Shown: piece by piece, positions 1 through 64,000 of the stretch
Position numbering within the stretch: the first letter of the stretch is position 1
Layout of the letters: the number at the start of each line of letters is the position of its first letter
Virus record (IMG/VR): IMGVR_UViG_3300011989_000007
Coordinates: 1-64,000 of that record
DNA length: 64,000 nucleotides
Strand: one strand, 5' to 3'
Origin: a virus
Lineage: Duplodnaviria > Caudoviricetes
Translations under genes and position numbers: made by a program
The notes under the pieces: model-generated
The model's database searches: none
Seen by the model: the letters and a program-made list of their open reading frames with translations, nothing else
What the model was told of the DNA's origin: nothing

Positions 1-1
1 G

Positions 2-199
2 CCTACTTGGGAGGGTATTGTTTTCAGTGCATTGAATATTATATTTTTGCCAACTTTGGCATTAACGCCTTTCAATATACTTTTATCAGGTATTGCTCCT
101 TGGTGGATAATAGTTCCTTTGGATGCTGCATTCACAAGCGGTGGTGTTTGGCTAATGCATACATTCCAAAGCGCAATAGAAAAATATGCGGATGAGTAA
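2..199 (+). CDS. Partial (5'-truncated) membrane protein
   Basis: Frame starting at base 2 is open to TAA 197-199 and reads PTWEGIVFSALNIIFLPTLAL...LDAAFTSGGVWLMHTF...ADE, which is hydrophobic; more plausible than the listed 7..195 ORF. Confidence 0.65.
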   Translation, partial: PTWEGIVFSALNIIFLPTLALTPFNILLSGIAPWWIIVPLDAAFTSGGVWLMHTFQSAIEKYADE

Positions 200-422
200 T
201 ATAGCTGCAAATAGAGAAAAAAGAGCATTGGACAATGATAGACTTATGTCACGCAGAGCAATTAATTTTCAACAAAGAAGAATTGCAGAAGAATTGCTCG
301 GAGACATGGGAAAAGATATGGATGATGTTTTAAGTGGGAAAGTTAAGGTAAAGTTACCTCTATTAATGAGAATAAAATACAAAATAAATTTTTGGATAGA
401 TAAACTTTTTAAAATATTTTAA
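192..422 (+). CDS. Hypothetical protein
   Basis: ORF 186..422; ATG 192 overlaps the end of the upstream gene. Confidence 0.7.
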   Translation: MSNIAANREKRALDNDRLMSRRAINFQQRRIAEELLGDMGKDMDDVLSGKVKVKLPLLMRIKYKINFWIDKLFKIF

Positions 423-424
423 AT

Positions 425-949
425 ATGGCTAATTTAAAGAAAGTAAAGGAGTTGTTTGATTATTACACAAGGTCACTCATAACTATGTATGCACAAAGAC
501 CTAAAGTAACTTCTTTTGAAGAAGCAATAGAAGCAATTAAAACCGAGAAGATTAAAGGTTATCTAAAGGCTTTAGGCTTTGTCAAGTTTCAAGAGAGAAA
601 CTCACAATATTCAGACATAGTTAAATATAAAAACGTGTATTATTTAGGACATTGCGGTCAAACTGACGAAAACGATATTTTTGAAAAGGCTAAGAATGTG
701 ATTGATAAAACTTTCGCAAATAATAGCGATGAGCCAATTATTGCAGTTTATGATAATGGCGAATATAAGTTTTATTTTTGCTATCACGACGGTTTGAATT
801 GGAATGGCAACTTTGTAGACTATATGAAAGATGCCGCAAACAAATTGGGAGAAATGGAGAAAAATGGCGCAACATTCAGTACCGTAACTGACATGCATAA
901 TGATTATGTTGATGATGTTGCTGATTGGCTTTATGTGTATAGAGTTTAA
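425..949 (+). CDS. Hypothetical protein
   Basis: 174-aa ORF tightly packed in an operon. Confidence 0.75.
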   Translation: MANLKKVKELFDYYTRSLITMYAQRPKVTSFEEAIEAIKTEKIKGYLKALGFVKFQERNSQYSDIVKYKNVYYLGHCGQTDENDIFEKAKNVIDKTFANNSDEPIIAVYDNGEYKFYFCYHDGLNWNGNFVDYMKDAANKLGEMEKNGATFSTVTDMHNDYVDDVADWLYVYRV

Positions 950-951
950 TA

Positions 952-1203
952 ATGGAATTGAAATTAAATAGTTACGAGATTTTCGATATTGGAGAAAAAC
1001 TCGACAAAAGATTACATGATGATGGCATTTCTGAAAAATCAGAATTGATTATCTATGTGAATAATGAAGAGTTGAGAAAGATTGACGAAGACCTTTATTA
1101 TAGGAATAATCCTGAAGGTAAGGACTTTGTACCTTCGGAAGGTGAAATTTTAATCACATTCAAGAATCTAACAATCAAAGTAATCGGTAAAGAAAATAGT
1201 TAA
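952..1203 (+). CDS. Hypothetical protein
   Basis: 83-aa ORF tightly packed in an operon. Confidence 0.75.
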   Translation: MELKLNSYEIFDIGEKLDKRLHDDGISEKSELIIYVNNEELRKIDEDLYYRNNPEGKDFVPSEGEILITFKNLTIKVIGKENS

Positions 1204-1209
1204 AAAGTT

Positions 1210-1671
1210 ATGAAATATATAGGAATTAATTTCGTAGATGCTGTTCCTATGGCAGCAGATGTAGCTGAGAAGAAAGGTTACAGAGTGACTGACAACAAAG
1301 GTGATGGCTATGAAGTAACATATGATGATGGTTACAAGTCATGGTGTCCAAAGGATGTTTTCGAGAAGCACAATTATGTAATCAAGAATGAAGAACTTGC
1401 AAATAGTTGTGAGGGTATGGTTTCACCTGACTATAAAGAGCGTTTCAAGGCAGAATATCTTCAGTTGAAAAATCGTCTTAATGGACTAAAACGTATGCTT
1501 GATGCTTGGGATAATGGAAAGCTAACTTTCACTCCTACATGCCCAAGGTCTATATATAATGACCAAGTGAAAGGTATGGAGTTATATCTTAACGTTTTAA
1601 CTTTACGTGCGTCAATGGAGAATGTTACGGCAGATTATATTGATGCTTGTTCTATGGGAACTGCGGGTTAA
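1210..1671 (+). CDS. Two-domain phage protein: N-terminal GYEVTYDDGYKSWCPKDVFE module and a crAss001_48-like helical domain; its stop codon falls inside the proposed IS607 left end
   Basis: Motifs KYIG...GY.V.Y.DGY.SW.PK.VFE and DYKERFKAEYLQLKNR...FTPTCP...QVKGMELYLNVL recalled from phage protein families. Confidence 0.6.
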   Translation: MKYIGINFVDAVPMAADVAEKKGYRVTDNKGDGYEVTYDDGYKSWCPKDVFEKHNYVIKNEELANSCEGMVSPDYKERFKAEYLQLKNRLNGLKRMLDAWDNGKLTFTPTCPRSIYNDQVKGMELYLNVLTLRASMENVTADYIDACSMGTAG

Positions 1672-1766
1672 TTAACTGTTAACTAAAATTTTAAGAAAAT
1701 CTACGAAAAATTATTTATTTTTATGACGATTTTTTTGTATTTTTGCAGAGTTAATAATATTTATAT

Positions 1767-1988
1767 ATGAATACAAAGATAAATAAGTTAAAGAAATCGT
1801 TGAAAGATATGCATCCAAAAGTAGTTAAAGTCACAAAAAAAAATTACACACTTGACAATGGTGATGTTTACGAACATACCTTTGATATAGATGAAAATAT
1901 AACAGTAGATGAATTCCAAACACTGTTAGATAATTCCAAGAACGTTATTGTTGAAACCCTAAATAAAATAGAAAATGATGAAGTATAA
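1767..1988 (+). CDS. Small accessory ORF inside the IS607
   Basis: 73 aa; TAATG stop/start overlap with tnpA. Confidence 0.7.
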   Translation: MNTKINKLKKSLKDMHPKVVKVTKKNYTLDNGDVYEHTFDIDENITVDEFQTLLDNSKNVIVETLNKIENDEV

Positions 1989-2608
1989 TGGGAACATTAT
2001 TGACTATAAAGGACGCTGCCTCTTATCTCAATGTCTCTCAAGACACTTTAAGAAAATGGGATAAGGCAGACAAGTTAAAACCTTTAAAAACAGTAGGAGG
2101 ACATCGTAGATATGATTCTGACGCTCTTGATGAATTTATTGGCTTAACGCGAAAAGATGAAGAAGAAACACCTATTGTTTGTGCAACCTATGCAAGAGTT
2201 TCATCTAATGAACAGAAACAAAAAGGTGATTTGGATAGGCAATCGCAAAGACTATCCGAATATTGTGCCAAGAAAGGAATGCTTGTCACACATATTATAA
2301 AAGATGTTGGAAGTGGTTTGAATGATAATAGAAGCGGTTTTGTTAAACTGACTGATTTAATCATTGCACACAAGGTAAACAAACTGATAATTGAACACAA
2401 GGATAGACTTACACGATTCCAATTTAAATTCATCAAGAAGATGTTTGAGAGCTATGGTTGTGAAGTCATAGTAATCAATGGTATGGATGTTTCCGATACA
2501 GAAGAACTTGCTGCTGATATGATAAGCCTTCTCGCAAGTTTCAGTGGTAAATTCTATGGAAAACGAAGTGCTGAACGAAGAAGAAATAAGAAAACAGATA
2601 ATATATAA
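1988..2608 (+). CDS. tnpA: IS607 transposase (MerR-like HTH + serine recombinase)
   Basis: N-terminal AASYLNVSQDTLRKWD...GGHRRY; catalytic YARVSS; DVGSGLN; EHKDRLTRF. Confidence 0.95.
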   Translation: MGTLLTIKDAASYLNVSQDTLRKWDKADKLKPLKTVGGHRRYDSDALDEFIGLTRKDEEETPIVCATYARVSSNEQKQKGDLDRQSQRLSEYCAKKGMLVTHIIKDVGSGLNDNRSGFVKLTDLIIAHKVNKLIIEHKDRLTRFQFKFIKKMFESYGCEVIVINGMDVSDTEELAADMISLLASFSGKFYGKRSAERRRNKKTDNI

Positions 2609-2614
2609 GATTAA

Positions 2615-3757
2615 ATGTTAAGAGCAATAAAGATAAGATTATACCCGAATAGAACGCAAGAGCAAACGCTTAATAAGGTGCTTGGATGCTATCGTTTTGT
2701 CTATAATCAAATGCTTGCTCTGAAACAAAATGCTTATAAAGCAGATAAGACAAACTTAAAAGTAACTGACTTATCAAAGTGGTTTCACGGAATATTACTG
2801 AAGGATGAACAGTATACTTGGTTGAAAGAACAAAATACAAAAGTAATGAAACAAGCAATCAGGCAAATGGATGATGCTTATCAAAAGTTTTTCAAACAAC
2901 ACAATGGGTTTCCAAAGTTCAAATCAAAGAAGGATAAACAGTCAGCATTGTTTCCATATGAAGCCATTTCAAAACGTAATACTTTTGAAACAAGGCATAT
3001 CAGTTTAACAACACCGTTAAAGAACATTAAATTCCGTTGCTCAGATTTATATTTCAGTAGACTACAGAAGTATAATAGGAATATAAGAAGTGCTACCTTA
3101 TCGAAAACCAAGAGTGGTAATTTCTTCTTATCCATTCTTATTGAAATGGAAGATATTGAATTAGAGAAGTTTGAACACACAAATGAACAAGTTGGTATTG
3201 ACCTTGGAGTTAAAGATTTTGTCATTACTTCCGATGGAGAAGTATTTGAGAACAAACATTTCTTCAAAAAGGAAGAAAAACAAATAAAGAAACTCCAAAG
3301 ACAATTATCAAAGAAAGTTAAAGGTTCTAATAATAGGAAAAAAGCACAAATTCGTATTGCAAAGTTATTTGAACGAATTACTAACAAGAAAAATGCTTAC
3401 ATCCATTATGTATCAAATGAATTATTATCTTACTTTGATACTATCTTTATGGAAGACTTGAATGTGAAAGGTATGTTAAGAAATCATCATCTTGCAAAAG
3501 CAATCCAAGAGGTTGGATTTTATAAGTTCAAGGAAACACTGGTTAATAAAGCACTTGTGAATGGTAAACAAATTGTGTTTGTTGATAGGTTTTATCCGTC
3601 AAGTAAAACTTGTTCGGTTTGTGGTTATAAGAAACGAGATTTAAGGCTAAGTGACAGAGAATGGGTTTGCCCTAAATGTGGAACAAAGCATGATAGAGAT
3701 ATAAACGCTGCGATGAACATATTGTTGGAAGGTCAACGAATGCTCACAGCAGAATGA
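2615..3757 (+). CDS. tnpB: RNA-guided endonuclease TnpB (IS607)
   Basis: RuvC motifs GIDLG, FMEDL and DRDINAA intact; zinc finger CSVCG...CPKCG. Confidence 0.95.
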   Translation: MLRAIKIRLYPNRTQEQTLNKVLGCYRFVYNQMLALKQNAYKADKTNLKVTDLSKWFHGILLKDEQYTWLKEQNTKVMKQAIRQMDDAYQKFFKQHNGFPKFKSKKDKQSALFPYEAISKRNTFETRHISLTTPLKNIKFRCSDLYFSRLQKYNRNIRSATLSKTKSGNFFLSILIEMEDIELEKFEHTNEQVGIDLGVKDFVITSDGEVFENKHFFKKEEKQIKKLQRQLSKKVKGSNNRKKAQIRIAKLFERITNKKNAYIHYVSNELLSYFDTIFMEDLNVKGMLRNHHLAKAIQEVGFYKFKETLVNKALVNGKQIVFVDRFYPSSKTCSVCGYKKRDLRLSDREWVCPKCGTKHDRDINAAMNILLEGQRMLTAE

Positions 3758-3944
3758 TTAAAAAAAAAAAATAATAGGTAGCCGTACTACCGAATATACG
3801 CTTGTGGACTATCCAACTATGGATGACTGATTATCGTAAAATAATGTACTAAAAAGTAGTGATAGGTTGAAGCAAGAAGTGAAATGTAATAGAATCATAG
3901 ATTTTATTAGAATTTCATATACGGTGATACTGTTGGATACACTG
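3758..3944 (+). ncRNA. Putative TnpB omegaRNA: scaffold to 3924, guide from flank about 3925-3944
   Basis: Non-coding tail between the tnpB stop and the right-end GG; position expected for omegaRNA. Confidence 0.6.
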
Positions 3945-4411
3945 CTGACCAAATTGGTAAAGATAAACAATTCAATTGGGCTAATTACAAGTGGAGCATT
4001 GATGGAAGTTATTCAAACTTTAGCAAGTATAACACCGCTGGCGATTCATTGAAATTGGAGGATGATGCAGCTAACGCTAATATGGGAGGAAGTTGGCATA
4101 TGCCTACATCTGACCAAATTAGGGAATTAATTAATGAAACAACAAACACTTGGACAACACAGGATGGAGTGAATGGAAGATTGTTTACATCAAAGATTGA
4201 TACTTCCAAATCTATCTTTATTCCTGCTGCAGGTAACGCTTTAGATGGTTCACTTCACGATAGTGGAAGCTACGGTGACGTTTGGTCCTCTGTGCTGAGT
4301 ACGAACAATGTCATTAGCGGGCAGTACCTCGACTTCGGTTCGGGCTATGTCCGCCTTTACAGCAGCTACGTCCGTTGCAACGGGTTCTCCGTGCGTGGCG
4401 TGCTTGGCTAA
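3923..4411 (+). pseudogene. N-terminally truncated DGR-target-like protein (Bacteroidota C-type-lectin-fold family)
   Basis: Open frame from the IS junction: GDTVGY...LEDDAANANMGGSWHMPT...SIFIPAAG...GDVWSS...RCNGFSVRGV; the usual N-terminal VDLGLPSG...YF.WG part is missing. Confidence 0.75.
4256..4411 (+). other. DGR variable region (VR)-like segment
   Basis: Abrupt GC rise; many NNC/NNT codons (tac agc agc tac gtc, gac, tgc, cgc) as expected from mutagenised AAC/AAT codons; GC-rich end gtgcgtggcgtg. Confidence 0.7.
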
Positions 4412-4445
4412 TGATTAGGTAAATTTTACAAAGAAAACAATATAT

Positions 4446-4480
4446 TGCCCACAAGTCTTTTGGCTTGTGGGCATTTTTAT
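4446..4480 (+). terminator. Hairpin + U-tract (terminator and/or DGR target hairpin)
   Basis: tgcccacaagtc-tttt-ggcttgtgggca followed by ttttt. Confidence 0.7.
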
Positions 4481-4536
4481 TTAGCAATTTTTTTTTTCTA
4501 ACACAATTTCTTTAATATTTATTACAAAAATAAATT

Positions 4537-5922
4537 ATGGCATTGATACAACCAAAACCTTTTCTTGACAATTTTAAATTAAGGAAAACTGCTCATGGGA
4601 CAGAACGTAGACGAAATATGTCTAAATTGATTTTGGAAGATTCTACATATTTTCCAAAGCCAATAACCTATGAGGATATTGATAAGGCTTTCTTTGATTG
4701 GGTTGATAAGACACTTGACATCTCTTATGATGGTAAGAGATTGCCTACATATAGATTGTTTTCGAATCAGAAGATTTCAGAGTATTCTCAGACTTGGGAA
4801 AATCTTGATGATACAGGTAATATCATAATGAATTTTAAAACGATTACTCGTGAGAATAATCCACAACATGGAGAAAGCCAAGGAGAATCTTATAACATAC
4901 CTGGTCATAGAGATTATCCTATGTTTGTAGTACCTGTTCTTCAAGAAAATGGAGAAGAGGCTTACGATTTGTATACCATGAAGCAGCCTTTTGCAATTAA
5001 TTTTGTATATACTGTAAATTTAGTAGTAAATAAGTATGAACTTTTGAATAAGTTCAATGAAATGATTAACTATGAATTTCAGTCGTTACAATGTTATATT
5101 GCGCCTAATTGTCATGCGATGCCTATGATGCTTGATTCTATTAATGATGAATCTGAATATACAGTGGATGACCGTAAATTTTATTCACAAACTTATGCGA
5201 TTAAAGTTTTAGGCTATATCATAAGGAAAGAGGATTATAAAGTACATAGAGTGCCATCAAGATTTATTGTTAGATTCTTGGGTGCTGAAGATGTTGATAT
5301 TTGGAAAAAAGACGGTTTTAAAAAATCAGCTAAATATAAACGAAATAGTGCTAATGATTTGGGAGAGGTACAAGTAGGTAATGATAGCATTTTCAGAAAG
5401 GGAACTAATGATTTGGTATCAATTGATTGTGAAGTTGGTTTAGACCACATTGTTGACCCTAAGAAGCCAAGACCTACAGTTGTTTATACTGAAGAAGATT
5501 TAGACAGGTCTTGTTGCATACAAGGAGAAGATAACCACTATTACAACAAATCATTGGAGTACGAGATACAAATACCTGATTGTGAGAGTAGTGTAACATT
5601 TACAATGGAATCAGAAATGGTACTTAATGAAATTAGCACTGATAATGTGTATGATTTCACCATTTACATTAATCAAGAGTTTACTGATTTGGAAGGCGAT
5701 GTTAGATTTTATGAAGGAGACAGCGTTAAAGTAATGATAACAAGGGATGATTTATTCAAGTCTTCTTCTTTGACTCTAAAAGGATATGACCCTAACGTAT
5801 TCTTTGATGATAGAGTTAATCCTGAATCTGAGCTTGATGTAACCCCTGACGGAGAAAAAATTGTTGTGGATGGAAACGATGAAGAAGATAATGGAAGTGG
5901 AGAAACAACTTCTAATGATTAA
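4537..5922 (+). CDS. Putative tail terminator/sheath stabiliser (T4 gp15-like) with C-terminal extension
   Basis: QPFAINFVYTVNL...MPMMLDSINDESEY..DDRKFYSQTYAIKVLGY; lies upstream of the sheath gene. Confidence 0.5.
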   Translation: MALIQPKPFLDNFKLRKTAHGTERRRNMSKLILEDSTYFPKPITYEDIDKAFFDWVDKTLDISYDGKRLPTYRLFSNQKISEYSQTWENLDDTGNIIMNFKTITRENNPQHGESQGESYNIPGHRDYPMFVVPVLQENGEEAYDLYTMKQPFAINFVYTVNLVVNKYELLNKFNEMINYEFQSLQCYIAPNCHAMPMMLDSINDESEYTVDDRKFYSQTYAIKVLGYIIRKEDYKVHRVPSRFIVRFLGAEDVDIWKKDGFKKSAKYKRNSANDLGEVQVGNDSIFRKGTNDLVSIDCEVGLDHIVDPKKPRPTVVYTEEDLDRSCCIQGEDNHYYNKSLEYEIQIPDCESSVTFTMESEMVLNEISTDNVYDFTIYINQEFTDLEGDVRFYEGDSVKVMITRDDLFKSSSLTLKGYDPNVFFDDRVNPESELDVTPDGEKIVVDGNDEEDNGSGETTSND

Positions 5923-6163
5923 TGAGTCAGATAAAAAATTTGAATTGTCTATGAATGATTTGTATAAGTTAAAAGCCTATATAAATAAAATAGGCGAATT
6001 GACAAATTTATTTTTCGAGTCACAAGTGGAATATGCGAATTTAATTAAGGACGATGACAACTATGAAGACTTATTAAGGGCATATCATAAAAAACTTTCA
6101 GAAAGTGAAGTTGAAATTGACTTGAAGGATGCAAAAGAACTGATAGAAAAGATAAATAGTTAG
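5861..6163 (+). CDS. Hypothetical protein (true start probably downstream of 5861)
   Basis: Helical ORF overlapping the end of the previous gene. Confidence 0.6.
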   Translation: MLWMETMKKIMEVEKQLLMINESDKKFELSMNDLYKLKAYINKIGELTNLFFESQVEYANLIKDDDNYEDLLRAYHKKLSESEVEIDLKDAKELIEKINS

Positions 6164-6257
6164 CAATCTATTTTTTTGATAAACAAAAGAATTTATGGAT
6201 TGTGTTAAATATTTATATATAAAATAACAAAATAATAAAGACAAAATATTTCAAATT

Positions 6258-9200
6258 ATGGCAGATAATGCAAGAGGAGTACATGTATCACCAGGTGTTT
6301 ACTCAAGAGAAATTGATTTGACTTATGCAGTTAAGAGCCTTGGTATTACAACCTTAGGTTTGGCAGGTGAGACTCAGAAGGGTCCTGCTTTTCAGCCAAT
6401 GGCTATCAGTAACTGGCGTGAGTTTGTTAGCACTTTTGGAGGTACTAATCCTGAAAAATTTAAAGGAAGCCAATATCCTAAATATGAGTTGCCTTATATT
6501 GCAAAGTCATACTTAACACAGTCCAATCAGCTTGAAGTTGTTCGTGCATTAGGTCTTAGTGGATATAATGCAGGTCCTGCTTGGTTGATTACTGCTGATA
6601 TGGTAGGAGATGCTAATAAAGATGTTGATGGCGACCAAAAGAAGATGGTTGTTGCAGTTCTTCGTTCAAGAGGTGACTATTTAAAATATCGTAAGTTTGA
6701 CCCATCAACAGGAACTTGTGCTTGTCCAACTGATGAGTATGACACTTTGGTTTATAGAGTAGGTGAAGTTACAAAAACTGCAAGTGAATGCGGTAATCCT
6801 GTACAATATAACAAGTTTGCCTTAGAGTTGGACTACTATACCCCACTTTATTCAACTGGCAATGATTGTGAAGGTTATGAATTTGGGAAAGAAACACAAG
6901 AAACACAAAGTTTTAGTATCTCAGCAAGTAACTTAGGCAGATTTAAGATTAAAGGTATTACAGGTATACATAATTTGGGTACAGGTTATAAGGACTTAAA
7001 TAATACAGGTAGTTCTGGCTGCTGCTTTGAATATGCTGTTTCTTTGAACCCATATGATAAAGATTATATCATAAAGGTTTTAGGTACTGACCCTTCTGAT
7101 GGTGATGCGCCTATTTACGTAGAGGCTTTGTATGATGTTGCTTTGTCACAAGCAATTGCAGAGCAAGCAGATAAAGAAACACACGCAAGCGGAATCACTA
7201 GAGAGCTTTCATTCTATCAAGTTTATTCTCCTGCTGATTATTGTGGATTAGAGCCTGTTGCTTCTTTGCTAACAATTCCTGAAGGAAATCTTTCACGTAG
7301 AAATGTCGGTCAGAGATATTTGGCAGATGCTCACGCTGCTACAAGTGGTGAATTTAAGACTGATGTAGCAATTACATTCCACCCATACGATTATGCAACA
7401 AAAGAGCCTATCACTAGTGCTTATACGGCTGACACAAGTGACATTGATAGTGAAAACTACGATGAGAATGGCTTTATGATTGGCAATGTTAAAGCAGGAC
7501 ATATTTATACTGTAAGTCAGTACACTGACGGCAATGGTCGTAGACATTACTACTATCGTGCTTATACTGAAGCATCAATTAAGAAATATGTTGATGATTA
7601 TAAAAAGAAACATTCTGGAGGAACAATAAACACAGTTACATTATACGACACGCTTAGATACATTGGTAAATCTAAATTTATGAAGGATGAAGCTGTTTTC
7701 ACTGGAAGCACAACTTCAGGTAAAGGAGAAGTAGAAGGTGTAACTATGGAATTTATGAGTGGTATGACATCAGGTAATTCTAAAACTTACACTGATGCTA
7801 ATGTTGGCCAAACATTGGTTAAAAATCTTTCTGATGGACTTTACTATAGAATGTCGGATAGCAACGAAACTGGAGTTACATTTGTAACTTGTGACTTGAA
7901 TAATTATAAGTCAGCATATCGTTATGCTTCTACACCTTGGATTGTGTCTAACTTGATGGGTGATTATGACCATATTGAGCTTAAGAAGTTGTTTAGATTC
8001 CATACTATTTCTGATGGTAAGTGTGCTAACCACGAAGTTAAGGTTTCAATCGAGAACATTCGTCCTGACGATGGCGTATTTGATGTTGTTGTTCGTGATA
8101 TTAATGATACTGATGAGTATCAAGTACCACTTGAGAAGTACTCTCGTTGTAACTTAGTCCCTGGCACGAATAACTATATAGCATACAAGATTGGCTCATA
8201 CGATGGAATGTATGAAAGCAAATCTAAATACATTACCGTAGAATGTAAAGAAGGCGATGTTATTGAAAGCGCTATCCCTGCAGGTTTCTTAGGATACCCT
8301 TCAACACAGTATGGTGGCTATCCAGTCGTAGATGATGCCCAAACAGGTGTTACAAGCCCTTGGATTAGATATAATACATTATATGACAATGATGTTAAGA
8401 ACAGAAAACAGTACTTTGGTTTATCAACACGTGTAGGCGTTGATTTAGACATGTTTGAATTCAAGGGTAATGCGTCTTATATTGATTCACCTCAGATGTT
8501 ATCACATGGTTTCCATTTGGATTCCCGTTTGGATATTGATACAAAAGAGAATCCTAACTACAAGCCAAGCATTACAGTTGATGGCGAATTTGGATATAAA
8601 TTTGATGCAGTTTCAAGAAATAATAGAACAACTACATTAACTGATGCGCCTATAATCGGTACTGAAGAGGCTATGACAGGTACAATTTACGAGTACGATA
8701 ACTTACGTAAGTTCACTGTATACTTCTATGGTGGTTTCGATGGTTGGGATGAGTTCAGAACATCAAGAACAAACACTGATGACTTCAAGGCTTCTAAGTA
8801 TCTTGGTACTTATGACAACAATAGCGGTGAGGGCTACTCATTCAATAGAATTGACGATCCTGAGTCTCTTGGCTTGAATCAGAATGGTATTACATCTGAC
8901 TGGTATGCTTACTTGGCTGCAATTAGACAATTTGCAAACCCTGAAGCAGTTGACATCAACGTATTCGCAACACCAGGTATTGACTACGTAAACAACAAGA
9001 CTCTTGTTGAGGAGGCAATCGAGATGATTGAGGAAGAGAGAGCTGACTCAATCTACGTTGTAACAACTCCTGATAAGCCAATGGGTGCAGGTGACTTTGT
9101 AGACGAGATGTACACTCCTGACGATGCAGTTTACAACTTGGAGGATTCAGAACTTGATTCTAACTATACTTGTACATATTATCCTTGGGTTAAGTATCTT

Positions 9201-9779
9201 GACCAAGATAACAATCAGTACATCTACTTACCTCCTACAAAGGACGTTGTAAGAAACTTTGCTCAGACTGACAATACAACTTATCCTTGGTTTGCTCCAG
9301 CAGGTCTTGAACGTGGTGATGTTAATTGTGTGAGAGCACACTTCATTACTAAATTAGCTGATGAGGACACACTTTATGAAGGTCGTATAAACCCAGTTAA
9401 GACATTCGCAACTGATGGTGTTAAGATTTGGGGTCAGAAGAACTTACAAGTTAAGGAGTCTCAACTCAATCGTATCGCAGTTCGTAGATTGTTGCTTCGT
9501 ATGAGAAAGCTCATTGCAATCGCTTGCAGAAGCCTTATTTTCGAACCAAACGATTCAGTAACAAAGAATACCTTCTTATCTACTGTAACTCCTATTATGG
9601 ACAATATCAGAGCAAATAGAGGTATTTCTGATTACAAGATTGAGGTTAATGATACAGTTGAATCAAGAGAAAGAAGGGAACTTCCTGCTAAGATTTACTT
9701 CAAGCCATACAATGCATTGGAGTATGTCGTACTTGACTTCATTTTGACTCCTGAGGGTGTTTCATTCGATAACATTTGA
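6258..9779 (+). CDS. Tail sheath protein with large internal insertions
   Basis: SPGVYSREIDLT start; PWFAPAGLERG, RINPV, WGQK, RIAVRRLL, FEPND in the C-terminal domain. Confidence 0.95.
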   Translation: MADNARGVHVSPGVYSREIDLTYAVKSLGITTLGLAGETQKGPAFQPMAISNWREFVSTFGGTNPEKFKGSQYPKYELPYIAKSYLTQSNQLEVVRALGLSGYNAGPAWLITADMVGDANKDVDGDQKKMVVAVLRSRGDYLKYRKFDPSTGTCACPTDEYDTLVYRVGEVTKTASECGNPVQYNKFALELDYYTPLYSTGNDCEGYEFGKETQETQSFSISASNLGRFKIKGITGIHNLGTGYKDLNNTGSSGCCFEYAVSLNPYDKDYIIKVLGTDPSDGDAPIYVEALYDVALSQAIAEQADKETHASGITRELSFYQVYSPADYCGLEPVASLLTIPEGNLSRRNVGQRYLADAHAATSGEFKTDVAITFHPYDYATKEPITSAYTADTSDIDSENYDENGFMIGNVKAGHIYTVSQYTDGNGRRHYYYRAYTEASIKKYVDDYKKKHSGGTINTVTLYDTLRYIGKSKFMKDEAVFTGSTTSGKGEVEGVTMEFMSGMTSGNSKTYTDANVGQTLVKNLSDGLYYRMSDSNETGVTFVTCDLNNYKSAYRYASTPWIVSNLMGDYDHIELKKLFRFHTISDGKCANHEVKVSIENIRPDDGVFDVVVRDINDTDEYQVPLEKYSRCNLVPGTNNYIAYKIGSYDGMYESKSKYITVECKEGDVIESAIPAGFLGYPSTQYGGYPVVDDAQTGVTSPWIRYNTLYDNDVKNRKQYFGLSTRVGVDLDMFEFKGNASYIDSPQMLSHGFHLDSRLDIDTKENPNYKPSITVDGEFGYKFDAVSRNNRTTTLTDAPIIGTEEAMTGTIYEYDNLRKFTVYFYGGFDGWDEFRTSRTNTDDFKASKYLGTYDNNSGEGYSFNRIDDPESLGLNQNGITSDWYAYLAAIRQFANPEAVDINVFATPGIDYVNNKTLVEEAIEMIEEERADSIYVVTTPDKPMGAGDFVDEMYTPDDAVYNLEDSELDSNYTCTYYPWVKYLDQDNNQYIYLPPTKDVVRNFAQTDNTTYPWFAPAGLERGDVNCVRAHFITKLADEDTLYEGRINPVKTFATDGVKIWGQKNLQVKESQLNRIAVRRLLLRMRKLIAIACRSLIFEPNDSVTKNTFLSTVTPIMDNIRANRGISDYKIEVNDTVESRERRELPAKIYFKPYNALEYVVLDFILTPEGVSFDNI

Positions 9780-9805
9780 TGAATTGAAATTAATTAAATA
9801 ATAAT

Positions 9806-9838
9806 AAAGAGAGTTCTTTCATAGGACTCTCTTTTTTT
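9806..9838 (+). terminator. Rho-independent terminator
   Basis: aaagagagttct...aggactctcttttttt. Confidence 0.75.
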
Positions 9839-9876
9839 GTTGAGATAATATTTATATATAAAACATAAAATTTAAC

Positions 9877-10263
9877 ATGAAAAATCAATTTAGCTATTTA
9901 AATAATCTTATTAACGATTTGAATAAGACATCAAAGTATCTTACTGAAGACTATATCTTTAATGAAGGTGGTGATGAAATGCTACAAGAAGACCCTACTA
10001 TGGGTCATGATTTTGGCGATGGAATGCCACAAGGTTCTCGTCCTCAGATGCAACAGGGTGGAGATGACAATGCTGAGCAGAAAGCAATGCATGCCCACGA
10101 GGTTATTCAGCACGAACCTATTATCCAAAAAATCAGAGAAACCGCCATTGATGGCTTGAAGAAGTATGCAGAAGACCCTACATCATCAATTTATGAGTTC
10201 TTCAAGAAGGTATTCTTGGAGTCGGATAAGGTTCTTACTGATGATGGTTCAAATTCTAAGTAA
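9877..10263 (+). CDS. Hypothetical late protein (possible internal head protein)
   Basis: 128 aa, low-complexity middle, LTE/FNE motifs; TATTTAT upstream. Confidence 0.65.
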   Translation: MKNQFSYLNNLINDLNKTSKYLTEDYIFNEGGDEMLQEDPTMGHDFGDGMPQGSRPQMQQGGDDNAEQKAMHAHEVIQHEPIIQKIRETAIDGLKKYAEDPTSSIYEFFKKVFLESDKVLTDDGSNSK

Positions 10264-10438
10264 AACAAATCATAAAAAATCAATATTTGAAAACATGTAA
10301 TATATAATATAATATTATTAATATATTTATTTAATTTAATATAGCAAATATATATAAAATATTTTTAATATAAAAAAATATTATTAATAATATTTATATA
10401 AAAATAAGATAATTATATAATTTAAAATATTTGAACAT

Positions 10439-10927
10439 ATGTCAGATTTACTTTTGAAGATGCCGCTCAATTATGAGCCTTTGAGAAAAAATAGATGGCT
10501 ATTTAGATTCCCAGCAGACTTGGGCATTCAAGAGTGGTGGCTTTCAAGTGCATCACGTCCATCTATTACACAAGATGAAACCCCAATTCCATTCTTGAAT
10601 ACTTCAACTTACGTTGTTGGTAGATATACATGGGAAACAATTCAGGTTACACTTCGTGACCCAATTGGTCCTTCTGCTTCACAGGCAATTATGGAGTGGG
10701 TACGTTTGCACTCAGAATCTGTAACAGGTCGTCAAGGTTATGCCGCAGGTTATAAGAGAGATGTTGAGCTTGAGATGCTTGACCCAACAGGTGTGGTTGT
10801 TAGTAAGTGGATTCTTAAAAACACGATGCTTACAAATGTAAACTTCGGTGATTTGGATTACTCTTCAAGTGACCTTGCAACAATCCAAGCAACACTTCGT
10901 TTTGACTACGCAATATTGGCGTATTAA
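10439..10927 (+). CDS. Tail tube protein (T4 gp19-like)
   Basis: YEPLRKNRWLFRF...ASRPS...GRYTWETIQVTLRD...FGDLDY...LRFDYA; near the sheath gene. Confidence 0.9.
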   Translation: MSDLLLKMPLNYEPLRKNRWLFRFPADLGIQEWWLSSASRPSITQDETPIPFLNTSTYVVGRYTWETIQVTLRDPIGPSASQAIMEWVRLHSESVTGRQGYAAGYKRDVELEMLDPTGVVVSKWILKNTMLTNVNFGDLDYSSSDLATIQATLRFDYAILAY

Positions 10928-10948
10928 TTTGAAATTTCGACAATAGTG

Positions 10949-10982
10949 AAGGGCAAAAGAATTTCTCTTTTGCTCTTTTTTT
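10949..10982 (+). terminator. Rho-independent terminator
   Basis: aagggcaaaaga...tcttttgctctttttt. Confidence 0.7.
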
Positions 10983-11049
10983 GTGCTTTTATATATAAAG
11001 ATTATATTGATTTTTTCAATATAATTTTTATTTTTTATATAAAAATTAT

Positions 11050-11829
11050 ATGAAAGTTGACTTGTATACTCTATGTTGGAATGAAATAAAAATCATACCT
11101 TTTGTTATTGATTATTGGAAGAACATCAAAGAACAAGTAGACGAATTTCACGTTTATGTATATGATAATGGTTCTGATGATGGAAGCATTGAAGAACTTA
11201 GAAAGTATGATTGGATTACTGTAATGCATTTCGAAAGCGATGGATTCAATGACTTGATTAATAGATATATCAAAAACAACGTATGGAAGCAGAGCAGAGG
11301 AAAGGCAGATTACGTTATTGTTTGTGATTTAGATGAATGTTTATATTGTAATAATTTCAAAGGCTTCTTTAAGAAATTAAAAGATGGAAAATATACTATT
11401 TGCTTACCTGTATGGTTAGAAATGTATGATGAAAAGTTTCCAACTAAGAATGATGAATTACTGCATAAGCAAGTCACAAAATGTTATGTTAAAACTTTAC
11501 ACCCTGACAAAAACTTACCTGAATCAAAGGCTATTTTGTTTGACCCAAACGAAATCAATGAAATAAATTACATAGTTGGTGCTCATATTTCGCACCCACA
11601 AGGTAATGTTAAGTGGTATGAAAATGATGACTTATTCATTTTACACTACAAGCATCTTTCATTAGATTATGTGATATGGAGATATGGAATTTGTAATAAG
11701 AGGTTGTCTGAATTAAACAAACAAAACGGATGGGGATTTCATTACGCTTTTAAAAAGGAAAAATTGAAAAAAGATTTCAATGATGAACTCGCTAAATGTG
11801 TTAATATAAGTGATTTACTAAAAAAATAA
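11050..11829 (+). CDS. Glycosyltransferase family 2 (GT-A fold)
   Basis: WNE, YDNGSDDGS, DxD motif (CDLDE), ILHYK. Confidence 0.85.
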   Translation: MKVDLYTLCWNEIKIIPFVIDYWKNIKEQVDEFHVYVYDNGSDDGSIEELRKYDWITVMHFESDGFNDLINRYIKNNVWKQSRGKADYVIVCDLDECLYCNNFKGFFKKLKDGKYTICLPVWLEMYDEKFPTKNDELLHKQVTKCYVKTLHPDKNLPESKAILFDPNEINEINYIVGAHISHPQGNVKWYENDDLFILHYKHLSLDYVIWRYGICNKRLSELNKQNGWGFHYAFKKEKLKKDFNDELAKCVNISDLLKK

Positions 11830-11833
11830 TATT

Positions 11834-12199
11834 ATGAATTCAAAAAAGTACGATAGAGAACTTGAACTTGAAATGAAGAAAAGTTCATTGGAAATGTATT
11901 TGAATACTCTTGATGAGATGATTAGTAAGAATAGCCCTCAGATTTCAATTGAGTTGATTCAGAATGAGATAAAGGCACTTAGAAAGGAAATTAAGGAACT
12001 TAATGAGTGTCATTATAAATCAGAAGCCTCCTATAAAGCTTTCATTTCGTATTTAAAGAATCGCAAGAAAAAGTCTAAAGAATCTAAAAGGGTAGAAAAA
12101 TCTTTGTTCGATTCGATAAAGAAGTACGAAAATGATTCTGAAGCATTGCTTAAAAATTGGAAACTACTCTTGGCAAATTCACATGAAACAAGCAATTAA
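11834..12199 (+). CDS. Hypothetical coiled-coil protein
   Basis: 121-aa ORF in an operon. Confidence 0.65.
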   Translation: MNSKKYDRELELEMKKSSLEMYLNTLDEMISKNSPQISIELIQNEIKALRKEIKELNECHYKSEASYKAFISYLKNRKKKSKESKRVEKSLFDSIKKYENDSEALLKNWKLLLANSHETSN

Positions 12200-12713
12200 G
12201 AAAAATAGGAAGAATGCTAATAAGGCAATAACCAAGAAAAGGAAGAAAATGCAAAGGGATGCTCGTGGAAAGGCCATTCGTGAACATTCAAAGTTTGGTA
12301 CAAGTAAACTTGAACAAGACTTTGCACGAGATTTCCTTGATAAAATGAAAGTTAATTACATTTGGCAGTTTGAAGCCAAAGATATTGGCCGTTTTTACGA
12401 TTTTTATTTACCTGATAGCAATATACTCATTGAGGTCGATGGAGATTATTGGCATGTTAATCCTAAAAAGTACGATGCTAATGATAGAGATTCACTAACA
12501 CCAACCCAAAAAAAAGATATGAGGGTCGATGAGCTTAAAAATAAATGGGCATTGCTACATGGAATACCAATTTATAGAATTTGGGAGGATGATATACGAC
12601 ATAAACCTGAAAAAGTACTCAAAGAACTTAAAGAAACTGTTAAAAATTATAAAAAAGAGCAGGTTTTAACGGAAAAAAAGAATAAAAGACATAATAATAA
12701 GCTAAAGAAATGA
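12183..12713 (+). CDS. DUF559/Vsr-like PD-(D/E)XK endonuclease
   Basis: YDFYLP...IEVDGDYWH...D..K...IYRIWE; start set to ATG 12183. Confidence 0.8.
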   Translation: MKQAIKKNRKNANKAITKKRKKMQRDARGKAIREHSKFGTSKLEQDFARDFLDKMKVNYIWQFEAKDIGRFYDFYLPDSNILIEVDGDYWHVNPKKYDANDRDSLTPTQKKDMRVDELKNKWALLHGIPIYRIWEDDIRHKPEKVLKELKETVKNYKKEQVLTEKKNKRHNNKLKK

Positions 12714-13336
12714 AAGTTACGTTATATTTGCCTTATTATGACTATAATGATGGAGATTTTGATGTAAAAAACGACTATTATAAGAGTAATGAGGACTATT
12801 TTAATGCAATGCAACAAAATGTTCAGCAGACAAGGGGTGCAGTGATTAATAGTATGTCTAATTATGTGAATGGAGGCTCTATTAGGGACTATCAAACATC
12901 AGATGGACAAACTTATAGATTCGGTCAGCAAACGTCTCAGAACGAAGACAAGGTGGCTTATGCGAAATGTGAGGCTATTTTGTATAATGAAGAGGGAAAA
13001 GATGAAAAAGTTGATGAATTTATAGCGGATTATGTTTCAAATGACGTTCAACTTTACATTTTGAACTTAGATTTGGATTCTTCTGAAGAAGATTTTGAGC
13101 AGGAGATTAATTTGTGGACAACTGAACATAATAACATCCAAAAGTATTCTCATATTAAGGGTGATGATTGGGTACTTGACAATGAGCCTAAGAGAAATAT
13201 CAAACTTAAGTTTACAAATAACGCAAAAGAAGAAAAATTCGCTGAATTAGTTAATTGTAAGATTATGGAAAAGCAGGGAATGAATATTTATGTTGTGTTA
13301 GCAGAAGAAATAAAACTAATTGAAAAAATACAATAA
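12710..13336 (+). CDS. Hypothetical protein
   Basis: 208-aa ORF; ATGA overlap with the previous gene. Confidence 0.75.
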   Translation: MKVTLYLPYYDYNDGDFDVKNDYYKSNEDYFNAMQQNVQQTRGAVINSMSNYVNGGSIRDYQTSDGQTYRFGQQTSQNEDKVAYAKCEAILYNEEGKDEKVDEFIADYVSNDVQLYILNLDLDSSEEDFEQEINLWTTEHNNIQKYSHIKGDDWVLDNEPKRNIKLKFTNNAKEEKFAELVNCKIMEKQGMNIYVVLAEEIKLIEKIQ

Positions 13337-13342
13337 AAAATT

Positions 13343-14605
13343 ATGCCAAGACGTAAGTTGTCTGAGGAAGACGAGAAAAATATAAAATTATTACAGGCTC
13401 AGAACGAGATGTATGAACGTACCAAGGAGGAAATTAAACTTCGTGGAACTAAAGAAGCGATGAGAAGAACTGAAGAGGCACAAAAGGATGGCTACAAGCA
13501 GATGGAAGAGATTCTTGGTCCAAATGCTGAACAGTATATCAATCAGGCTTCAGAAGATAATGTTAGTGATACAAGTGATGATATTTTCACTATTCTCGAA
13601 GAGCACGCAAAGGAGGAAAAATCAAATGAAATTGCAGAACCAACACAAATGGAGACAAAAACTGTAGTTGAAGACGAAATTAAGCCTAATGTGTCTGAAA
13701 TAGCATATGATAATTCAAATAATAACGAGGCTTACGATATTATCCCTCTTCCAAGTAATGGAGAGTGCTATAGGAGTAAGATTGGCCGTTTACCTGTTGC
13801 TTATTTGACTGCATATGACGAGAATTTGATTACTTCACCTAATCTTTATAGGGATGGTTTAGTAATTGACCTTTTGTTAAAGAATAAAATTAAGGACAAG
13901 AGCATTAATATTGATAATTTGGTAAGCGGTGACGTAGATGCTATTGTTCTCTTCTTGAGAGCGACAAGTTATGGAACTGACTTCCCAATTTCAGTTACAG
14001 ACCCTAAGACAGGTCAGAATATTGAGACCGTTGTTGATTTGTCAACAATTAAGACAAAGGAATTCAAATTGAAGGGTGATGAGAATGGTCATTTTGACTA
14101 TAAGTTACCAAAATCAGGTAAGTTGGTTAAGTTTAAGTATTTAACACGAAAAGAGGAGAAAGATTTGAGGACTTTGAATGAGCTTGAAAATAAAGCACTT
14201 GTTGCAAGTCAGTTGAAGGCGATTACAAAGTCAATTCAGGATGCTTTGAGGTCTGACGATGTTCTTGATGGCAAAGAGAAGCAATTGATTTTCGATAATA
14301 ACAAGAGAATTGAAGATTGGGCTAATAGGATTGAAAAGAAGAAGAGAGTTCAGTTTAATAAGGCTATTACCAACAGAATGGAGATGCAGATTGTATCAAT
14401 TGATGGTGAAACCGATAGAAAGAAAATCAAGGAACTTATCAATAGTATGCCTGCTAACGATTCTTTGCATTTGAGACGTTACATTCTTGATAATGAACCA
14501 GGTCTTGATTTCAAGATTAAGATTGAGCGTCCTGAGTCAATGGGAGGTGGCTCATTCGATACCTTTCTTGAGTGGGACGATACTATTTTCCTCAATATCG
14601 CCTGA
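13343..14605 (+). CDS. Baseplate hub assembly / tail chaperone (T4 gp26-like)
   Basis: IPLPSNGECY...YLTAYDENLI...GDVDAIVLFLRATSYG...LPKSGKLVKFKYLT; upstream of the tape measure gene. Confidence 0.75.
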   Translation: MPRRKLSEEDEKNIKLLQAQNEMYERTKEEIKLRGTKEAMRRTEEAQKDGYKQMEEILGPNAEQYINQASEDNVSDTSDDIFTILEEHAKEEKSNEIAEPTQMETKTVVEDEIKPNVSEIAYDNSNNNEAYDIIPLPSNGECYRSKIGRLPVAYLTAYDENLITSPNLYRDGLVIDLLLKNKIKDKSINIDNLVSGDVDAIVLFLRATSYGTDFPISVTDPKTGQNIETVVDLSTIKTKEFKLKGDENGHFDYKLPKSGKLVKFKYLTRKEEKDLRTLNELENKALVASQLKAITKSIQDALRSDDVLDGKEKQLIFDNNKRIEDWANRIEKKKRVQFNKAITNRMEMQIVSIDGETDRKKIKELINSMPANDSLHLRRYILDNEPGLDFKIKIERPESMGGGSFDTFLEWDDTIFLNIA

Positions 14606-14846
14606 TTATGCACAAAACCTTCTTGATGAACTTTGGGGATGTTTTAAAAATATGAAAATACCTTTTGACGAATTAAAGTCAATGCCTACGAAAGATAGAA
14701 AATATTTCATTCAAAAACATAATGCTGAAGTTGATGCCGAGAATGCAGAATATGCTAGGAGGGAACGTGGCGGAAATAGTACTGATGTTATTGACAAATA
14801 TACTGATATTGAGCAGCAAAATTTGCGTAATGCAGAAAACCGATAA
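14586..14846 (+). CDS. gp51-like / tail chaperone second ORF (possibly reached by frameshift, or starting at ATG 14652)
   Basis: +1 frame reads PDYAQNLLDELWGCFKNMKIPFDELKSMPTKDRKYFI. Confidence 0.6.
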   Translation, partial: FSSISPDYAQNLLDELWGCFKNMKIPFDELKSMPTKDRKYFIQKHNAEVDAENAEYARRERGGNSTDVIDKYTDIEQQNLRNAENR

Positions 14847-14850
14847 TTTA

Positions 14851-14882
14851 ATGGAAGCTATTAATTTAGCTTCCATTTTTTT
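14851..14882 (+). terminator. Rho-independent terminator
   Basis: atggaagcta-ttaatt-tagcttccat + T-tract. Confidence 0.8.
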
Positions 14883-14950
14883 GTTTCAATTTTTTAATGT
14901 GTAGTATTTATTAGTAATAAAATTAACAATTTAAAGAATAAGAATATATT

Positions 14951-17900
14951 ATGCCTCAAGCAGTAGGTGCAATAGCACGAGGATTAGCGAAAATAGGACC
15001 ATTTTTAGCAAAAGGTGGTAAAGGTGCGGCCGAACTCAGTAAGGGTTTAGTCAGTGCTGCAACTAGTGCAGCCAAGTTTGGTGCTAATGTTACAAGTGCA
15101 GGTAGTAGTTTGTTTGATTTAATTGGCTACGTATCAACACTATCTAACAAGTGGTTGGAATTGCAAGATATCTCATTTAAGACTGCTCGTTCGATGGGTT
15201 TGAGTAGGCAAGAAGCCATGAAAATGGACCGCCAACTCATGCAAGAGATCAAAGAGTTTGGACGTGCATATGGTACAAGCGCTCAAGAGATAGCAGAATA
15301 TCAGAAGCAATATTCAGAAGCAACTGGTAGGAATATACAACTTACCAAGCAGCAGATGGAGCAAATGATTGCTCTTGGTAATATTACTGATAGCGCTACT
15401 GCATCAAAACTTGTTGATGAATTTGATACTTTAGGTGTTAATGTTGAAGACACCCTTGCTTATACAGGTCAATTACAAGAAAGAGCAAAATATCTTGGAT
15501 TGAATGCAACAAAGGCATCAAAGACTTTAGCTGAGAACATTAAGTTAGCTGCATCACATTCATTTAAGAATGGCGTTGATGATATTCAGAAAATGGTTCT
15601 GAAATCTCAGTCATTGAAAATGAATATGGACTCCATTATGACTGCGGCTGACAAGTTCAGTACTATTGAAGGTGCAATTAAGACTTCTGCTAACATTCAG
15701 ATGTTAGGAGGTAGTTTTGCCACTCAGTTTAGTAACCCAATGGGTGCTTTGTACGAGTCAATGGCAGATCCTGCTGCTTTCCAAGACCGATTGGTTAAAA
15801 CAATAGCTGGTAAGGGCACTTACGACAAAAAGACGAACCAAGTTCATTTTGACCCTGTAACAATGGCACAGATGAAGGAAATGTCAAATCAACTTGGTAT
15901 TAGTGTTGAAGAGCTTACAAAACCTGCTATGGCTATGGCGCAAAATGCCGCAGTCGATAAGGAACTTAGGGGTAATTGGAGTAAAGAACAAAAAGCAGCC
16001 ATAGAAGACCTTTCAAGGGCTAACTTTGATGAAAAGACAGGTAAACACTATGTAACATTACTTAACAAAGAAGGTAATACTCAAAAAGTAAATGTTGAGG
16101 ATTTAACTGAGGAACAATTAAAGCAAGCACAAGATAGCGCAATGACTCAAGATAAGATGTGGTCAGATGTACACGCTATCAAGGAGACCATTGTTAATGG
16201 TACAATGGGTCGTGCAAGGCAGAATCGTTCAGGACTTGAAAACCTTAAGGGCTATGGTGAATCAGTTAAAGGTTGGGGTGCTCAGATAGAAAACATTTTG
16301 ATGCCAACAGTTTCTGGTTTATTGAATGGTGGAAACGGACTATTTGGTAATTTGTTCTCTTGGATTGGTAAATTACCTTTCTTTGGTGGTAATACTAATT
16401 TTAGTGGTTCTATTTCAGGACCTGATATGGGAACTAACCATTTTGCTGAAGGTGGTGTCGTAGAACCAATACAACATGCAACTGACGGTGCAATTGTAGG
16501 AGGTGACAGTTATTATGGCGATAACGTGCCTATTATGGCCAATAGTGGAGAGGTTGTAATTAACAAGCAACAACAATCTGGCCTTATGAGCCTATTGTCA
16601 ATGATTGGCAAAGTAGGCATTGGCACTATCGGAGGAAACCTAATTGGTAAGAAATTAGGATTGGGCAACCTTGGAACTAAGGGTCTTGCAGTGTCAGCAC
16701 TTGGTGGTGGTGATTTGATGTCATCTATGATTCAGATGGCAGTTGCCAAAAAAATGGGTCCATTGGGCGCTATGATGGCTGGAATGAACCCGATTAGTGC
16801 TATGATGTTCAGCGGTAAAGGCAAAGGACTTTTTCAAAAAATGCTAAATCCTAAAGCATTTAATAACGTAAAGGATAGCAAAGAAAAACCAACTGCAAAG
16901 CCAAGTTCTATTTGGGATTATTTTGGCATTGATGCTAAGAAGGATTCAGCAGGTAGATGGAGGAATTCCAAAGGTAAATTCACAAAGTCTCCAATGAAAC
17001 AATTAATGCCTAAGACAACTGAGAATCTTAATAAGTTCAATGAATCATTACGTGAAACTGGCAGTAAGATTAAAGGTTTAGGCAGTAAGTTTGGAGGAAT
17101 TAGAGGTAAATTAGGTAAATTTGGTAGTATATTTTCTAAATTAGGCGCTAAAATAGGTGGTAAATTAGGATTTGTAACTAATGCTTTCGGTAAATTTGGT
17201 AATATTTTAAAACCTGTAACTGAATCAATAGGAAAGTTTGGCGCAAAGATAGGTGGCAAATTAAGTGGGTTTGGAAAGGTTGCTATACACAAGGGCAGAA
17301 ACATTGCCCTTGATGGTATGCTTAGAGCAGGTGAATTTAAAGATATATTAGCCAAATATGGCACTAAATTTTCTGATTATTTAAAGAATTCTAAGTTAGG
17401 CAAATTTGGCGGTAAAACTTTAGGAAAAATCAAAGGAATTGGTTCTTCTATAAAAGGTTTTGGTAGTGGACTTGCTTCTGACGCAAGTGGATTGATTACA
17501 AGAAGCAAGGCTATTGCTCGTCTAAATAGAATAAAAGGATTAAGTAAAGTAACTGAAAGTTTAGGTGCAGTATCTAAGAGTTCCAAATTATTAGGCGGAG
17601 CAAGTAAATTCCTTAAGTCAGGTGGTGGCAAACTTTTAGGAGGTATAGGTAAGAAATTACCAGGTTTAGGTGCTTTATTAAGTATTGGAACAGGAGTTGC
17701 TGATTTCATGGGTGCAACAAGTGATTATAATGCACGTGAAGAAGAGATAAAGAACTCAAACCTTTCAGAAGATGAAAAGAAAAGAGCAGTTGAAGAGAAC
17801 ACTGACGAAAAACGTGGCGCACAAGGAAAAGCAATAGGTAGTGCAGCAGGTGGAGCAGCAGGCGCTGCAATTGGAGGCGCTTTAGGTACTCTCATTCCAA

Positions 17901-18586
17901 TACCTGTGTTAGGTACTGCAATTGGTACTGCCGTTGGCGGATTCTTAGGCGAAAAGGTTGGCGGTGCAATTGGCAGTCTCGCTAAGCCTTTGAATAAGAT
18001 GGTAAGAGGCGTTGGCAACTTCTTATTTGGAGATGATTCTAAGAATAATGCTTCATTTAGTGATGAAGAGCTTTCAGACCCACAATTGGCTGCAAAGGCA
18101 GATGCTTCAACAATTAAGATTTATGAGTTGATGCTCAAGAAAGAAAATGGAGGTGTTGTAGGCAAAGCAGCTAATGCTATTGGTGATATTGCAAGTGCCC
18201 CATTGAAATTAGCGACAGGTGTGATTGGCGGTATTGGAGATGCTATTGGTGGATTAATGGGTAAACCTAAGAGTCCTGAAATTTCTTCTTTACCTGTAGT
18301 TGGCCAACGTCAATCAATTAGAGAACAAAAGTCTTCAACTTCTAATTATGGGCCTGCTAATATTGGTCCGCAAGATATTAACTTGAATGTTAGTGGTACT
18401 ATTAAGTTAGACTTAGGTGGAAGACAAACTGGTCTCGATGTTAATAAGTTGCTTGATAGCCCACAATTCAAGGCACAATTAGCAGATATTATTTCAAGAA
18501 GATTGAATGATATGGGTAATGGTGGCAAATATAATAAAGAAGGTAGAGCAGTTAACACGCAAAAGATGTTTAATGCCATCAAATAG
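14951..18586 (+). CDS. Tape measure protein
   Basis: 1211 aa, helical and Ala/Gly/Lys-rich; GGAAGAAIGG hydrophobic stretch; HFAEGG..NSGEVVIN motif; follows the chaperone genes. Confidence 0.85.
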   Translation: MPQAVGAIARGLAKIGPFLAKGGKGAAELSKGLVSAATSAAKFGANVTSAGSSLFDLIGYVSTLSNKWLELQDISFKTARSMGLSRQEAMKMDRQLMQEIKEFGRAYGTSAQEIAEYQKQYSEATGRNIQLTKQQMEQMIALGNITDSATASKLVDEFDTLGVNVEDTLAYTGQLQERAKYLGLNATKASKTLAENIKLAASHSFKNGVDDIQKMVLKSQSLKMNMDSIMTAADKFSTIEGAIKTSANIQMLGGSFATQFSNPMGALYESMADPAAFQDRLVKTIAGKGTYDKKTNQVHFDPVTMAQMKEMSNQLGISVEELTKPAMAMAQNAAVDKELRGNWSKEQKAAIEDLSRANFDEKTGKHYVTLLNKEGNTQKVNVEDLTEEQLKQAQDSAMTQDKMWSDVHAIKETIVNGTMGRARQNRSGLENLKGYGESVKGWGAQIENILMPTVSGLLNGGNGLFGNLFSWIGKLPFFGGNTNFSGSISGPDMGTNHFAEGGVVEPIQHATDGAIVGGDSYYGDNVPIMANSGEVVINKQQQSGLMSLLSMIGKVGIGTIGGNLIGKKLGLGNLGTKGLAVSALGGGDLMSSMIQMAVAKKMGPLGAMMAGMNPISAMMFSGKGKGLFQKMLNPKAFNNVKDSKEKPTAKPSSIWDYFGIDAKKDSAGRWRNSKGKFTKSPMKQLMPKTTENLNKFNESLRETGSKIKGLGSKFGGIRGKLGKFGSIFSKLGAKIGGKLGFVTNAFGKFGNILKPVTESIGKFGAKIGGKLSGFGKVAIHKGRNIALDGMLRAGEFKDILAKYGTKFSDYLKNSKLGKFGGKTLGKIKGIGSSIKGFGSGLASDASGLITRSKAIARLNRIKGLSKVTESLGAVSKSSKLLGGASKFLKSGGGKLLGGIGKKLPGLGALLSIGTGVADFMGATSDYNAREEEIKNSNLSEDEKKRAVEENTDEKRGAQGKAIGSAAGGAAGAAIGGALGTLIPIPVLGTAIGTAVGGFLGEKVGGAIGSLAKPLNKMVRGVGNFLFGDDSKNNASFSDEELSDPQLAAKADASTIKIYELMLKKENGGVVGKAANAIGDIASAPLKLATGVIGGIGDAIGGLMGKPKSPEISSLPVVGQRQSIREQKSSTSNYGPANIGPQDINLNVSGTIKLDLGGRQTGLDVNKLLDSPQFKAQLADIISRRLNDMGNGGKYNKEGRAVNTQKMFNAIK

Positions 18587-18633
18587 TAATTCTTTATAAA
18601 GAAAATTAAAAACGTATATTTTTTACATAAAAT

Positions 18634-21600
18634 ATGGCAATAGTTGATAAAATAATAGATGTTTTGGATAGCTTTGTTGTAAGACCTATTGGTGTTTACA
18701 ACAAAGACTATCGTTTTATGGTTGAGCATTTGGAGAGAAATATTGGAAATCACGACTTGGATAACCATGATGGTTTCAATACTCCAATTGGTCAACTATC
18801 TAACCCTTATTACAACGCTCAGGTAGGTAAACTGCCTTGGTTTGTAGGTGATAAGGACAAAACGAGGTTTGCTAATTACCTTGATTATGTTAAGACCATT
18901 TATGGTTCAACGAATAGTGTTACTAACATAAATGAAGACGCACCTTTTCCTGTTGATTTTGACTCAATTAAGATAGGAAGAATTTCAGGGGCTAAACTAA
19001 ATCAAGCATTAACAAGTAGTGACGAAAAAGCAACTATATTTAATCCTAATATAGATACAAGTGACACAAAGTTAGGTAAAGATAGTGGCAAAATATTAAA
19101 GAAAACTTTATTGCAATCTATAAAAGAAAATGATAAGCATAATGCATATAAGTTTTCTATTAGTAGTGCCATGACAAACTATTTTGGTTTGAATAGTAAG
19201 GCGCAACAAAATGGTATATTAGAAAAATTTGTTGGTGTTAATTCATCTACAGGTAGATATGAAGACCCTACACCTTTAGATGAAAGTATGAGTCCTGTTT
19301 ATACTTCTTCAGCTAAATGGGGTAATTACAAAGGTTTAGGTGTTTATGAGGAGTTCTATAAAAGCACGCCAAGTGAAACAACACAAACATATTATAATAA
19401 CAACATATCAAATAACAAATACAGACCATCTATTTCAGGTGATGAAGGTAAATCTAATTACTTGGATGAGATGGGCATCACTGTTGGCAAGGGTACTGAT
19501 TATAATGGCTCTCAAGTAAGGTATTTGTTTGAAACATTACATACAAGTGATACAGTCTATAATAATGAGGGACATACCTCAGGCAGCCTTATTGGTGGCT
19601 TAAAGGCTTATGGTGAGGCTGAAGGTGGAAAGTATCATAGTTACAAGTTTAAGACCTTTAATGGAGGTGTTAATTATGGAAAATATAGTACGTTTGATAC
19701 TGACCCTATTGGCGTTAATGATTTGCTAAGTAAAACCAACAAAGGCTTCATGTATGGAAAATATGATACACTTATTGGACGTTTTCATACATCAACTGAC
19801 TATCCCAATGATGACCTTATGTCTTCATCAGTTAGTAAGGCTTATGGAATGTCACATGGTAGAAACCTTTTAAGGGGTGATGCTAAGAATGGTAAGACAT
19901 TTACACAAAACGGCATTGGTGATGGTTATGATAATCCTTATTGTCGTGTATGGACTTACCACCATCAGTATCATAGAATGATGGATGCAATAAGACCATT
20001 TGTTGAGAATGAACCTGATGGATCAAAAGTTCTCACACCTAAAGATATGCAAGATGAGTACAATTTTAGTGCTTTTAGAAATGGCGATACTGTAGGTATG
20101 GGCAGTGGTGGCGATAGACTTACTAAATATGGTGTTATTGGCTATAAGACCAATGCAGGTTTAGTAAACATTGCACCAAAGAAGGGAGTTGACATTAGGA
20201 ATTGTATGTTCTCCATTGAGAACCTTGCTTGGAAGGGAATGTTTTCAAGCGCCAACAGAAAGAAATATGAAACCAATGGTCTTTCACCTGAGCAAAAAGG
20301 TCCATTCGGTGGAAGAATTATGTGGTTTCCGCCATATGATATTAAATTCACTGAAAACGTTACTGCCAATTGGAACTCAACAAGTTTCATTGGACGTGGT
20401 GAAGACATATACACATATACAAACACAAGTCGTGATGGCACTTTAAGTTTTAAACTTTTGATTGACCACCCAGCAGTACTTGATTATTGGAAAAATAGAA
20501 ACAAAACTGATACGTCTTCTAATGTAGATGATGTTGATGCACCTGAGCAACAATTGCTAAGATTCTTTGCTGGTTGTGAAATGCTGACAGCAAAAGAGCA
20601 GCCAAAAGAGGAAAAGCCTTCAGTAGTAACTGATACACCTGAGCCAAGACCTGCATCTAAAGCGTTTACTTTCTTCATTTTTTACCCTAATGATTATAGT
20701 GGACAAGATGACAGAAGCAGTAATTTGGCAATACCATATCTATTAAATGGCGTAGGAACACAATATAGATTTGATAGCAAGAGTGGCTCTAATAGAGATA
20801 ATCCTGATATGTACCCTTGGTATTCAACAAATGGGCAGCAGGTAGGCGGATATGAAGTTAGAAATAATGGTATTAGTGTGGTTAAAACGCATGTGAATTA
20901 TCCCAAATCGCCTTCATTTGTAACTAGCGTATTCAGAACCAAATCTAAATCTAATGAGTATAGGCTGGCTAAACAAATTGGCTCATATAGCGGTAAGAGA
21001 ATTGAATGGTATTATAGAGTAGACAATAAACGTAGAAATGAGAAATTAGTTAATAAAATTGACTATGTTGACACAAAGAGTTTCAAGCTTAATAGCGGTG
21101 GTAATAAGTCAGTAATAAGAAGCACATTCAATGTTGACCCGTCAATACCTATATATTCGCTCACTGAGGCTTATTTGGCTTTTACTGATGACGTACAAGC
21201 AGAGGAAACGTTGAAAGGATGCTATGATAAAGAAAATGTTGCTAAAATTAAAAACATCATAGACAACTATGGCATTAAGGAGATTAGAGTAAAGGGATGG
21301 GCTTCAAGTCATGGTATCACTAAAAATCAGTCACGTAATAATGATTTGAATAGAAACAGGCGTGAAACTGCATTGCAGTGGTTGAAAAATTGCTCAGTCC
21401 TTAGAAATAAAAAGATAAGCTATAAGCCTCTTAATGGAGGTGTAGGTCCTGGACCAACTGCAAGTAATGTTAGTGACTTAAAGCCTAAACTATATAGAAG
21501 TGCTGAAATTACTGTTTACATAAACACTGAAAAGGCTAATACTGTACAAGATATTGTGAAGGAAAAGACTACAAGTACTGCTTTGGATGCATCGAACGGA

Positions 21601-22479
21601 AGTATAAATGACGAAGTTAATACAACAAGTTATTTGAGAGGACAATCTGAAATACCTGATAAAACAAGGGTGACAAAACAACCAATACTTAATACTAATT
21701 TCCAAAACCAAAGTAATTCTTATAAAGGTGCCATTGAACAGGTTAAGACTGGAGTACAAAGTTACAGTAAAAATGGAAATACAAATGGTGCTGCTAAGGC
21801 GAACACAAATGCAACAAAGACTACAACAAAGTCAAATGATGCTAATGTGATTAATCTTAAAGACCATAGCGATAATAAGGGTGCTGATGTCAAGGCTTCA
21901 ACAGAAACACCTTCTGATAACACAGTAGGAAGGTACGATAATGAGAGCGAATTTTTCAAGGGTTTGGAAATGAATGACCCATTTATGAGAAGCAAAATCA
22001 CTGAAAAAATTAAGTATTTCGACCCTGCATTCCATTCAGTTAGTCCTGAAGGTTTCAATGCAAGATTGAATTTCTTACATCAATGTACAAGGCAAGGACC
22101 AACAATTGCTGGTAGTGATTTGTCAGATGCAGTTGGTGTTACTGCAAATAATTTATCATTTGGTAGACCCCCAATTTGTGTTTTAAGAATTGGAGATTTC
22201 TATTACACCAAGATAATTATTACATCAATGAGTATCGACTATGACCCATTGGTTTGGGACTTGAACCACGAAGGTATTGGTGTGATGCCAATGATTGCCA
22301 ATATTAGTTTGAGTTTCCACTTCATTGGAGGTAGTAACCTTACAGGTCCTATTGCAAGATTGCAGAACGCATTGTCATTCAATTACTATGCTAATAGTGA
22401 GGTATATGACGATAGGGCTGAACAAGTTGACTATGATGAAAATGGGGAGGTTAGTAAATTTAAAACTTTCCCATATTAA
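18634..22479 (+). CDS. Baseplate tube-initiator-like protein with an inserted OmpA-C-like domain
   Basis: FPPYDIKFTENVTANWNSTSFIGRGEDIYTYTNTSR and RPPICVLRIGDFY motifs; internal IRVKGWASS...NNDLNRNR...YRSAEITV. Confidence 0.65.
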   Translation: MAIVDKIIDVLDSFVVRPIGVYNKDYRFMVEHLERNIGNHDLDNHDGFNTPIGQLSNPYYNAQVGKLPWFVGDKDKTRFANYLDYVKTIYGSTNSVTNINEDAPFPVDFDSIKIGRISGAKLNQALTSSDEKATIFNPNIDTSDTKLGKDSGKILKKTLLQSIKENDKHNAYKFSISSAMTNYFGLNSKAQQNGILEKFVGVNSSTGRYEDPTPLDESMSPVYTSSAKWGNYKGLGVYEEFYKSTPSETTQTYYNNNISNNKYRPSISGDEGKSNYLDEMGITVGKGTDYNGSQVRYLFETLHTSDTVYNNEGHTSGSLIGGLKAYGEAEGGKYHSYKFKTFNGGVNYGKYSTFDTDPIGVNDLLSKTNKGFMYGKYDTLIGRFHTSTDYPNDDLMSSSVSKAYGMSHGRNLLRGDAKNGKTFTQNGIGDGYDNPYCRVWTYHHQYHRMMDAIRPFVENEPDGSKVLTPKDMQDEYNFSAFRNGDTVGMGSGGDRLTKYGVIGYKTNAGLVNIAPKKGVDIRNCMFSIENLAWKGMFSSANRKKYETNGLSPEQKGPFGGRIMWFPPYDIKFTENVTANWNSTSFIGRGEDIYTYTNTSRDGTLSFKLLIDHPAVLDYWKNRNKTDTSSNVDDVDAPEQQLLRFFAGCEMLTAKEQPKEEKPSVVTDTPEPRPASKAFTFFIFYPNDYSGQDDRSSNLAIPYLLNGVGTQYRFDSKSGSNRDNPDMYPWYSTNGQQVGGYEVRNNGISVVKTHVNYPKSPSFVTSVFRTKSKSNEYRLAKQIGSYSGKRIEWYYRVDNKRRNEKLVNKIDYVDTKSFKLNSGGNKSVIRSTFNVDPSIPIYSLTEAYLAFTDDVQAEETLKGCYDKENVAKIKNIIDNYGIKEIRVKGWASSHGITKNQSRNNDLNRNRRETALQWLKNCSVLRNKKISYKPLNGGVGPGPTASNVSDLKPKLYRSAEITVYINTEKANTVQDIVKEKTTSTALDASNGSINDEVNTTSYLRGQSEIPDKTRVTKQPILNTNFQNQSNSYKGAIEQVKTGVQSYSKNGNTNGAAKANTNATKTTTKSNDANVINLKDHSDNKGADVKASTETPSDNTVGRYDNESEFFKGLEMNDPFMRSKITEKIKYFDPAFHSVSPEGFNARLNFLHQCTRQGPTIAGSDLSDAVGVTANNLSFGRPPICVLRIGDFYYTKIIITSMSIDYDPLVWDLNHEGIGVMPMIANISLSFHFIGGSNLTGPIARLQNALSFNYYANSEVYDDRAEQVDYDENGEVSKFKTFPY

Positions 22480-22491
22480 AAGAAATAAATT

Positions 22492-22809
22492 ATGTCATAC
22501 GATAGATATAGTAAATTTAGAAAAAACGGAACGATTAAACTCGTTCCGTTTATCCCTATAAGGGAAAAGTCAAGTGATTTGTACGACTATTATAAAGAGG
22601 GTGAAACAAGACTTGATTTGCTTTCGTATCAATATTATGAAGACCCTAATTATGATTGGTTAATAATGCAAGCAAATCCTGAATATGGCTCTTTAGAGTA
22701 CCAAATACCGAATGGCGCAAGATTAAGGATTCCCTATCCTCTTGATGCTACTTTAATGCAATATAATGCTGACATTGATACATATAAAACACTTTACGGA
22801 ATAGAATAA
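22492..22809 (+). CDS. Baseplate wedge subunit (gp53 / P2 X / LysM-like)
   Basis: RLDLLSYQYYEDPNYDWLIMQANP...LRIP. Confidence 0.85.
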   Translation: MSYDRYSKFRKNGTIKLVPFIPIREKSSDLYDYYKEGETRLDLLSYQYYEDPNYDWLIMQANPEYGSLEYQIPNGARLRIPYPLDATLMQYNADIDTYKTLYGIE

Positions 22810-22810
22810 T

Positions 22811-25800
22811 ATGGCAAACGAAAATAATGGATATAGAGTACAAACTGTAGGTCATAGAATTAGATATATTGAGCCAAACTACACTTCTGATTCTAGACCT
22901 ATGCAAGGGCCTAGGGGGCTACATACTTATGAATTTGAAAATCCTTTAGAGGATTATTGCATCTTCGTCAATCTCAAAGTAGAGGTTAGGGGAAGGGCAA
23001 TCCGTACTGATTATACAACAAATAGTAAAACATATACTATGAACTATTATAGTCAGCAAGGTAAGGAAGCCGTCAGTTTTCTTCAAGGAACAAACTATCC
23101 TACTGCCAAGCAAAATGTTTATGGCAAAGATGTGCATTCATTAACAACTGATTACTTAGACCACTTGTATCTTAATGAATTGGTTAAAAGGGACGCAAAT
23201 GATGTTGTTAGTGGTACAAGCACAACAACTGAATTGTTTGGCATTAATTCGATTGACATTCAATATAATAACTGGATGGTACCAGAAGTAGCCATTAAGT
23301 TTACTGATGTCAGAGGTGCTTCATTGTTTGCTGCTGAAGAAGCAAGGCATCATTTAACTGATAGTCAAGGTGTGAATGCTAATGCAGATGCAAGTGTTGA
23401 GGGTTCATTTTTTAAATGTTTTTTCACGTTTCCATACCCTAAATTCACGTTATGCGTGAAGGGATTTTATGGACAACCTGTTGCTTATGAATTGACTTGT
23501 TCTGATTTTAGGGCGAGTTTCAATTCAGATACAGGTAACTTTGAGGCTACTGCCAAATTTGTTGGATATGCATTTTCATTCTTAGGTGATGTAATGATGA
23601 ATGCACTTACTGCTGCACCTTTCTCAGATTATTTAGGTAGAAAATATTGGGAAGAGAACGTGTCAAATGGTCGTTTTGTAGTGAAAGATGTTAATGGACA
23701 AGACGTGCCAATGATGACCATTGGTGAGATAGTCACAAAGATAGATTCTGCTATGAATGAGGCTTCAGGAATGGTAGCATCAAGTCCTGAAATACAAGAA
23801 GGCTTACAACTTGAAGAGCAATCAAAGCAGATTAATAGCGTAAGTACTGCTTATCAAGCATATACAACTGCGATATACAATTGCATTAAGAATGCGGTAG
23901 AAGGTTCTAACGAAGATACGGGTGAATTTAATTTCGCAATTCAAGACGGCGCTAATCTTTTAGCATTTATACCAGGTGCTTCAGCAGGCAATACCTTCAA
24001 TGGAGCAACAACAAGTTGGTGGAAACCTTGGGACGAAAATAAGGAATTGGACAGTGCTTTAGAATCTTTACAAAAAGTAGTTGAAGATAAAGAAGAGTAC
24101 AAATCAAAGGTAGAGAAAATTAATTTTAAGAATCTAAAACCTATTGAAGTTTACAATAAGTATGGACATTATACAGGTAATACTACTTTAGACTCATTCT
24201 CAGCTATTAAAAATGGTATTAATAGAAATGAAGAAATTTCTAATAGTAGAAAGGATGGTAATGAAAATCTTATACAAAGAAAGGAATTATTCTATGGCTA
24301 TCCATTCATAGATAATGACTTGAGTGGTCAGTTGAAGAAAGATAAAGAGCAGACTGATGCTGCCATTCAAGAGAATCAAGCAGAAATTAGTGAAGTAACT
24401 AATAAGGCGATTGCTGACTGTTTAGGCTTTAATCCTACAGTGGAATCAATCACACGTATCGTTATGGCACATTTTGAAACATTGACTTATATGTTGACAA
24501 TGTGTGCAAGAGATATTACAGGGCAAAACAGAACACTTGAGTCGTTAGGCATTACAACTGAAAATACAAAGGACGTTTCTCCTGAAGATAAAGTTGTGCC
24601 ACCTTTCCCAAAGATAACAAAGCACGTTACTGAGGAAGGAGTTGAAAAGGACGAAGAGGCTTGGGTAGGTGACTTCCAAGGAGATTGGCTTGAAAAAGAC
24701 ATTGTGAATGGGCTTTTGAATGGAATCAATGAAATGTCTGAATTGATTAAGAATGCAGCTAGTGGCAGTACAAACGAAAGTGGTAATTTAACTGCAATAA
24801 TGAAAGTGCCTTTGAATCCACTTGATATGATTCTTGACAAGAACCCATATGGTGAGGTTAATTTTGATGACAAGAGTGATTTTGCAGGTCACATTGTTTT
24901 GAGAATGTTTGAAATACTTTCTTTGAACAAGGAGTTTGCTGATGTTGAAGATGTTAACAAACTTGGAGAGGCAGAAGCAATAAACTTTAAGGAGTTTTTC
25001 AAAAATCCACCTCAGGAATTCAAGCAATGGCTTCAAGACGAAAAGGCAGTAGAAAACATCATAAACATTGTAAAGGCTGATTCAACAAATACACCTGTTG
25101 ACAAATATGGTAAGAGCAATAAGTATGCTTGGGAGAGTATAAAAGGTTCTTCTACCAAACATAGGGCATTAATTAAGGATTGGACATTAAATGAATTTAA
25201 TGGTAATGGCAAAACTTACTTACCAATTCAGAATGCATCATTTAGCAAGATTATAAGTGATTTAGGCTCACCTGATGTTAATGGTAAATATAAATACCCA
25301 CGTACACCTAAGGACTACATGATATCAAATTCTTCAAAAGGAATTAATAGCGGTGGTACTTCAATTGCTTCATCAAGTGGCAAACTTATTTGTATAGAAC
25401 CGAACCCTGATAGATTCTCTATTATTGCTGAAAATCAATGTAAGAATACAGGTGTGAATGGTGAGTTAGAAAAACTTTATGAAAAGTTTATTGATGAAGC
25501 AAAATATGATGCGAGCAAGTTTTGCAAATACATTCAAGGTGGAAAAAAATTCATAAAGGTTTACACTAACGGTACTTCAAATAGTACTGAAGAAAGCAGT
25601 GAAGACAATGATAACGAACAAGAAACTGCTACTACTACTTCAATATCTACTCCTCAGGATATAGATGATTGGGCTGAGAAGTTCAATAGTGGCCTTGATG
25701 GATTTTCGAAGGATAGTGCCCATAAAGTAGATGAATATAGAGTACTTTTCATACCTGCAATTAAACCTGATGATAGCAATATTGAGGACATTGACGATAA

Positions 25801-28800
25801 TACAGGTGGCGTTATCGCAAGTAATGGTACTTTGTTTGCCCAAAACTATTATTATACAAGGTCACTTGATGAAAAGGCGTTTTTGTATCTTTTATCATTA
25901 GGATATTACGTTAATTATGGAAAAGCCTTTGATGATTTGTTTGATGATGACAGATGCTTCACAACTGCACCTAAGGCTTCAGTATTATTCGCAGGTTGCC
26001 TTTGTTATTTTGCTGGCAAGAAAGATACTGATTTCGAAAAGCCATTCTTAAAAATGTCTGACGATAAGAGGATTAAGAATTTACGTGTAGATGTAAGAAA
26101 TGACTTGGCAGCATACTTCAAAAAATGGGCTTTTGGAGAGTTTGCAAAGATAGATTCTTATTTGTCTCTCAAAGTGGATGACACCAAAGCCTTCTTTGAG
26201 GATATGACTAAGAGTAAAGGTGTAGTATACACAAGTGATAAAGACATTAAGAGAATTGTTGATAAATACTTACCTGGTTTAGGAGCTAATTATGGGGCAG
26301 TTGACGATTCTATTCATTGGATTGGGGGAGAAAGTGCTATGGGTGGACCAAGTATAAGATTGGGAATGAAATCTGATAGTTATGGCGCTTTAATGACTAC
26401 ACGATTGGTTTTAGGCTCAAGCACTTTTGTCAAAACTTCTGATGTTTTCAGTGAACCGAGTGAGACCTTCAAAATTAAAAATGGTAAAGGTGAGGCTTTC
26501 TTGAAAGGATTTGTCAGCAAGTTAAAGGAGAGTTATTTGTCTGACTCAGGAGGCACTGAATCAAGCCCAACTAGTACCGAAAGGGCGGCTGATTGTAAGA
26601 CAGACCCTGATATTAAAATTGGCGTTTATAGGTATCTTAAGCTACTTTATGATAAATGGATTGCAGGTTCAGTTTTTGAACAAGATTTCACAATGGAGAA
26701 ATTCTTTGAAAATCCTGACAAATATTTCTATTTCATTGATTCTTATTATAATAAGATTGGTGATTTGATTATATGTAACATGGGTAAATTCAAAGATGAT
26801 GTTTTAAATTGTGAAACACAAGATGGATATACACTTTTGTCATTTTTAAGCCAAACATATTCTCAGAATAAATGTAATTTCCTTTGCATTCAGAACTTCA
26901 TGGATTTAGCCGAGACATCTAATATGGAGCGTATGTTTGAACCTGTGTCTATGATGGATATGAATATACCTGATGTTACGCCTAACTTCATTGTACAATA
27001 TCCATATGAAACTTCATCACATCTTGATTTGGGAGACAATGGCGATTATAGTTATCCTGATGATTCGTTTAGCATTTCTAAAAGTCCACAAAGAACAGGT
27101 ACAGGTTCTGAGGCAAATAAATGGCCTGCTCCATTAAACTCAGGTGAAGATGCTGGATATTATATTCCTGCGTTTGGTGTGTCATATGGAAAGCAATATC
27201 AGAGTTATTTTAACAATATCTCTATATCAATGGATAACCCTATGGTAACTGAGCAATCAATCAAGGCTCAGTTTGAGATTGCTTCAATGAACAATGAGAA
27301 TGCCAAGAATAACGAAGGTACTGCAACACGAGGTATGATTACAATGGGCCAGGATTTGTTTACCATTTATTCAAACAACTCATATACTTGTGAAATTGAT
27401 ATGATGGGCGATGCTTGGATGCAACCTCTGATGTATTTTGAACTTTTGAACATTCCAATGTTTAGAGGTACATATTTGATTGAAAAAGTTAGTCATCATA
27501 TCGAGGCAGGTAAAATGTCAACACACATTGTTGGTGTAAGAATGGCAAATACCACGACTAAGATTAAGAAAGGTTGGTTCTGGGCAGCAGACCCTGTTAA
27601 GACAGGCGGAGATGAAGAAAACATGGAGAACCAATTGGCTGACGTTACAAATGATTGTGCTTATGCTTCTTATCCTTTAGGTGGTGTAGGAGGTGGAGTT
27701 GGTGGTATGCTTATTTCACAAAATGGTCTTTCAGCAATGAACTACTACGAAGCTGGTAACAATAAGTGGTACACTGGTGGAGATAAAGGTAAAAACCATG
27801 GTGATGGTGCTGGTACTACCTGTGGTCCAGGTCTTACAGGTAAATATTTAAGCCACGGAAAAACTGCAAGTGGTTTGAGACAAGGATTCTTGGATGCGTT
27901 AAGAGACCACGATAAAAGAATTAGAAAATGGATAAAAGGTAAAAAGTTTAAGCAAGAATCAATTGATAGTTTTTATCATTTGGACCATTGGGGTCCTGGA
28001 TTGGCTCAATCAAACATTCCTAATTTTACAAATGATGACGATGTTTGCAACTTTTGGTTAAAGCAATATAAAACTGAAAAAGGTGAAAACTACCCTGGAT
28101 GGCAAGGTTTCTGTTGCGGATATGTATGGATAATTAGGAATGCCAAGCCAAAGGAGGTTAAGGATAGTGAATGGAAACCAGGCCAAGAAGCGAGGGCAAA
28201 GGCAGGCTACGATATTTATCATTCATTAGATAAGCCATTGCTACAAGCAATGGGTTTGAGCGCTCCACCAGCAGTTAATGATAAAACACAAAAAGATGGC
28301 AAGACAAAGGGAATTTGGGACGATTTCGTTTATTCAGTGAATCAGACATCCCAAAACACACCTTCTTGTGGTTTGAATGTTGGCTCTGTAAAGAAAGGAC
28401 CAAATCAAGGATGGCTTACCACAGGAAATAATGGCACAGGCGGTGCTGATAAGTTAGCAACTGTTTTTGATATTGTTCTTAATGCTTACGGAGAATATGT
28501 CCAAGAACTTTGGTGGGTCGCAAGGAACAATCACGATAATCAAGGACCTGACCATTTGGAAGTTATCGTTTCAGAAAAGCCTAAAATGAATTCTATTAAG
28601 GTAGGAATGAAGATTTTGGGAAGTGATGAACCATTCAAGGGTATTAATGAGAACTCAAACGAAAAATATAGAAGAGCCATAGTAAAATTCTATTCACAAA
28701 ATAACAGACATAGTTCTAAGAGTGAAAATGAAGGTGTTTATGGCAAAGTTGTGCAATCTAAAATACCTAAATCTGATTGGGAGAAACTTAAGCCAACGTC

Positions 28801-29305
28801 TTGTGCTGAGTTGATGCAAGAAGCAGGTGGAGGTGATTACTCAGGTGGTGGAACTATTGATGCCAATAAGAAGATTGGAAGATGGAACGTTGGAAAGTCT
28901 TGCCAATATGCATTTTCTCACGCACGACCTAAATCTACAGGTCAGTGTGCTAAGTATGTTTGTAATGCAATTGAAGCAGGTGGCATAAAATCACCACGCC
29001 AAGATAAGGCTTGGCAGATACGTGTCAATAAAATACCCCAAAAACAAGGTTGGTCATTAATTAAGGATGGTACTATTACGAAAGACCAAAATGAAAGCCT
29101 TAACAGTGGCAGACAAATGGGTGATATTGGCGTTATGGGTTCTGCTCAAACTGAAAGGTCATCAAGTCCTCGTTGCTTTCATATGGCAATATGGACAGGT
29201 AATGAATGGGTGTCTGATTATAGACAAGGAAATGAAATGGTACCAGGCAACTATTTCAAGTATACACCTAATTTCCCATACTCCATTTATAGATACAATG
29301 GCTAA
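22811..29305 (+). CDS. Giant baseplate hub protein with C-terminal peptidoglycan hydrolase domains
   Basis: Hub-like YTCEIDMMGDAWMQPLMYFEL..PMFRGTYLIEKVSHHI; C-terminal CHAP/amidase GQCAKYV...HMAIWTGNEWVSDY. Confidence 0.7.
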   Translation: MANENNGYRVQTVGHRIRYIEPNYTSDSRPMQGPRGLHTYEFENPLEDYCIFVNLKVEVRGRAIRTDYTTNSKTYTMNYYSQQGKEAVSFLQGTNYPTAKQNVYGKDVHSLTTDYLDHLYLNELVKRDANDVVSGTSTTTELFGINSIDIQYNNWMVPEVAIKFTDVRGASLFAAEEARHHLTDSQGVNANADASVEGSFFKCFFTFPYPKFTLCVKGFYGQPVAYELTCSDFRASFNSDTGNFEATAKFVGYAFSFLGDVMMNALTAAPFSDYLGRKYWEENVSNGRFVVKDVNGQDVPMMTIGEIVTKIDSAMNEASGMVASSPEIQEGLQLEEQSKQINSVSTAYQAYTTAIYNCIKNAVEGSNEDTGEFNFAIQDGANLLAFIPGASAGNTFNGATTSWWKPWDENKELDSALESLQKVVEDKEEYKSKVEKINFKNLKPIEVYNKYGHYTGNTTLDSFSAIKNGINRNEEISNSRKDGNENLIQRKELFYGYPFIDNDLSGQLKKDKEQTDAAIQENQAEISEVTNKAIADCLGFNPTVESITRIVMAHFETLTYMLTMCARDITGQNRTLESLGITTENTKDVSPEDKVVPPFPKITKHVTEEGVEKDEEAWVGDFQGDWLEKDIVNGLLNGINEMSELIKNAASGSTNESGNLTAIMKVPLNPLDMILDKNPYGEVNFDDKSDFAGHIVLRMFEILSLNKEFADVEDVNKLGEAEAINFKEFFKNPPQEFKQWLQDEKAVENIINIVKADSTNTPVDKYGKSNKYAWESIKGSSTKHRALIKDWTLNEFNGNGKTYLPIQNASFSKIISDLGSPDVNGKYKYPRTPKDYMISNSSKGINSGGTSIASSSGKLICIEPNPDRFSIIAENQCKNTGVNGELEKLYEKFIDEAKYDASKFCKYIQGGKKFIKVYTNGTSNSTEESSEDNDNEQETATTTSISTPQDIDDWAEKFNSGLDGFSKDSAHKVDEYRVLFIPAIKPDDSNIEDIDDNTGGVIASNGTLFAQNYYYTRSLDEKAFLYLLSLGYYVNYGKAFDDLFDDDRCFTTAPKASVLFAGCLCYFAGKKDTDFEKPFLKMSDDKRIKNLRVDVRNDLAAYFKKWAFGEFAKIDSYLSLKVDDTKAFFEDMTKSKGVVYTSDKDIKRIVDKYLPGLGANYGAVDDSIHWIGGESAMGGPSIRLGMKSDSYGALMTTRLVLGSSTFVKTSDVFSEPSETFKIKNGKGEAFLKGFVSKLKESYLSDSGGTESSPTSTERAADCKTDPDIKIGVYRYLKLLYDKWIAGSVFEQDFTMEKFFENPDKYFYFIDSYYNKIGDLIICNMGKFKDDVLNCETQDGYTLLSFLSQTYSQNKCNFLCIQNFMDLAETSNMERMFEPVSMMDMNIPDVTPNFIVQYPYETSSHLDLGDNGDYSYPDDSFSISKSPQRTGTGSEANKWPAPLNSGEDAGYYIPAFGVSYGKQYQSYFNNISISMDNPMVTEQSIKAQFEIASMNNENAKNNEGTATRGMITMGQDLFTIYSNNSYTCEIDMMGDAWMQPLMYFELLNIPMFRGTYLIEKVSHHIEAGKMSTHIVGVRMANTTTKIKKGWFWAADPVKTGGDEENMENQLADVTNDCAYASYPLGGVGGGVGGMLISQNGLSAMNYYEAGNNKWYTGGDKGKNHGDGAGTTCGPGLTGKYLSHGKTASGLRQGFLDALRDHDKRIRKWIKGKKFKQESIDSFYHLDHWGPGLAQSNIPNFTNDDDVCNFWLKQYKTEKGENYPGWQGFCCGYVWIIRNAKPKEVKDSEWKPGQEARAKAGYDIYHSLDKPLLQAMGLSAPPAVNDKTQKDGKTKGIWDDFVYSVNQTSQNTPSCGLNVGSVKKGPNQGWLTTGNNGTGGADKLATVFDIVLNAYGEYVQELWWVARNNHDNQGPDHLEVIVSEKPKMNSIKVGMKILGSDEPFKGINENSNEKYRRAIVKFYSQNNRHSSKSENEGVYGKVVQSKIPKSDWEKLKPTSCAELMQEAGGGDYSGGGTIDANKKIGRWNVGKSCQYAFSHARPKSTGQCAKYVCNAIEAGGIKSPRQDKAWQIRVNKIPQKQGWSLIKDGTITKDQNESLNSGRQMGDIGVMGSAQTERSSSPRCFHMAIWTGNEWVSDYRQGNEMVPGNYFKYTPNFPYSIYRYNG

Positions 29306-29365
29306 AATTTCTATTTCTCAATTTTTTTATATAAATTTGCAATTGTTAACAAATGTTTATTGGAA

Positions 29366-29962
29366 ATGCGAGAATTAGGATATATAGTTGCTGATAGGCG
29401 ATTTAATAATATTAAGGGTTTTGTCGGGTTCACAAATGATTATTCGTCTGTGGATTCGACAAAACCTGTTTTAGTTATAGGGCTAAAAAAGGCTAAAGAA
29501 ATCCTTGGAGATAAGTTCAATATATTGGATAAAAAGATAAGTGAAAACGTGTATTGGACATTCAAGAAGACAGAGAAAAGAACTGATTTTGAGGCTGACC
29601 TGCCATTGTTTTATCAACGATGCTTAAACAAAGCCGTAGATGGTATTAAATATTATTATATTAATATAATTAAATTAAAATATTCTAAGATAAAAAAACT
29701 GTACAGTATTTTATTTTCTAAAGGAAAAAAATATATTTATATTAACAATGATATGATATATGTACTATATGGCAATTGTGTTTTAGGCATATCGTTATTA
29801 TATTTAAGATATTGTGGTATTAAGAGTGAGAAGATATTAGCCAAAATCAAAGAAAATAAAGAAAATAAAATTTATGAAGAGGATTCTCCTTTTGTGAGGA
29901 AGATAAAAAGGGAGATAGGGAATAATGAGTACGTTATACCATATTTCATGTCAATTGAATAA
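29366..29962 (+). CDS. Hypothetical protein
   Basis: ORF after a TAAATTTG promoter element (29332-29339); start set to ATG 29366. Confidence 0.7.
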   Translation: MRELGYIVADRRFNNIKGFVGFTNDYSSVDSTKPVLVIGLKKAKEILGDKFNILDKKISENVYWTFKKTEKRTDFEADLPLFYQRCLNKAVDGIKYYYINIIKLKYSKIKKLYSILFSKGKKYIYINNDMIYVLYGNCVLGISLLYLRYCGIKSEKILAKIKENKENKIYEEDSPFVRKIKREIGNNEYVIPYFMSIE

Positions 29963-30017
29963 GTTCCTCTTTTTTATCTCATTAAGATATTTATATATAA
30001 AAATATATTTTATAAAG

Positions 30018-30344
30018 ATGAAATTTATTGGAAAACATTTACAAGAAAAAAGACCTCAGAAGTCATTTGTTAGAGTCGAAACACCAAAGGAGGTTTTTGG
30101 TGCAGTTTCTAATGAAGAAACTACTGAAGAGGTAAAGAAGCCAGTAAAGAAAAAGAAAAATAAAATTGAAGAAAACAAGTCAACTATGGATACATCTGAA
30201 AAAATTGCTATGGCACAGGAGATTCTTGGCAAAAAAGCAAATGAGAATTTTAAGATTTTGAAGAGCGATAAGGGTCTTATCGAAAGAACTGAGAGTTCAA
30301 AAACAATTTTAACTGAAGATAATAAAGAATTATTGATTGACTAA
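30018..30344 (+). CDS. Hypothetical late protein
   Basis: ATG 30018 downstream of TATTTAT (29988). Confidence 0.7.
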   Translation: MKFIGKHLQEKRPQKSFVRVETPKEVFGAVSNEETTEEVKKPVKKKKNKIEENKSTMDTSEKIAMAQEILGKKANENFKILKSDKGLIERTESSKTILTEDNKELLID

Positions 30345-30349
30345 GACAT

Positions 30350-31216
30350 ATGGCAGATACTAACGTAAAGTTTTTAAAAGAGAATCATTTGTATGAGGCT
30401 CATAAGCAGTTTATGCGTATGGCTGAAGGCTATGGTTACACTGAGCCAATAGAAGAGGCTGATGATGATGACCAAGCACAAGGTGGAGGAGAAGACCTTG
30501 CTAATGGCGCTGACCCTTCACAAGGTGGTGGCGGTGCTCCTATGGGTGGACCAGACCCAATGGCAGGAGGTGCTCCTGATGCAATGGGAGGTGCACCTGA
30601 CCCATCACAAGGTGGTGGAGCACCAATGGGTGGAGACCCTTCTCAAGGAGGTGCTGACCCTATGGCAGGTGGACCAGACCCTATGGGAGGAGCAGATGGT
30701 TCAATGGCTGATCCTACTGATGGTCTTGACCCAATGAGTACACCTGCTCCAGATGATAAAGATTCAGATGACGTAGTTATTGACGTTGATGACGTGGTTA
30801 AAGCTCAAGAAAAAACTAACGATAAAGTTAATGACGTTGGTAGAGACTTAGGTACTGTAGATAGACGTATTGAGAAACTATTAGGCGCATTGGAAGATAT
30901 GCAGGGTGTAATTGATAAGAACAATGCAGAAATCGCTGATTTGAAGAATGAGTTTGAGAAACGTAATCCTACGCAAACTGAAAAGTTGAATCTTCGTTCT
31001 TTGGATTCTTATCCTTTCAATATTCGTCCTACTGATTATTGGAAACAGAAGAGTATGGATAGTAATTATGATGCCTATGCTGATAATGACGAGCCTACAA
31101 CACATGAATACACTATTACAAACGATGATGTACGTGATGTAACTGATGACATCGCAAACACTTTTGATATTCCTGAGGACGATATTCAGGACTTTAATAA
31201 GATTTTCAATCTGTAA
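30350..31216 (+). CDS. Acidic low-complexity protein with GG(A/P)DP(M/S) repeats and a coiled coil (possible prohead/scaffold protein)
   Basis: Repeats at about 30500-30740; coiled coil IEKLLGALEDMQ...LKNEFEKR. Confidence 0.7.
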   Translation: MADTNVKFLKENHLYEAHKQFMRMAEGYGYTEPIEEADDDDQAQGGGEDLANGADPSQGGGGAPMGGPDPMAGGAPDAMGGAPDPSQGGGAPMGGDPSQGGADPMAGGPDPMGGADGSMADPTDGLDPMSTPAPDDKDSDDVVIDVDDVVKAQEKTNDKVNDVGRDLGTVDRRIEKLLGALEDMQGVIDKNNAEIADLKNEFEKRNPTQTEKLNLRSLDSYPFNIRPTDYWKQKSMDSNYDAYADNDEPTTHEYTITNDDVRDVTDDIANTFDIPEDDIQDFNKIFNL

Positions 31217-31248
31217 AAATAAGTCTATAAAAAAACTTATATAAAATT

Positions 31249-31292
31249 AAATCTCCAAATATTTATAGTAGAAAAATATTTGGAGATTTTTT
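31249..31292 (+). terminator. Rho-independent terminator
   Basis: aaatctccaaatattt...aaatatttggagattttt. Confidence 0.75.
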
Positions 31293-31323
31293 GTTTTTAA
31301 CATTTTTTAATATATATTTGCAC
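31287..31323 (+). promoter_or_regulatory. Bacteroidota-type promoter with a TTAACATTTTT box
   Basis: TTTG ... TATATTTG (31313-31320); near-identical copies at about 37430 and 39970. Confidence 0.7.
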
Positions 31324-31373
31324 TATGAACATTAAGCACATATTGATGTGCATTTTTTTAATAAATTAATATT

Positions 31374-32366
31374 ATGGAAAACAATTTAAATGTAAACATT
31401 GATCCAGAGGCTGTAATCAGCCAAAATGAAAAAGAGTCTTCTGAAATTGTAAAGAACAAGACTAAGTTTAACCCCAAAAACTATTTGAATGCTCGTCTTG
31501 GTACTGGTGAGTCTTCAAAGAAGTTAAAAATTAGATTATTGCCATTTTCCCCTGAAGGCGGTAGTCCATTCCACAAAGTTTTTATTCACACTGTTAGAGT
31601 CAACAAAGAAGGTGGTCAGGGTTGGAGAACTTTTGTTTGCCCAACGCATAACCATAAGGGTGACAAGTGTCCTTTCTGTGAAACATCAGAGCAAGCGAAA
31701 CAGCTACGTCTTAGGACAGACAATGAGGTAGAAAAGAAGAAGTACGGAGACATTGAGTTTATGAATCGTGCTAAAGAGGCTTGGATTGTAAGATGTATTG
31801 AACGTGAGCACGAGGAAGATGGCGTAAAGTTCTGGTTGTTTAATGCATCTCGTAAGAAAGATGGTGTCTATGACAAGATTATTAATCTTTTCAACGAGAG
31901 GTGGGAAGAGGCTAAAGCCGCAGGTAAGACTTACAACATTTTCGATTTGAACAATGGTAAAGACCTTACAATTAATCTCTCTAAGGATTCTAACAACAAG
32001 ACTGTAACACAAATCACTGATTCAAGTTTTATGACTCCGCTTTCAGATAATTATGAGCAGGCAAAGGCTTGGATTGAAGACCCTAAGAAATGGGAAGAAG
32101 TATACACTGTAAAGCCATACGATTATATGGCAATCGTTGTTCAGGGTGGTATTCCTATTTTCGATAAGGAGCAGAACAAGTATGTAGATAAGGTAGAACT
32201 TGACGAGCGTAATGAAAAAGAAAAGGAGATTGAAATTCAGGAGAATCTCACTGAGCAGAAGAAGGATTTCACTCAATTCGTAGAGCAGAAGATTGAGCCA
32301 CAAGCAAGTACTGCAACTGCACCTAAGTCTCAGATGTTCGTAGATGAGGATGATCTACCTTTCTAA
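31374..32366 (+). CDS. Single-stranded DNA-binding protein (T4 gp32-like)
   Basis: IRLLP..., H...CP....CPFCE zinc site, FDLNNGKDL, acidic tail EDDLPF. Confidence 0.85.
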   Translation: MENNLNVNIDPEAVISQNEKESSEIVKNKTKFNPKNYLNARLGTGESSKKLKIRLLPFSPEGGSPFHKVFIHTVRVNKEGGQGWRTFVCPTHNHKGDKCPFCETSEQAKQLRLRTDNEVEKKKYGDIEFMNRAKEAWIVRCIEREHEEDGVKFWLFNASRKKDGVYDKIINLFNERWEEAKAAGKTYNIFDLNNGKDLTINLSKDSNNKTVTQITDSSFMTPLSDNYEQAKAWIEDPKKWEEVYTVKPYDYMAIVVQGGIPIFDKEQNKYVDKVELDERNEKEKEIEIQENLTEQKKDFTQFVEQKIEPQASTATAPKSQMFVDEDDLPF

Positions 32367-32394
32367 AAATAAAGCAGAAAAACATTAACGCTTA

Positions 32395-33003
32395 ATGGCA
32401 AAATTGATGTATATGTATGGAGCGATGAACTCAAGAAAATCTCTTGATTTGTTGGCAACTGCATATAATTTTGAAGAAAAAGACATCCCTTTCATAGCCC
32501 TAAAATCATCTCTTGACACGAGAGATGAGGGGGTTATAAGGTCAAGAGCAGGACTTGAAAGAAAATGTACTGTGGTAACACCTGATGTTAACATATATGA
32601 AGCAATTCGTCAGTATAATAATGTCTTAGCAGTTCAAGAGGAAAAACCTTTAAAATGGATATTGGTAGATGAATGCCAATTTTTGACGGAAGAACAGGTA
32701 GACCAATTGTCTGATATTGTTGATTATATGGACGTAAATGTCTTGTGTTATGGGTTACGTACTGACTTTAAGTCACACTTATTTCCAGCATCTAAACGAC
32801 TTTTCGAAATTGCAGATAGTATAGAAGAGGTTAAATCGTCTTGCGAATGTGGTAAGAAAGCACTAATCAATGCGAGATTTGATGAAAATGGAAACATTAT
32901 TACTGAGGGTTCACAAATCCTTGTTGGTGGTAACGAAATGTACAAGCCTCTATGCAGAAAATGCTGGAAGGATAAAATAAGAGAAAAAAATGTTAAGAAC
33001 TAA
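32395..33003 (+). CDS. tdk: Thymidine kinase
   Basis: YGAMNSRKS, VDECQFL, YGLRTDF, C-terminal CECG...LCRKC. Confidence 0.95.
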   Translation: MAKLMYMYGAMNSRKSLDLLATAYNFEEKDIPFIALKSSLDTRDEGVIRSRAGLERKCTVVTPDVNIYEAIRQYNNVLAVQEEKPLKWILVDECQFLTEEQVDQLSDIVDYMDVNVLCYGLRTDFKSHLFPASKRLFEIADSIEEVKSSCECGKKALINARFDENGNIITEGSQILVGGNEMYKPLCRKCWKDKIREKNVKN

Positions 33004-34206
33004 ATGGTTAAGCAAGCTATAAAGAAAAAGGCTTTCACACGACCTTCAATTGCTTCAATTAAGGAGGCAATGGGTCTAAATATTAAGGATGATGACTTGA
33101 CAGTATCAAGTGCTAATAAGCCAATTGAGTTTATTACACTACCTGAGGCATTTGTTAATGCAACTAAGTTGCCTGGTATTCCAAAGGGTGAGTTGTCAAT
33201 CGTATATGGTTGGTCAAACACAGGTAAGAGTACTTTGATTAACTGTATTATTGCATCTTGTCAAGCATCAGGTATTCTTCCTGTAATCTTTGATACTGAG
33301 TCACACTTTGACTTTAAGTATGCAATTGATTGCGGTATGCAAGCAACTCCAATTCATAAAGATGTAGAGGTTGAAGATGTTGATGAAGAGACTGGTGAGG
33401 TAATTGGTACACACACTGAGGATAAGATTATTGACTATGAAGGTGAATTTATGTACTTTGATGGAGAAATCCTTTGTCAGTTGTATGGAAAGAATGATTA
33501 CTCGAATGGTAAGGAGGCTAAGAAGCAGAGAAAAGTACCTGTTCTTGAGGATATAGCTTTCGCAATCAATAAGATTCTTGATTTGCAGGATGAGGGTAAA
33601 ATTCAGCAAGATATTTGTTTCTTGTGGGACTCTATTGGCTCAGTAATGTCATATAAGTCTTATGTAAGTAATGTTGGTAACAATATGTTTGATGCAGGCG
33701 CTATGCAGTCAGCATTCAATATGATTACCAATAATCGTATTCCTCTTTCAAAGAAGGTAAGCTCACCTTACACTAACACAATGTTTTGCGTGAATAAGAT
33801 TTGGCTTGATTCAATGTCCGCACCTATGGCAGCACCTTCTGTTGAGTTGAAGGGTGGTAAGTCAATGTACTTTGCAGCACACGGATTGATTATTCAGTTG
33901 GGCGGTGTCGTTAAGGCTTCTATAAAGCATCTGACTGCAACAAGCAAGGGTCGTAACTATAATTGGGGTACACTTACAAAAATTAAGGTGGTAAAGAATC
34001 AGTTGAGTACACCATATAATTTGACATATGAGGGTACAATGGTTTGTGTACACAATGGCTTGATTAGTGAAGACCAAGAAGATGCTTACAAAAAGACTTA
34101 TGTACCAAAGATTATGGCTGAACTTGAAAAGGCTGAAACTGGTAAGGAAGTTGTTGTTAAAGAAGACGATATTACTTTCTCAGAAACTGATGAGAATGAA
34201 GATTGA
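33004..34206 (+). CDS. recA: RecA/UvsX-like recombinase
   Basis: Walker A GWSNTGKST, FDTE, Walker B FLWDSIG, KGGK, KVVKN. Confidence 0.9.
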   Translation: MVKQAIKKKAFTRPSIASIKEAMGLNIKDDDLTVSSANKPIEFITLPEAFVNATKLPGIPKGELSIVYGWSNTGKSTLINCIIASCQASGILPVIFDTESHFDFKYAIDCGMQATPIHKDVEVEDVDEETGEVIGTHTEDKIIDYEGEFMYFDGEILCQLYGKNDYSNGKEAKKQRKVPVLEDIAFAINKILDLQDEGKIQQDICFLWDSIGSVMSYKSYVSNVGNNMFDAGAMQSAFNMITNNRIPLSKKVSSPYTNTMFCVNKIWLDSMSAPMAAPSVELKGGKSMYFAAHGLIIQLGGVVKASIKHLTATSKGRNYNWGTLTKIKVVKNQLSTPYNLTYEGTMVCVHNGLISEDQEDAYKKTYVPKIMAELEKAETGKEVVVKEDDITFSETDENED

Positions 34207-34210
34207 ATTT

Positions 34211-34244
34211 AAAAGTGGTAGGGAATATTCCTTACCACTTTTTT
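34211..34244 (+). terminator. Rho-independent terminator
   Basis: aaaagtggtaggg-aata-ttccttaccacttttt. Confidence 0.8.
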
Positions 34245-34292
34245 GTCTTTTATGGGATATTTATATACAAGTTTAGATAAAAAAGATTTTTT

Positions 34293-35447
34293 ATGATTAT
34301 AACCGATAGAATAAAGGAATTATTTAAAGTAGCAAGGACTTTATGCGGAGCGCCAATACGTACTGTCCAACTCACTGATGACCAAATGTGTGATTTGCTA
34401 AAGGTTGCCATTGGTGATTATGCTGAGGCTGTACAGAATTGGGTAACAGAATCACAATGGTTGAATCTTCAAGGAAATCAGAAGTTACTAAAAGACCCTG
34501 CTCAAGCAGCATATGCTTTGACTATCAGGACTATGGATTGGTCAAGAGACTATTCATATTGGTTTTCTCGTGAAGTAGGTCTTCAGCAGAGAGGACCTTA
34601 TGAGTTAAAGAAAGATTTCTTTAAAATCGAGCAAGGAAAGCAAGTCTATGTAATACCTGCAGGTAGAGAAATTAATAAAGTATTATATGTAACACCTTCA
34701 ACAACTAAGGCTGCATTATATGGTACATATGGTTCTTTTGATGCTGGTTTTGCAGGAGGTTTTGGGCAATTTGGAGATATTAATCATCCAATGGGTATGC
34801 TTGGTATGTATGTAGGCTCAGTATATGATGTTGCTTTACAAGCTGCTGACCTTAAATATAAGAACTCATTGATTCGTGGTGATTTGGCATATGAGGTCAC
34901 TGCTGGACCTGAAGGTACTCACCTTGTCCATCTATTATCAACACCTGGTGGTAGAAATGGTATGGGTGGTGTGGCCGCAGATGATTCTTGGGGTTGGTCA
35001 CAATTTAAGGATTGCTATTGTTGGTATACATACTATGAAACTGATGGCACTTCGAGTGGTGCTACACAATGCGCTATTGATAATAAGGATGATGTGTTAA
35101 TTACACCTGACCAAGTTCCACTTGATGAAATGCAGTTTGAGCTAATGAATAATCCAACCCAGCAACTAATTCGTCAGTTGTTTGTTGCAGAGTGCATGAT
35201 TACACTAGGTGTTATAAGAGGTACATATAGTGGTACAGTAAAAATACCTCAAGCAGAGATGCAGATGGACTATCAGATGCTACTGGATATGGGCAAGGCT
35301 GATAAGGAACGTGTACTCACAAATCTTAAAGAAAGACTAAATGAAATGCTACCTTGGAATCAATTACAACATCAAGCTGAATTGACTGATAATTTAATGA
35401 AGGTTTTGCAACAAAAACCAATGCCTTTTAATTTTATGGTAAGATAA
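34293..35447 (+). CDS. Neck/head-tail adaptor protein (T4 gp13-like)
   Basis: LCGAPIRTVQLTDDQ start; IRQLFVAECMITLGVIRGTYSGTVKIP near the C-terminus. Confidence 0.7.
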   Translation: MIITDRIKELFKVARTLCGAPIRTVQLTDDQMCDLLKVAIGDYAEAVQNWVTESQWLNLQGNQKLLKDPAQAAYALTIRTMDWSRDYSYWFSREVGLQQRGPYELKKDFFKIEQGKQVYVIPAGREINKVLYVTPSTTKAALYGTYGSFDAGFAGGFGQFGDINHPMGMLGMYVGSVYDVALQAADLKYKNSLIRGDLAYEVTAGPEGTHLVHLLSTPGGRNGMGGVAADDSWGWSQFKDCYCWYTYYETDGTSSGATQCAIDNKDDVLITPDQVPLDEMQFELMNNPTQQLIRQLFVAECMITLGVIRGTYSGTVKIPQAEMQMDYQMLLDMGKADKERVLTNLKERLNEMLPWNQLQHQAELTDNLMKVLQQKPMPFNFMVR

Positions 35448-35453
35448 TGATAT

Positions 35454-35491
35454 AAGGGATAATTATTTTGACAAATAATTGTCCTTTTTTT
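35454..35491 (+). terminator. Rho-independent terminator
   Basis: aagggataattatt...aataattgtcctttttt. Confidence 0.7.
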
Positions 35492-35539
35492 GTTTTTTAC
35501 AATAATTATTTATATATTTTAACAAATGATATAAAATAT

Positions 35540-37417
35540 ATGAATAAGCTAGAAAGATTTATAGAACGAGCAAATGCGATACATAATAACAAATATGATT
35601 ATTCAAAAGTAGACTATAAAGATTGCAACACCAAAGTTTGTATAATTTGCCCTGAGCATGGTGAATTTTGGCAAACACCAAAGCAGCATTTGAAAGGGCA
35701 TGGGTGCAAAAAATGCGCTTCAGCGTTATCAAGTAACAAAAGGTCTTCAACGAAAGAGAATTTTATTGAACGAGCCAAATTAGTACATGGTGATAAATAT
35801 GATTATAGCAAAGTTGAATATGTTAATAATTCAACACCAGTTTGCATTATATGCCCGACACATGGCGAATTTTACCAATCACCTAAATCACATCTAAATG
35901 GGTCTGGTTGTCCAAAATGTTTTGACGAAAGAAGACAACATATAAGGAAATATGATAACAAACTTTTTATTGAAAAGGCTAAATTGGTTCATGGTGACAA
36001 ATACGACTATTCGAAAGTAGATTATAAAGATAGCAATACTAAAGTTTGCATAATATGCCCAGAACATGGAGAATTTTGGCAAACACCTGCACATCATTTA
36101 AGTGGTGAAGGGTGTCCTAAATGTGCTTTATCTATAAAATCCGAAGAGCAACAAATGACCAAGGCTAGTTTTGTTGAAGCAGCCAATAAAATACATAATA
36201 ACAAGTATTCATACTATAAATTTGTTTATAATGGTGGCAAAGAAAAATCAATTATAATTTGCCCTGTGCATGGTGAATTTGAAATGACACCAAATGCGCA
36301 TTTAAGAGGTCAAGGATGCCCTATTTGTGGTATTGAAGCGACTGCTGATAAGCTAAGGGGAAATAAGGAAGATTTTATAAAAAAGGCTCAAAAAATACAT
36401 GGCGATAAGTATGATTATTCAAAAGTTAATTATGTAAATTATAAAACTAAGGTAGAAATCATTTGTAAAAAACATGGATCATTTCTAATGACGCCATGTA
36501 ACCATATTCAAAATCAAGCAGGATGTCCTAAATGTGCTCATCAGCAATCTAAGTCAGAAAAAGAAATTTATGAATATATAAAAAGTTTAAATGTTTTCTG
36601 TGAAGAAGGTGATAGAGGAATACTTAAAGGGAAAGAAATAGACGTATTTGCCCCAATATTTCGTGTTGGTATTGAATTTGATGGACTAAGATGGCATAGT
36701 GAATTATATAGAGATAAAAATTATCATTTAAATAAAACAGTTGAATGTGAAGATAAAGGCATACGATTGATACATATATTTGAAGATGAATGGCTAAATA
36801 AACGTGATATATGGGAATCAATGCTTAGAAACGTGTTTCATAAAATAACAAATAAAATTTATGCCAGAAAATGCACTGTAAAATTTGTATCTGAACGTGA
36901 TAAAAAAATATTTTTAAATGGCAATCATATACAAGGCAATGCTAATAGTTCAGTTAATTTAGGGCTATACTATAATGATGAATTAGTGTCATTAATGACT
37001 TTTGGTAAACCTAGAATAAACATGGGTGGAAAAGATAAAGATGGATATTGGGAACTTGTTAGATTTTGTAATAAATTAAATACTTCAGTTGTAGGAGGTG
37101 CAAGTAAATTATTTAAGCATTTCATTAAGGATTATAACCCAATTAACATAGTATCTTATTCTGATAAAAGATGGGCAACAGGTGGCTTATATGACAAATT
37201 AGGGTTTATACATGACCACGATTCAAAGCCAAATTATTATTATGTTATTAATAATGAAAGAAAAAATAGATTTGGATTCAGAAAAGACAAATTAATTAAA
37301 GAAGGTTTTGATAAAAACAAATCAGAGCATGAAATAATGTTAGAAAGAAAAATATATAGAATATATGACTGTGGTTGCAGGTGCCATATATGGAAAAAAG
37401 CAAAAGAGAACGAGTGA
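35540..37417 (+). CDS. Free-standing endonuclease: 5 zinc-ribbon repeats + PD-(D/E)XK domain + Hef-like/GNAT-like C-terminal domain
   Basis: 5x H..KY.Y...IIC..HG.F..TP..H..G.GCP.C; EIDVF...GIEFDGLRWH; WELVRFC...GGASKL...SYSDKRW..GGLY; start set to ATG 35540. Confidence 0.8.
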   Translation: MNKLERFIERANAIHNNKYDYSKVDYKDCNTKVCIICPEHGEFWQTPKQHLKGHGCKKCASALSSNKRSSTKENFIERAKLVHGDKYDYSKVEYVNNSTPVCIICPTHGEFYQSPKSHLNGSGCPKCFDERRQHIRKYDNKLFIEKAKLVHGDKYDYSKVDYKDSNTKVCIICPEHGEFWQTPAHHLSGEGCPKCALSIKSEEQQMTKASFVEAANKIHNNKYSYYKFVYNGGKEKSIIICPVHGEFEMTPNAHLRGQGCPICGIEATADKLRGNKEDFIKKAQKIHGDKYDYSKVNYVNYKTKVEIICKKHGSFLMTPCNHIQNQAGCPKCAHQQSKSEKEIYEYIKSLNVFCEEGDRGILKGKEIDVFAPIFRVGIEFDGLRWHSELYRDKNYHLNKTVECEDKGIRLIHIFEDEWLNKRDIWESMLRNVFHKITNKIYARKCTVKFVSERDKKIFLNGNHIQGNANSSVNLGLYYNDELVSLMTFGKPRINMGGKDKDGYWELVRFCNKLNTSVVGGASKLFKHFIKDYNPINIVSYSDKRWATGGLYDKLGFIHDHDSKPNYYYVINNERKNRFGFRKDKLIKEGFDKNKSEHEIMLERKIYRIYDCGCRCHIWKKAKENE

Positions 37418-37429
37418 AAATCGCTCTCT

Positions 37430-37465
37430 TTTTTGTTTTATTAACATTTTTTTATATATTTGTAA
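37430..37465 (+). promoter_or_regulatory. Bacteroidota-type promoter with a TTAACATTTTT box
   Basis: ttttgttttattaacatttttttatatatttg; TATATTTG at 37455-37462. Confidence 0.7.
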
Positions 37466-37523
37466 TATATGCTAAAGTGACTCAAAAAAAATAAATAAGG
37501 ATAAAAAAAATAAGTAGAAACGA

Positions 37524-37616
37524 ATGAAGCAAGTCGTAAAACGAGCAAGGAAGGAAGCGAATAACGTTGACGATGATAAATTAATCTATACGTTACTCAT
37601 TGATGGGAATTCATAA
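37524..37616 (+). pseudogene. Stranded 30-codon N-terminus of the 5'-3' exonuclease gene
   Basis: MKQVVKRARKEANNVDDDKLIYTLLIDGNS*; 20/30 identical, ungapped, to residues 1-30 of 38800..39969. Confidence 0.9.
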
Positions 37617-37679
37617 AAAATATATACTTTATTTTTAGATTTTAATAAAATACACAATATTTATATTAAAAAAAATATT

Positions 37680-38837
37680 ATGCATACAACTAAAAAGAGT
37701 ACAACTGAAGATTTCATTAAAAAAGCAAAAGAAATTCATGGTAATAAGTATGACTACTCAAAGGTAGATTATAAAAATAATTCTACCAAGGTTTGTATAA
37801 TTTGTCATGAAAAGGACAAGTTGGGCAATGAACATGGCGAATTTTGGCAAACACCTGCTAATCATTTGTCTGGGCATGGTTGCCCAAAATGTGATGGAAA
37901 GGGTTTTACTTGGGGTTATTATTTAAAATTATGTTCATTAATTCATAATAATAAATATGATTATTCGAAAGTAAATTATATTAATAACACATCTAAAATT
38001 TGTATAATTTGTCCTAAACATGGAGAGTTTTGGATGACTATTACTAATCATTTGAGGGGTCAAGGATGCCCTAAATGTGCAGGTACAAAAAAATCAAGCA
38101 CAAAAGAATTCATAGAAAAAGCAAGAAAAGTACATGGAGATAAATATGACTACAGTAAAGTTGAATATATAAGCAATAAGACTAAAGTTTGTATAATTTG
38201 CCCTGAGCATGGAGAGTTTTGGCAAACACCAAATTGTCATTTATCAGGTGATGGATGTGCAAAATGTTCAAAAAAACATAAATACACTACCGAAGAATGG
38301 ATTGAAGAAGCAAAAAAAGTGCACGGGAATAAATACGATTACTCAAAAGTTAATTATATAAATTCACAAACAAAGGTTTGTATCATATGTCCTGAACATG
38401 GCGAATTTTGGCAAAAACCTGAAGGACATTTATTAGGGCAAGGATGCCCAATATGCAGAACAAGTGTGTTGGAAGATAAATTATACGAAAAATTAAAAAG
38501 CAAATATAATATAGAAAGAAGATATAGGCCTAAATGGTTAGGTAATCAAGAAATTGATTTGTTTTTACCTGATTATAATATTGGCATTGAATGCCAAGGT
38601 ATTCAACATTTTGAACCAATAGATTTTTTTGGCGGTGTTGACAAATTTAATTATATTATTAATTTAGATAAAAAGAAAAATAAATTGTGCAAAAAAGAAA
38701 ATGTGGATTTAATTTATTTTACAGAGTGCAAAGTGAATAAAGAAAAATCTTATTTAGGAAAATTGTTTTTTAAAATAAAAGATGTATACAATTATATAAA
38801 TGAAACAAGTAATAAAAAAACGAATCAAAACGGCTAA
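37680..38837 (+). CDS. Free-standing endonuclease: 4 zinc-ribbon repeats + PD-(D/E)XK (DUF559-like) domain
   Basis: 4x KYDYSKV.Y...KVCIIC..HGEFW repeats; EIDLFLPDYNIGIECQGIQHF. Confidence 0.85.
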   Translation: MHTTKKSTTEDFIKKAKEIHGNKYDYSKVDYKNNSTKVCIICHEKDKLGNEHGEFWQTPANHLSGHGCPKCDGKGFTWGYYLKLCSLIHNNKYDYSKVNYINNTSKICIICPKHGEFWMTITNHLRGQGCPKCAGTKKSSTKEFIEKARKVHGDKYDYSKVEYISNKTKVCIICPEHGEFWQTPNCHLSGDGCAKCSKKHKYTTEEWIEEAKKVHGNKYDYSKVNYINSQTKVCIICPEHGEFWQKPEGHLLGQGCPICRTSVLEDKLYEKLKSKYNIERRYRPKWLGNQEIDLFLPDYNIGIECQGIQHFEPIDFFGGVDKFNYIINLDKKKNKLCKKENVDLIYFTECKVNKEKSYLGKLFFKIKDVYNYINETSNKKTNQNG

Positions 38838-39969
38838 TAATATTTCAGATGAAAAATTGATAATCACTTTATTGGTTGATGGCAACAGCCTATTGAAGAG
38901 TTCCCTTGTAAATAAAGAAATGAACTCCAAAGGTGAGGAATATGGTGCAGTTTGGAATATGCTAAGACGAATGGGCGAACTTTTGCTTAAAAAAGACTTT
39001 AAATATTGCATTGTTGCGTGGGATGGTGATGGATCAGGCGTATTGAGATACAAATATTATCCTTTATATAAGGCTAATCGTGATAAGCATTATGAATTGC
39101 ACAATATTAAGACTGATTATGACAGGAAAATAGACGAATTTTGCAAAAGAACCATCGCTTATTATAGGCAAAATGGCAAAAAGCAAGCAAAAAGGTCTGA
39201 AACCGAGGATGAATCATTTCAAAGGCAGAGAGCAATCATACAAGAGATACTTGACAATCTTTTTGTCAGACAGTTTATGTATGATAATGTGGAAGGAGAT
39301 GATTTAATTTCATATTATTGTCATAATAAGAAGGAAAACGAAAGAATTGTCATTGTTTCTGAGGATAGAGATATAACCCAGTTGATTAATGATGAAATTT
39401 GTATTTGGATTCCGTCAATGCACAAATTTATAACCCCAAAAAACGATGTTGAAGAGCTAGGTTACACTCACGAGAACGTTGTTTTGAAGAAAATCATTTG
39501 TGGTGATGCTTCAGATAACATTTATGGTATTAAAGGTATTGCCGAGAAGGGATTAATTAAGCAATTCCCTGATTTGAAGGAGAAAAAATGCACTTTGAAT
39601 GAAATTTTAGAGCGTTCAAAGGCAATTCAGGAGGAAAGACTTAAAGAAAAGAAGAAACCACTTAAAGCATTGGAAAATCTTTTGAATAGAGTTACTGATG
39701 GGTGTCAGGGAAAGGATATTTTCGAGATTAATGAGAAAATCATTGATTTGTCGAAGCCTTTACTTACCGAAGAGGCTGAAAAATCACTGAAAGAAGAAAC
39801 TTATGCACCAATAGACCCAGATGGTAGGGATATTAAGAACATTTATCAGATTATTAATGATAATGACATGAAAAGACTTCAAGATGAGTCCACTTTTGGC
39901 AATATTTTCGGACCATTCGAAAGGATTTGTAAAATGGAGAAAAAATTCTTCAAAGAAAGTGTCAAGTAA
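38800..39969 (+). CDS. 5'-3' exonuclease / flap endonuclease (PolI N-terminal / T4 RNase H-like)
   Basis: LLVDGNS, VAWDG, YKANR, EGDDLI, SEDRD, GDASDNIYGIKGIAEK. Confidence 0.9.
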   Translation: MKQVIKKRIKTANNISDEKLIITLLVDGNSLLKSSLVNKEMNSKGEEYGAVWNMLRRMGELLLKKDFKYCIVAWDGDGSGVLRYKYYPLYKANRDKHYELHNIKTDYDRKIDEFCKRTIAYYRQNGKKQAKRSETEDESFQRQRAIIQEILDNLFVRQFMYDNVEGDDLISYYCHNKKENERIVIVSEDRDITQLINDEICIWIPSMHKFITPKNDVEELGYTHENVVLKKIICGDASDNIYGIKGIAEKGLIKQFPDLKEKKCTLNEILERSKAIQEERLKEKKKPLKALENLLNRVTDGCQGKDIFEINEKIIDLSKPLLTEEAEKSLKEETYAPIDPDGRDIKNIYQIINDNDMKRLQDESTFGNIFGPFERICKMEKKFFKESVK

Positions 39970-40005
39970 TTTTTGTTTTTAACATTTTTTAGTATATATT
40001 TGCAC
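39970..40005 (+). promoter_or_regulatory. Bacteroidota-type promoter with a TTAACATTTTT box
   Basis: tttttgtttttaacattttttagtatatatttgcac; TATATTTG at 39995-40002. Confidence 0.7.
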
Positions 40006-40075
40006 TACAACGTTAAAAAAAGTAAAAACTACATTTTAAATACATATATTGTTAAACATTTTAATTTAAAAAATT

Positions 40076-40819
40076 ATGGCAGAAAAAAGTTACAAGGAAG
40101 AGAGATTCGAGTTCGCATTATTCGTTAATAACAACTTGGTTTGCAAACGTAACTTCAAAATTAACAACTTCATCGACCACAGTATGGAATCCTTGGAGTT
40201 CAAGGACGTAGTTGATGAGATTGTAAATAACATTGACGAAGACCTTAAGTCTAAGAGTCGTGTTTACACTTGGCTTTATGGTGATGTCTCAGGAACATTT
40301 CAGGAGCCTCTTGAAGAGTTCACAAGTCCTCTGATTGAACCTTGGGAGTGTACTTTCAAGTTTGTCATCACTGACAATAAGAAACCTGTAATCGAGAAGA
40401 TTTGGGATGGACGTGGCTATCCAAAGGCAATTCGTGATAAAGTAGATATTGCGAATAAGACTGTAAAGATTACGAACAATGACGGTCGTACCTTTACATA
40501 TGACAAGGAGACTTTCTTTGAAGATAATAAGGATAGACTCTCACCTGAGCTTTATTGCCTTCGTGGTATGATTCTTGATAAACCAGACCTGCTTATCTAC
40601 ATCACAAAGCGAATCTGCGAGGTTTGCTCACCACGTGAGAATGGTTTCAAGAAGACAAGCGATTACACATTCGTTGATACTTATGGAAACGATTCTACCT
40701 CAAAGGGCAAGGGATTGAAATACAACTTTAATATTGATGCAATCAACAAGAAGATTGGCTCAAATTGGGGCAAGGCAGTATCTGAGAAAACAAAGGCTTA
40801 TTTTAAGACACTTTATTAA
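40076..40819 (+). CDS. Hypothetical protein upstream of the helicase
   Basis: 247-aa ORF with core-gene-like codon usage. Confidence 0.8.
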   Translation: MAEKSYKEERFEFALFVNNNLVCKRNFKINNFIDHSMESLEFKDVVDEIVNNIDEDLKSKSRVYTWLYGDVSGTFQEPLEEFTSPLIEPWECTFKFVITDNKKPVIEKIWDGRGYPKAIRDKVDIANKTVKITNNDGRTFTYDKETFFEDNKDRLSPELYCLRGMILDKPDLLIYITKRICEVCSPRENGFKKTSDYTFVDTYGNDSTSKGKGLKYNFNIDAINKKIGSNWGKAVSEKTKAYFKTLY

Positions 40820-40836
40820 TTAAGGAGAACGTATAA

Positions 40837-43371
40837 ATGACGGCACGAAATGAAAGAAAAGATTTAGGGTTCTTAGGAGAGGACTTTCAGTACAAATTGG
40901 TAAGAGAGTTTACTGACGATAAGGAACTCTTTAAGGATTTGAGTAGCGTCATTGACCAAAATATGTTCACCGACCCTAATTTGAAGACTTATGTAGGCGT
41001 AATGAAGGAATACTATGAAAAGTATGATAGTGTTCCTTCATACGATATAATTCAAGTAAAACTATTTGAGAAATCGCATTCTGACACCGAAAGAGAGTTC
41101 TATGCTGCAATAGTTGACAAAATCAAGCATACGCCTACAGATGGTTCTGAATTTATTAGGGACACTGCAACAAAATTCTTCAAGCAGCAGAACATTATTA
41201 AAACTGCAAACGAAATCTTAAAGATTGCAGGAAATGGTGATGTTTCTAATTACGACAAGTGTGTTGAATTGCTCAATGGCGCATTAAATGCAGGTACACA
41301 CAATGATTTAGGTTCAGGCGTATTTGATAATGAAGAAGAGACACTTTCAGATGATTATCGTATACCAATTCCAACGGGTATTGAAGGAATTGATGAAACG
41401 CTTGAAGGTGGTATTGGCAAGGGAGAACTTGGCGTAATCGTTGGACCAAGTTCGTTCGGTAAATCACAACCACTTGATGCTAGAATATTAACCCCAAATG
41501 GATATAAACTAATGGGAGAAATGTCTGTTGGAGATTATGTAATAGGTTCTGACGGTAAACCTCATGTTGTAAGTGGTATATATCCTCAAGGCAAAAGACC
41601 AATATATAAAGTTTCATTTTCAAATGGTACTTCGTGTGAATGTGATATAGAACATTTATGGAATGTAAATTCTCTCTATCAAAGATGCGGTAAAAAATAT
41701 GTCGCAGGTATTTCCAAAAACAGAGACGATAAAATATATGCTCCTGATCATTCATTTAAAACTTTATCCTTAAGAGAAATATTAGAAAAAGGACTAACTA
41801 AAAAAGGTTCTTCAAAATATAACTTCAAGGTTCCTGTGGTTAAACCGATTGAATTTGCTGAGCAAGAAACTAAGTTTGACCCATATTTAGCAGGCTATTA
41901 TATTGGTGATGGTTGTTTTAAAAGAGTTGGAATAACAGTTGGAAAAAACGATAAAGAATGTGTTGAATCAATTTTGAAACCAATTTTAAATGAAGATTTG
42001 CATATTTTTTATAGAGAAAAAAGAAACATTTATCAATTTGATATTATAGGACAAACAAAAAAGAATTTAAAAGAATGCTTTTCTACAGAATGCAAATCAG
42101 ATGGTAAATTTATACCTAAAGAATATTTGTTCAATTCCATCGAAAAAAGAATTGCTATTTTACAGGGTATAATGGATTCTGATGGTCACGCAAACAAAAA
42201 TGGTTCTTGTGAATTCTGTAGTAAGAGTAAACAACTCGCATTAGATGTACAATTTCTTGTTCGTTCCCTTGGAGGTTTTGCAAGTTTAAAAGAATCAAGT
42301 TCTTCATATTTTTCTAAAAAATACAATAAGAGAATAGATTGTGGTAAACGTTATAGGGTGACTATAAGTATGTGCGACAACTCTATTCCATTATTTAGAA
42401 TGGAAAGGAAACAAACAAGAGTTAAATATCGCACACGTGGGGCAGATGCTTTGTTTATGACAAACGCTGAATATGTTGGAGAAAAAGAAGCACAGTGTAT
42501 AATGGTAGATTCTGATGAACATTTATATGTTACTGAAGATTTTATTGTAACGCATAACACGTCTTTGACCACTGCTATTGCAGGATTTGCTTCAACATAT
42601 CCTTGTGAGCAGAACAATTATGAGGGTTTCAAGGTACTTCAGATTGTATTCGAGGATAGAGTAAAGCAGATTCAGAGAAAGCATTTTGGTCGTATCACTG
42701 GTATTGAATCTAAGGATTTGGGTAAGCCTGAATATATTAATACCGTTCGAGAGCAACTCGACCATTATGAAGGTAAGGAAATGATGGAGAAAAACTTACG
42801 TATTCTTCGTCTTCCAAGTGGAGAAAAGACTGCTTGGGATATTGAACGAATTATTAAGAGGTTTATTAACAATGGTTTTAGACCTGACCTTGTAATCGTT
42901 GACTATTTTGAATGTTTGGCACATAGGAACGAAGGCACTCTGTCAGAGTGGGAACAAGAAGGTAAGACTATGCGAAAGTTCGAGGCTATGGCAGGTACAC
43001 TTAATATGGCATTTTGGATTCCTCTTCAAGGAACTAAAGACTCTGTTAATATGGAGCTTGTTACTATGGATAAAGCAGGTGGCTCTTTCAAGAAGATTCA
43101 GATTGCACACATAGTAATGTCAATAGCACGTTCAAACGAGGATATTGCTGAAAATAAGGCAACTATCGCAATCTTAAAGAATAGAGCAGGTAAAGCTGGT
43201 AAGGTATTTAACAATGTTGAGTTCAACAATGGTACTTGCCGAATCAGTACTGCAAATTGTGATGATGGTCTTGATTCAATGTTCGCTTTCGATAAGAAGC
43301 AACAAAAGGATAGAGATAATCTCGCATCAGAAATTTTTAAGAAGTATAAAGCCGAACATGGAGCAAAATAA
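40837..43371 (+). CDS. dnaB: Replicative DnaB/gp41-like helicase containing an intein
   Basis: IPTG...LEGGIGKGELGVIVGPSSFGK|T; Walker B VIVDY; ILKNR. Confidence 0.9.
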   Translation: MTARNERKDLGFLGEDFQYKLVREFTDDKELFKDLSSVIDQNMFTDPNLKTYVGVMKEYYEKYDSVPSYDIIQVKLFEKSHSDTEREFYAAIVDKIKHTPTDGSEFIRDTATKFFKQQNIIKTANEILKIAGNGDVSNYDKCVELLNGALNAGTHNDLGSGVFDNEEETLSDDYRIPIPTGIEGIDETLEGGIGKGELGVIVGPSSFGKSQPLDARILTPNGYKLMGEMSVGDYVIGSDGKPHVVSGIYPQGKRPIYKVSFSNGTSCECDIEHLWNVNSLYQRCGKKYVAGISKNRDDKIYAPDHSFKTLSLREILEKGLTKKGSSKYNFKVPVVKPIEFAEQETKFDPYLAGYYIGDGCFKRVGITVGKNDKECVESILKPILNEDLHIFYREKRNIYQFDIIGQTKKNLKECFSTECKSDGKFIPKEYLFNSIEKRIAILQGIMDSDGHANKNGSCEFCSKSKQLALDVQFLVRSLGGFASLKESSSSYFSKKYNKRIDCGKRYRVTISMCDNSIPLFRMERKQTRVKYRTRGADALFMTNAEYVGEKEAQCIMVDSDEHLYVTEDFIVTHNTSLTTAIAGFASTYPCEQNNYEGFKVLQIVFEDRVKQIQRKHFGRITGIESKDLGKPEYINTVREQLDHYEGKEMMEKNLRILRLPSGEKTAWDIERIIKRFINNGFRPDLVIVDYFECLAHRNEGTLSEWEQEGKTMRKFEAMAGTLNMAFWIPLQGTKDSVNMELVTMDKAGGSFKKIQIAHIVMSIARSNEDIAENKATIAILKNRAGKAGKVFNNVEFNNGTCRISTANCDDGLDSMFAFDKKQQKDRDNLASEIFKKYKAEHGAK
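41464..42558 (+). mobile_element. Intein (365 aa) with LAGLIDADG endonuclease, inserted in the helicase P-loop
   Basis: Starts SQPLDARILTP right after GK; ends IVTHN before Thr; internal AGYYIGDG and LQGIMDSDG. Confidence 0.92.
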
Positions 43372-43440
43372 AGGTAATTAAATAGTTTTAAAATTGAAAT
43401 TTTTGATGAAAAATTAATTTAAAATTATTTTTATAACGTA

Positions 43441-43482
43441 ATGTTGGGTGTATGAACAAGTTATACGCCCAACATTTTTTTT
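43441..43482 (+). terminator. Rho-independent terminator
   Basis: atgttgggtgtat...atacgcccaacat + T-tract. Confidence 0.8.
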
Positions 43483-43601
43483 ACCTTAAATTTTAGCTGA
43501 ATTTTATGAAATGTGTCGGTATTTATTTTTACGTTAACGTAAAGAAACAAGGCCGATGAAAAATAAGAAGAAGAATAATAAAGTAAGAAAAAAATATAAT
43601 A

Positions 43602-46600
43602 ATGAAAGTTTTAAAACGTGACAAAACCGTTGAGGAATTTCAGATTAAAAAAATTGAAAAGGCTATAGGCGCAGCCTTTGAATCCTGTGGTGAAACACCA
43701 AAATCTGACGTATTGGACTGTATCAAGTCCATTTACAATGAAAATGATGACATCACAATTGATGTAGAAGAGATACAAGATAATGTTGAACGATGTTTAA
43801 TGGCTTCTTATCCTGATGTTGCGAAGGCTTATATTATCTATAGGTATCAGCACAAGTTGATAAGGGAAAATCAGAGCAAATTGGTTAAACAGATTAAAAA
43901 GAAATTAACTGCTGAAGACGTTCAGAACCAAAATGCCAATGTTGATGAGTTCTCATTCGGAGGACGTATTGGTGAAGCCAGTAGAGTTGTGACGAAACAA
44001 TATGCACTTGACTATTGTATGTCAAGGAAGTCAAGGAATAACCACCTTAACAACGAAATTTATATCCATAAGTTAAAAATTGTGGCATAAATCAGTAATG
44101 ATTTATTGAAAACTGCGTGAACACATGACTCGTGTGGTGTGGGGTTACATAACATGTAAACCTGCTAACGGTATCAGCTAAATAAGGGAAATGAATCAAC
44201 CACGAATACGCTGACTAAGAGAACTTACGGTCTATGATGTGATAGATAGCAAGCAATACCGTGCTAAACTAAGTTTTTAATTATTAAACCTTAAAATATT
44301 AAAAACAGAAAGAAGTGTATCGACTAAAGGCGATGAGTGTAGCCTTGTAGGGTAGGGATGAGTACTACTCGAAGTGCGTGGCATCCTAAAGAGGATGGTG
44401 AGATAGTCAGTTCAATATAGAAATATATCGAGTAAACGGATTTAGATTCATATGCGATTGGAATGCATAACTGCTTGACTGTACCATTTGATGAATTGCT
44501 TTCTAAAGGCTTCAAAACAAGACAAACCGATATTAGACCTGCAAATTCAATTAATACTGCTTTCCAATTGGTAGCAGTTCTTTTTCAAATTCAGTCATTG
44601 CAACAGTTTGGGGGTGTAGCCTCAAGTCACATTGATTGGACAATGGTCCCGTATGTAAGGAAGTCATTTTATAAGCATTTTACTAAGAAGTACATTCTTA
44701 GCGAAATGAAAAAGGAAAATGTTGATTTCAAACATAGTAAGGATTTTAGTGAATATTGTAAGCTAAAACGCAAAGAGTTCAACGAGAAGTATGGTATTGA
44801 AGATGAGAAGTTCGTAATTGGTGATTTTTCAATGGATTGCGTTAATTTCCATGTTGGTGATGAGAAATTAATGAATATTAATAAAGACTGGTATGATGAG
44901 GCTTTGATTAGTACAACTGAAGAGTTGAGACAAGCAGTTGAAGGAATGTATCATAACCTCAACTCATTGCAAAGTCGTAGTGGTTGGGCTAAAAGCGATT
45001 GCCACCTTGTAGCATAATACATAAACTACAAGAAAAATCCCGTAAAATCGGTGAAGGCTAAAAAAAAATACGTTCTAATTATTTGACGTTAATTAATGCT
45101 AATACCGAGGCAATTTTGTAGATTTCGAAAGGCTACAAAACACCGTAGAGCGTAGGTGGTGAATAAATATAATCCACCCAAGAGTGCGGGACACCTTTGT
45201 GAAAGCGAAGGTGAAAATGTACGCCGAACTTATTGGAAACAATAAGATTTATGATTTAAACGGTCATAAGATAACAATCTTGAATCAGCTAGAAGTAAAC
45301 GTGGCTGCTTAAGGAGAAATCCTTTCGAATAAATTGGGTAAAATCGGTGAACCCTAAATTTTAAATTGTAAAATATAAAAAATATTTCATTTACTTGACT
45401 AAAAAATAAAAATGCCTACTTTTTATATGATAAGTAAATGATTTATTATGGCTAGAAAACAAATTACAGACGAATTAAAGGAAGATATAAAGAAATTCTA
45501 TCACACAAAACCAATGCCGTTCTCAATGGTTTGTGAAAAATATGGGTTAAGCCAACCTACAGTTGGTAAAATATTAAAAGATGAAAAAAAATATGCTAAA
45601 GCATCAATTTATAACCCAGAACTTATTGATTCATACTTTGAGAATATTGACACTGAAGTAAAAGCTTATTTTATAGGTTTGATAATTGCTGATGGTAATG
45701 TTTTTGTCGATGAGAAAAACAAAAATGCGAATAGACAAGCGTCAATCTCTTTAACATTAGAATCAAATGACGAATATATTTTGGAAAAATTCAAAAAAGA
45801 GGTAAAATCAAACACTAGCATTTCTCACGATGGAAGAGGATGTTCGCAAATAGCAGTTAGGAGTAATAAAATGTCAGAAGATTTATCAAGATATGGAATT
45901 ATTCCAAGAAAAAGCTTTTCAACCTATTTACCGTTACTAAAAAACGATTTAATGCCACATCTCATTAGAGGTATAATGGATGGCGATGGTAGCATAGCTG
46001 CTCATACGATAAAAAGTGGTAGTTTTTTACATTCAATTTCTTTTTGTGGTACGCATAAATTAATGAACGATATATCTGACTATTTATATAGTAATGTAAG
46101 TTTGAAAACAAAGCCTAGAGTATATGATTATAAAAACAAACCATTAAGTGAAATTTCCATTAGGAGTAAAGATGATATGGTTAAATTTGGCAATTACATT
46201 TATAATAATTCATCTATATACCTAATTAGGAAAAAAAATATTTATAATTTATTTTTAGAGCATTACAATTTAAAACAAGGGAATACCGAGGTAAGTTCTG
46301 AGATTACGAAAGGCTCAGAAACACTGTAGAGCGTAGGTGGTGAATAAATATAATCCACCCAAGAGTATCCACCCTTAGCACGTAATGGTGAAGGTGTAAA
46401 TGTACGCCGACCTTGTGGGAAACCACAAGAACTATAGGATAAAAAGCCTATAGGATAACAAAGTGACCTTTCACATCAATCAACTACGGAACTTGTACAC
46501 TACCTGAAGGTAGAATGGTTATCAAGGCATTGCTAGAAGGTTCAATAAATGGTGTTGGTGAACATCATTTGACACCTATTTTCCCTTGTGGTATTTTCCA

Positions 46601-48309
46601 ATGCATGAAGGGTGTAAATAGGAAAGAAGGAGAACCTAACTACGATTTGTTCAAGCTCGCATTGGAATCAACATCTCAGAGGATTTATCCTAATTATGTA
46701 AATGTTGATTGGTCAGTAAATGCAGGATATGACTCAAATAATCCTAGGACATATACTGCAACGATGGGTAAGCGTAAACTACAGCTCATCGCAAAAATCT
46801 CTTGAACCACGCTCGTGGGTGTCCAGAAATGGGCTAACGGTTAGGTCTTTTTAACATAAAGATGAGACCGTGTGAAGATTTATCGTTTTGAAATATATTA
46901 CGATAAATAACATGTATCGACTATCCCTGATGAATGTAAGGGAGTAGGGGTGGAGATAAGCACCACCTCAAAGCGGGAGACTACGAAAGTAGAAGATATA
47001 GTCAGTGCCTTTGGCGACAAAGGAAATAAACGTGTAGAACTTACAATGGTTATGATATTAATGGTCTTGGCCAAATGAAGGATGGTAGAGGTAATTTAGC
47101 ACCTGTGACCATTATTATGCCTACTTTGGCTATGGAAGCAAAGGAGATGCTTGAAGGCAAGGAATTTACAAAGGAAGAGCTTGTTAATAAATTTATGAAA
47201 GTTCTTGATAAGAAGATTCACGAGGCTAAAGATATGCTTCTTGAACGTTTTGAAAGAATGTGCAGTCAGAGTCCAAAGGCAGCTTCATTTATGTGGCTTA
47301 ATGGTACAATGTTTGGTTATAACGAGAAGGAAGGACCAATTTCAGCATTACGCCATGGAACTCTAGCAGCGGGACAATTAGGCTTGGCGGAGACTCTTAA
47401 CATTTTGATTGGCAAAGACCAAACAACTGAAGAGGGTATGGCATTGGCCAAAGAGATTGAAGGGTTGTTTAAGAAGAGATGCGCTGAATTCAAGAAGCAG
47501 TACAGTTTGAACTTTGGCGTTTATTATACACCAGCAGAAAATCTTTGCTATACATCATTCAAGAAGTTCAAGGATAAGTATGGTGACATTGAAGGTGTTA
47601 CATATTATATTAAGAAGGACGAGAATGGTAATGAAACAAGAAAGGATAAGGAGTACTTTACTAACTCAATACACGTACCTGTTTATAAAGAGATGAGTCC
47701 ATTTGACAAGATTGACATCGAAAGTCAGTTGACATCATTCTCAAATGCAGGTTGTATCACTTACGTTGAGCTACCTTCAGGTACTAAGAACAATATAGAG
47801 GGTCTTGAAACTATTGTGAATTATGCAATGGATTCCGATATTCCTTACTTTGCAATAAACGTACCAATTGATGAGTGTCACGATTGTGGCTATACTGACG
47901 AAATGGGTGATACTTGTCCTGAGTGTGGTAGTCATAATGTTCAGCACCTAAGACGTGTAACTGGTCGATAAAGTGGCCGTTTTCAGAAGCAATTCTGATT
48001 ATTATTATTGGGCAAAATCGGTGAAGCCTAAAAGTTTAAACTCAAGGTAATACCGAGATAATGTTAAATTAACAAATTAACACATTGTAACGCATAGAAA
48101 ATGAAACTCGCAAGAGAATATAATTTTTCCAAGAGTGCCCAACCCCTATTAGGGTGAAAATGTATGCTGAACTTATAGGAAACTATAAGAACATAAGGAT
48201 AAAAAACCTTATGGGTAACAAATTGTACTTATCAACAACTTACGAACATTTCAATCTTGGTAAACAGGATGAGGTTAAAGATCGTGTTAAACACATAAAT
48301 AAATTTTGA
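43602..48309 (+). CDS. nrdD: Anaerobic ribonucleoside-triphosphate reductase in 6 exons: 43602-44069, 44439-44984, 45283-45290, 46466-46769, 47033-47965, 48226-48309 (2343 nt, 780 aa)
   Basis: Splicing restores IYIH|DLD..HNC, SRSG|NQL|PFTSINYG, TMG|CRT and RRVTG|YL; N-terminal ATP cone; CHDC..CPEC zinc site. Confidence 0.92.
44070..44438 (+). ncRNA. Group I intron 1 of nrdD (no ORF)
   Basis: 5' exon ends in U, intron ends in G; P1 ccau/gugg; P7 gacua/uaguc. Confidence 0.88.
44985..45282 (+). ncRNA. Group I intron 2 of nrdD (no ORF)
   Basis: P1 guggu/gccac; P10 gauu/aauc; P7 gcgua/uacgc; terminal G. Confidence 0.88.
45291..46465 (+). ncRNA. Group I intron 3 of nrdD (carries a homing endonuclease)
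   Basis: P1 cagcu/ggcug; core shared with intron 2; terminal G at 46465. Confidence 0.88.
45448..46329 (+). CDS. Intron-encoded double-motif LAGLIDADG homing endonuclease with N-terminal HTH
   Basis: AYFIGLIIADG and LIRGIMDGDG; 3' end runs into the intron core. Confidence 0.9.
   Translation: MARKQITDELKEDIKKFYHTKPMPFSMVCEKYGLSQPTVGKILKDEKKYAKASIYNPELIDSYFENIDTEVKAYFIGLIIADGNVFVDEKNKNANRQASISLTLESNDEYILEKFKKEVKSNTSISHDGRGCSQIAVRSNKMSEDLSRYGIIPRKSFSTYLPLLKNDLMPHLIRGIMDGDGSIAAHTIKSGSFLHSISFCGTHKLMNDISDYLYSNVSLKTKPRVYDYKNKPLSEISIRSKDDMVKFGNYIYNNSSIYLIRKKNIYNLFLEHYNLKQGNTEVSSEITKGSETL
46770..47032 (+). ncRNA. Group I intron 4 of nrdD (no ORF)
   Basis: P1 gaugggu/gcucauc; P10 cuaca/uguag; P7 gacua/uaguc. 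Confidence 0.9.
47966..48225 (+). ncRNA. Group I intron 5 of nrdD (no ORF)
   Basis: P1 ggu/gcc; P10 aagug/uacuu; aaaucggugaa...aauaccgag core as in introns 2 and 3. Confidence 0.88.
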
Positions 48310-48314
48310 AAATA

Positions 48315-48347
48315 ATTAAACCCAGAAATGCATTTTCTGGGTTTAAT
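48315..48347 (+). terminator. Strong hairpin after nrdD
   Basis: attaaacccagaaa...tttctgggtttaat; no clean U-tract. Confidence 0.55.
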
Positions 48348-48395
48348 AAATATTTATTAATGTGTGAGAGGATTAAACCACTAACACGACTAAAT

Positions 48396-49406
48396 ATGAA
48401 TTATAAAAAAATTTACGAAGATTTAATTAATAGAGCGAAAGAAAGAAAAGATTTAGAAACTTACTTTGAAATACATCATATCATACCTAAATCAGTTGGT
48501 GGTAATAATGATGAAGATAATTTGGTTAAATTAACTTTAAGGGAACATTATTTAGCACACGAATTATTGGCTTTTATTTATCCTGAAAGTAAAGAATTAA
48601 AATATGCTTTATGGATGATGACAACTTCAACGATTGCAGCTGAAAATGAATTTAAAAATGGTGCGAAGAATATTAAAGGTAGGGTTAAACATTTTTTAGA
48701 AACTAATACTAAAAAGATTAGAATTAGTTCATATGAATACGATTTGTTTAGAAGGAAGATTTCTTCATTAAGAAGGATGAAAAGATATAGTGCTGACGAA
48801 AGAAAAAACGTTTCTGAAGGTACAAGAAAAGCAATGAAAAATCCTGATGTCATTAAAAAATGCATTAGTGGCTCTAAAGGTTGCCATTATTATCACGATA
48901 AAGTAACTCAAAAAGTCTACAAATGGTTTCCTGGTGATGGTGATATTGATTTAGATAAATACGAATGGGGCAGATGTCCTATGACCGCTGAGCAAAAGAA
49001 AAAATTATCTGACTTATCTAATATGAAGAAAAGGTATTTTATTATCCCAGAAATAAATGCCAAATACACAATGTATGAAAATTATTTAAATTGTGTGCCA
49101 AGTCATTGGGAGGAAAAATGGACTAACAAATCTAATCGTAATTTACGAAATAATTTAATATCGGCTATAAGAAAGGTGAACATATTAACATCATTTAAAT
49201 ATGAAAATGAATTAATAATAAAAGATTCTAATAAAAGTAAGAATTTTAAAATTATTTCACCCTCTATTTATGAACACTGTGCTGATTCAATGGAAGGTTG
49301 GGAAAATGAAGACGTTTCTGATAAAATTTCAAAGAGCATTATATTAAATATTGATAAAATTATTAATAGTAATAAAATTTATATAAAAGTCAAAAATTAT
49401 GATTGA
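48396..49406 (+). CDS. Free-standing HNH endonuclease (T4 Mob-like) between nrdD and nrdG
   Basis: MNYKKIYEDLI...EIHHIIPKSVGG...NLVKLTLREHYLAHELL; start set to ATG 48396. Confidence 0.85.
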   Translation: MNYKKIYEDLINRAKERKDLETYFEIHHIIPKSVGGNNDEDNLVKLTLREHYLAHELLAFIYPESKELKYALWMMTTSTIAAENEFKNGAKNIKGRVKHFLETNTKKIRISSYEYDLFRRKISSLRRMKRYSADERKNVSEGTRKAMKNPDVIKKCISGSKGCHYYHDKVTQKVYKWFPGDGDIDLDKYEWGRCPMTAEQKKKLSDLSNMKKRYFIIPEINAKYTMYENYLNCVPSHWEEKWTNKSNRNLRNNLISAIRKVNILTSFKYENELIIKDSNKSKNFKIISPSIYEHCADSMEGWENEDVSDKISKSIILNIDKIINSNKIYIKVKNYD

Positions 49407-49668
49407 TAAATTATTATTTATTTTCGATGATGAAGTTGTAAAAATTAATTTATCTAACACTGAATCGCTACACAATATTAATTTCCAAAGTGATTTAGAC
49501 AAGAAAAACTTTATGAAATGTGTTAGAGGCTATAGTGAAGGCTTGCCTCGTTTAACAGGAAATACTACTAATTTCGGCTACATCGAATGCGGTACTGAAA
49601 AGTGGCTTAACAAGCTACCTTCATTAGTTTTCGGTGAAGATTTTAATATAAAATTAATAATAGAATGA
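49399..49668 (+). CDS. Hypothetical protein
   Basis: 89-aa ORF overlapping the HNH stop. Confidence 0.6.
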   Translation: MIDKLLFIFDDEVVKINLSNTESLHNINFQSDLDKKNFMKCVRGYSEGLPRLTGNTTNFGYIECGTEKWLNKLPSLVFGEDFNIKLIIE

Positions 49669-49674
49669 TGAATT

Positions 49675-50163
49675 ATGAGATTTTGGAGTATTAGTTACCC
49701 AGACTTAAACAATGGTTTGGGTTGCAGAGTTACCCTATGGGTAGCAGGTTGTTCACACCATTGTAAAGGATGCCAAAATAGACAGACTTGGGATTTTGAA
49801 GGAGGAAGATTATTTACCAAAACTGATAAGGATAATTTATTTGAGGCTTTGAATAAGCCATATATTAAAGGAGTAACGCTTAGTGGCGGAGACCCTATGG
49901 ATAATTTTTATGAAATATTGGAGTTAGTTAAGGAAATCAAAGAGAAGTTTCCATCAAAAGATATTTGGTTATATACTGGTTATACATTAAAAGAAATTGA
50001 AGATAGCTTTAGGAATGAAATCATTCCATACATTGATTATTTAGTTGACGGACGATTTGAATTAGATAAGAGAGACATTTCTCTTAAATTTAGAGGTTCT
50101 TCAAACCAAATTATTTGGGTGAAGAATGAAGAAGGAAAATTAGTTAAAAGTGACTTAAATTAG
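49675..50163 (+). CDS. nrdG: Anaerobic RNR activating enzyme (radical SAM)
   Basis: GCSHHCKGCQN, SGGDP, WLYTGY, VDGRF, FRGSSNQ. Confidence 0.95.
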   Translation: MRFWSISYPDLNNGLGCRVTLWVAGCSHHCKGCQNRQTWDFEGGRLFTKTDKDNLFEALNKPYIKGVTLSGGDPMDNFYEILELVKEIKEKFPSKDIWLYTGYTLKEIEDSFRNEIIPYIDYLVDGRFELDKRDISLKFRGSSNQIIWVKNEEGKLVKSDLN

Positions 50164-50168
50164 TTAAT

Positions 50169-50196
50169 AAAGGTGGGCAGAAATGTCCACCTTTTT
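50169..50196 (+). terminator. Rho-independent terminator
   Basis: aaaggtgggca-gaaa-tgtccaccttttt. Confidence 0.85.
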
Positions 50197-50222
50197 CTAT
50201 TTATTGTAAAAGTATTACAAAG

Positions 50223-50546
50223 ATGAGAAAATTATTATTTGGTGCGATTTTGGCATTTTTGGCTGCTTGTGGCTCTCAAAAGCAAGTAACTGAAACAACT
50301 TATGGTATGTCGATGAAAAATGCCTTTGAAAACGTGTTCTCGAAGGCACAGTTCGATTCAATTTGTTTTGCTGATAGTTTGCCCGCTGACTTAAAAAAGT
50401 GGCAGAGAACGCAGTTTAGAGACTTTGAAACAAGAGAGGGCGAAACAATGTACCTGTTCATTAAGAGACTAGGCAATGGTGAGCAAATATATCGTCTTGA
50501 AGAGAGAGGTGATAGTTTTAAAATAACAAAGAGAGAAATTAAGTAA
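50223..50546 (+). CDS. Lipoprotein
   Basis: Signal peptide II: MRKLLFGAILAFLAA-C. Confidence 0.8.
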   Translation: MRKLLFGAILAFLAACGSQKQVTETTYGMSMKNAFENVFSKAQFDSICFADSLPADLKKWQRTQFRDFETREGETMYLFIKRLGNGEQIYRLEERGDSFKITKREIK

Positions 50547-50551
50547 TTTTT

Positions 50552-51178
50552 ATGGTGTATGGTTTTGTACCTTCAAAGTTAGATGGAACTGAGAAGAAGT
50601 TTTCTGAGGTAAAAGGTTTGGATGTACCTGAGTCATATTCTTATGTTAATTTCTTGCCACGTGTACTGAATCAAGGTGAAAGACCTATTTGTGTGCCTTG
50701 TTCAATTTCAGCGCACTTGAATTGGAATAAGAATGTTGACACTGACGGTAATAACAAAAGAGATAATGGCATAAATTTGCTTGAAATTTATAGTAGTAAA
50801 ACCACGAAAGGTGATAATGGTATGTCATTCAAGGATGCACTTAATTTTTTAAGGCATAAAGGTGTTGATTCTGATTTGGGTCTTATTAAAATTGAAAAAT
50901 ACGCTATGGTTGGCAGTGAATTGCAAATCAAGCAAGCATTGATACTTAATGGTCCACTTGTAGGAGCTTTACCTGTATACAATAGTAGTAGATATTTTTG
51001 GAGAAACGAAGGTGGTGAACAATTTCTAGGTGGTCACGCAATTTCTATCGTTGGGTACGACAAGAAAGGCTTAATCATACGTAATTCTTGGGGTAGTGCA
51101 TTTGGTGATAATGGCTACACTCATATGGATTGGAGCGAAATAAAAAAATTCTACGAGATTTGGACAATTGTAGATTGA
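50552..51178 (+). CDS. C1 (papain-like) cysteine peptidase
   Basis: NQG...CV, GGHAISIVGY, IRNSWG..FG..GY. Confidence 0.9.
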   Translation: MVYGFVPSKLDGTEKKFSEVKGLDVPESYSYVNFLPRVLNQGERPICVPCSISAHLNWNKNVDTDGNNKRDNGINLLEIYSSKTTKGDNGMSFKDALNFLRHKGVDSDLGLIKIEKYAMVGSELQIKQALILNGPLVGALPVYNSSRYFWRNEGGEQFLGGHAISIVGYDKKGLIIRNSWGSAFGDNGYTHMDWSEIKKFYEIWTIVD

Positions 51179-51185
51179 AAAATAG

Positions 51186-52518
51186 CAAGAAAACCCACAA
51201 GTTGAATACTTGTTGGATGAATTGGCTTTTTAATAGATATATTTTAAACTATATAACTAAATATTTAATTATTATATAAAAATTATATATATTATATATA
51301 AAATAATTTTTATGAGGTATAAGGCTTATAAGTACAGAATCTATCCAAACAAGGAACAGCAAGAACTGATAAACAAACATATCGGTTGCTGTCGCTATGT
51401 CTATAACCTTTGCCTCGAAAAGAAAATTAATGCCTATAAGACTTCTAAGAAAAGTCTTTCATGCTTTGACCTTATTAAACTACTTCCATCTCTAAAGAAA
51501 GAGAAAGAAACGTCATTCCTTAAAGAAGTGAACTCTCTATCACTACAAGCTGCAATTCGTAACCTTGATAGTGCATATCAGAGGTTCTTTAAGGAAAAGA
51601 AAGGATTTCCAAAGTTCAAATCAAAACGGAATACAAGGCAATCCTTTCAGATTGTGCAGAAAACTTATGTAGACTTTGAAGAAAAGAAAGTTTACATACC
51701 GAAGTTTAAAGAAGGCATTAAATGTAGATTTCACAGATTCTTTGATGGTAAGGTGAAAACCTCTACCATATCAAGAACCTCAACAGATAGGTATTACATC
51801 TCCATATTGGTGCAATTGAACGATGATAATCCCAATAAGAAGCCCATTGACGAGAACAAAGCAGTGGGTATTGACTTGGGTATCAAGACCTTTGCCACAT
51901 TGTCCAATGGAGAAGAAATACCTAATCCAAAGAATTTAAAGAATGCAATAGCCAAACTGAAAAGACTTCAGAGAAGGTTATCCAAAAAGGCTAAAGGCTC
52001 AAACAATCGTGAAAGAGCAAGACGTGTGCTTGCTTGTCAATATGAAAGAGTAACCAACAGAAGAAATGACTTTCTTGAAAAGGTCACTCATCAGTTGGTT
52101 ACAAATTATGATACAATTTGCCTTGAAACCTTGTCCCCAAGTAATATGATGAAAAATCATCATCTTGCGCAAGCTTTGTCTGACATAGCCATAGGTAGGT
52201 TCAATGAACTCATTGAACAAAAAGCCGAATGGTATGGAGTGAATATCTTGCGCATTGGTAGATTTGAGCCAAGTAGCAAGATGTGTTCTTGTGGCTATAT
52301 CTATAGGGATTTGAAGCTATCACAAAGAGTATGGACTTGTCCGAGTTGTGGTAGAAGAAATCAGCGAGACTTGCTTGCTGCAAATAACATAAAGGCCTTT
52401 GCATTCAATAAAAAAATAATACCGCAGGAACTGCGGAAATTCACGCTTGTGGAGATATGAACCCCGTTAGGGATTCAGCCCAAGAAGCCCATAAGTCTTT
52501 AGTTTGTGGGCAGTTCAC
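51186..52518 (+). mobile_element. Non-autonomous IS200/IS605 (IS1341-like) element, tnpB only
   Basis: Left end caagaaaacccacaagt...acttgttgg; right end gcccataagtctttagtttgtgggcagttcac ending TCAC; no Y1 tnpA. Confidence 0.8.
51312..52460 (+). CDS. tnpB: RNA-guided endonuclease TnpB
   Basis: KAYKYRIYP; RuvC GIDLG, CLETL and QRDLLAA; zinc finger. Confidence 0.95.
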   Translation: MRYKAYKYRIYPNKEQQELINKHIGCCRYVYNLCLEKKINAYKTSKKSLSCFDLIKLLPSLKKEKETSFLKEVNSLSLQAAIRNLDSAYQRFFKEKKGFPKFKSKRNTRQSFQIVQKTYVDFEEKKVYIPKFKEGIKCRFHRFFDGKVKTSTISRTSTDRYYISILVQLNDDNPNKKPIDENKAVGIDLGIKTFATLSNGEEIPNPKNLKNAIAKLKRLQRRLSKKAKGSNNRERARRVLACQYERVTNRRNDFLEKVTHQLVTNYDTICLETLSPSNMMKNHHLAQALSDIAIGRFNELIEQKAEWYGVNILRIGRFEPSSKMCSCGYIYRDLKLSQRVWTCPSCGRRNQRDLLAANNIKAFAFNKKIIPQELRKFTLVEI

Positions 52519-52537
52519 AGTTAATTATAATATTACT

Positions 52538-52927
52538 ATGGCTAAAATTCAGTATTTTGGTATTAAATACCCGTTTACAACAAAAGAGTTTCAGAACTTT
52601 TTCCTTGATGTCAATGATGATGAAAAAGATAAAGTAAGAAGTCAGATTATGCATGTGATTTTTACCCCTAAGGGTCAGAGACTTAGAGAACCTGAGTTTG
52701 GAACTGATTTAATCAGATATATTTTTGAACCTAATGACGATATTACTTGGACAGGATTGAAAAATGAAATTACTGATGCAGTTCAAACGTATGTTAATAA
52801 CGTTACTTTAAATGACATTCAAGTAGCAAAGAGTGAAGATAATGAAGGTGCGGTTTACGTTAGAATAGATTACTCAGTTAAACAAGGAAATAAAGTAACT
52901 AAAGATAGTATTGTAACTGAAATATAA
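52538..52927 (+). CDS. Baseplate wedge subunit gp25-like
   Basis: GIKYPF...FTPKGQRLREPEFGTDL..YIFEP; start set to ATG 52538 because the upstream part of the listed ORF is IS right end. Confidence 0.9.
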   Translation: MAKIQYFGIKYPFTTKEFQNFFLDVNDDEKDKVRSQIMHVIFTPKGQRLREPEFGTDLIRYIFEPNDDITWTGLKNEITDAVQTYVNNVTLNDIQVAKSEDNEGAVYVRIDYSVKQGNKVTKDSIVTEI

Positions 52928-52988
52928 TGGCAATTAGTAAATAACAAGATAAAAAAAAAAGAAGCTATTAAACAAGAAAATAGTAATT

Positions 52989-55010
52989 ATGAGCCAAAAG
53001 AAAATTAATTATTTAGCAAGAACGTTTAGTGATTATAGGGCTGAGCTTATTAATTTCAGTAACAAGTATTATCCTGAATTAGCAGATGATTTCAATGATA
53101 GTTCAGTAGGTGCTTGGTTTATTGATTTGGTATCGTCAGTTTCTGATAACTTATCTTATCATATTGATAGAATGTATCAAGAAACTAACCCAAATACCGC
53201 TATGCTTAAGAGTTCAGTGCTCAATTCAGCACGTTCTAATGGTTTTAAAGTACCAGGTGCTAAAGCAAGTATGTGTGAGGTTAAACTTAGTTGTAATTTA
53301 CCTGTAGACCCTAAGGATATTTCTTCACCTGATTGGGATTATGCACCAATTTTGAGGCGAACATCTACTGTAGCAGCAGGAAATTATAATTTTCACTTAA
53401 CTGAAGATGTAGATTTTGCTGAGCAATTTAACTCAGAAGCCTTTTCTAATAGAACTTTTACTCCTAATAGGAATTCAAATGGGTCTATTACAAGCTATAC
53501 TGTATCTAAGACAACTATCGTTATAAATGGTACGACACGAGTATTCAAGAAGGTTTTAACAAGTACTGACGTTAAGCCTTTTATGGAAATTGTGCTACCT
53601 GATACAAACGTAATGAACGTTGAGTCAATTATTTTCAAAGAGTCTGCTGATTTCTCACAAGACCCTGACATTCAAGAGTACTATTATGATGAAGAGCAGT
53701 ATAAAACTGATGAAAATGCGGCTATGACGTATAGATATTTTGAAGTTAATTCATTGGCTGACCAATGGAGGTTTGGTTCTGAGTCTAACTTTGACAAAAA
53801 TGTCATTAGAGACACCTTCAATCCTGAGGTTTATGAAGATTATACTGAAACAGAAACATTTGGTGATACAAGTTCTTCAAGGACATCAAGGTACTATAAG
53901 GGTAAGTGGAAGCCAATAACTCAGAAATTCATTACTGAATATACTGATAATGGCTATATGAAAGTGATTTTCGGAAGTGGTGTTGATTATATGGAAGTTC
54001 CTACTGGCAGTACTAAGTATGGTGAGTATAGGGCAAGTAAAATCATTAATAATGATATGTTAGGTGTTCTTCCTAAACAAGGTTGGACTATGTACATTCT
54101 TTATGAAGTAGGAGGTGGCGCTGAAACTAACTTAGGTGCAGGTGCTATCAATTCAATTTCTCTTATGAATGCGCAATTCCATAGTGATGGTACTGAATTG
54201 CTTTCAAGAATGAAAGGCCAAGTATTAAATTCAATGTCAGTAACTAATGTTACGCCTTCAGTTGCAGGTAAAGATGCCCCTTCAGTTGATGAAATCAAAT
54301 ATTTGGCAAAATATAACGCCTCATCACAAGAAAGATGTGTCACATTGAAGGATTATAAGACGAGGCTTATGATGATGCCTCCTAAATATGGTGCTCCTTA
54401 CAGATCAGCAGTTATCGAGGACAATAACAAGATTTCAATGAGTCTTTTGGGTTTGAATAGCTTAGGAAAGCTTGATAAATCATTACCTGAAGCCCTTGTG
54501 AATAACATTTTGGAATATATGTCACATTATAGATCTATTAATGACTATATTGAGGTTAAGAGCGGAAGGATTTATAACGTTGGCTTCTCAGTTGACGTAT
54601 TCATTGACAAGTCATATAATAGTGCTAACGTAGTAAGCAACATTATTAACAAGATTAAGGACTATATGGACGTTGAAAAACACGATATGGGAGAAGATAT
54701 ATTCATTGGTGATTTGGAGAAGGAAATCACGCTTATTGATGGTGTTTTAAGCCTTATTTCGTTGAGAGTTTATAATATCTATAGTCAGAACTCAGGTAAC
54801 TATAGTACTGATAAAGCACCTTATCCAATGTTAAATGAGCAGACTGATTGTAAAACAACAAATCTTCCTGTTTTTAACGTTTCAGACGGTTCTCAGTCAT
54901 ATCCAATTGACTTGGATGCCATTGATAGGGTATTGTATAGTGATTATAACTCAATGTTTGAGATTTTGAATCCAACAAATGACATACAAATAAGAGTAAA
55001 ACTTAAGTAA
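52989..55010 (+). CDS. Baseplate wedge protein (T4 gp6 / P2 J-like)
   Basis: DFNDSSVG...LSYHID..., VIFGSG, GGGAETN, QERCVTLKDY. Confidence 0.9.
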   Translation: MSQKKINYLARTFSDYRAELINFSNKYYPELADDFNDSSVGAWFIDLVSSVSDNLSYHIDRMYQETNPNTAMLKSSVLNSARSNGFKVPGAKASMCEVKLSCNLPVDPKDISSPDWDYAPILRRTSTVAAGNYNFHLTEDVDFAEQFNSEAFSNRTFTPNRNSNGSITSYTVSKTTIVINGTTRVFKKVLTSTDVKPFMEIVLPDTNVMNVESIIFKESADFSQDPDIQEYYYDEEQYKTDENAAMTYRYFEVNSLADQWRFGSESNFDKNVIRDTFNPEVYEDYTETETFGDTSSSRTSRYYKGKWKPITQKFITEYTDNGYMKVIFGSGVDYMEVPTGSTKYGEYRASKIINNDMLGVLPKQGWTMYILYEVGGGAETNLGAGAINSISLMNAQFHSDGTELLSRMKGQVLNSMSVTNVTPSVAGKDAPSVDEIKYLAKYNASSQERCVTLKDYKTRLMMMPPKYGAPYRSAVIEDNNKISMSLLGLNSLGKLDKSLPEALVNNILEYMSHYRSINDYIEVKSGRIYNVGFSVDVFIDKSYNSANVVSNIINKIKDYMDVEKHDMGEDIFIGDLEKEITLIDGVLSLISLRVYNIYSQNSGNYSTDKAPYPMLNEQTDCKTTNLPVFNVSDGSQSYPIDLDAIDRVLYSDYNSMFEILNPTNDIQIRVKLK

Positions 55011-55210
55011 TGAGTTGCAACTGTAAAAGGGTTAAAAATTTTGACGAATTACGTCAAGAATTAGAAAAAAATGTGAAAGTAATAAGAGTAAGTAGGTTGA
55101 TGAAATGTGCAATATTTCTAAAATACTTACTCTTTACTTTTAAAAATGTTATGACATTTGGTTATAACTTATTTCGTTATGATGATTTAAAAGAATGGAC
55201 AGGAATTTAA
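55010..55210 (+). CDS. Small hypothetical protein
   Basis: MSCNCK start; TAATG coupling to gp6. Confidence 0.55.
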   Translation: MSCNCKRVKNFDELRQELEKNVKVIRVSRLMKCAIFLKYLLFTFKNVMTFGYNLFRYDDLKEWTGI

Positions 55211-58200
55211 GAATTAAGGCAAATGTAGGTAAAGACCAAATTTTGCATGTTAATATGAAGCAAGATGTTGACCTTTTTGAGATTTTGTCACTGACTTTAT
55301 CTCAGCAGGATGCTTATAAAATTCAAACATCAAATTATGGAGTTATTGTTGGTCGTGTATTGGCTAATGATGCTTTCGGTGTGCCCAATGCAAAGGTGTC
55401 AGTATTCATTCCTTTAACCGATGAAGATGCCCTTGATAATAATATTAAAAATCTTTATCCATATACTTCCACTACAAGTTTGAATAGTGATGGCAAAAGG
55501 TATAATTTATTACCTACATACTCTAATGATGATTGCTATGTTAAAGTAGGCACGTTCCCTTCAAAGAGAGAAGTTCTTGATAACGATACTGTCTTAGAGA
55601 TTTATGACAAATATTACAAATACACTGCCACAACCAATAAGGCAGGTGATTATATGATTTTTAGTGTACCAACAGGTAATTGCCAAGTTCATGTAGACGT
55701 AGACTTGTCAGACATTGGTATTCTATCGCAAAAGCCAAGAGATTTCGTTTATAAGGGTTATAATATTAATCAGTTTGAGAGTCCTACCAAATTTAAAGAT
55801 AGCAGTAATCTTGATACTTTGGCTCAAATTTATAGCCAAGATGAATCAGTTAATGTTTACCCGTTTTGGGGTGACGAAAACGCAGGAGAGGCTGCTATTA
55901 CACGAAAGGACATCAATCTACAATACGAGTTTAACACTACTTGTGTGTTCTTAGGTAGTGCGGTTACTGATAGTAAAAACAATAGTATCTCTCATGAATG
56001 TGATGTTGAAGTCGAGGCTGGTGAAATGTCACAATTAATTACAGGTGAAGGTACTATCGAAATGATACGTAAAACACCTTATGGAAATGTTGAGGAGTTT
56101 TCAATACAAGGAAATCAGTTAATTGATTCAGATGGCGTATGGTGCTACCAAATACCAATGAACCTTGACTATGTTGGCATGGATGAATATGGAAATGTTG
56201 TACCAACCAATGACCCTACTAAGGGAATCCCAACAAGAGCAAGAGTCAGATTCAGAATATCTTTAAATGAAAGTGGTACTGATACTTTGACAAGACATAA
56301 GGCTAAATACCTTGTGCCTAATAACCCGTTTATTGAACCTGCTAATACTACTGCTAAAACTACTAATGATATTGTTAGAAGACCTGTCTTGACTGAAGAG
56401 GCTAAGATTGATTATGAGAATTTTTATACTTTTGGCAGTGCTACACCTGAAAGTTGTTTTAGAGATTTGTTATGGAATAATGTTTATACTGTAAAAAGTT
56501 ATATACCACGTATTCAGAAAACAAAAAATACTTTAACTGATTATTATAGTGCAATTAAAGGTGTAAACAAACGAGATGCCAGTGATAAAAACACATTTCC
56601 TTTCAATAAGCTTAAACTAAAGTTTAACACAAGAACGTCTCAATTATTAAGATACCTAAATGATAACTTCAAAGGAAACACTAAGAGTATTCCTGATTTA
56701 GCTTTTTGGTATACCATTAGAAATAGGACTGAATACCTTAATTTGGATTCAGCCATAGAAAGTGTGATTGATGAGAATGACGGTATATCATTAGATTTCT
56801 ATAATGATTGGGTTAATGGCGTTTTATATTTCCCTTTATGGTTTTGGAGAGTAAGGAAAAAGACAAAGTATAAAAATGGTGAAATTCTATATGAAAGTAA
56901 ATTTTGTAATGCTAGTGAAGAACAATCATCATTATATAACTCCTCAACTTGTGATTTGCCTTATAAAATAGATGAAAGTGGTTCTTCATCTCATAGAATT
57001 ACATTAGATTTAAGTGAAAGTGATTATCAGAAAAAACCAGAATGGAAAAGTTTATGGGAGTATTTATTTCAATCAATAGCTGGTTCAATGGGTATTTCGT
57101 TGCATAAACATGAAGGCTTTGATAGAAAACTTGAATCCATTAAAATTCCTTACGGACTTATAATGGAAAAAGAAAACAAAGGCCACGCTAAAATTTACTA
57201 TTATTCACATTCGCAAGATTATAGCGTTAAAACTGGTAAAAAAGATGATGAAGGTAAAGATATATATGATGAAATATTCGTAAGGCTTTATTCTACTGAC
57301 ATTGTTTTATTGGGAAGTTTAAGCGATAACGACATCAATGGCATACCTCAGATTAAAGATTTTTACCCAATTACAAGCGCAAATGTACCACCAGTTGGAA
57401 CTTACAAAGAGGTTACTGATGAATCAACGAGAATTTCTAAAGAAGAAAATGCATATGATGGTATAACTGGTATGCACTGGGGTTCTGACTTAAAGAGAGT
57501 AACCAATGCTGATGAAAATGGCTTTATACTAAGCAAAGGCTTACTGTTTGGTACAATGCCCATTAGCTCGTGGTATACAACATACACTTTACCTAAGAGT
57601 TGCATAAATGTAGAACGACTTTGTGAACTTGGTGTGTCACTTGATATGAGTACTACTAAAGGACTTAACAACGTTAAATTGAATAATTTCGGTACAAATG
57701 ATGGTTTGATTACTAAAAGAGAGATAGAAGACGAATATAGCAGACAACTATTTTCTACCTTGAATCAAAAGCCTTTAATTGTTTCTAAAAGAAATCCTAA
57801 TTCGTTTACAGGATATTATAACTACCCTATACAATATACTTGCCCTACTGATTTTGATGGAAAGATGGCAGGCTTTATTAACAACTTTACAAACGGTTAT
57901 AGCTTTGATGATGAAAGCGTGGAGTATGAGTCGTTTAGATTCGGTGACTATGGTAAATATGTTTTTTATAAAAAAGAAGAAGGGGATAATTCATATTCAT
58001 ACCCTGTTTATAACAATTCTTATTACTTTTATTTCGGCTTAAATGCAGGAAATACTGCTATTGAAAAATTCAAAAAACAGTTCTATTCTGACTGTACTGA
58101 GGCTGAAGAGTTGCCATTTGATGTTTCAATTAAATTGGTTAAAAGTCCAACTTTATGCAGCCCTAATGTAGGCGAAATTTCATTTGAAAGCAATAGTTTG

Positions 58201-58752
58201 AGTGGCAAGTGCTATGCTTATGAAATTACTGACGTTAATAATGTAATTATTTCATCAGGAATGAATGAAAATGCAACTGGATTAGCTGTGGGTAGTTATA
58301 AAGTTAGCATTAGTGGTTTTACTTCTTGTGACGATAAATCAGATGATTATTTAGGTAAAATATCATACGATATTGAAATAAATTACCAAACTCCTATGCT
58401 TTCATTGGGTGTGAACGTGAAGCAACCAACAGTGTCAGGAGGAACAGGTTCCTGCGAGATTAGCAATATCACAATGTATGGTGTCACTTACAGTATTCCT
58501 AAGAAATCAAGTGATAACGTTAAAGATGACGATAAAGATGGTAACATTGTAATAGGTTATTATAATTTTGACGAGTTTGCAATAAAATATTGGTTAACCG
58601 ATTCTAACAATGATTATGTTCCTATATATAAGTACAATAGCTTAGACGAAGGTGAGTATAAACTTTCTGCACAAGAATTATGCGGTGAGAAAGGTGTTGG
58701 CGATACTAAAGAAAAAACTATTATCATTGAGTATCCAAAAAAAGAAAACTGA
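55195..58752 (+). CDS. Large baseplate/tail-associated structural protein
   Basis: 1185 aa after gp6; N-terminal GVIVGRV...GVPNAKVSVF...TNKAGDYMI beta-sandwich; beta-rich C-terminus. Confidence 0.65.
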   Translation: MDRNLRIKANVGKDQILHVNMKQDVDLFEILSLTLSQQDAYKIQTSNYGVIVGRVLANDAFGVPNAKVSVFIPLTDEDALDNNIKNLYPYTSTTSLNSDGKRYNLLPTYSNDDCYVKVGTFPSKREVLDNDTVLEIYDKYYKYTATTNKAGDYMIFSVPTGNCQVHVDVDLSDIGILSQKPRDFVYKGYNINQFESPTKFKDSSNLDTLAQIYSQDESVNVYPFWGDENAGEAAITRKDINLQYEFNTTCVFLGSAVTDSKNNSISHECDVEVEAGEMSQLITGEGTIEMIRKTPYGNVEEFSIQGNQLIDSDGVWCYQIPMNLDYVGMDEYGNVVPTNDPTKGIPTRARVRFRISLNESGTDTLTRHKAKYLVPNNPFIEPANTTAKTTNDIVRRPVLTEEAKIDYENFYTFGSATPESCFRDLLWNNVYTVKSYIPRIQKTKNTLTDYYSAIKGVNKRDASDKNTFPFNKLKLKFNTRTSQLLRYLNDNFKGNTKSIPDLAFWYTIRNRTEYLNLDSAIESVIDENDGISLDFYNDWVNGVLYFPLWFWRVRKKTKYKNGEILYESKFCNASEEQSSLYNSSTCDLPYKIDESGSSSHRITLDLSESDYQKKPEWKSLWEYLFQSIAGSMGISLHKHEGFDRKLESIKIPYGLIMEKENKGHAKIYYYSHSQDYSVKTGKKDDEGKDIYDEIFVRLYSTDIVLLGSLSDNDINGIPQIKDFYPITSANVPPVGTYKEVTDESTRISKEENAYDGITGMHWGSDLKRVTNADENGFILSKGLLFGTMPISSWYTTYTLPKSCINVERLCELGVSLDMSTTKGLNNVKLNNFGTNDGLITKREIEDEYSRQLFSTLNQKPLIVSKRNPNSFTGYYNYPIQYTCPTDFDGKMAGFINNFTNGYSFDDESVEYESFRFGDYGKYVFYKKEEGDNSYSYPVYNNSYYFYFGLNAGNTAIEKFKKQFYSDCTEAEELPFDVSIKLVKSPTLCSPNVGEISFESNSLSGKCYAYEITDVNNVIISSGMNENATGLAVGSYKVSISGFTSCDDKSDDYLGKISYDIEINYQTPMLSLGVNVKQPTVSGGTGSCEISNITMYGVTYSIPKKSSDNVKDDDKDGNIVIGYYNFDEFAIKYWLTDSNNDYVPIYKYNSLDEGEYKLSAQELCGEKGVGDTKEKTIIIEYPKKEN

Positions 58753-58754
58753 AG

Positions 58755-61700
58755 ATGGATAATATTAAATTATTTTTAAATTCTAATAGGTCAAAGAAGT
58801 CAGTAAATGCTCCTTTTTACCAAGATGTTGAATTGAAAGCAAACAAAAAGATGTTTACTGAAGAAAACATCAACGGAGTTGTTAATGCTTTTGACTTATA
58901 TAATGAAGAAAGAAATGCTACAAATAAGGTTAGACTTGTTTGTAGCATTAACCCTGTTTGCTCAAATGTTCTTTTTAATCCTATAACCGAAATAGTTAAA
59001 GACGAAGGCAGTGAGTCTCCATTAGTACTTAATTACAAAGAGTTAAAGAATTCTGATATTTCGAGTAATGATGAGACTGATAAACATCCAATTAAACCAA
59101 TTACAAGTGATGATACTGATGCTATTGATAATAATGGGTTTGTTTGGAATGAGTATGAGGCCATTAGAGACACACAATTGAGTAGCAATGATTTTGGATT
59201 TAAATATCATTGTGGCATTGATATTTTCAACAATCATTTATTGAGGTCTGACACGTTTAAAATTGTGTCTTACAATAAAGATAATTCAAACAAACGTAAA
59301 AGTGATGGAAGAAGAGGATCAAAGCTGCAACACTTTTATATTGACCAATATTTTAACACTATTGATGATTGGATGAGGGATTCAATGGGAAACATCGTGT
59401 ACAATAATTTCTTTAACCCTTTCTTGAATTCAAATTCAATCCTTTATAATTATGAGATAAATAATTTTAATGGCAGTCATAAAAACGATTCGAATAATTA
59501 TTATGCAACTTTTGATTTTAAATTAATAATCAATGATCCGAAAAATATAATTTCGTTAACACGAAATACAACCATTAAAATTGAGTTTGATTATTTTTTA
59601 ACTGAGTATAATTGGGAACAAAGTGATACTAAAGAGTATTCAATTAATGGCGTTTATACTAAGCACGCTATATATACTGACATATTAGCTGCTGACAACA
59701 CTGATAAAACTGATAAAACAATTCAATTTACAGTTAATAGTACCAGTGACACTACACATCCGCCTACTTATATTGATAAGCACTTAGTAGATTATAGAAT
59801 TAAAGATAGTAGTATTAACGTTGTTATAAATGGTAGTAATAATGCTAATGAAAGAAATGTGTATTATAAAACTGTTACCACATTTGATGGAGACGGTGGT
59901 ACATTTGATGCTAGTGGAGGGCATTTTGGCAACGGACGTAGAGCACCCAGAGATTTTGGAAACCGTACATTTGAAGGGGGGTTTAGTGGCAGTCGTAATT
60001 CGTATGAAACTGTGTATAAGTACGATTTAGTATATTCACCATTGAACGGAAATACACCTGACACTTTCTCAAATGCAAGCCATTTATATCAGAGTTATGA
60101 TGTTAAAACTTTTGAAGAAACAATTAAAGATAAACTGATTGAGGATAATGGTTGGTTTGGCTTTAAAAATACGTCTAAACTACCAACATATGACGCATCA
60201 AGCGGAAAGACAATAGACATTTCCAAACCAATTAATAGTGAAAACTCCAGTTCATTCATTGATATGTATCCAGGAAGAGATTTATACTCTTTTACACCTA
60301 AATACAATAAATACAAAAACAGAATTGAGCCAAATTGGGACTATTGCTTGACTTATCCAAGTTCATCTATGACTAAGGGTTTTGATTTTATCAATGAGGA
60401 AACAGGTGGCTTGAAAATTCAAATGTTCGATGAATTCACTATTGGTGATAGCGGTGAACATTTGATTACATTTTATTGTTTATCACAACATGGTTTAAGG
60501 GTAGGAGACTATGTTAATATCTATAAAAATGGAACGGATAAGGTAGTTAGTAATGCCATTGTAAGTAATGTGTATGACAAATATATTTTTCAGATAAATA
60601 AAAATGGAATTAGCATTAGTAACAAATGGCATGATGTTTCAGACTCACCTAAGGAGTTTAGTGGCGACGGAATAACGTATTCAAAAGACCCTTTGAATGA
60701 AGGTGTTTATGTAGACGACACGCCTTCATCAAATGTATATTATGTGCTACCTGACACCCAAAAGGTTAATTTGGATACTGATTACAATAATCTTTCATTT
60801 AAAAGAGTAGTAAGTAATGTTGAATGCAAGTATTACGTTAGGATTTTTTCAAAGATACCTAATTTCAAATTTTGCGATACTGAAATAAATGATAAAACTT
60901 TATATGATAAAACAAACAATAGGGATTTAATTAAAGAGTATTCAGACAAAGACCACGCTTTTGAAAGTCATATAAATAGGGTAGGTTTTTCAAAGAACAT
61001 TTATGGAGATGAAATCAGTGAAATTGTTTTCACTGACGACATTGATTTAACTGCGCTTAAAGATAATTTAGGAAGACCTTTAACTGACATTTATCTGACA
61101 ATTGTTAAACGTAACAAGGGGTATAAGTCTTGGTATGGTATTTCACCTGAAACCAAAATAGACGTTACGGCAGATGACATTGAATACTCGCATTGTTTTG
61201 GTAAAAATAGTTGCAGTTTAAGATTGTCTGACGATTCTTTGAACTACGTTGGCGTTAATGATATTAGAAAGATTGATTCTGAGACTGAAGGACTTAATAT
61301 TAAGAAGATTAATGAAACAAGTTCTTTTGATGTTGATGAAATCGTTTTCGATGAATGTCAGAATTTTTATGGTGACTTATGTTGCTATTCTCCTATTGAT
61401 GCTTTAGAAGAATCAATACAGCCAATACTGAATAGGTTTAACACCGCACAACGTGATTTAAAAATATCTGATGAAGGGTATAAAATATTTTCATCGTTTA
61501 AAGTTGATATGATTGATAAAGATGAAACCGCTATTGGTTATGGAGACCCTTATGAAATACAAGTTGCAGGTTTGCATTCAACGCAAATAACATACAACTC
61601 TTTACCACGAAGGGAAGGATATTATTACCAAACTCACTATAAGATACCTGTAAAAACAATCTCAAGTAAATTAAGTGAGCAATTACCTTTATTCCATACA

Positions 61701-62249
61701 ATTTTGGATATAACAAAGGATGGCGATTATTTTAAAATCTATACTGATGATGAAAATGGCTTTACAATTAATGAAAAACCTATCCTATATGACAAAGATG
61801 AGAATAAAGTTTACGTTTGCTTGATAACTGAAATAATAACTAGCAAAAAATTTGTTTGTAAAATTTTAGATGAAGAGGGTAAAAAGGTAAATCTGACTGA
61901 CATTGAAGACATATCAAGATATAATTTACTTAGCAAAGACGAGACAATACCTTCTTATGCTAAGATAATAAAGGATGGTTCCTGCCGTTACCTTTGGAGA
62001 GAAGTTTTACAAAATGGTTTTGACGATAACTCAAATGTTGAAGTTTATCCATTTACTAATGGCGCTCTTTACATCAACAGAAACATTAATTTCTACCTTA
62101 GAAGGCAAAATCCTTCTGATGAGCCACAGGAAACTATAGAATTGTCAGAAAATAATGAATATATTTCCTATGAGGATAAGGGAGAAGTCATTAGTAAAGT
62201 TGAAACTGAAGATAATTATGTTAGTGAAAAGAACATGAAAGAATGCTAA
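58755..62249 (+). CDS. Large putative virion structural protein
   Basis: 1164-aa ORF in the baseplate operon. Confidence 0.6.
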   Translation: MDNIKLFLNSNRSKKSVNAPFYQDVELKANKKMFTEENINGVVNAFDLYNEERNATNKVRLVCSINPVCSNVLFNPITEIVKDEGSESPLVLNYKELKNSDISSNDETDKHPIKPITSDDTDAIDNNGFVWNEYEAIRDTQLSSNDFGFKYHCGIDIFNNHLLRSDTFKIVSYNKDNSNKRKSDGRRGSKLQHFYIDQYFNTIDDWMRDSMGNIVYNNFFNPFLNSNSILYNYEINNFNGSHKNDSNNYYATFDFKLIINDPKNIISLTRNTTIKIEFDYFLTEYNWEQSDTKEYSINGVYTKHAIYTDILAADNTDKTDKTIQFTVNSTSDTTHPPTYIDKHLVDYRIKDSSINVVINGSNNANERNVYYKTVTTFDGDGGTFDASGGHFGNGRRAPRDFGNRTFEGGFSGSRNSYETVYKYDLVYSPLNGNTPDTFSNASHLYQSYDVKTFEETIKDKLIEDNGWFGFKNTSKLPTYDASSGKTIDISKPINSENSSSFIDMYPGRDLYSFTPKYNKYKNRIEPNWDYCLTYPSSSMTKGFDFINEETGGLKIQMFDEFTIGDSGEHLITFYCLSQHGLRVGDYVNIYKNGTDKVVSNAIVSNVYDKYIFQINKNGISISNKWHDVSDSPKEFSGDGITYSKDPLNEGVYVDDTPSSNVYYVLPDTQKVNLDTDYNNLSFKRVVSNVECKYYVRIFSKIPNFKFCDTEINDKTLYDKTNNRDLIKEYSDKDHAFESHINRVGFSKNIYGDEISEIVFTDDIDLTALKDNLGRPLTDIYLTIVKRNKGYKSWYGISPETKIDVTADDIEYSHCFGKNSCSLRLSDDSLNYVGVNDIRKIDSETEGLNIKKINETSSFDVDEIVFDECQNFYGDLCCYSPIDALEESIQPILNRFNTAQRDLKISDEGYKIFSSFKVDMIDKDETAIGYGDPYEIQVAGLHSTQITYNSLPRREGYYYQTHYKIPVKTISSKLSEQLPLFHTILDITKDGDYFKIYTDDENGFTINEKPILYDKDENKVYVCLITEIITSKKFVCKILDEEGKKVNLTDIEDISRYNLLSKDETIPSYAKIIKDGSCRYLWREVLQNGFDDNSNVEVYPFTNGALYINRNINFYLRRQNPSDEPQETIELSENNEYISYEDKGEVISKVETEDNYVSEKNMKEC

Positions 62250-64000
62250 AATATAGTATTAAATTAGTCACAACTCCTGAGTTAAATCCTATTAATTATA
62301 GCGAGTTGTATTTGGCAAAAGATTTGTCATACATTTCAGGTGTAACTGATTATTATGAGGGCATTAGGGATGGGGAGGAAATCTCCGTCTCAAGCCCTTA
62401 TTTGGCTAATAGCGTTAGGAGACCAATCAAATTAACGTTGGTAAGAAGACAAGGATATGTTTTAACTGAAGAAAAATATCCTATTGAAAAGATAGAAAAC
62501 ATTGGTGATGAAAAAGAAAATGTTTACTACGTTGAATACAACGGGGATTATTACTATCTTTTTGATAACTTTTCAGTTGAAGGCTTTTTAATTGATGGCT
62601 TTTTACGTCCGTCAAATGTTGACGATACAGTAACCATACCGACAAAGCATTGGATTGAAAATGGTAAAGTTGAAATCAAGGGTGAACGGTATTATGTTGA
62701 CACTAATTTAGTTAAGAACGAAAAATTCAATAACGGGTATGAATATCCGACTATTAAGAAATATGGTGACAACTCAATTTTAGAAAAAGTTGATGGCACT
62801 GAGATTAAAGTAGTAGATTATGAGTATTCTAAATGGCATAACGTGTATAAATTTGTCATTGAGAGTGATGGCAAAGAGGAGATTTTAGTTGAAGGTGCAA
62901 CAACAGGTGACTATTTCCCTTTTATCAGTTATAATGGTGAAACTTATTCAATTAAAGAATATGATAAAGGCTATGGTGTATTGATTGATAAAGAGTTTTA
63001 TCCTATGCCAGGTGCGACTTCATTAGAAGAGTTCACTACTTTAGATAACCCTTCTATCACTATTGGCAATGATACTCTTGATGTAAACACTACTTTTAAA
63101 ACTGATGGTAATGGCTCAATTTTAGTTCTTTATACGCAAGGAGAAAATTATGATTTCAAACCTTATGAGTCTATTGTAGCAGAATCTGATGATACATATT
63201 TTGCACAAAAAGTCAGCAAGGCTAAAAATGGAAGCCTTTATGTAGAGTATGATGGTGTTAGATATTTTGTAGAACCAAATGTTTGTGATGAAGTAAGAAT
63301 TAATGACAATGATTATAGAATAACTTATGTTAATGATGAAAAAACATTAGGTTACATAACAATTAATGATGAAAACGTTTATTTATTAATCACTAATAAG
63401 GTAGCAACTATTAAAGACAAAGTTTACTATCGAAAAGATATAAATGATAAAGAATATATTGTAGAATTTGGTAATCAAAGCAATTCATCTAAGGAGTCAG
63501 GTTTTAGTGTTACTGAAATCAGTGGTATCACGTTAGATAATGGAGATACTTGCCCTATTTTTGCTGATAATGCCTTTATAAAAGATTATGTAAATATTGA
63601 TGAATATGATTTATATTGCCTAATTAAAGGTCCAAAAAAATATGAGCTACAAATCTTTGGACTTGAAGGTTCTAAAACCTTGTATTGTTCAGCAATCGCA
63701 AGTGCAGATGATATTTTTGAGCAAAAAAGCATTAATTCTGAAATAAGGGATAATATAGAGCATTACCATTTTTACTTTAAAAGTGAATTGTTTGGTGATA
63801 CCAAGATTACTCCTTTGTTATACGCAGAGGAAGCCTTGAAGAGTGACCACCCTATATCAACAAGGTCTATTTTGCCATTAAGCAGAGATTTGGCCATTAA
63901 TCAGGTTAATGATTATATAACTTTGCCAATTGGCTTAGGAACAAAAGTTGGCACTACAATAAATAAGGACGATATTATTCAAAATGACTTTGTAAAGGAT
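62243..64000 (+). CDS. Partial (3'-truncated) large protein, probably structural; absent from the ORF track
   Basis: ATG 62243 (MLKYSIKLVTTPELN...) overlaps the previous stop; frame appears open to the window end. Confidence 0.7.
   Translation, partial: MLKYSIKLVTTPELNPINYSELYLAKDLSYISGVTDYYEGIRDGEEISVSSPYLANSVRRPIKLTLVRRQGYVLTEEKYPIEKIENIGDEKENVYYVEYNGDYYYLFDNFSVEGFLIDGFLRPSNVDDTVTIPTKHWIENGKVEIKGERYYVDTNLVKNEKFNNGYEYPTIKKYGDNSILEKVDGTEIKVVDYEYSKWHNVYKFVIESDGKEEILVEGATTGDYFPFISYNGETYSIKEYDKGYGVLIDKEFYPMPGATSLEEFTTLDNPSITIGNDTLDVNTTFKTDGNGSILVLYTQGENYDFKPYESIVAESDDTYFAQKVSKAKNGSLYVEYDGVRYFVEPNVCDEVRINDNDYRITYVNDEKTLGYITINDENVYLLITNKVATIKDKVYYRKDINDKEYIVEFGNQSNSSKESGFSVTEISGITLDNGDTCPIFADNAFIKDYVNIDEYDLYCLIKGPKKYELQIFGLEGSKTLYCSAIASADDIFEQKSINSEIRDNIEHYHFYFKSELFGDTKITPLLYAEEALKSDHPISTRSILPLSRDLAINQVNDYITLPIGLGTKVGTTINKDDIIQNDFVKD

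Follow-up and report, generated by a model that had tools for sequence, protein, structure and literature searches.

A selfish endonuclease gene has most probably entered the start of the flap-exonuclease gene of a rumen jumbo phage, bringing with it a foreign replacement for about the first 35 codons. The window, i.e. the whole stretch of 64,000 nucleotides analyzed (positions 1 to 64,000 of IMG/VR record IMGVR_UViG_3300011989_000007), contains a discrete 1.29 kb block that is inserted into the 5'-3' exonuclease gene immediately 3' of its DGNS codons (Table 1). This mobile unit starts with a stop codon, which terminates the frame of the first 30 resident codons right after DGNS. The endonuclease gene is flanked by a pair of exonuclease gene ends, a native copy that is stranded and a foreign copy that is in use. 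Because the cassette supplies the foreign replacement start, the exonuclease gene is whole without splicing. Its ORF of 389 amino acids has an intact frame and matched PF02739 with an E value of 2.8e-25, as well as PF01367. The residues D27, N29, and K33, which flank the insertion site, were invariant in 17 relatives.

Table 1. Features of the exonuclease locus in the window.
Feature	Position	Strand	Basis
Native exonuclease promoter-like motif (TTTG, ~20 nt, TAnnTTTG)	37432..37462	+	three-copy 31-nt motif
Stranded native 5' end of exonuclease gene (type U), 30 codons + TAA	37524..37616	+	matches cassette-free alleles
Mobile unit (stop codon, spacer, endonuclease gene, imported exonuclease codons 1-35)	37614..~38904	+	comparison of alleles
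TATTTATA late-type motif	37658..37665	+	22 nt before endonuclease ATG
Free-standing homing-type endonuclease gene, 385 aa	37680..38837	+	PF14311, phrog_559, predicted fold
Imported (type D) exonuclease codons 1-35	38800..38904	+	ATG within 3' end of endonuclease ORF
Hybrid 5'-3' (flap) exonuclease gene, imported start + resident body	38800..39969	+	PF02739/PF01367

The layout had been proposed in an earlier note made from the DNA letters. As described there, the 30-codon ORF stops exactly after DGNS with a TAA, and the 3' end of the endonuclease ORF overlaps the second start, namely by 38 nt. A gap-free alignment of the two N-termini shows identity at 20/30 residues and 56/90 nucleotides, and the DGNS codons of the two copies differ. 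The extent assigned to the mobile unit, approximately 37614-38889, agrees with that mapped by allele comparison, 37614 to approximately 38904, with a small correction at the right edge: the imported tract extends ~15 nt beyond DGNS and covers the LLKSS codons. The final 6-7 nt of the stub (AAT TCA) are unlike those of every same-lineage empty allele and are probably cassette-derived.

The empty allele predicted in the earlier note was found in the relatives L016, L020-L025, and L007, in which the promoter is followed by the native N-terminus, DGNS, and directly LLKSS, with no endonuclease gene. None of the endonuclease-free relatives retains both N-termini, and a second DGNS-type motif upstream was detected in none of 80 IMG/VR relatives of the exonuclease. 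IMG/VR loci matching from residue 23 onward had been considered as duplications and were rejected, as their N-termini are merely shorter. The upstream copy in the window matched the N-termini of cassette-free relatives at 26-28/29 residues; for same-lineage cassette-free N-termini, the stub gave 28-29/30 residues and 80-84/90 nt. Thus, the repeat reflects homology rather than chance, the upstream copy being the native N-terminus of cassette-free relatives. In the empty allele L016, the flanks are 94-95% identical to the window and the locus is collinear except for the missing unit. The exonuclease bodies of the two are 96.7% identical, whereas the imported start has 31 differences to L016 in its first 76 nt. 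A cluster of exonucleases with ≥90% identity contains both N-terminus types, and a single bovine-gut DNA run (X5) yielded cassette contigs together with an empty-allele contig joining 37610 to 38908. Searches of 120 close proteins and 80 IMG/VR loci did not reveal the lineage that donated the imported start; the nearest N-termini matched at 19-21 of ~30 positions, in proteins of ~61-65% overall identity.

The gene between the two copies had been read as a zinc-ribbon/PD-(D/E)XK endonuclease, and the Pfam match and the modeled fold agree on this. The N-terminal part of the protein comprises four DUF723/DUF4379 zinc-ribbon repeats that precede the nuclease domain. The C-terminal domain (residues 260-385) was predicted by AlphaFold (mean pLDDT 88.6) to adopt a Vsr-like PD-(D/E)XK fold. 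In comparisons with 95-102 aligned residues, the model scored Z 9.1 against Vsr endonuclease (rmsd 2.7 over 102 residues), Z 8.9 against the structure of a DUF559 protein, and Z 8.4 against the catalytic domain of I-Bth0305I (PDB 3r3p). Searched alone, the domain had no Pfam match, no BLAST similarity to the DUF559 protein of the window, and no sequence match in the PDB; its placement therefore derives from fold comparison only. A blastn search of the locus against phage GenBank records returned no close relative, and the endonuclease repeat units alone were matched. Two further endonuclease genes were rejected as comparable cases, a 384-amino-acid one in front of a gp13-like gene in L007 and a third family member at ~83.5 kb of the record. 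Both represent plain intergenic insertions with no duplication.

Among empty alleles, silent diversity is highest gene-wide at codons 28-39. Within the lineage, these codons show 0.89 silent differences each, the mean across the gene being 0.14. The peak falls in Ser/Leu-rich codons, which permit more silent change. The earlier note had suggested that recoding of the DGNS codons confers immunity to the nuclease. This suggestion is supported only in part: it would hold with respect to empty alleles of the L007 and L022 types, which show ~10 silent differences in 18 nt, and fails for the L016 type, which carries the exact codons of the cassette. The simple immunity picture is incomplete because L016-type empty alleles already have the cassette codons at DGNS-LLKSS.

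Horizontal transfer of the unit between two phage lineages was evident from L004 and L007, which are collinear save for the unit, L004 representing the empty allele L007 plus the unit. An identity of 99% between window and L004 is restricted to 37608-38903 (11 mismatches in ~1296 nt) and drops to ~60% in the left and ~80% in the right flank; their exonuclease bodies are about 80% identical. The L004 stub equals codons 1-30 of L007 (90/90 nt). Its downstream copy is identical to L007 at 63/90 nt and to the window copy at 88/90 nt. In the exonuclease gene, L004 and L007 differ at 33 positions within nt 9-105, 30 of which have the letter of the window, and at only three more before nt 1175. Co-conversion in L004 comprises donor codons up to ~15 nt beyond the insertion point and one further donor-like site at nt 163. 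Left-hand homology for transfer into the L007 lineage was short, with ~14 identical nt at the junction.

Most probably, these alleles record the invasion of the flap-exonuclease gene at its 5' end by a free-standing homing-endonuclease cassette, which preserves the gene by start replacement, not by splicing. During co-infection, the enzyme would cut alleles that lack the cassette in or close to the DGNS/LLKSS codons, and the cut allele would be repaired off the cassette-bearing genome. Pairing would involve the stranded stub of the donor at the left end and the gene body at the right end, so that the recipient acquires a copy of the entire unit, and its own start becomes a dead stub behind the native promoter. 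Later, the nuclease gene decays, either through a deletion or with a methyltransferase gene taking its place, and the imported start stays as a permanent scar. We infer this enzyme to be the maker of the break, together with its cut position and the origin of the first duplication.

General phage-phage recombination may also have moved the unit, with the endonuclease gene as a passenger or inactive at the site. The interval is indeed highly mosaic, with other endonuclease genes, an IS607-like element, and methyltransferase genes that come and go. However, the edges of the tract that moved coincide exactly with the endonuclease gene and ~105 nt of its target gene, and flanking conversion is nearly absent between backgrounds diverged by ~20%. 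The insertion site is, moreover, the silent-diversity maximum of the exonuclease gene. The near-identical endonuclease cluster, a single one in 5.8 billion proteins, is always found at the exonuclease site and is confined to it. We therefore consider recombination with a passenger endonuclease gene unlikely.

Duplication of the gene start in place followed by divergence, with a second start that was never horizontal, could account for two direct repeats ~1.3 kb apart that are 62% identical. It is already contradicted by L004, whose upstream copy shows 100% identity with the empty allele of its lineage, whereas the downstream copy follows the window. The same diverged copy in two lineages cannot result from divergence in place, which establishes the foreign origin of the second start and leaves this explanation very improbable.

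Introns and inteins typically insert at conserved catalytic motifs, as seen here, and the stub and the endonuclease ORF share one reading frame with a lone TAA between them. Hence, 37614-38889 might be taken for a self-splicing intron or an intein-like element that rejoins the native start with the gene body. An Rfam scan of 37300-39100 gave no family at E≤1, as expected from the earlier note, which had seen no group I core. Its further statement that an intein is lacking was borne out by the stop codon after the stub and by a domain search of the 385-amino-acid protein, in which neither an intein nor a LAGLIDADG domain was detected. The exonuclease and endonuclease are separate ORFs in different frames. 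Contigs from RNA libraries ran unspliced from the endonuclease into the exonuclease gene (38606-38915), a weak argument as DNA carry-over is possible. Cover by RNA-library contigs was absent over 37428-37962, an observation of no evidential weight.

Decayed alleles speak against splicing as well. In L017-L019, the segment corresponding to 37511-38669 is missing, while the imported start survives along with the final ~130 nt of the endonuclease ORF; this exonuclease sequence was recorded on 58 contigs, the largest of 378 kb. In L026, 37477-38006 has given way to a methyltransferase gene, and the endonuclease has been truncated to 267 amino acids. Both forms have lost the stub and use the imported start alone, so this start must function on its own. 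The claim of the earlier note that the host gene is kept by a duplicated start, not by splicing, agrees with these alleles, and a self-splicing or intein-like element appears scarcely credible.

The junctions, on which the earlier note made its reading depend, recurred in six or more independent assemblies as well as in public runs. The cassette junctions were present in the window, L004, and L011-L013, which differ in sample and assembler of origin, and also in Logan contigs from several studies; an exact search for the left junction in IMG/VR and JGI metagenome contigs gave no match. The parental sequences share at most 15 nt at the junctions, too little for k-mer assembly to be misled, so L004 is not an assembly chimera. 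All relatives compared, like every sequence used here, are metagenome contigs, and an origin of repeat and junctions as assembly artefacts is nevertheless the least probable explanation of all, given this recurrence across samples, assemblers, and studies.

The promoter that had been proposed at 37430-37465 is supported by a 31-nt motif with three near-identical copies in the window (31290, 37432, and 39972; 0 expected by chance), each of which precedes a replication or recombination gene. The motif is retained in empty and decayed alleles. It is presumably a promoter, which in the window allele would drive the stranded stub and whatever follows. TAnnTTTG alone was rejected as a general promoter mark, as it was not enriched upstream of window genes (5 seen versus 5 expected); significance attaches to the long 31-nt motif alone. 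The TATTTATA motif that the note had assigned to the endonuclease gene itself was also located. Motifs of this type lie ≤60 nt upstream of gene starts in 6 of 13 plus-strand copies versus 0.5 expected, and the genes concerned are structural genes and both endonuclease genes. TATTTATA is thus probably a cassette-borne late-type promoter element.

Invasion with start replacement would mean that a homing endonuclease can colonize an essential phage coding sequence at a catalytic motif with neither intron nor intein, by carrying a replacement piece. The states observed, empty in three silent-codon types, invaded in two lineages, and decayed in two forms, make the locus a natural allele series for homing, immunity, and decay. 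For phage evolution, the cassette would act in local swapping of protein termini between phages ~20% diverged. In annotation, short orphan ORFs that copy the start of a neighboring gene may be explicable by such cassettes. The four-unit zinc-ribbon array with its Vsr-like nuclease may be of interest as a modular DNA-recognition scaffold. More tentatively, and at somewhat less than even confidence, cassettes of an endonuclease and a spare gene end could be a general route, undescribed for phages, into essential coding sequences without splicing; they might also exchange short protein termini among diverged phages, fuel an arms race in silent codons at the target, and yield endonuclease-free alleles immune to further cutting. 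The L016 type would then be such an immune allele, with a native start and the right-hand tract of the cassette. It may have originated from a cut allele repaired from the downstream copy of the donor, or from loss of the cassette via recombination at the shared TTGATGG.

Among known systems, intronless homing endonucleases of phages include T4 SegF, SegG, and the Mob family. The cassette resembles them in that the endonuclease gene lies beside its target, with presence/absence polymorphism and localized conversion of flanking markers. At this locus, the presence/absence concerns one site, the element is far more similar between genomes than its flanks, which indicates recent horizontal spread, co-conversion is observed, and the nuclease carries a DNA-binding module. 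Classical intronless homing genes are intergenic and are not known to duplicate any part of the target gene; here, in contrast, the insertion lies within a coding sequence and is compensated by the imported start. Features of group I/II introns or inteins, i.e. a ribozyme core or in-frame splicing blocks, were not found at the locus, and no phage counterpart of an endonuclease with a replacement gene end is described in the literature searched.

The catalytic-domain fold of the cassette enzyme, as modeled, resembles those of I-Bth0305I and Vsr/DUF559 (Z 8.4-9.1), whereas sequence similarity to these proteins is undetectable. I-Bth0305I is intron-encoded; the cassette enzyme is free-standing, with the four-unit zinc-ribbon array as its DNA-binding part. 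Repeated zinc-finger DNA-binding modules (DUF723/CapR-like) have been described for phage endonucleases (PMC10448857) and are shared by the cassette enzyme. According to the papers citing Friedrich et al. 2007 (PMC8351571, PMC10448857), mobE splits nrdA in Aeromonas phage Aeh1. As far as these accounts go, both systems have a homing endonuclease gene inside an essential phage gene that still works without intron or intein. In Aeh1, two polypeptides reassemble, whereas in the cassette nothing is split and one piece is discarded and replaced.

Gene hybrids made by mORFs of fungal mitochondria are known from atp6 of Allomyces macrogynus, atp6, atp9, cox2, and nad3 of Glomus sp., and atp9 of Rhizopus oryzae (PMC3630166 and references therein). 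In these as in the phage, the terminus of an essential gene is invaded by a free-standing endonuclease gene that carries a foreign copy of this terminus, and the native end is stranded nearby. Two gene-end copies thus flank the endonuclease gene; the stranded one agrees with close relatives, whereas divergence is much greater for the inserted one. Fungal mORFs replace the 3' end, and hence the C-terminus, whereas the phage cassette replaces the 5' end with N-terminus and start codon. In the fungi, the replaced end is often fused in frame with the endonuclease ORF, in contrast to the separate ORFs of the cassette. Fungal mORFs encode LAGLIDADG or GIY-YIG enzymes in organelle genomes; in the phage cassette, the nuclease is Vsr-like and joined to a zinc-ribbon array, and the cassette, unlike the mORFs, has a promoter-like motif of its own.

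The source record derives from an uncultured jumbo phage, of which it is a 107-kb fragment (approximately 32% complete, CheckV); relatives of the phage reach 300-410 kb. The stretch was found in approximately 15 DNA runs from approximately 10 studies, and most of the public runs containing it are labelled bovine gut. The arrangement described in the earlier note, a mini-ORF duplicating the start of the exonuclease with an endonuclease gene between the two copies, was confirmed (Table): the stub and exonuclease residues 1-30 form a gap-free alignment, with 20/30 residues and 56/90 nt identical. Over 37524-37680, the stub is in frame with the endonuclease ORF, and a single TAA followed by a 63-nt spacer free of further stops separates the two; the stop may conceivably be read through, or the native start may once have been fused to the endonuclease.

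Table. Features of the exonuclease locus and of related elements; positions are those of the window unless a related locus (L) or the whole source record (G000:C1) is named.
Feature	Position	Remarks
Stub, 30-codon ORF	37524-37616	TAA immediately 3' of DGNS
Endonuclease ORF, 385 aa	37680-38837	38-nt overlap with exonuclease start
Exonuclease ORF, 389 aa	38800-39969	5'-3' (flap) exonuclease, PF02739, E 2.8e-25
31-nt motif (TTTG, ~20 nt, TAnnTTTG)	31290; 37432; 39972	
Second, larger same-family endonuclease, 649-aa ORF	35468-37417	likely start 35540, after TATTTATA
Third family endonuclease, 383 aa	G000:C1:83512-84663 = L107:2513-3664	
Same-family endonuclease, 384 aa	L007:579-1733	14-nt overlap with start of gp13-like gene
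DUF559 (Vsr-like) small nuclease ORF	12180-12713	
RecA-like gene	33004-34206	
IS607-like pair	1988-3757	206-aa MerR/resolvase-type protein and 380-aa TnpB-like ORF
Second TnpB-like ORF	51312-52460	
DnaB-like helicase gene	40837-43371	844 aa, with LAGLIDADG intein
Extra genes after exonuclease gene	L011:2541-4615; L016:6207-7340; L026:6003-8077	absent from window

The same architecture (30-codon stub ending after DGNS, same spacer, same 385-aa gene, and the window's unusual exonuclease N-terminus) is present at L004, a locus from a different metagenome with an exonuclease 82% identical to that of the window. Both sequences are 99% identical over 37608-38903 (11 mismatches), whereas identity outside this interval is approximately 60% to the left and 80% to the right. 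The empty counterpart of L004 is L007, a collinear locus (95-97.5% identity), whose codons 1-30 are identical to the L004 stub (90/90 nt). Between nt 9 and 105 of the exonuclease gene, L004 differs from L007 at 33 sites, 30 of which equal the window; beyond nt 105, three differing sites (nt 163-174) are followed by none until nt 1175. Thus, inserting a 1291-nt unit, the equivalent of window positions 37614-38904, into L007 gives L004. Judged from these alignments, the cassette is a discrete unit that has moved between lineages. The interpretation of its boundaries in the earlier note stands, but the right end had been set too short: the imported tract runs approximately 15 nt further than DGNS and includes the codons for the following LLKSS. 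At each junction the parental sequences share at most 15 identical letters, too few for a k-mer assembly chimera to be a credible explanation.

Among exonucleases at least 90% identical to that of the window, two N-terminus types occur. The native type, to which the stub sequence belongs, is found at L016 and L020-L025, which run from the promoter through the native start and DGNS to LLKSS with no endonuclease gene, and the predicted empty allele therefore exists. In this cluster, the imported type was found only together with the cassette or its remains. The cassette is intact in L011-L015. In L017-L019, positions 37511-38669 are deleted, with the junction within an A-rich run, leaving the imported start and the 3'-terminal ~130 nt of the endonuclease ORF; 58 contigs, the largest of 378 kb, carry this exonuclease sequence. 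In L026, an N6/N4 methyltransferase gene takes the place of 37477-38006, and the endonuclease is shortened to 267 aa. The gene bodies of the window and L016 are 96.7% identical, whereas the first 76 nt contain 31 differences. This series from empty to invaded to decayed alleles is the life cycle expected of a homing endonuclease gene, and the swapped N-terminus persists as a lasting scar after decay.

Donor and target genomes co-occur, since a single bovine-gut DNA run (X5) contained both cassette-bearing contigs and one contig joining 37610 to 38908, with 21 letters at the joint matching the L022-type empty allele. Two RNA libraries yielded contigs over the 3' part of the endonuclease gene, one contig extending into the exonuclease gene (38606-38915). 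No splice-type joint was reported in them, which is weak evidence against splicing because such contigs may stem from DNA carry-over. An Rfam search of 37300-39100 gave no match.

The stub ends in AAT TCA, in contrast to AAC AGC or AAT AGT in all empty alleles of its own lineage. Identical codons are present in the L007 and L002 lineages; AAT TCA thus probably arrived with the cassette as a left-flank conversion. The recoded DGNS codons had been proposed to confer immunity to the cassette's own nuclease. The proposal is partly supported: immunity would be expected relative to L007 and L022, from which the imported copy differs by approximately 10 silent changes across the 18 nt that follow the Gly codon, but not relative to L016-type empty alleles, which have the cassette's exact codons from nt 77 on. 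We infer that the L016 type represents endonuclease-free alleles that gained the cassette's right-hand tract. This gain could have had the donor's downstream copy as its repair template, or could have accompanied cassette loss via recombination at the shared TTGATGG; alternatively, these may be naive alleles of the lineage. Predicted cleavage apart, the first interpretation is supported once boundaries and immunity argument are corrected.

The nuclease-fold Pfam match of the exonuclease starts at residue 24, and D27, N29, and K33 are invariant across 17 relatives. The break point is therefore located three codons past the family's first conserved acidic residue, which we take to be a metal ligand as in T5 and T4 flap nucleases. 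Among empty alleles, silent diversity has its gene-wide maximum at codons 28-39, which rank first within the gene in all three sequence sets, with 0.89 silent differences per codon versus a mean of 0.14 within the lineage and 1.06 versus 0.51 across lineages. The peak is consistent with an arms race at the target or with repeated conversion there, with the reservation that the codons concerned are Ser/Leu-rich and thus permit more silent change. A basic MKQxIKK N-terminus resembling that of the exonuclease is also present in the DUF559 ORF and the RecA-like gene, and may act in all three as a common N-terminal signal or DNA-binding tail.

All three copies of the 31-nt motif (none expected by chance), a putative promoter, lie upstream of a replication or recombination gene. 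With the copy at 37432 preceding the exonuclease locus, it is the stub that follows the promoter-like element native to the exonuclease gene. A second putative promoter, TATTTATA, is found 22 nt upstream of the endonuclease ATG. Of the 13 copies on the plus strand, six are located no more than 60 nt upstream of a gene start (0.5 expected), the genes being structural genes and both endonuclease genes; thus, the cassette appears to carry a late-type signal of its own.

The 385-aa endonuclease contains four ~60-residue zinc-ribbon repeats (DUF723/DUF4379), and sequence searches assigned its C-terminal domain to no named family. In an AlphaFold model built with 37 homologues as input (mean pLDDT 88.6), residues 260-385 matched the structures of Vsr endonuclease (Z 9.1, rmsd 2.7, 102 residues aligned), a DUF559 protein (Z 8.9), and the catalytic domain of the homing endonuclease I-Bth0305I (Z 8.4); Foldseek matched the model to Vsr with a probability of 1.00. 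The family is very large, with members in the thousands, and a single cluster is close to the 385-aa protein (99% identical, 9 members); all members examined are located at the exonuclease site. The 649-aa endonuclease just upstream comprises five zinc-ribbon repeats, a nuclease domain, and a Mom-like C-terminal part. It is variably present among relatives: L005 lacks the gene, and an IS607-like element is inserted in that of L017/L018, disrupting the L017 copy. The 384-aa endonuclease of L007, absent from L004, lies between a 562-aa endonuclease gene and the gp13-like gene, with no duplication of the gp13-like start seen beside it. The 383-aa endonuclease lies between a metallophosphatase-like gene and, on the other strand, a SAM-synthetase-like gene, with no flanking duplication evident.

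Further elements in the window are listed in the Table. The DnaB-like helicase of L010 is intein-free (475 aa). The position between the exonuclease and the next conserved gene is another variable slot, with one or two extra genes per relative (a 275-aa ORF and a D12-class methyltransferase).

A search of full texts outside subscription journals yielded no description of a phage endonuclease cassette with a replacement gene end. At the population level, the cassette bears the same signatures of intronless homing as the T4 Seg and Mob enzymes, and its zinc-finger arrays are like those of phage endonucleases discussed in PMC10448857. The Aeh1 nrdA split is different in that it retains both halves. 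Among described systems, the mobile endonuclease ORF of fungal mitochondria comes closest; it inserts near the 3' end of atp6, atp9, cox2, or nad3, bringing a foreign C-terminal copy and leaving the native one stranded (PMC3630166, which also summarizes the Allomyces case). The phage cassette is its mirror image, acting at the 5' end; its nuclease belongs to another family, and its ORFs are separate.

Follow-up and report, generated by a model that had tools for sequence, protein, structure and literature searches.

An 8-nt exon between two group I introns in the nrdD gene of an uncultured phage

How is a gene read when two of its introns lie so close together that only eight coding nucleotides remain between them? 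The question is raised by nrdD, the gene for an oxygen-sensitive enzyme making DNA building blocks, in an uncultured gut or rumen-type phage represented here by a window of 64,000 nt, the whole stretch of DNA that was analysed. The first-pass annotation had divided the segment 44985-46465 into two group I introns and a micro-exon, AATCAGCT, placed between them. Our analysis resolves the gene into the parts given below (a slash within a motif marks a junction or insertion position); the coordinates proposed for the micro-exon hold, with a G ending intron 2 and the micro-exon ending in U at the 5' splice site of intron 3.

43602-44069, plus strand: nrdD exon 1, containing the ATP-cone and ending in ...IYIH; matched by Pfam ATP-cone and NRDD and colinear with the uninterrupted homologue L012.
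44070-44438, plus strand: intron 1, of a second intron family, ending in AAACG; junction IYIH/DLDSY restored.
44439-44984, plus strand: nrdD exon 2, ending in ...LQSRSG (AGT GGT); matched by Pfam NRDD positions 47-154 and by homologues.
44985-45282, plus strand: intron 2, an ORF-less group I intron at site A (GGN/AAT), after a Gly codon; recognized by RF00028, helices and covariation.
45283-45290, plus strand: micro-exon AATCAGCT, 8 nt, comprising the codons for Asn and Gln plus the first two positions of a Leu codon.
45291-46465, plus strand: intron 3, a group I intron at site C (CAGCT/A), between the second and third bases of the Leu codon, with an ORF in the P5 loop.
46466-46769, plus strand: nrdD exon 4, A followed by PFTSINYG...TATMG; matched by Pfam NRDD positions 158-255 and by NrdD entries in PDB.
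46770-47032, plus strand: intron 4, of the second family, ending in AAACG, at TMG/CRT; junction restored.
47033-47965, plus strand: nrdD exon 5, CRTYNG...RRVTG; matched by Pfam NRDD and Gly_radical.
47966-48225, plus strand: intron 5, a third member of the family of introns 2 and 3, at the glycyl-radical motif RVTG/Y; recognized from repeat families and as an alignment row.
48226-48309, plus strand: nrdD exon 6, YLSTTYEHF...INKF, followed by the stop.

Joined in this manner, the six exons form a coding sequence of 2343 nt that specifies 780 amino acids and a stop. The product is colinear from end to end, across all five junctions, with the uninterrupted NrdD of L012, and the uninterrupted relatives P0006-P0012 are likewise 780 aa long. 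Pfam profiles match every large exon, solved NrdD structures are matched as well, and the ATP-cone, the NRDD domain, the catalytic MG/CRT region and the RVTGY glycyl-radical motif of a class III enzyme are united in one chain. An intact nrdG lies downstream of nrdD; a scan of the region for promoters and terminators yielded nothing over background. Outside the central segment, introns 1 and 4 have a sequence block in common, as detected by repeat comparison; the position of intron 4 (TMG/CRT) is taken by an intein in some relatives, and the intron is missing from the related locus L220.

The claim that a conserved NrdD motif is restored only if AATCAGCT is an exon was borne out by several lines of evidence. 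Exon 2 ends with ...AGT GGT at 44984, and exon 4, which starts with A/CCT TTC at 46466, cannot extend upstream because an in-frame TGA occupies 46464-46466. Between these two pieces, exactly three positions of the Pfam NRDD profile are left unmatched (154 to 158), and the solved NrdD structure 8p23 shows the same gap (residues 311 to 315/316). Furthermore, the gap measures exactly 9 nt (Asn-Gln-Leu) in 154 of 158 related IMG/VR nrdD loci, of which 150 read SRSG-NQL-PF[TS]S, and in some of the related loci the codons AAT CAG CTA are identical. Leaving out the 8 nt leads to a stop 13 codons later and a truncated NrdD, in agreement with the frameshift that had been predicted for a skipped product. 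Two complete, independent cores flank this exon, which is below about 10 nt in length and indispensable for the reading frame, and the comparative evidence confirms AATCAGCT as a true 8-nt nrdD exon between two group I introns. The exact junction string had no match in the viral contigs searched.

That the flanking elements are two separate group I introns, as initially proposed, is supported by their helices, by covariation and by the single occupancy of each site in other phages. Their main elements are as follows.

44997-45000, plus strand: P10 guide of intron 2.
45001-45005, plus strand: P1 guide of intron 2.
45282, plus strand: terminal G of intron 2.
45297-45302, plus strand: P10 guide of intron 3.
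45303-45307, plus strand: P1 guide of intron 3.
45359-45371 with 46263-46275, plus strand: P5a stem of intron 3.
45448-46329, plus strand: putative LAGLIDADG homing endonuclease gene, 293 aa, inside intron 3, with its stop within the ribozyme core.
46465, plus strand: terminal G of intron 3.

Both introns have a U.G wobble in P1 at the 5' splice site as well as a terminal G, and the latter is also present in all orthologues read at site A, site C and a third site, B. Helices P1 to P9.1 could be located in intron 2, P2 to P9.1 likewise in intron 3, and all core helices are intact in both introns. From an alignment of ten ORF-less members of the family, intron 5 among the rows, RNAalifold recovered P3, P4, P5, P6, P7.1, P8, P9 and P9.1, and 37 of the 50 pairs bear compensatory substitutions. 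When the P3/P7 pseudoknot was added, 96% of the cells were paired, compared to 32-43% with slid partners, and 38 of 55 core pairs change on both sides, a value reached by none of 500 shuffles. P7 is 100% paired in the ten-member alignment, with one covarying pair, and the one hairpin identified between P7 and P3' (GGUGG with CCACC) covaries in all five of its pairs. Extra P7.1/P7.2 hairpins between P7 and P3' belong to the layout of subgroup IA, the phage type; the nrdD (sunY) gene of phage T4, which is the same host gene, harbors a single intron, of subgroup IA2, with an extra P7.1-type hairpin in that place.

The search with group I models that the first-pass annotation had suggested produced a match for one of the two introns. 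Intron 2 aligns to the whole of RF00028 (model positions 1-253) with 36.8 bits (E 4.6e-8), a score that is significant yet below the gathering threshold of 50 bits, the curated cut-off; the match appeared only after narrowing to the intron, and Rfam searches at the scale of the window and of 10 kb gave no group I match. In intron 3, the core is interrupted by an ORF of 882 nt, and for this reason Rfam gave no match; in L199, a diverged metagenome contig, RF00028 does match the ORF-less intron at site C, with 26 bits (E 7e-5). Introns 2 and 3 are about 74-77% identical (77% in the cores) and occupy separate places in the tree, the nearest relatives of intron 3 being the site-C introns of L181 and L168. 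The possibility that intron 2 is a recent duplicate of intron 3 was rejected given the 74% identity and the separation in the tree. The two are best assigned to one group I family, and we infer their splicing, its precision and its order from the sequence.

The product of the ORF in intron 3 scores 30.4 bits against Pfam LAGLIDADG_3 (cut-off 22.5) and contains two motifs, GLIIADGN and GIMDGDGS, in one chain. The site-A intron in L199 encodes a homologue with 34% identity (E 4e-44), and a search of viral contigs for relatives of the endonuclease found none.

The sites are occupied independently in other phages. Site A carries a single intron in L187, L191/L193, L192 and L195, and in L188 as judged by the 3' end of the intron; five of the 11 matches to the site-A pattern (L189, L190, L194, L196, L197) proved to be unrelated sequences. 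The guide GAUU-GCC is kept in L191/L193, L192 and L195 and P1 covaries (GUGGU with GCCAC, CGGGU with GCCCG, AGGU with GCCU), and CGGU with GCCG is a further such exon-guide pair among the site-A orthologues; in the site-A intron of L187, the guide pairing was not found. Site C is singly occupied in L181 and L185, and in L168 and L180 the 3' end of a site-C intron is seen, the upstream part lying outside the locus. Site B (AAT/CAA), between A and C, is used in L024, L042, L160 and L171. The guide covaries with the exon at these two sites as well (GGAAAU with GUUUCC at B, GUCAGGU with GCCUGAC at C). Both sites A and C are empty in L220, which is about 93% identical at the nucleotide level; the comparison reveals 17 substitutions in 60 nt around the site versus about 2 per 30 nt elsewhere, a cluster that looks like a co-conversion tract.

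Single occupancy bears directly on a further reading, in which 44985-46465 forms a single composite element (a twintron, or one intron) and is excised whole through other junctions. The adjacency of two related cores would fit such an element, but removal of the entire 1481 nt shifts the frame, and the TGA immediately before exon 4 is in frame. Moreover, in other phages each half stands as an intron of its own at precisely the position it has here, each possesses its own P1, guide and terminal G, and intron 2, as described above, is not a recent copy of its neighbor. We consider a composite element to be extremely improbable and continue with two separate introns.

The tandem arrangement itself recurs. 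In L199, introns at sites A and C surround an identical AATCAGCT within an nrdD that is otherwise intact and uninterrupted and is followed by nrdG; its NrdD exons are 66-79% identical in protein, and a homologous LAGLIDADG gene is lodged in the upstream intron, that is, in the other partner. Both L199 and L220 are known from assemblies of unspecified library type. L199 was the one real case among 11 matches to a degenerate tandem pattern in metagenomes, the other 10 being chance matches; the same pattern had no match in viral contigs and only chance matches in prokaryote genomes, and a general pattern for any tandem pair of the family gave none. The number of tandem cases, two only, comes from pattern scans that needed exact family motifs and may miss others. 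Comparison with known phages by megablast gave only short intron-core matches, and blastn with intron 2 against annotated phages matched the core in about 28 records, none of which has it annotated as an intron.

The same data allow us to assess whether nrdD is a decaying, non-functional gene in which splicing of at least one of the two introns has been lost and the micro-exon survives only as a relic. The P9.1 loop of intron 2 deviates from the family consensus, and five introns represent a heavy load for a single gene. However, all six exon pieces have an open frame and together encode a full-length NrdD that retains the ATP-cone, the MG/CRT region and the RVTGY motif, the core helices of introns 2 and 3 and the nrdG gene behind nrdD are intact, and the tandem is present in a diverged phage whose nrdD carries no other interruption. 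Decay of the gene is thus very unlikely, and we retain a genuine exon between two independent introns as the preferred reading.

The guide pairings around the micro-exon were located where they had been placed initially. Intron 2 forms P1 between GUGGU (44980-44984) and GCCAC (45001-45005) and P10 between AAUC (45283-45286) and GAUU (44997-45000), and intron 3 forms P1 between CAGCU (45286-45290) and GGCUG (45303-45307). Between them, these pairings cover the micro-exon and have C45286 in common; in L199, the corresponding pairings overlap by two bases. The P10 of intron 2 is a 4-bp, A/U-rich helix of about 0 kcal/mol on its own, and each P1 amounts to about -5 kcal/mol.

From this overlap, it could be argued that the ribozymes compete for the micro-exon, resulting either in an obligatory splicing order or in a regulated share of transcripts that skip the exon, lose the frame and so lower NrdD output. 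The summed guide pairings exceed the 8 nt of the exon, and with only 3 nt between the terminal G of intron 2 and the P1 of intron 3, simultaneous docking of both cores would hardly be possible. In addition, there are documented cases of phage group I introns that skip an exon, in Twort orf142 and in phage SIOphi (PMC11878797), and skipping here would cut NrdD short after the 13 further codons. However, the overlap involves one base of a weak helix, and either order leaves the remaining intron in an ordinary exon context. The guide of intron 2 hardly pairs with the first bases of exon 4 (-0.7 kcal/mol), so that a skipping reaction would lack a P10-type helix to position exon 4; the guide of intron 3 finds a partner in GUAGU, close to the 3' end of exon 2 (-6.0 kcal/mol), but any product spliced from there would be out of frame. 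In placozoan cox1, intermediates of both splicing orders accompany a 1-nt exon (PMC5436844). Finally, each of the sites A, B and C is found as the only occupied one in other phages, so crowding explains the tandem state without selection for a switch. The structural part of the first-pass reading holds, and its functional part gained no support from these comparisons. We regard competition as unlikely; if it does occur, a controlled share of exon-skipped nrdD mRNA, made under some conditions, would let the infecting phage hold back anaerobic dNTP synthesis at the RNA level.

Micro-exons between group I introns are already known, and the nrdD pair adds another case. Tiny exons of this kind occur in placozoan mitochondria (PMC5436844). 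In placozoan cox1 (Osigus et al. 2017, PMC5436844), as here, the exon is shorter than either guide pairing and is flanked by two separate cores, and it was initially overlooked, the two introns being read as one; unlike the phage case, it is mitochondrial, involves group IB introns and an exon of 1 nt rather than 8, and has RNA-seq support, with both splicing orders seen. The precedent of exon skipping in phage Twort, invoked by the first-pass annotation, is borne out by its citation in PMC11878797, where a second phage example is added. Twort orf142 (Landthaler and Shub 1999, as cited in PMC11878797) resembles nrdD in being a phage gene with several close, related group I introns, three in number, and provides a precedent for skipping by cooperating ribozymes; it differs in being a structural gene for which skipping was seen experimentally. 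PMC11878797 also reports a small exon between group I introns in a Bacillus phage. Unlike the present phage, phiNIT1 and SIOphi (Bastillevirinae; Weglewska et al. 2025, PMC11878797) are Bacillus phages in which a class I reductase is affected, and the accessible part of that paper neither describes an overlap of guide pairings nor states the exon size. The Jug (jumbo gut) phages (PMC12880540) are, as here, uncultured gut phages with nrdD split by small group I introns and endonuclease genes; group I introns fragment the gene in 95 of 104 genomes, and splicing is supported by metatranscriptome reads for some of them (PMC12880540). In contrast to the present locus, a micro-exon is not described for these phages, and the word 'exon' is absent from the text (PMC12880540).

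Taken together, these results make it highly probable that two independent mobile group I introns of one family occupy two of three neighboring sites and leave a genuine 8-nt exon between them. The present analysis establishes that the exon and the intron boundaries are as given, that the introns have a group I architecture, that the two sites are independent and that the tandem recurs; the model built on them is as follows. All three sites lie within the DNA for the invariant NrdD motif SRSG-NQL-PFTS, and the 780-aa anaerobic ribonucleotide reductase requires precise removal of both introns. Each ribozyme would rely on its own guide, intron 2 through P1 on exon 2 and a P10 of 4 bp with the front half of the micro-exon, and intron 3 through a 5-bp P1 with the remaining half. 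Splicing would be constitutive, with either order workable, and intron 2, upstream and ORF-less, will probably complete its splicing ahead of intron 3, given that transcription must proceed about 1.1 kb beyond its core before the core of intron 3 is complete. The tandem state presumably arose through homing into a hot spot, and the ORF-less partner may spread by co-conversion with the endonuclease-bearing neighbor 8 nt away. Three insertion sites of one family, used in different phages, fall within these 8 nt, so the layout can be put down to crowding at a homing hot spot; it looks like the work of selfish introns rather than a designed switch.

For annotation, the locus implies that gene callers fragment nrdD and that merging both introns into one causes a frameshift, whereas recognition of the 8-nt exon restores the full 780-aa enzyme. 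With respect to mobile introns, three sites of one family within 8 nt of an invariant motif, found in single, double and empty states among relatives and with the endonuclease gene in either tandem partner, provide a natural series for site choice, co-conversion and the hitch-hiking of ORF-less introns. For ribozyme mechanism, the locus is a substrate on which to ask whether ribozymes gripping overlapping halves of an 8-nt exon interfere with each other.

The window comprises the initial 64 kb of an IMG/VR virus record that is 107 kb long and has an estimated completeness of ~32%; nrdD, a gene for a free-standing HNH endonuclease (48303-49406, a 367-aa reading frame) and nrdG are found at 43602-50163. 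A first-pass annotation had placed an 8-nt exon between two group I introns of nrdD. Both the boundaries and the exon are borne out, with the sequence exactly as annotated and the residues NQL needed by homology and by frame.

Segments of nrdD around the micro-exon (window coordinates)
44984: end of exon 2, ...AGT GGT
44985-45282: intron 2, 298 nt, final G at 45282
45283-45290: micro-exon AATCAGCT
45291-46465: intron 3, 1175 nt, final G at 46465
Within intron 3, P5 loop: LAGLIDADG gene, 882 nt, Pfam match above cut-off, stop within the ribozyme core
45359-45371 with 46263-46275: stem closing the P5 loop of intron 3, 13 bp
46466: start of exon 4, A CCT TTC

Three independent comparisons indicate that three residues are absent between the two large exons. 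The match of exon 2 to the Pfam NRDD profile stops at position 154 and that of exon 4 begins at 158; against the solved NrdD 8p23, the matches extend to residue 311 and from 315/316, respectively; and among 158 related nrdD loci that were retrieved from IMG/VR, 154 have a gap of exactly 9 nt. SRSG-NQL-PF[TS]S is read in 150 of these 154 loci, several with the identical codons AAT CAG CTA. Exon 4 cannot be extended upstream because of an in-frame TGA at 46464-46466. When joined, the six exon pieces yield 2343 nt, that is, 780 aa and a stop, the same length as uninterrupted NrdD relatives at ~85% identity, and, over all five junctions, this protein aligns colinearly with L012, an uninterrupted homologue. 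Omission of the 8 nt brings a stop after 13 further codons, confirming that skipping would frameshift nrdD. Exon 2 (about 44690-44900) also carries extra residues, KKYILSEMKKENVDF...NINKDWYDE (net ~45), which are missing from L012 and from another related locus, L043, and present in the relative L220.

The reading of the inserts as two separate group I introns holds as well, given their own cores, the covariation and the single occupancy of each site elsewhere. Searches with group I models agreed in part: intron 2 searched alone gave a full-model match to RF00028 (36.8 bits, E 4.6e-8, under the curated 50 bits), no Rfam match was reported at the window and 10-kb scale, and intron 3 gave none because of the LAGLIDADG gene inserted in its P5 loop. 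The nrdD introns of the window form two families, one comprising introns 2, 3 and 5, and the other introns 1 and 4. Relatives of the former were gathered by a conserved core string, and RNAalifold applied to ten aligned ORF-less members recovered P3, P4, P5, P6, a P7.1-type hairpin, P8, P9 and P9.1, with compensatory change in 37 of 50 pairs. When the P7 pseudoknot was added, 96% of the cells were paired, compared to 32-43% with slid partners, and both-sided change was found in 38 of 55 pairs; none of the 500 shuffles matched the observed pairing and covariation values. Introns 2 and 3 each contain all these helices, including P7. In the second family, introns 1 (44070-44438) and 4 (46770-47032) have a common core block and both end in AAACG. 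In the related locus L128, an intron ends ~44 nt upstream of the micro-exon site; its core string, ...GAUAUAGUC..., is unlike that of the intron 2/3 family. Two members of the latter family lie ~9.5 kb apart in non-nrdD genes of L161 (minus strand), so the family is not nrdD-specific.

The DNA encoding SRSG-NQL-PFTS contains three adjoining insertion sites, with intron 2 at site A and intron 3 at site C.

Insertion sites and the related loci in which each is filled singly
Site A, between GGN and AAT: L187, L191/L193, L192, L195, and L188 by its 3' end
Site B, between AAT and CAA: L024, L042, L160, L171
Site C, between CAGCT and A: L181, L185

L168 and L180 show only the 3' end of a site-C intron, the upstream region lying outside the fetched locus, and were not counted as singly filled. 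With L187 left out, the site-A guide GAUU-GCC is present in L191/L193, L192 and L195; the site-A P10, GAUU/AAUC, is constant and P1 covaries (GUGGU/GCCAC in the window, CGGGU/GCCCG, AGGU/GCCU). Site-B guides form P1 GGAAAU/GUUUCC and a P10 of up to 6 bp, and site-C guides have P1 GGCUGG or GCCUGAC. Introns 2 and 3 are two independent introns. In a tree of 3' halves, intron 3 clusters with the site-C introns of L181 and L168, and intron 2 is placed elsewhere; because of this separation and the 74% identity between the two, origin of intron 2 as a recent local copy of intron 3 was rejected.

The tandem arrangement is found again in L199, a metagenome contig with NrdD exons 66-79% identical to those of the window at the protein level. 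Here, the identical AATCAGCT is flanked by an upstream intron at site A and a downstream one at site C in an otherwise uninterrupted nrdD, with nrdG downstream, which indicates that the tandem state recurs and that a gene carrying it can be intact. In L199, it is the upstream intron that holds the LAGLIDADG gene, a homologue (34% identity, E 4e-44) of that in intron 3 of the window, and the ORF-less downstream intron matches RF00028 at 26 bits (E 7e-5).

The empty state is seen in L220 (1-2754, aligned with window 44348-49574; ~93% nucleotide identity), where the site is intact, ...AGC GGC AAC CAA TTG CCG TTC.... Introns 2-4 are missing from this locus, as is the HNH gene (window 48353-49379); intron 5 is present in full and intron 1 as its 3' part. 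L220 differs from the window by 17 substitutions in 60 nt around the intron 2/3 site, compared to ~2 per 30 nt elsewhere, as would be expected for a short co-conversion tract or for target-site variation. A mosaic locus, L219 (1-1524, window 43917-46952), lacks introns 1-3 and is 95% identical from 46467 on, including the start of intron 4, and ~70% identical upstream, with the break exactly at site C.

The guide pairings proposed for the micro-exon, the P10 of intron 2 and the P1 of intron 3, are recovered with C45286 common to both; in L199, the site-C P1 has 6 bp and two bases are common.

Predicted energies of guide pairings
Intron 2 P1, alone: -5.5 kcal/mol
Intron 3 P1, alone: -5.1 kcal/mol
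Intron 2 P10, 4 bp, alone: about 0 kcal/mol
Intron 2 P10 extended to GCU/AGC, A45287 bulged, window only, alone: -3.7 kcal/mol
Intron 2 guide with the start of exon 4: -0.7 kcal/mol
Intron 3 guide with GUAGU (44977-44981): -6.0 kcal/mol, every product out of frame

In the extended form, the guide region AGC-GAUU (44994-45000) is able to pair along the full length of the micro-exon, AAUC-A-GCU; this may be due to chance because other site-A introns lack the extension. Simultaneous docking of both ribozymes on the micro-exon is probably impossible, and intron 2 would tend to splice to completion before intron 3, because its core is complete ~1.1 kb of transcription earlier. After either order, the remaining intron would keep a normal exon context, and the sequence offers no feature that would promote exon skipping. 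The observation is confirmed and its structural interpretation supported; the regulatory interpretation, a forced order and a skipping switch, is not favoured by the sequence evidence.

At the intron 4 position, three ~85% identical NrdD proteins (P0004, P0016, P0026) carry an intein of 146-349 aa, CHA... to ...THN, exactly between TMG and CRT, where the window has the intron, so that one site serves both intron and intein. The DnaB-type helicase gene of the window (40837-43371) has an in-frame LAGLIDADG/Hom_end insert (Pfam), intein-like in appearance.

Group I introns fragment nrdD in 95 of 104 jumbo gut phage genomes, with some RNA support (PMC12880540). In placozoan cox1, two group IB introns flank an exon of 1 nt, as documented by RNA-seq, with intermediates of both orders (PMC5436844). 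A 2025 report (PMC11878797) describes a small exon flanked by a pair of introns in the reductase gene of Bacillus phage phiNIT1, cites the exon skipping in Twort that had been invoked as precedent, and adds frequent skipping in Bacillus phage SIOphi. A tiny exon between group I introns is already known from placozoan cox1 and a small one from phiNIT1, and the window provides a further example of this kind. Its added interest lies in the three-site hot spot and in the endonuclease gene, which can reside in the one or the other of the two tandem introns.

What the first reader, a model, noticed from the sequence alone, without database searches (positions are those of the whole stretch)
43602..48309. 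nrdD carries five group I introns, placed at catalytic motifs
Seen: six exons sum to 2343 nt in one frame (780 aa). Every 5' exon ends in U, every intron ends in G, and each has a visible P1/P10. Intron 1 sits 11 codons before the HNC cysteine, intron 4 directly before the MG|C cysteine, and intron 5 splits the glycyl-radical loop RVTG|YL. Five introns in one phage gene is very high, and ORF callers report it as four unrelated fragments.
Basis: partly seen in the sequence, partly recalled or inferred. Interest (0 to 1): 0.75.

Follow-up and report, generated by a model that had tools for sequence, protein, structure and literature searches.

The report
Phage nrdD with five introns
A phage gene for the oxygen-sensitive enzyme that makes DNA building blocks really is cut into six pieces by five self-splicing (group I) introns lying next to its catalytic residues; this is an extreme case of a pattern already known in phages, not a new kind of element.

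Summary
Exons 43602-44069, 44439-44984, 45283-45290 (only 8 nt), 46466-46769, 47033-47965 and 48226-48309 sum to 2343 nt. They give a stop-free 780-aa NrdD that aligns in one piece with intron-less NrdD genes of related uncultured phages.

All five inserts end their upstream exon in U and end in G, and all have P1/P10 guide pairings. They fall into two group I families:
- I1 and I4 resemble the T4 nrdD (sunY) intron, subgroup IA2.
- I2, I3 and I5 are paralogues of a second widespread phage intron family. I3 carries a LAGLIDADG endonuclease gene.

Covariation on 48 and 15 homologues supports P3-P9 (94-96% of cells paired, against 30-45% in slid controls). Rfam's model gives only sub-threshold hits for I1 and I4 and none for I5. 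Splicing itself is untested.

Each of the five sites is occupied singly in other IMG/VR phages, so this gene stacks known homing sites.

Published precedents exist: T4 nrdD, Twort (three introns in one gene), a crAss-like capsid gene in five fragments, and Jug-phage nrdD in four fragments with RNA evidence. This scan has also noted similar multi-intron nrdD genes on other DNA. I class it as a new member of a known kind, of moderate interest.

The parts
43602..44069 (+). nrdD exon 1 (156 codons: ATP-cone plus the start of the NRDD domain)
   Evidence: Pfam ATP-cone E=1.8e-21 and NRDD positions 2-50. Ends ...ATCCAT.
44070..44438 (+). Intron 1, 369 nt, ORF-less, family A (sunY/IA2-like)
   Evidence: Rfam RF00028 gives 28.7 bits, E=1.5e-5, when searched alone, below the gathering score of 50. 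Model R1 gives 114.7 bits, but I1 was a training row. P3 CUGCG/CGUGG covaries with CCAUG/CAUGG in the same-site intron of L149. Fold z-score is only -1.06.
44439..44984 (+). nrdD exon 2 (182 codons, contains the HNC Cys equivalent to T4 Cys79)
   Evidence: Pfam NRDD positions 46-154. Matches PDB 1H78 residues 71-149.
44985..45282 (+). Intron 2, 298 nt, ORF-less, family B
   Evidence: Row in alignment A1, with P3-P9.1 pairs kept. Fold z-score -4.06. Cross-detected by the family-A model R1 at 18.7 bits, E=0.0025. L039 and L127 have an intron at the same G|N site.
45283..45290 (+). nrdD exon 3, the 8-nt micro-exon AATCAGCT (codons N, Q and two bases of L)
   Evidence: It is needed to restore the conserved SRSGNQLPF motif. 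J2-only genes (L039, L127) read straight through downstream of it. J3-only genes (L361-L363) read straight through upstream of it.
45291..46465 (+). Intron 3, 1175 nt, family B, with a LAGLIDADG homing endonuclease ORF at 45448-46329 in the P5 loop
   Evidence: 92% identical to I2 over 66 nt. Pfam LAGLIDADG_3 E=4.8e-7. PHROG 4645 endonuclease E=5e-41. Helices P3 UGGGU/AUCCA, P5 CCCU/AGGG, P6a, P7, P7.1, P9 and P9.1 were read from the sequence. L361-L363 have an intron at the same site.
46466..46769 (+). nrdD exon 4 (304 nt)
   Evidence: Pfam NRDD positions 157-265.
46770..47032 (+). Intron 4, 263 nt, ORF-less, family A (sunY/IA2-like), directly before the catalytic Cys codon
   Evidence: 32-nt exact match to the T4 nrdD intron. 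RF00028 gives 22.4 bits, E=8.7e-4, sub-threshold. The MFE fold recovers P3, P4-P6, P7.1, P7.2, P8 and P9 with z=-3.28. RNAalifold predicts the long-range P3 with compensatory changes. Dozens of IMG/VR nrdD genes have an intron at this site.
47033..47965 (+). nrdD exon 5 (311 codons: catalytic Cys, Zn-ribbon cysteines, RVTG)
   Evidence: Pfam NRDD positions 262-541, E=2e-67. Matches PDB 8P23 and 1H78.
47966..48225 (+). Intron 5, 260 nt, ORF-less, family B, splitting the glycyl-radical loop RVTG|Y
   Evidence: Row in A1. Fold z-score -5.08. Cross-detected by family-A model R1 at 30.3 bits, E=8.6e-6. No RF00028 hit. L031 and L108 have an intron at the same site.
48226..48309 (+). nrdD exon 6 (27 codons plus stop)
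   Evidence: YLSTTYEHFNLGKQDEVKDRVKH aligns with the TR-TP2 C-terminus.
48306..49406 (+). Free-standing HNH homing endonuclease gene abutting nrdD. It is context and a possible helper for the ORF-less introns.
   Evidence: Pfam HNH. PHROG 655 homing endonuclease E=6e-37.
49675..50163 (+). nrdG (the NrdD activase, a radical-SAM enzyme), uninterrupted
   Evidence: Pfam Fer4_12 E=4e-52 and Radical_SAM.

Best explanation
nrdD of this contractile-tailed phage is a working gene invaded by five mobile group I introns. The contig is a 107-kb IMG/VR fragment.

The region between a terminator-like hairpin at 43440-43476 and another at 48315-48347 is probably made as one transcript. Each intron then folds into the group I core (P3-P8 and P4-P6 domains, P7 pseudoknot). 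Its internal guide pairs with the last bases of the upstream exon (P1, with U.G at the cut). A free guanosine attacks the 5' splice site, and the terminal G of the intron then docks so that the exons are ligated, helped by P10.

Removing all five introns gives a 2343-nt ORF for a 780-aa class III ribonucleotide reductase with an ATP-cone, both active-site cysteines, a Zn-ribbon and the glycyl-radical Gly.

The introns belong to two lineages. I1 and I4 are T4 sunY-like (IA2). I2, I3 and I5 are paralogues of a second family that is common in phages.

The introns sit at catalytic motifs because homing endonucleases and guide sequences target the most conserved DNA. Each site is an independent homing site that is occupied singly in other phages. 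I2 and I3 landed 8 nt apart, leaving a micro-exon that both guide sequences must share.

Shown: the exon model, colinearity with intron-less genes, RNA architecture and covariation, and site sharing with other phages. Inferred: actual self-splicing, a single transcript, and the homing history.
For: - Exon model and junctions.
- Single-segment colinearity with the intron-less nrdD of L009, L010 and L011, with TR-TP2, and with L032 up to the RVTG junction, residue 754.
- Piecewise colinear Pfam NRDD coverage.
- PDB matches to T4 and other NrdD structures.
- Family B covariation: 54 pairs, 94.4% of cells paired, 37 pairs with compensatory changes, slid controls 30-45%.
- Family A 3' domain covariation: 23 pairs, 96.3% paired, slid controls 34-39%.
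- RNAalifold finds the long-range P3 on its own.
- P3 of I1 covaries with L149.
- 32-nt identity of I4 to the T4 intron.
- Sub-threshold RF00028 hits for I1 and I4.
- The family-A model detects I5 and I2, which were not in its training set.
- Fold z-scores of -3.3 to -5.1 for I4, I2 and I5.
- A LAGLIDADG endonuclease gene in I3.
- The same sites occupied in other phages: J1 in L149 and L237; J2 in L039 and L127; J3 in L361-L363; J4 in dozens; J5 in L031 and L108.
- No + strand terminator-like site inside the gene.
- An intact nrdG downstream.
Against: - No RNA data, so splicing has not been observed.
- RF00028 misses all five at gathering threshold and in the 5-kb E<=10 scan. It gives no hit for I5 even when I5 is searched alone, while the T4 intron scores 105 bits.
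- The I1 fold z-score is not significant (-1.06).
- P1 is short (4 bp) for I1 and I5, and P10 of I3 is only 2 bp.
- I2's P10 and I3's P1 compete for the same 8 nt. Similar tandem introns in Twort skip their 23-nt exon (PMC10136302, citing Landthaler & Shub 1999). Skipping here would frameshift the protein.
Confidence: 0.85

Rival explanations
1. nrdD is a decaying pseudogene. One or more of the inserts are dead intron relics that no longer splice, so no full-length NrdD is made.
For: Rfam scores are far below threshold. The I1 fold is no better than shuffles. P1 is short for I1 and I5, and P10 is weak for I3. Four of the five introns have no endonuclease gene.
Against: All six exons stay in frame with no stop, and the catalytic residues are kept. 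Every core helix is intact in all five introns and follows the family covariation. nrdG is intact. ORF-less members of both families are common at the same sites in many phages.
Confidence: 0.08
2. Splicing at the I2-exon 3-I3 pair is inefficient or alternative. The two near-identical neighbours cooperate or compete, so that the 8-nt exon is often skipped and a frameshifted, truncated product results. Intron load would then throttle or regulate NrdD output rather than being neutral.
For: I2's P10 (AAUC[A]GCU) and I3's P1 (CAGCU) overlap on the 8-nt exon (sequence). I2 and I3 share a 66-nt block at 92% identity and an identical P7.1 stem. Exon skipping is documented for the similar Twort orf142 introns 2 and 3 (23-nt exon) and for Coxiella 23S introns (34-nt exon) (PMC10136302).
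Against: The two guides are different (GCCAC against GGCUG), which in engineered tandem introns favoured exon inclusion (PMC10136302). No RNA data are available. The gene is otherwise conserved, as if it were functional.
Confidence: 0.05
3. The arrangement is an assembly chimera of strain variants that each carry fewer introns, for example a J2-only and a J3-only haplotype.
For: The contig is a metagenome assembly. Introns I2, I3 and I5 share repeats of up to 66 nt. J2-only and J3-only genes exist in other phages.
Against: The two haplotypes would share only the 8-nt exon at the join, which is far shorter than assembler k-mers. The exons on either side are colinear and in frame. The I2 and I3 flanks are unique sequence.
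Confidence: 0.02

Closest known systems
Phage T4 nrdD (sunY) group I intron with I-TevII (subgroup IA2)
   Same: Same host gene. I4 shares a 32-nt identical P7-P7.1 stretch and a near-identical guide region (GCUCAU). The order P7-P7.1-P7.2-P3'-P8-P7'-P9 is the same. An HNH mob-type gene follows nrdD in both.
   Different: The T4 intron sits about 10 codons upstream of our I2 site (AYE|YEV), not at any of the five sites here. T4 has one intron and this gene has five. I1 and I4 have two extra hairpins between P3 and P4 and no ORF. Rfam scores T4 at 105 bits and ours at 29 or less.
Staphylococcus phage Twort orf142 (three group I introns, 23-nt exon, exon skipping) and Twort nrdE (two introns near conserved residues)
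   Same: Several similar IA-type introns in one phage gene, a very short exon between two near-identical introns, and insertion next to functionally important residues (PMC10136302, PMC3653736).
   Different: Five introns instead of three, and an 8-nt exon instead of 23 nt. The gene and phage group differ. Splicing is shown for Twort and not shown here.
Jug (jumbo gut) phage nrdD and crAss-like Zeta-group capsid gene
   Same: Uncultured gut phages with intron-dense genomes. Jug nrdD is fragmented in 95 of 104 genomes, with an example in four fragments and metatranscriptome-supported splicing (PMC12880540). A crAss-like MCP is split into five fragments (PMC7886860).
   Different: Six exons here. 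I found no evidence that this contig is a Jug phage: no eIF-1a or topo IV domain on the 107-kb fragment. It has a tail sheath, so it is not crAss-like. The micro-exon is not described in those papers. Jug authors saw no splice reads between their 230-aa and 91-aa nrdD fragments, and a micro-exon of this kind could cause that (inference).
Thomasclavelia phages TR-TP1/TR-TP2 nrdD (closest cultured relatives)
   Same: 59-66% identical NrdD. It is also split near the catalytic Cys by an insert carrying an HNH gene.
   Different: One insert only, spliced AU|G GGU, which is 4 nt upstream of our I4 site. Its guide is I1-like. GenBank annotates it as two separate CDS.

Membership tests
Group I self-splicing intron | P1 helix between the internal guide and the 5' exon, with a U.G wobble at the 5' splice site | tested here: met
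   Read from the sequence. I1 CCAU/GUGG, I2 GUGGU/GCCAC, I3 CAGCU/GGCUG, I4 CGAUGGGU/GCUCAUCG, I5 UGGU/GCCG plus 2. P1 is short (4 bp) for I1 and I5.
Group I self-splicing intron | Terminal G (omega-G) at the 3' splice site, and P10 with the 3' exon | tested here: met
   All five introns end in G. P10 is 5, 4+3, 2, 5 and 5+3 bp, so it is weak for I3.
Group I self-splicing intron | Conserved core: P3-P8 and P4-P6 domains with the P3/P7 pseudoknot, supported by covariation | tested here: met
   Family B: 10 helices, 94.4% of cells paired, 37 of 54 pairs compensatory. Family A: P7, P7.1, P7.2, P8 and P9 at 96.3% paired, and P3 from RNAalifold and from L149. P4-P6 of family A comes from the MFE fold and from reading only.
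Group I self-splicing intron | Match to the curated covariance model Rfam RF00028 at its gathering score (50 bits) | tested here: not met
   No hit in the window. Searched alone: I1 28.7 bits, I4 22.4 bits, I5 none. The T4 control scores 105 bits. This is a detection threshold of one model, not a defining property of the class.
Group I self-splicing intron | Guanosine-dependent self-splicing that yields ligated exons | not testable with these tools
   No transcript data are available for this contig.
Subgroup IA2 (T4 td/nrdB/sunY, Twort) | P7.1 and P7.2 hairpins inserted between P7 and P3' | tested here: met
   I1 and I4 have both, with the conserved P7.1 loop GAUGARUGUA, as T4 does. I2, I3 and I5 have a single P7.1 (plus a P7.1a-like inner hairpin in I5), so they are IA-like but not IA2. 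The subgroup definitions are from memory of Michel & Westhof 1990.
Class III ribonucleotide reductase NrdD (host gene) | Colinear NRDD domain with the two active-site Cys, the C-terminal Zn-ribbon and the RVxGY glycyl-radical motif | tested here: met
   Features found: HNC, MGC, CHDCGY...CPECGS and RRVTGY.

The most novel reading that the evidence does not exclude
The family-B introns have hopped within nrdD by retargeting their guide sequences. At least four sites are used, three of them within 9 nt: G|N, N|Q and CAGCT|A. In this phage two copies ended up 8 nt apart and still exchange sequence. Their guides overlap on the micro-exon, so correct NrdD synthesis would depend on ordered splicing, and part of the transcripts would skip the exon. 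That would make this a natural case of ribozyme interference or regulation at the smallest known exon between two group I introns.
Probability: 0.15. Interest if true: 0.65.

Novelty: new member of a known kind. Interest (0 to 1): 0.45.

Why it matters
The gene shows how far selfish ribozymes can load a single essential phage gene without breaking it. It also shows that gene callers and Rfam both miss this: the gene appears as four 'unrelated' fragments and no intron is reported.

The comparison set gives a map of at least a dozen intron homing sites in phage nrdD, clustered at catalytic motifs. It also gives natural 'before and after' states for each of the five sites.

[quoted passage not shown] It may also explain splice junctions that read mappers fail to find in similar gut-phage genes.

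Tried and rejected
- Rfam over the window and over the 5-kb region found no group I hit. Only single-intron searches gave weak hits. The other weak hits (snoRNA, miRNA, SAM-II) are chance.
- I first assumed that I4 sat at the T4 intron's site. Locating the T4 splice site showed that it does not.
- I assumed that the TR-TP insert was at the I4 site. It is 4 nt upstream.
- The loose pattern for J3-site introns returned about 117 hits. None of them carries the family-B core, so I treat them as chance matches. A stricter pattern found three real cases.
- A first regular-expression filter for family A homologues was too strict and returned nothing.
- Jug-phage identity: no eIF-1a or topo IV domain on the contig. 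This is inconclusive for a fragment.
- Inteins are rejected because every insert has in-frame stops.
- Group II introns are rejected because no reverse-transcriptase ORF is seen in any insert and the inserts show the group I helices instead.
- Separately translated split subunits are rejected because of the 8-nt exon and the cuts inside conserved motifs.
- The Python box was lost, so later counts were done with the other tools. I3 could not be scored as a joined RNA.
Full report
**What is there.** The window is the first 64 kb of a 107-kb IMG/VR virus contig. The phage has a tail sheath, so it is contractile-tailed. Between 43602 and 48309 four ORF fragments carry successive, non-overlapping pieces of the Pfam NRDD model: HMM positions 2-52, 46-154, 157-265 and 262-541. 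The first fragment also has an ATP-cone. I rebuilt the exon model from the sequence and checked it by script. The exons are 43602-44069, 44439-44984, 45283-45290, 46466-46769, 47033-47965 and 48226-48309. They sum to 2343 nt in one frame and give 780 aa with only the terminal stop.

**Does the spliced product hold?** Yes. With tblastn the spliced protein matches the uninterrupted nrdD of three related uncultured phages as a single segment over residues 1-780 (L010), 1-776 (L011) and 3-777 (L009). Identity is 61-62%. It also matches L032 up to residue 754. Against the closest cultured relatives, Thomasclavelia phages TR-TP1 and TR-TP2, the alignment runs without a gap through four junctions: IYIH|DLDSYA, SRSG|NQ|LPFTSINYG and RRVTG|YL. 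The residues on both sides are identical or nearly so.

**Placement at catalytic motifs.** Exon 2 aligns to T4 NrdD residues 71-149, which puts the Cys of HNC at T4 Cys79. Exon 5 starts with the Cys of MG|C, about one residue from T4 Cys290, and ends in RRVTG, the glycyl-radical loop. I2 and I3 sit inside the invariant SRSGNQLPF motif.

**Are the inserts group I introns?** All five follow a U and end in G. The guide pairings, read directly from the sequence, are as follows.
- P1: CCAU/GUGG (I1), GUGGU/GCCAC (I2), CAGCU/GGCUG (I3), CGAUGGGU/GCUCAUCG (I4), and UGGU/GCCG plus two further pairs (I5).
- P10: 5, 4+3, 2, 5 and 5+3 bp.

Pairwise comparison splits the introns into two families.

**Family A (I1, I4).**
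- It has the T4 sunY layout P7 (CGACUA), P7.1 with loop GAUGARUGUA, P7.2, P3', P8, AGAUAUAGUC, P7', P9.
- I4 shares 32 identical bases with the T4 nrdD intron.
- On 48 non-redundant homologues from IMG/VR plus T4, 23 pairs are 96.3% paired, against 34-39% when the partner is slid. Every pair of P7.1 and P7.2, and four of five in P8, shows compensatory changes.
- RNAalifold on five full-length introns at the same site, plus I1 (whose 5' half was misaligned), independently predicts the long-range P3 with compensatory changes.
- P3 of I1 (CUGCG/CGUGG) covaries with CCAUG/CAUGG in the same-site intron of L149.
- The MFE fold of I4 recovers P3, two extra hairpins between P3 and P4, P4-P6, P7.1, P7.2, P8 and P9, with z=-3.3.

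**Family B (I2, I3, I5).**
- It has the layout P3, AAAA, P4 (UCGGU/ACCGA), P5, P6/P6a, P7 (GCRUA/UAYGC), a single P7.1, P3', P8, P7', P9 (GAAA loop) and P9.1.
- On 15 sequences, 54 pairs are 94.4% paired, against 30-45% when slid. 37 pairs show compensatory change, including five of the six P3 pairs that close the pseudoknot.
- Fold z-scores are -4.1 for I2 and -5.1 for I5.
- The family-A model R1 was built without any family-B sequence. It still finds I5 (30.3 bits, E=8.6e-6) and I2 (18.7 bits, E=0.0025) and aligns P7, P8 and P9 in register. The two families therefore share one architecture.
- I3 is 92% identical to I2 over 66 nt and keeps every helix by inspection.
- Its 293-aa LAGLIDADG ORF sits in the P5 loop and runs into P6.

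**Evidence on the other side.** Rfam RF00028 reports nothing in the window at gathering threshold, and nothing in the 5-kb region at E<=10. Searched alone, I1 reaches 28.7 bits and I4 22.4 bits, against a threshold of 50. I5 gives nothing. The T4 intron scores 105 bits in the same tool. The I1 fold is no better than shuffled sequence (z=-1.06). No RNA data exist for this contig, so splicing is inferred and not shown.

**Occupancy in other phages.** In this 107-kb contig the motifs occur only in nrdD, and R1 finds nothing else. Each of the five sites is occupied on its own elsewhere.
- J1: L149 and L237, with the same 3' exon GATTTAGA.
- J2 (G|N): L039 and L127.
- J3 (CAGCT|A): L361-L363, which read SRSGNQ straight into the intron.
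- J4 (MG|C): dozens of nrdD genes of 20-66% identity.
- J5 (RVTG|Y): L031 and L108.

Other sites are also used. These include N|Q, which is 3 nt from J2 (L008, L090, L129, L149), a T4-like site near residue 331, and sites near residues 165, 214, 560 and 609. Relatives carry none to at least four introns. L149 has four before its contig ends, and L129 and L149 have a 27-nt mini-exon between two introns. The T4 intron itself lies about 10 codons upstream of J2. The TR-TP insert lies 4 nt upstream of J4. This gene is therefore the most loaded one I found, but it is built from recurrent homing sites.

**The micro-exon.** J2-only and J3-only genes both exist, so the 8-nt exon is best explained by two independent insertions 8 nt apart. 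I2's P10 (AAUC[A]GCU) and I3's P1 (CAGCU) overlap on it. I2 and I3 also share an identical P7.1 stem that differs in other family members, which suggests recent exchange between the two neighbours. Similar tandem introns in Twort orf142 skip a 23-nt exon (PMC10136302). Skipping here would join GGT to ACC TTT and hit a stop after about 14 codons. Whether this happens is untested.

**Context.** Terminator-like hairpins flank the gene at 43440-43476 and 48315-48347, with none on the + strand inside it. nrdG is intact downstream. A free-standing HNH homing endonuclease gene abuts the nrdD stop, as mobC does in T4. It could service the ORF-less introns, but that is inference.

**Comparison with what is known.**
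- RNR genes are the most often intron-split phage genes, and nrdD is the most common of them (PMC3653736).
- Twort has three introns in one gene, and Brochothrix phage A9 nrdE has three introns plus an intein (PMC3653736, PMC10136302).
- A crAss-like capsid gene is split into five fragments (PMC7886860).
- Jug gut phages have nrdD fragmented in 95 of 104 genomes, with an example in four fragments and metatranscriptome-supported splicing (PMC12880540).
- Earlier notes of this scan report similar cases on other DNA: e1-3595506, five introns plus an intein in nrdD; e1-5525301, four introns with an 8-nt exon; e1-5381997, six introns in a capsid gene. I did not check those.

**Verdict.** The gene is a new member of a known kind at the upper end of the published range for introns in one phage gene. 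Interest is moderate at 0.45. The 8-nt exon between paralogous introns is the part most worth an experiment.

Noticed in passing
window 40837-43371 (+): The DnaB-like helicase ORF (844 aa) contains an in-frame LAGLIDADG/Hom_end domain between helicase segments. It looks like an intein in the gene just upstream of nrdD (Pfam).
   Followed up: no
window 48306-49406 (+); hairpin 48315-48347: A free-standing HNH homing endonuclease gene (PHROG 655) abuts the nrdD stop, as mobC does after T4 nrdD. A terminator-like hairpin lies inside its first codons, so the TTG start is doubtful.
   Followed up: partly
L001 (PQ571310.1) 5078-5956; L002 (PQ571309.1): GenBank Thomasclavelia phages TR-TP1 and TR-TP2 annotate nrdD as two CDS plus an HNH gene. 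The sequence reads as an unannotated group I intron spliced AU|G GGU, 4 nt upstream of the I4 site here, with an I1-like guide GUGG.
   Followed up: partly
L039, L127 (G|N); L008, L090, L129, L149 (N|Q); L361-L363 (CAGCT|A): Family-B introns use three different insertion points within 9 nt of nrdD. Each has a guide sequence matched to its own site, which suggests retargeting of one intron lineage.
   Followed up: partly
L129 2990-4560; L149 6382-6943: Two relatives have a T4-site-like intron and a family-B intron flanking a mini-exon of about 27 nt that encodes ..TLQSRSGN.
   Followed up: partly
window 44116-44168 (I1) and 46804-46836 (I4): I1, I4 and several relatives (L171, L240, L030) carry two extra hairpins between P3 and P4 (GAAC-hairpin-GUGU-hairpin-CUA). 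These are absent from T4 and from the compact relative L184. I do not know whether this peripheral element has been described.
   Followed up: partly
window 45120-45185 vs 46301-46366: I2 and I3 share a 66-nt block at 92% identity with an identical P7.1 stem (GGUGG/CCACC). Other family members differ there, which suggests recent sequence exchange between the two neighbouring introns.
   Followed up: partly
L365 (MW478292.1) 1501-1642; L364 (NC_007058.1) 1801-1885: Family-B intron cores lie unannotated in cultured phages. One is between the two terminase large subunit CDS of Clostridium phage vB_CpeS-1181, and another is just after an HNH gene in Staphylococcus phage ROSA.
   Followed up: no
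L015, L016, L017 near 6651-6653; L023: Some related nrdD genes change frame by one base with no insert (at residue 681/682). This could be sequencing error or a frameshift.
   Followed up: no
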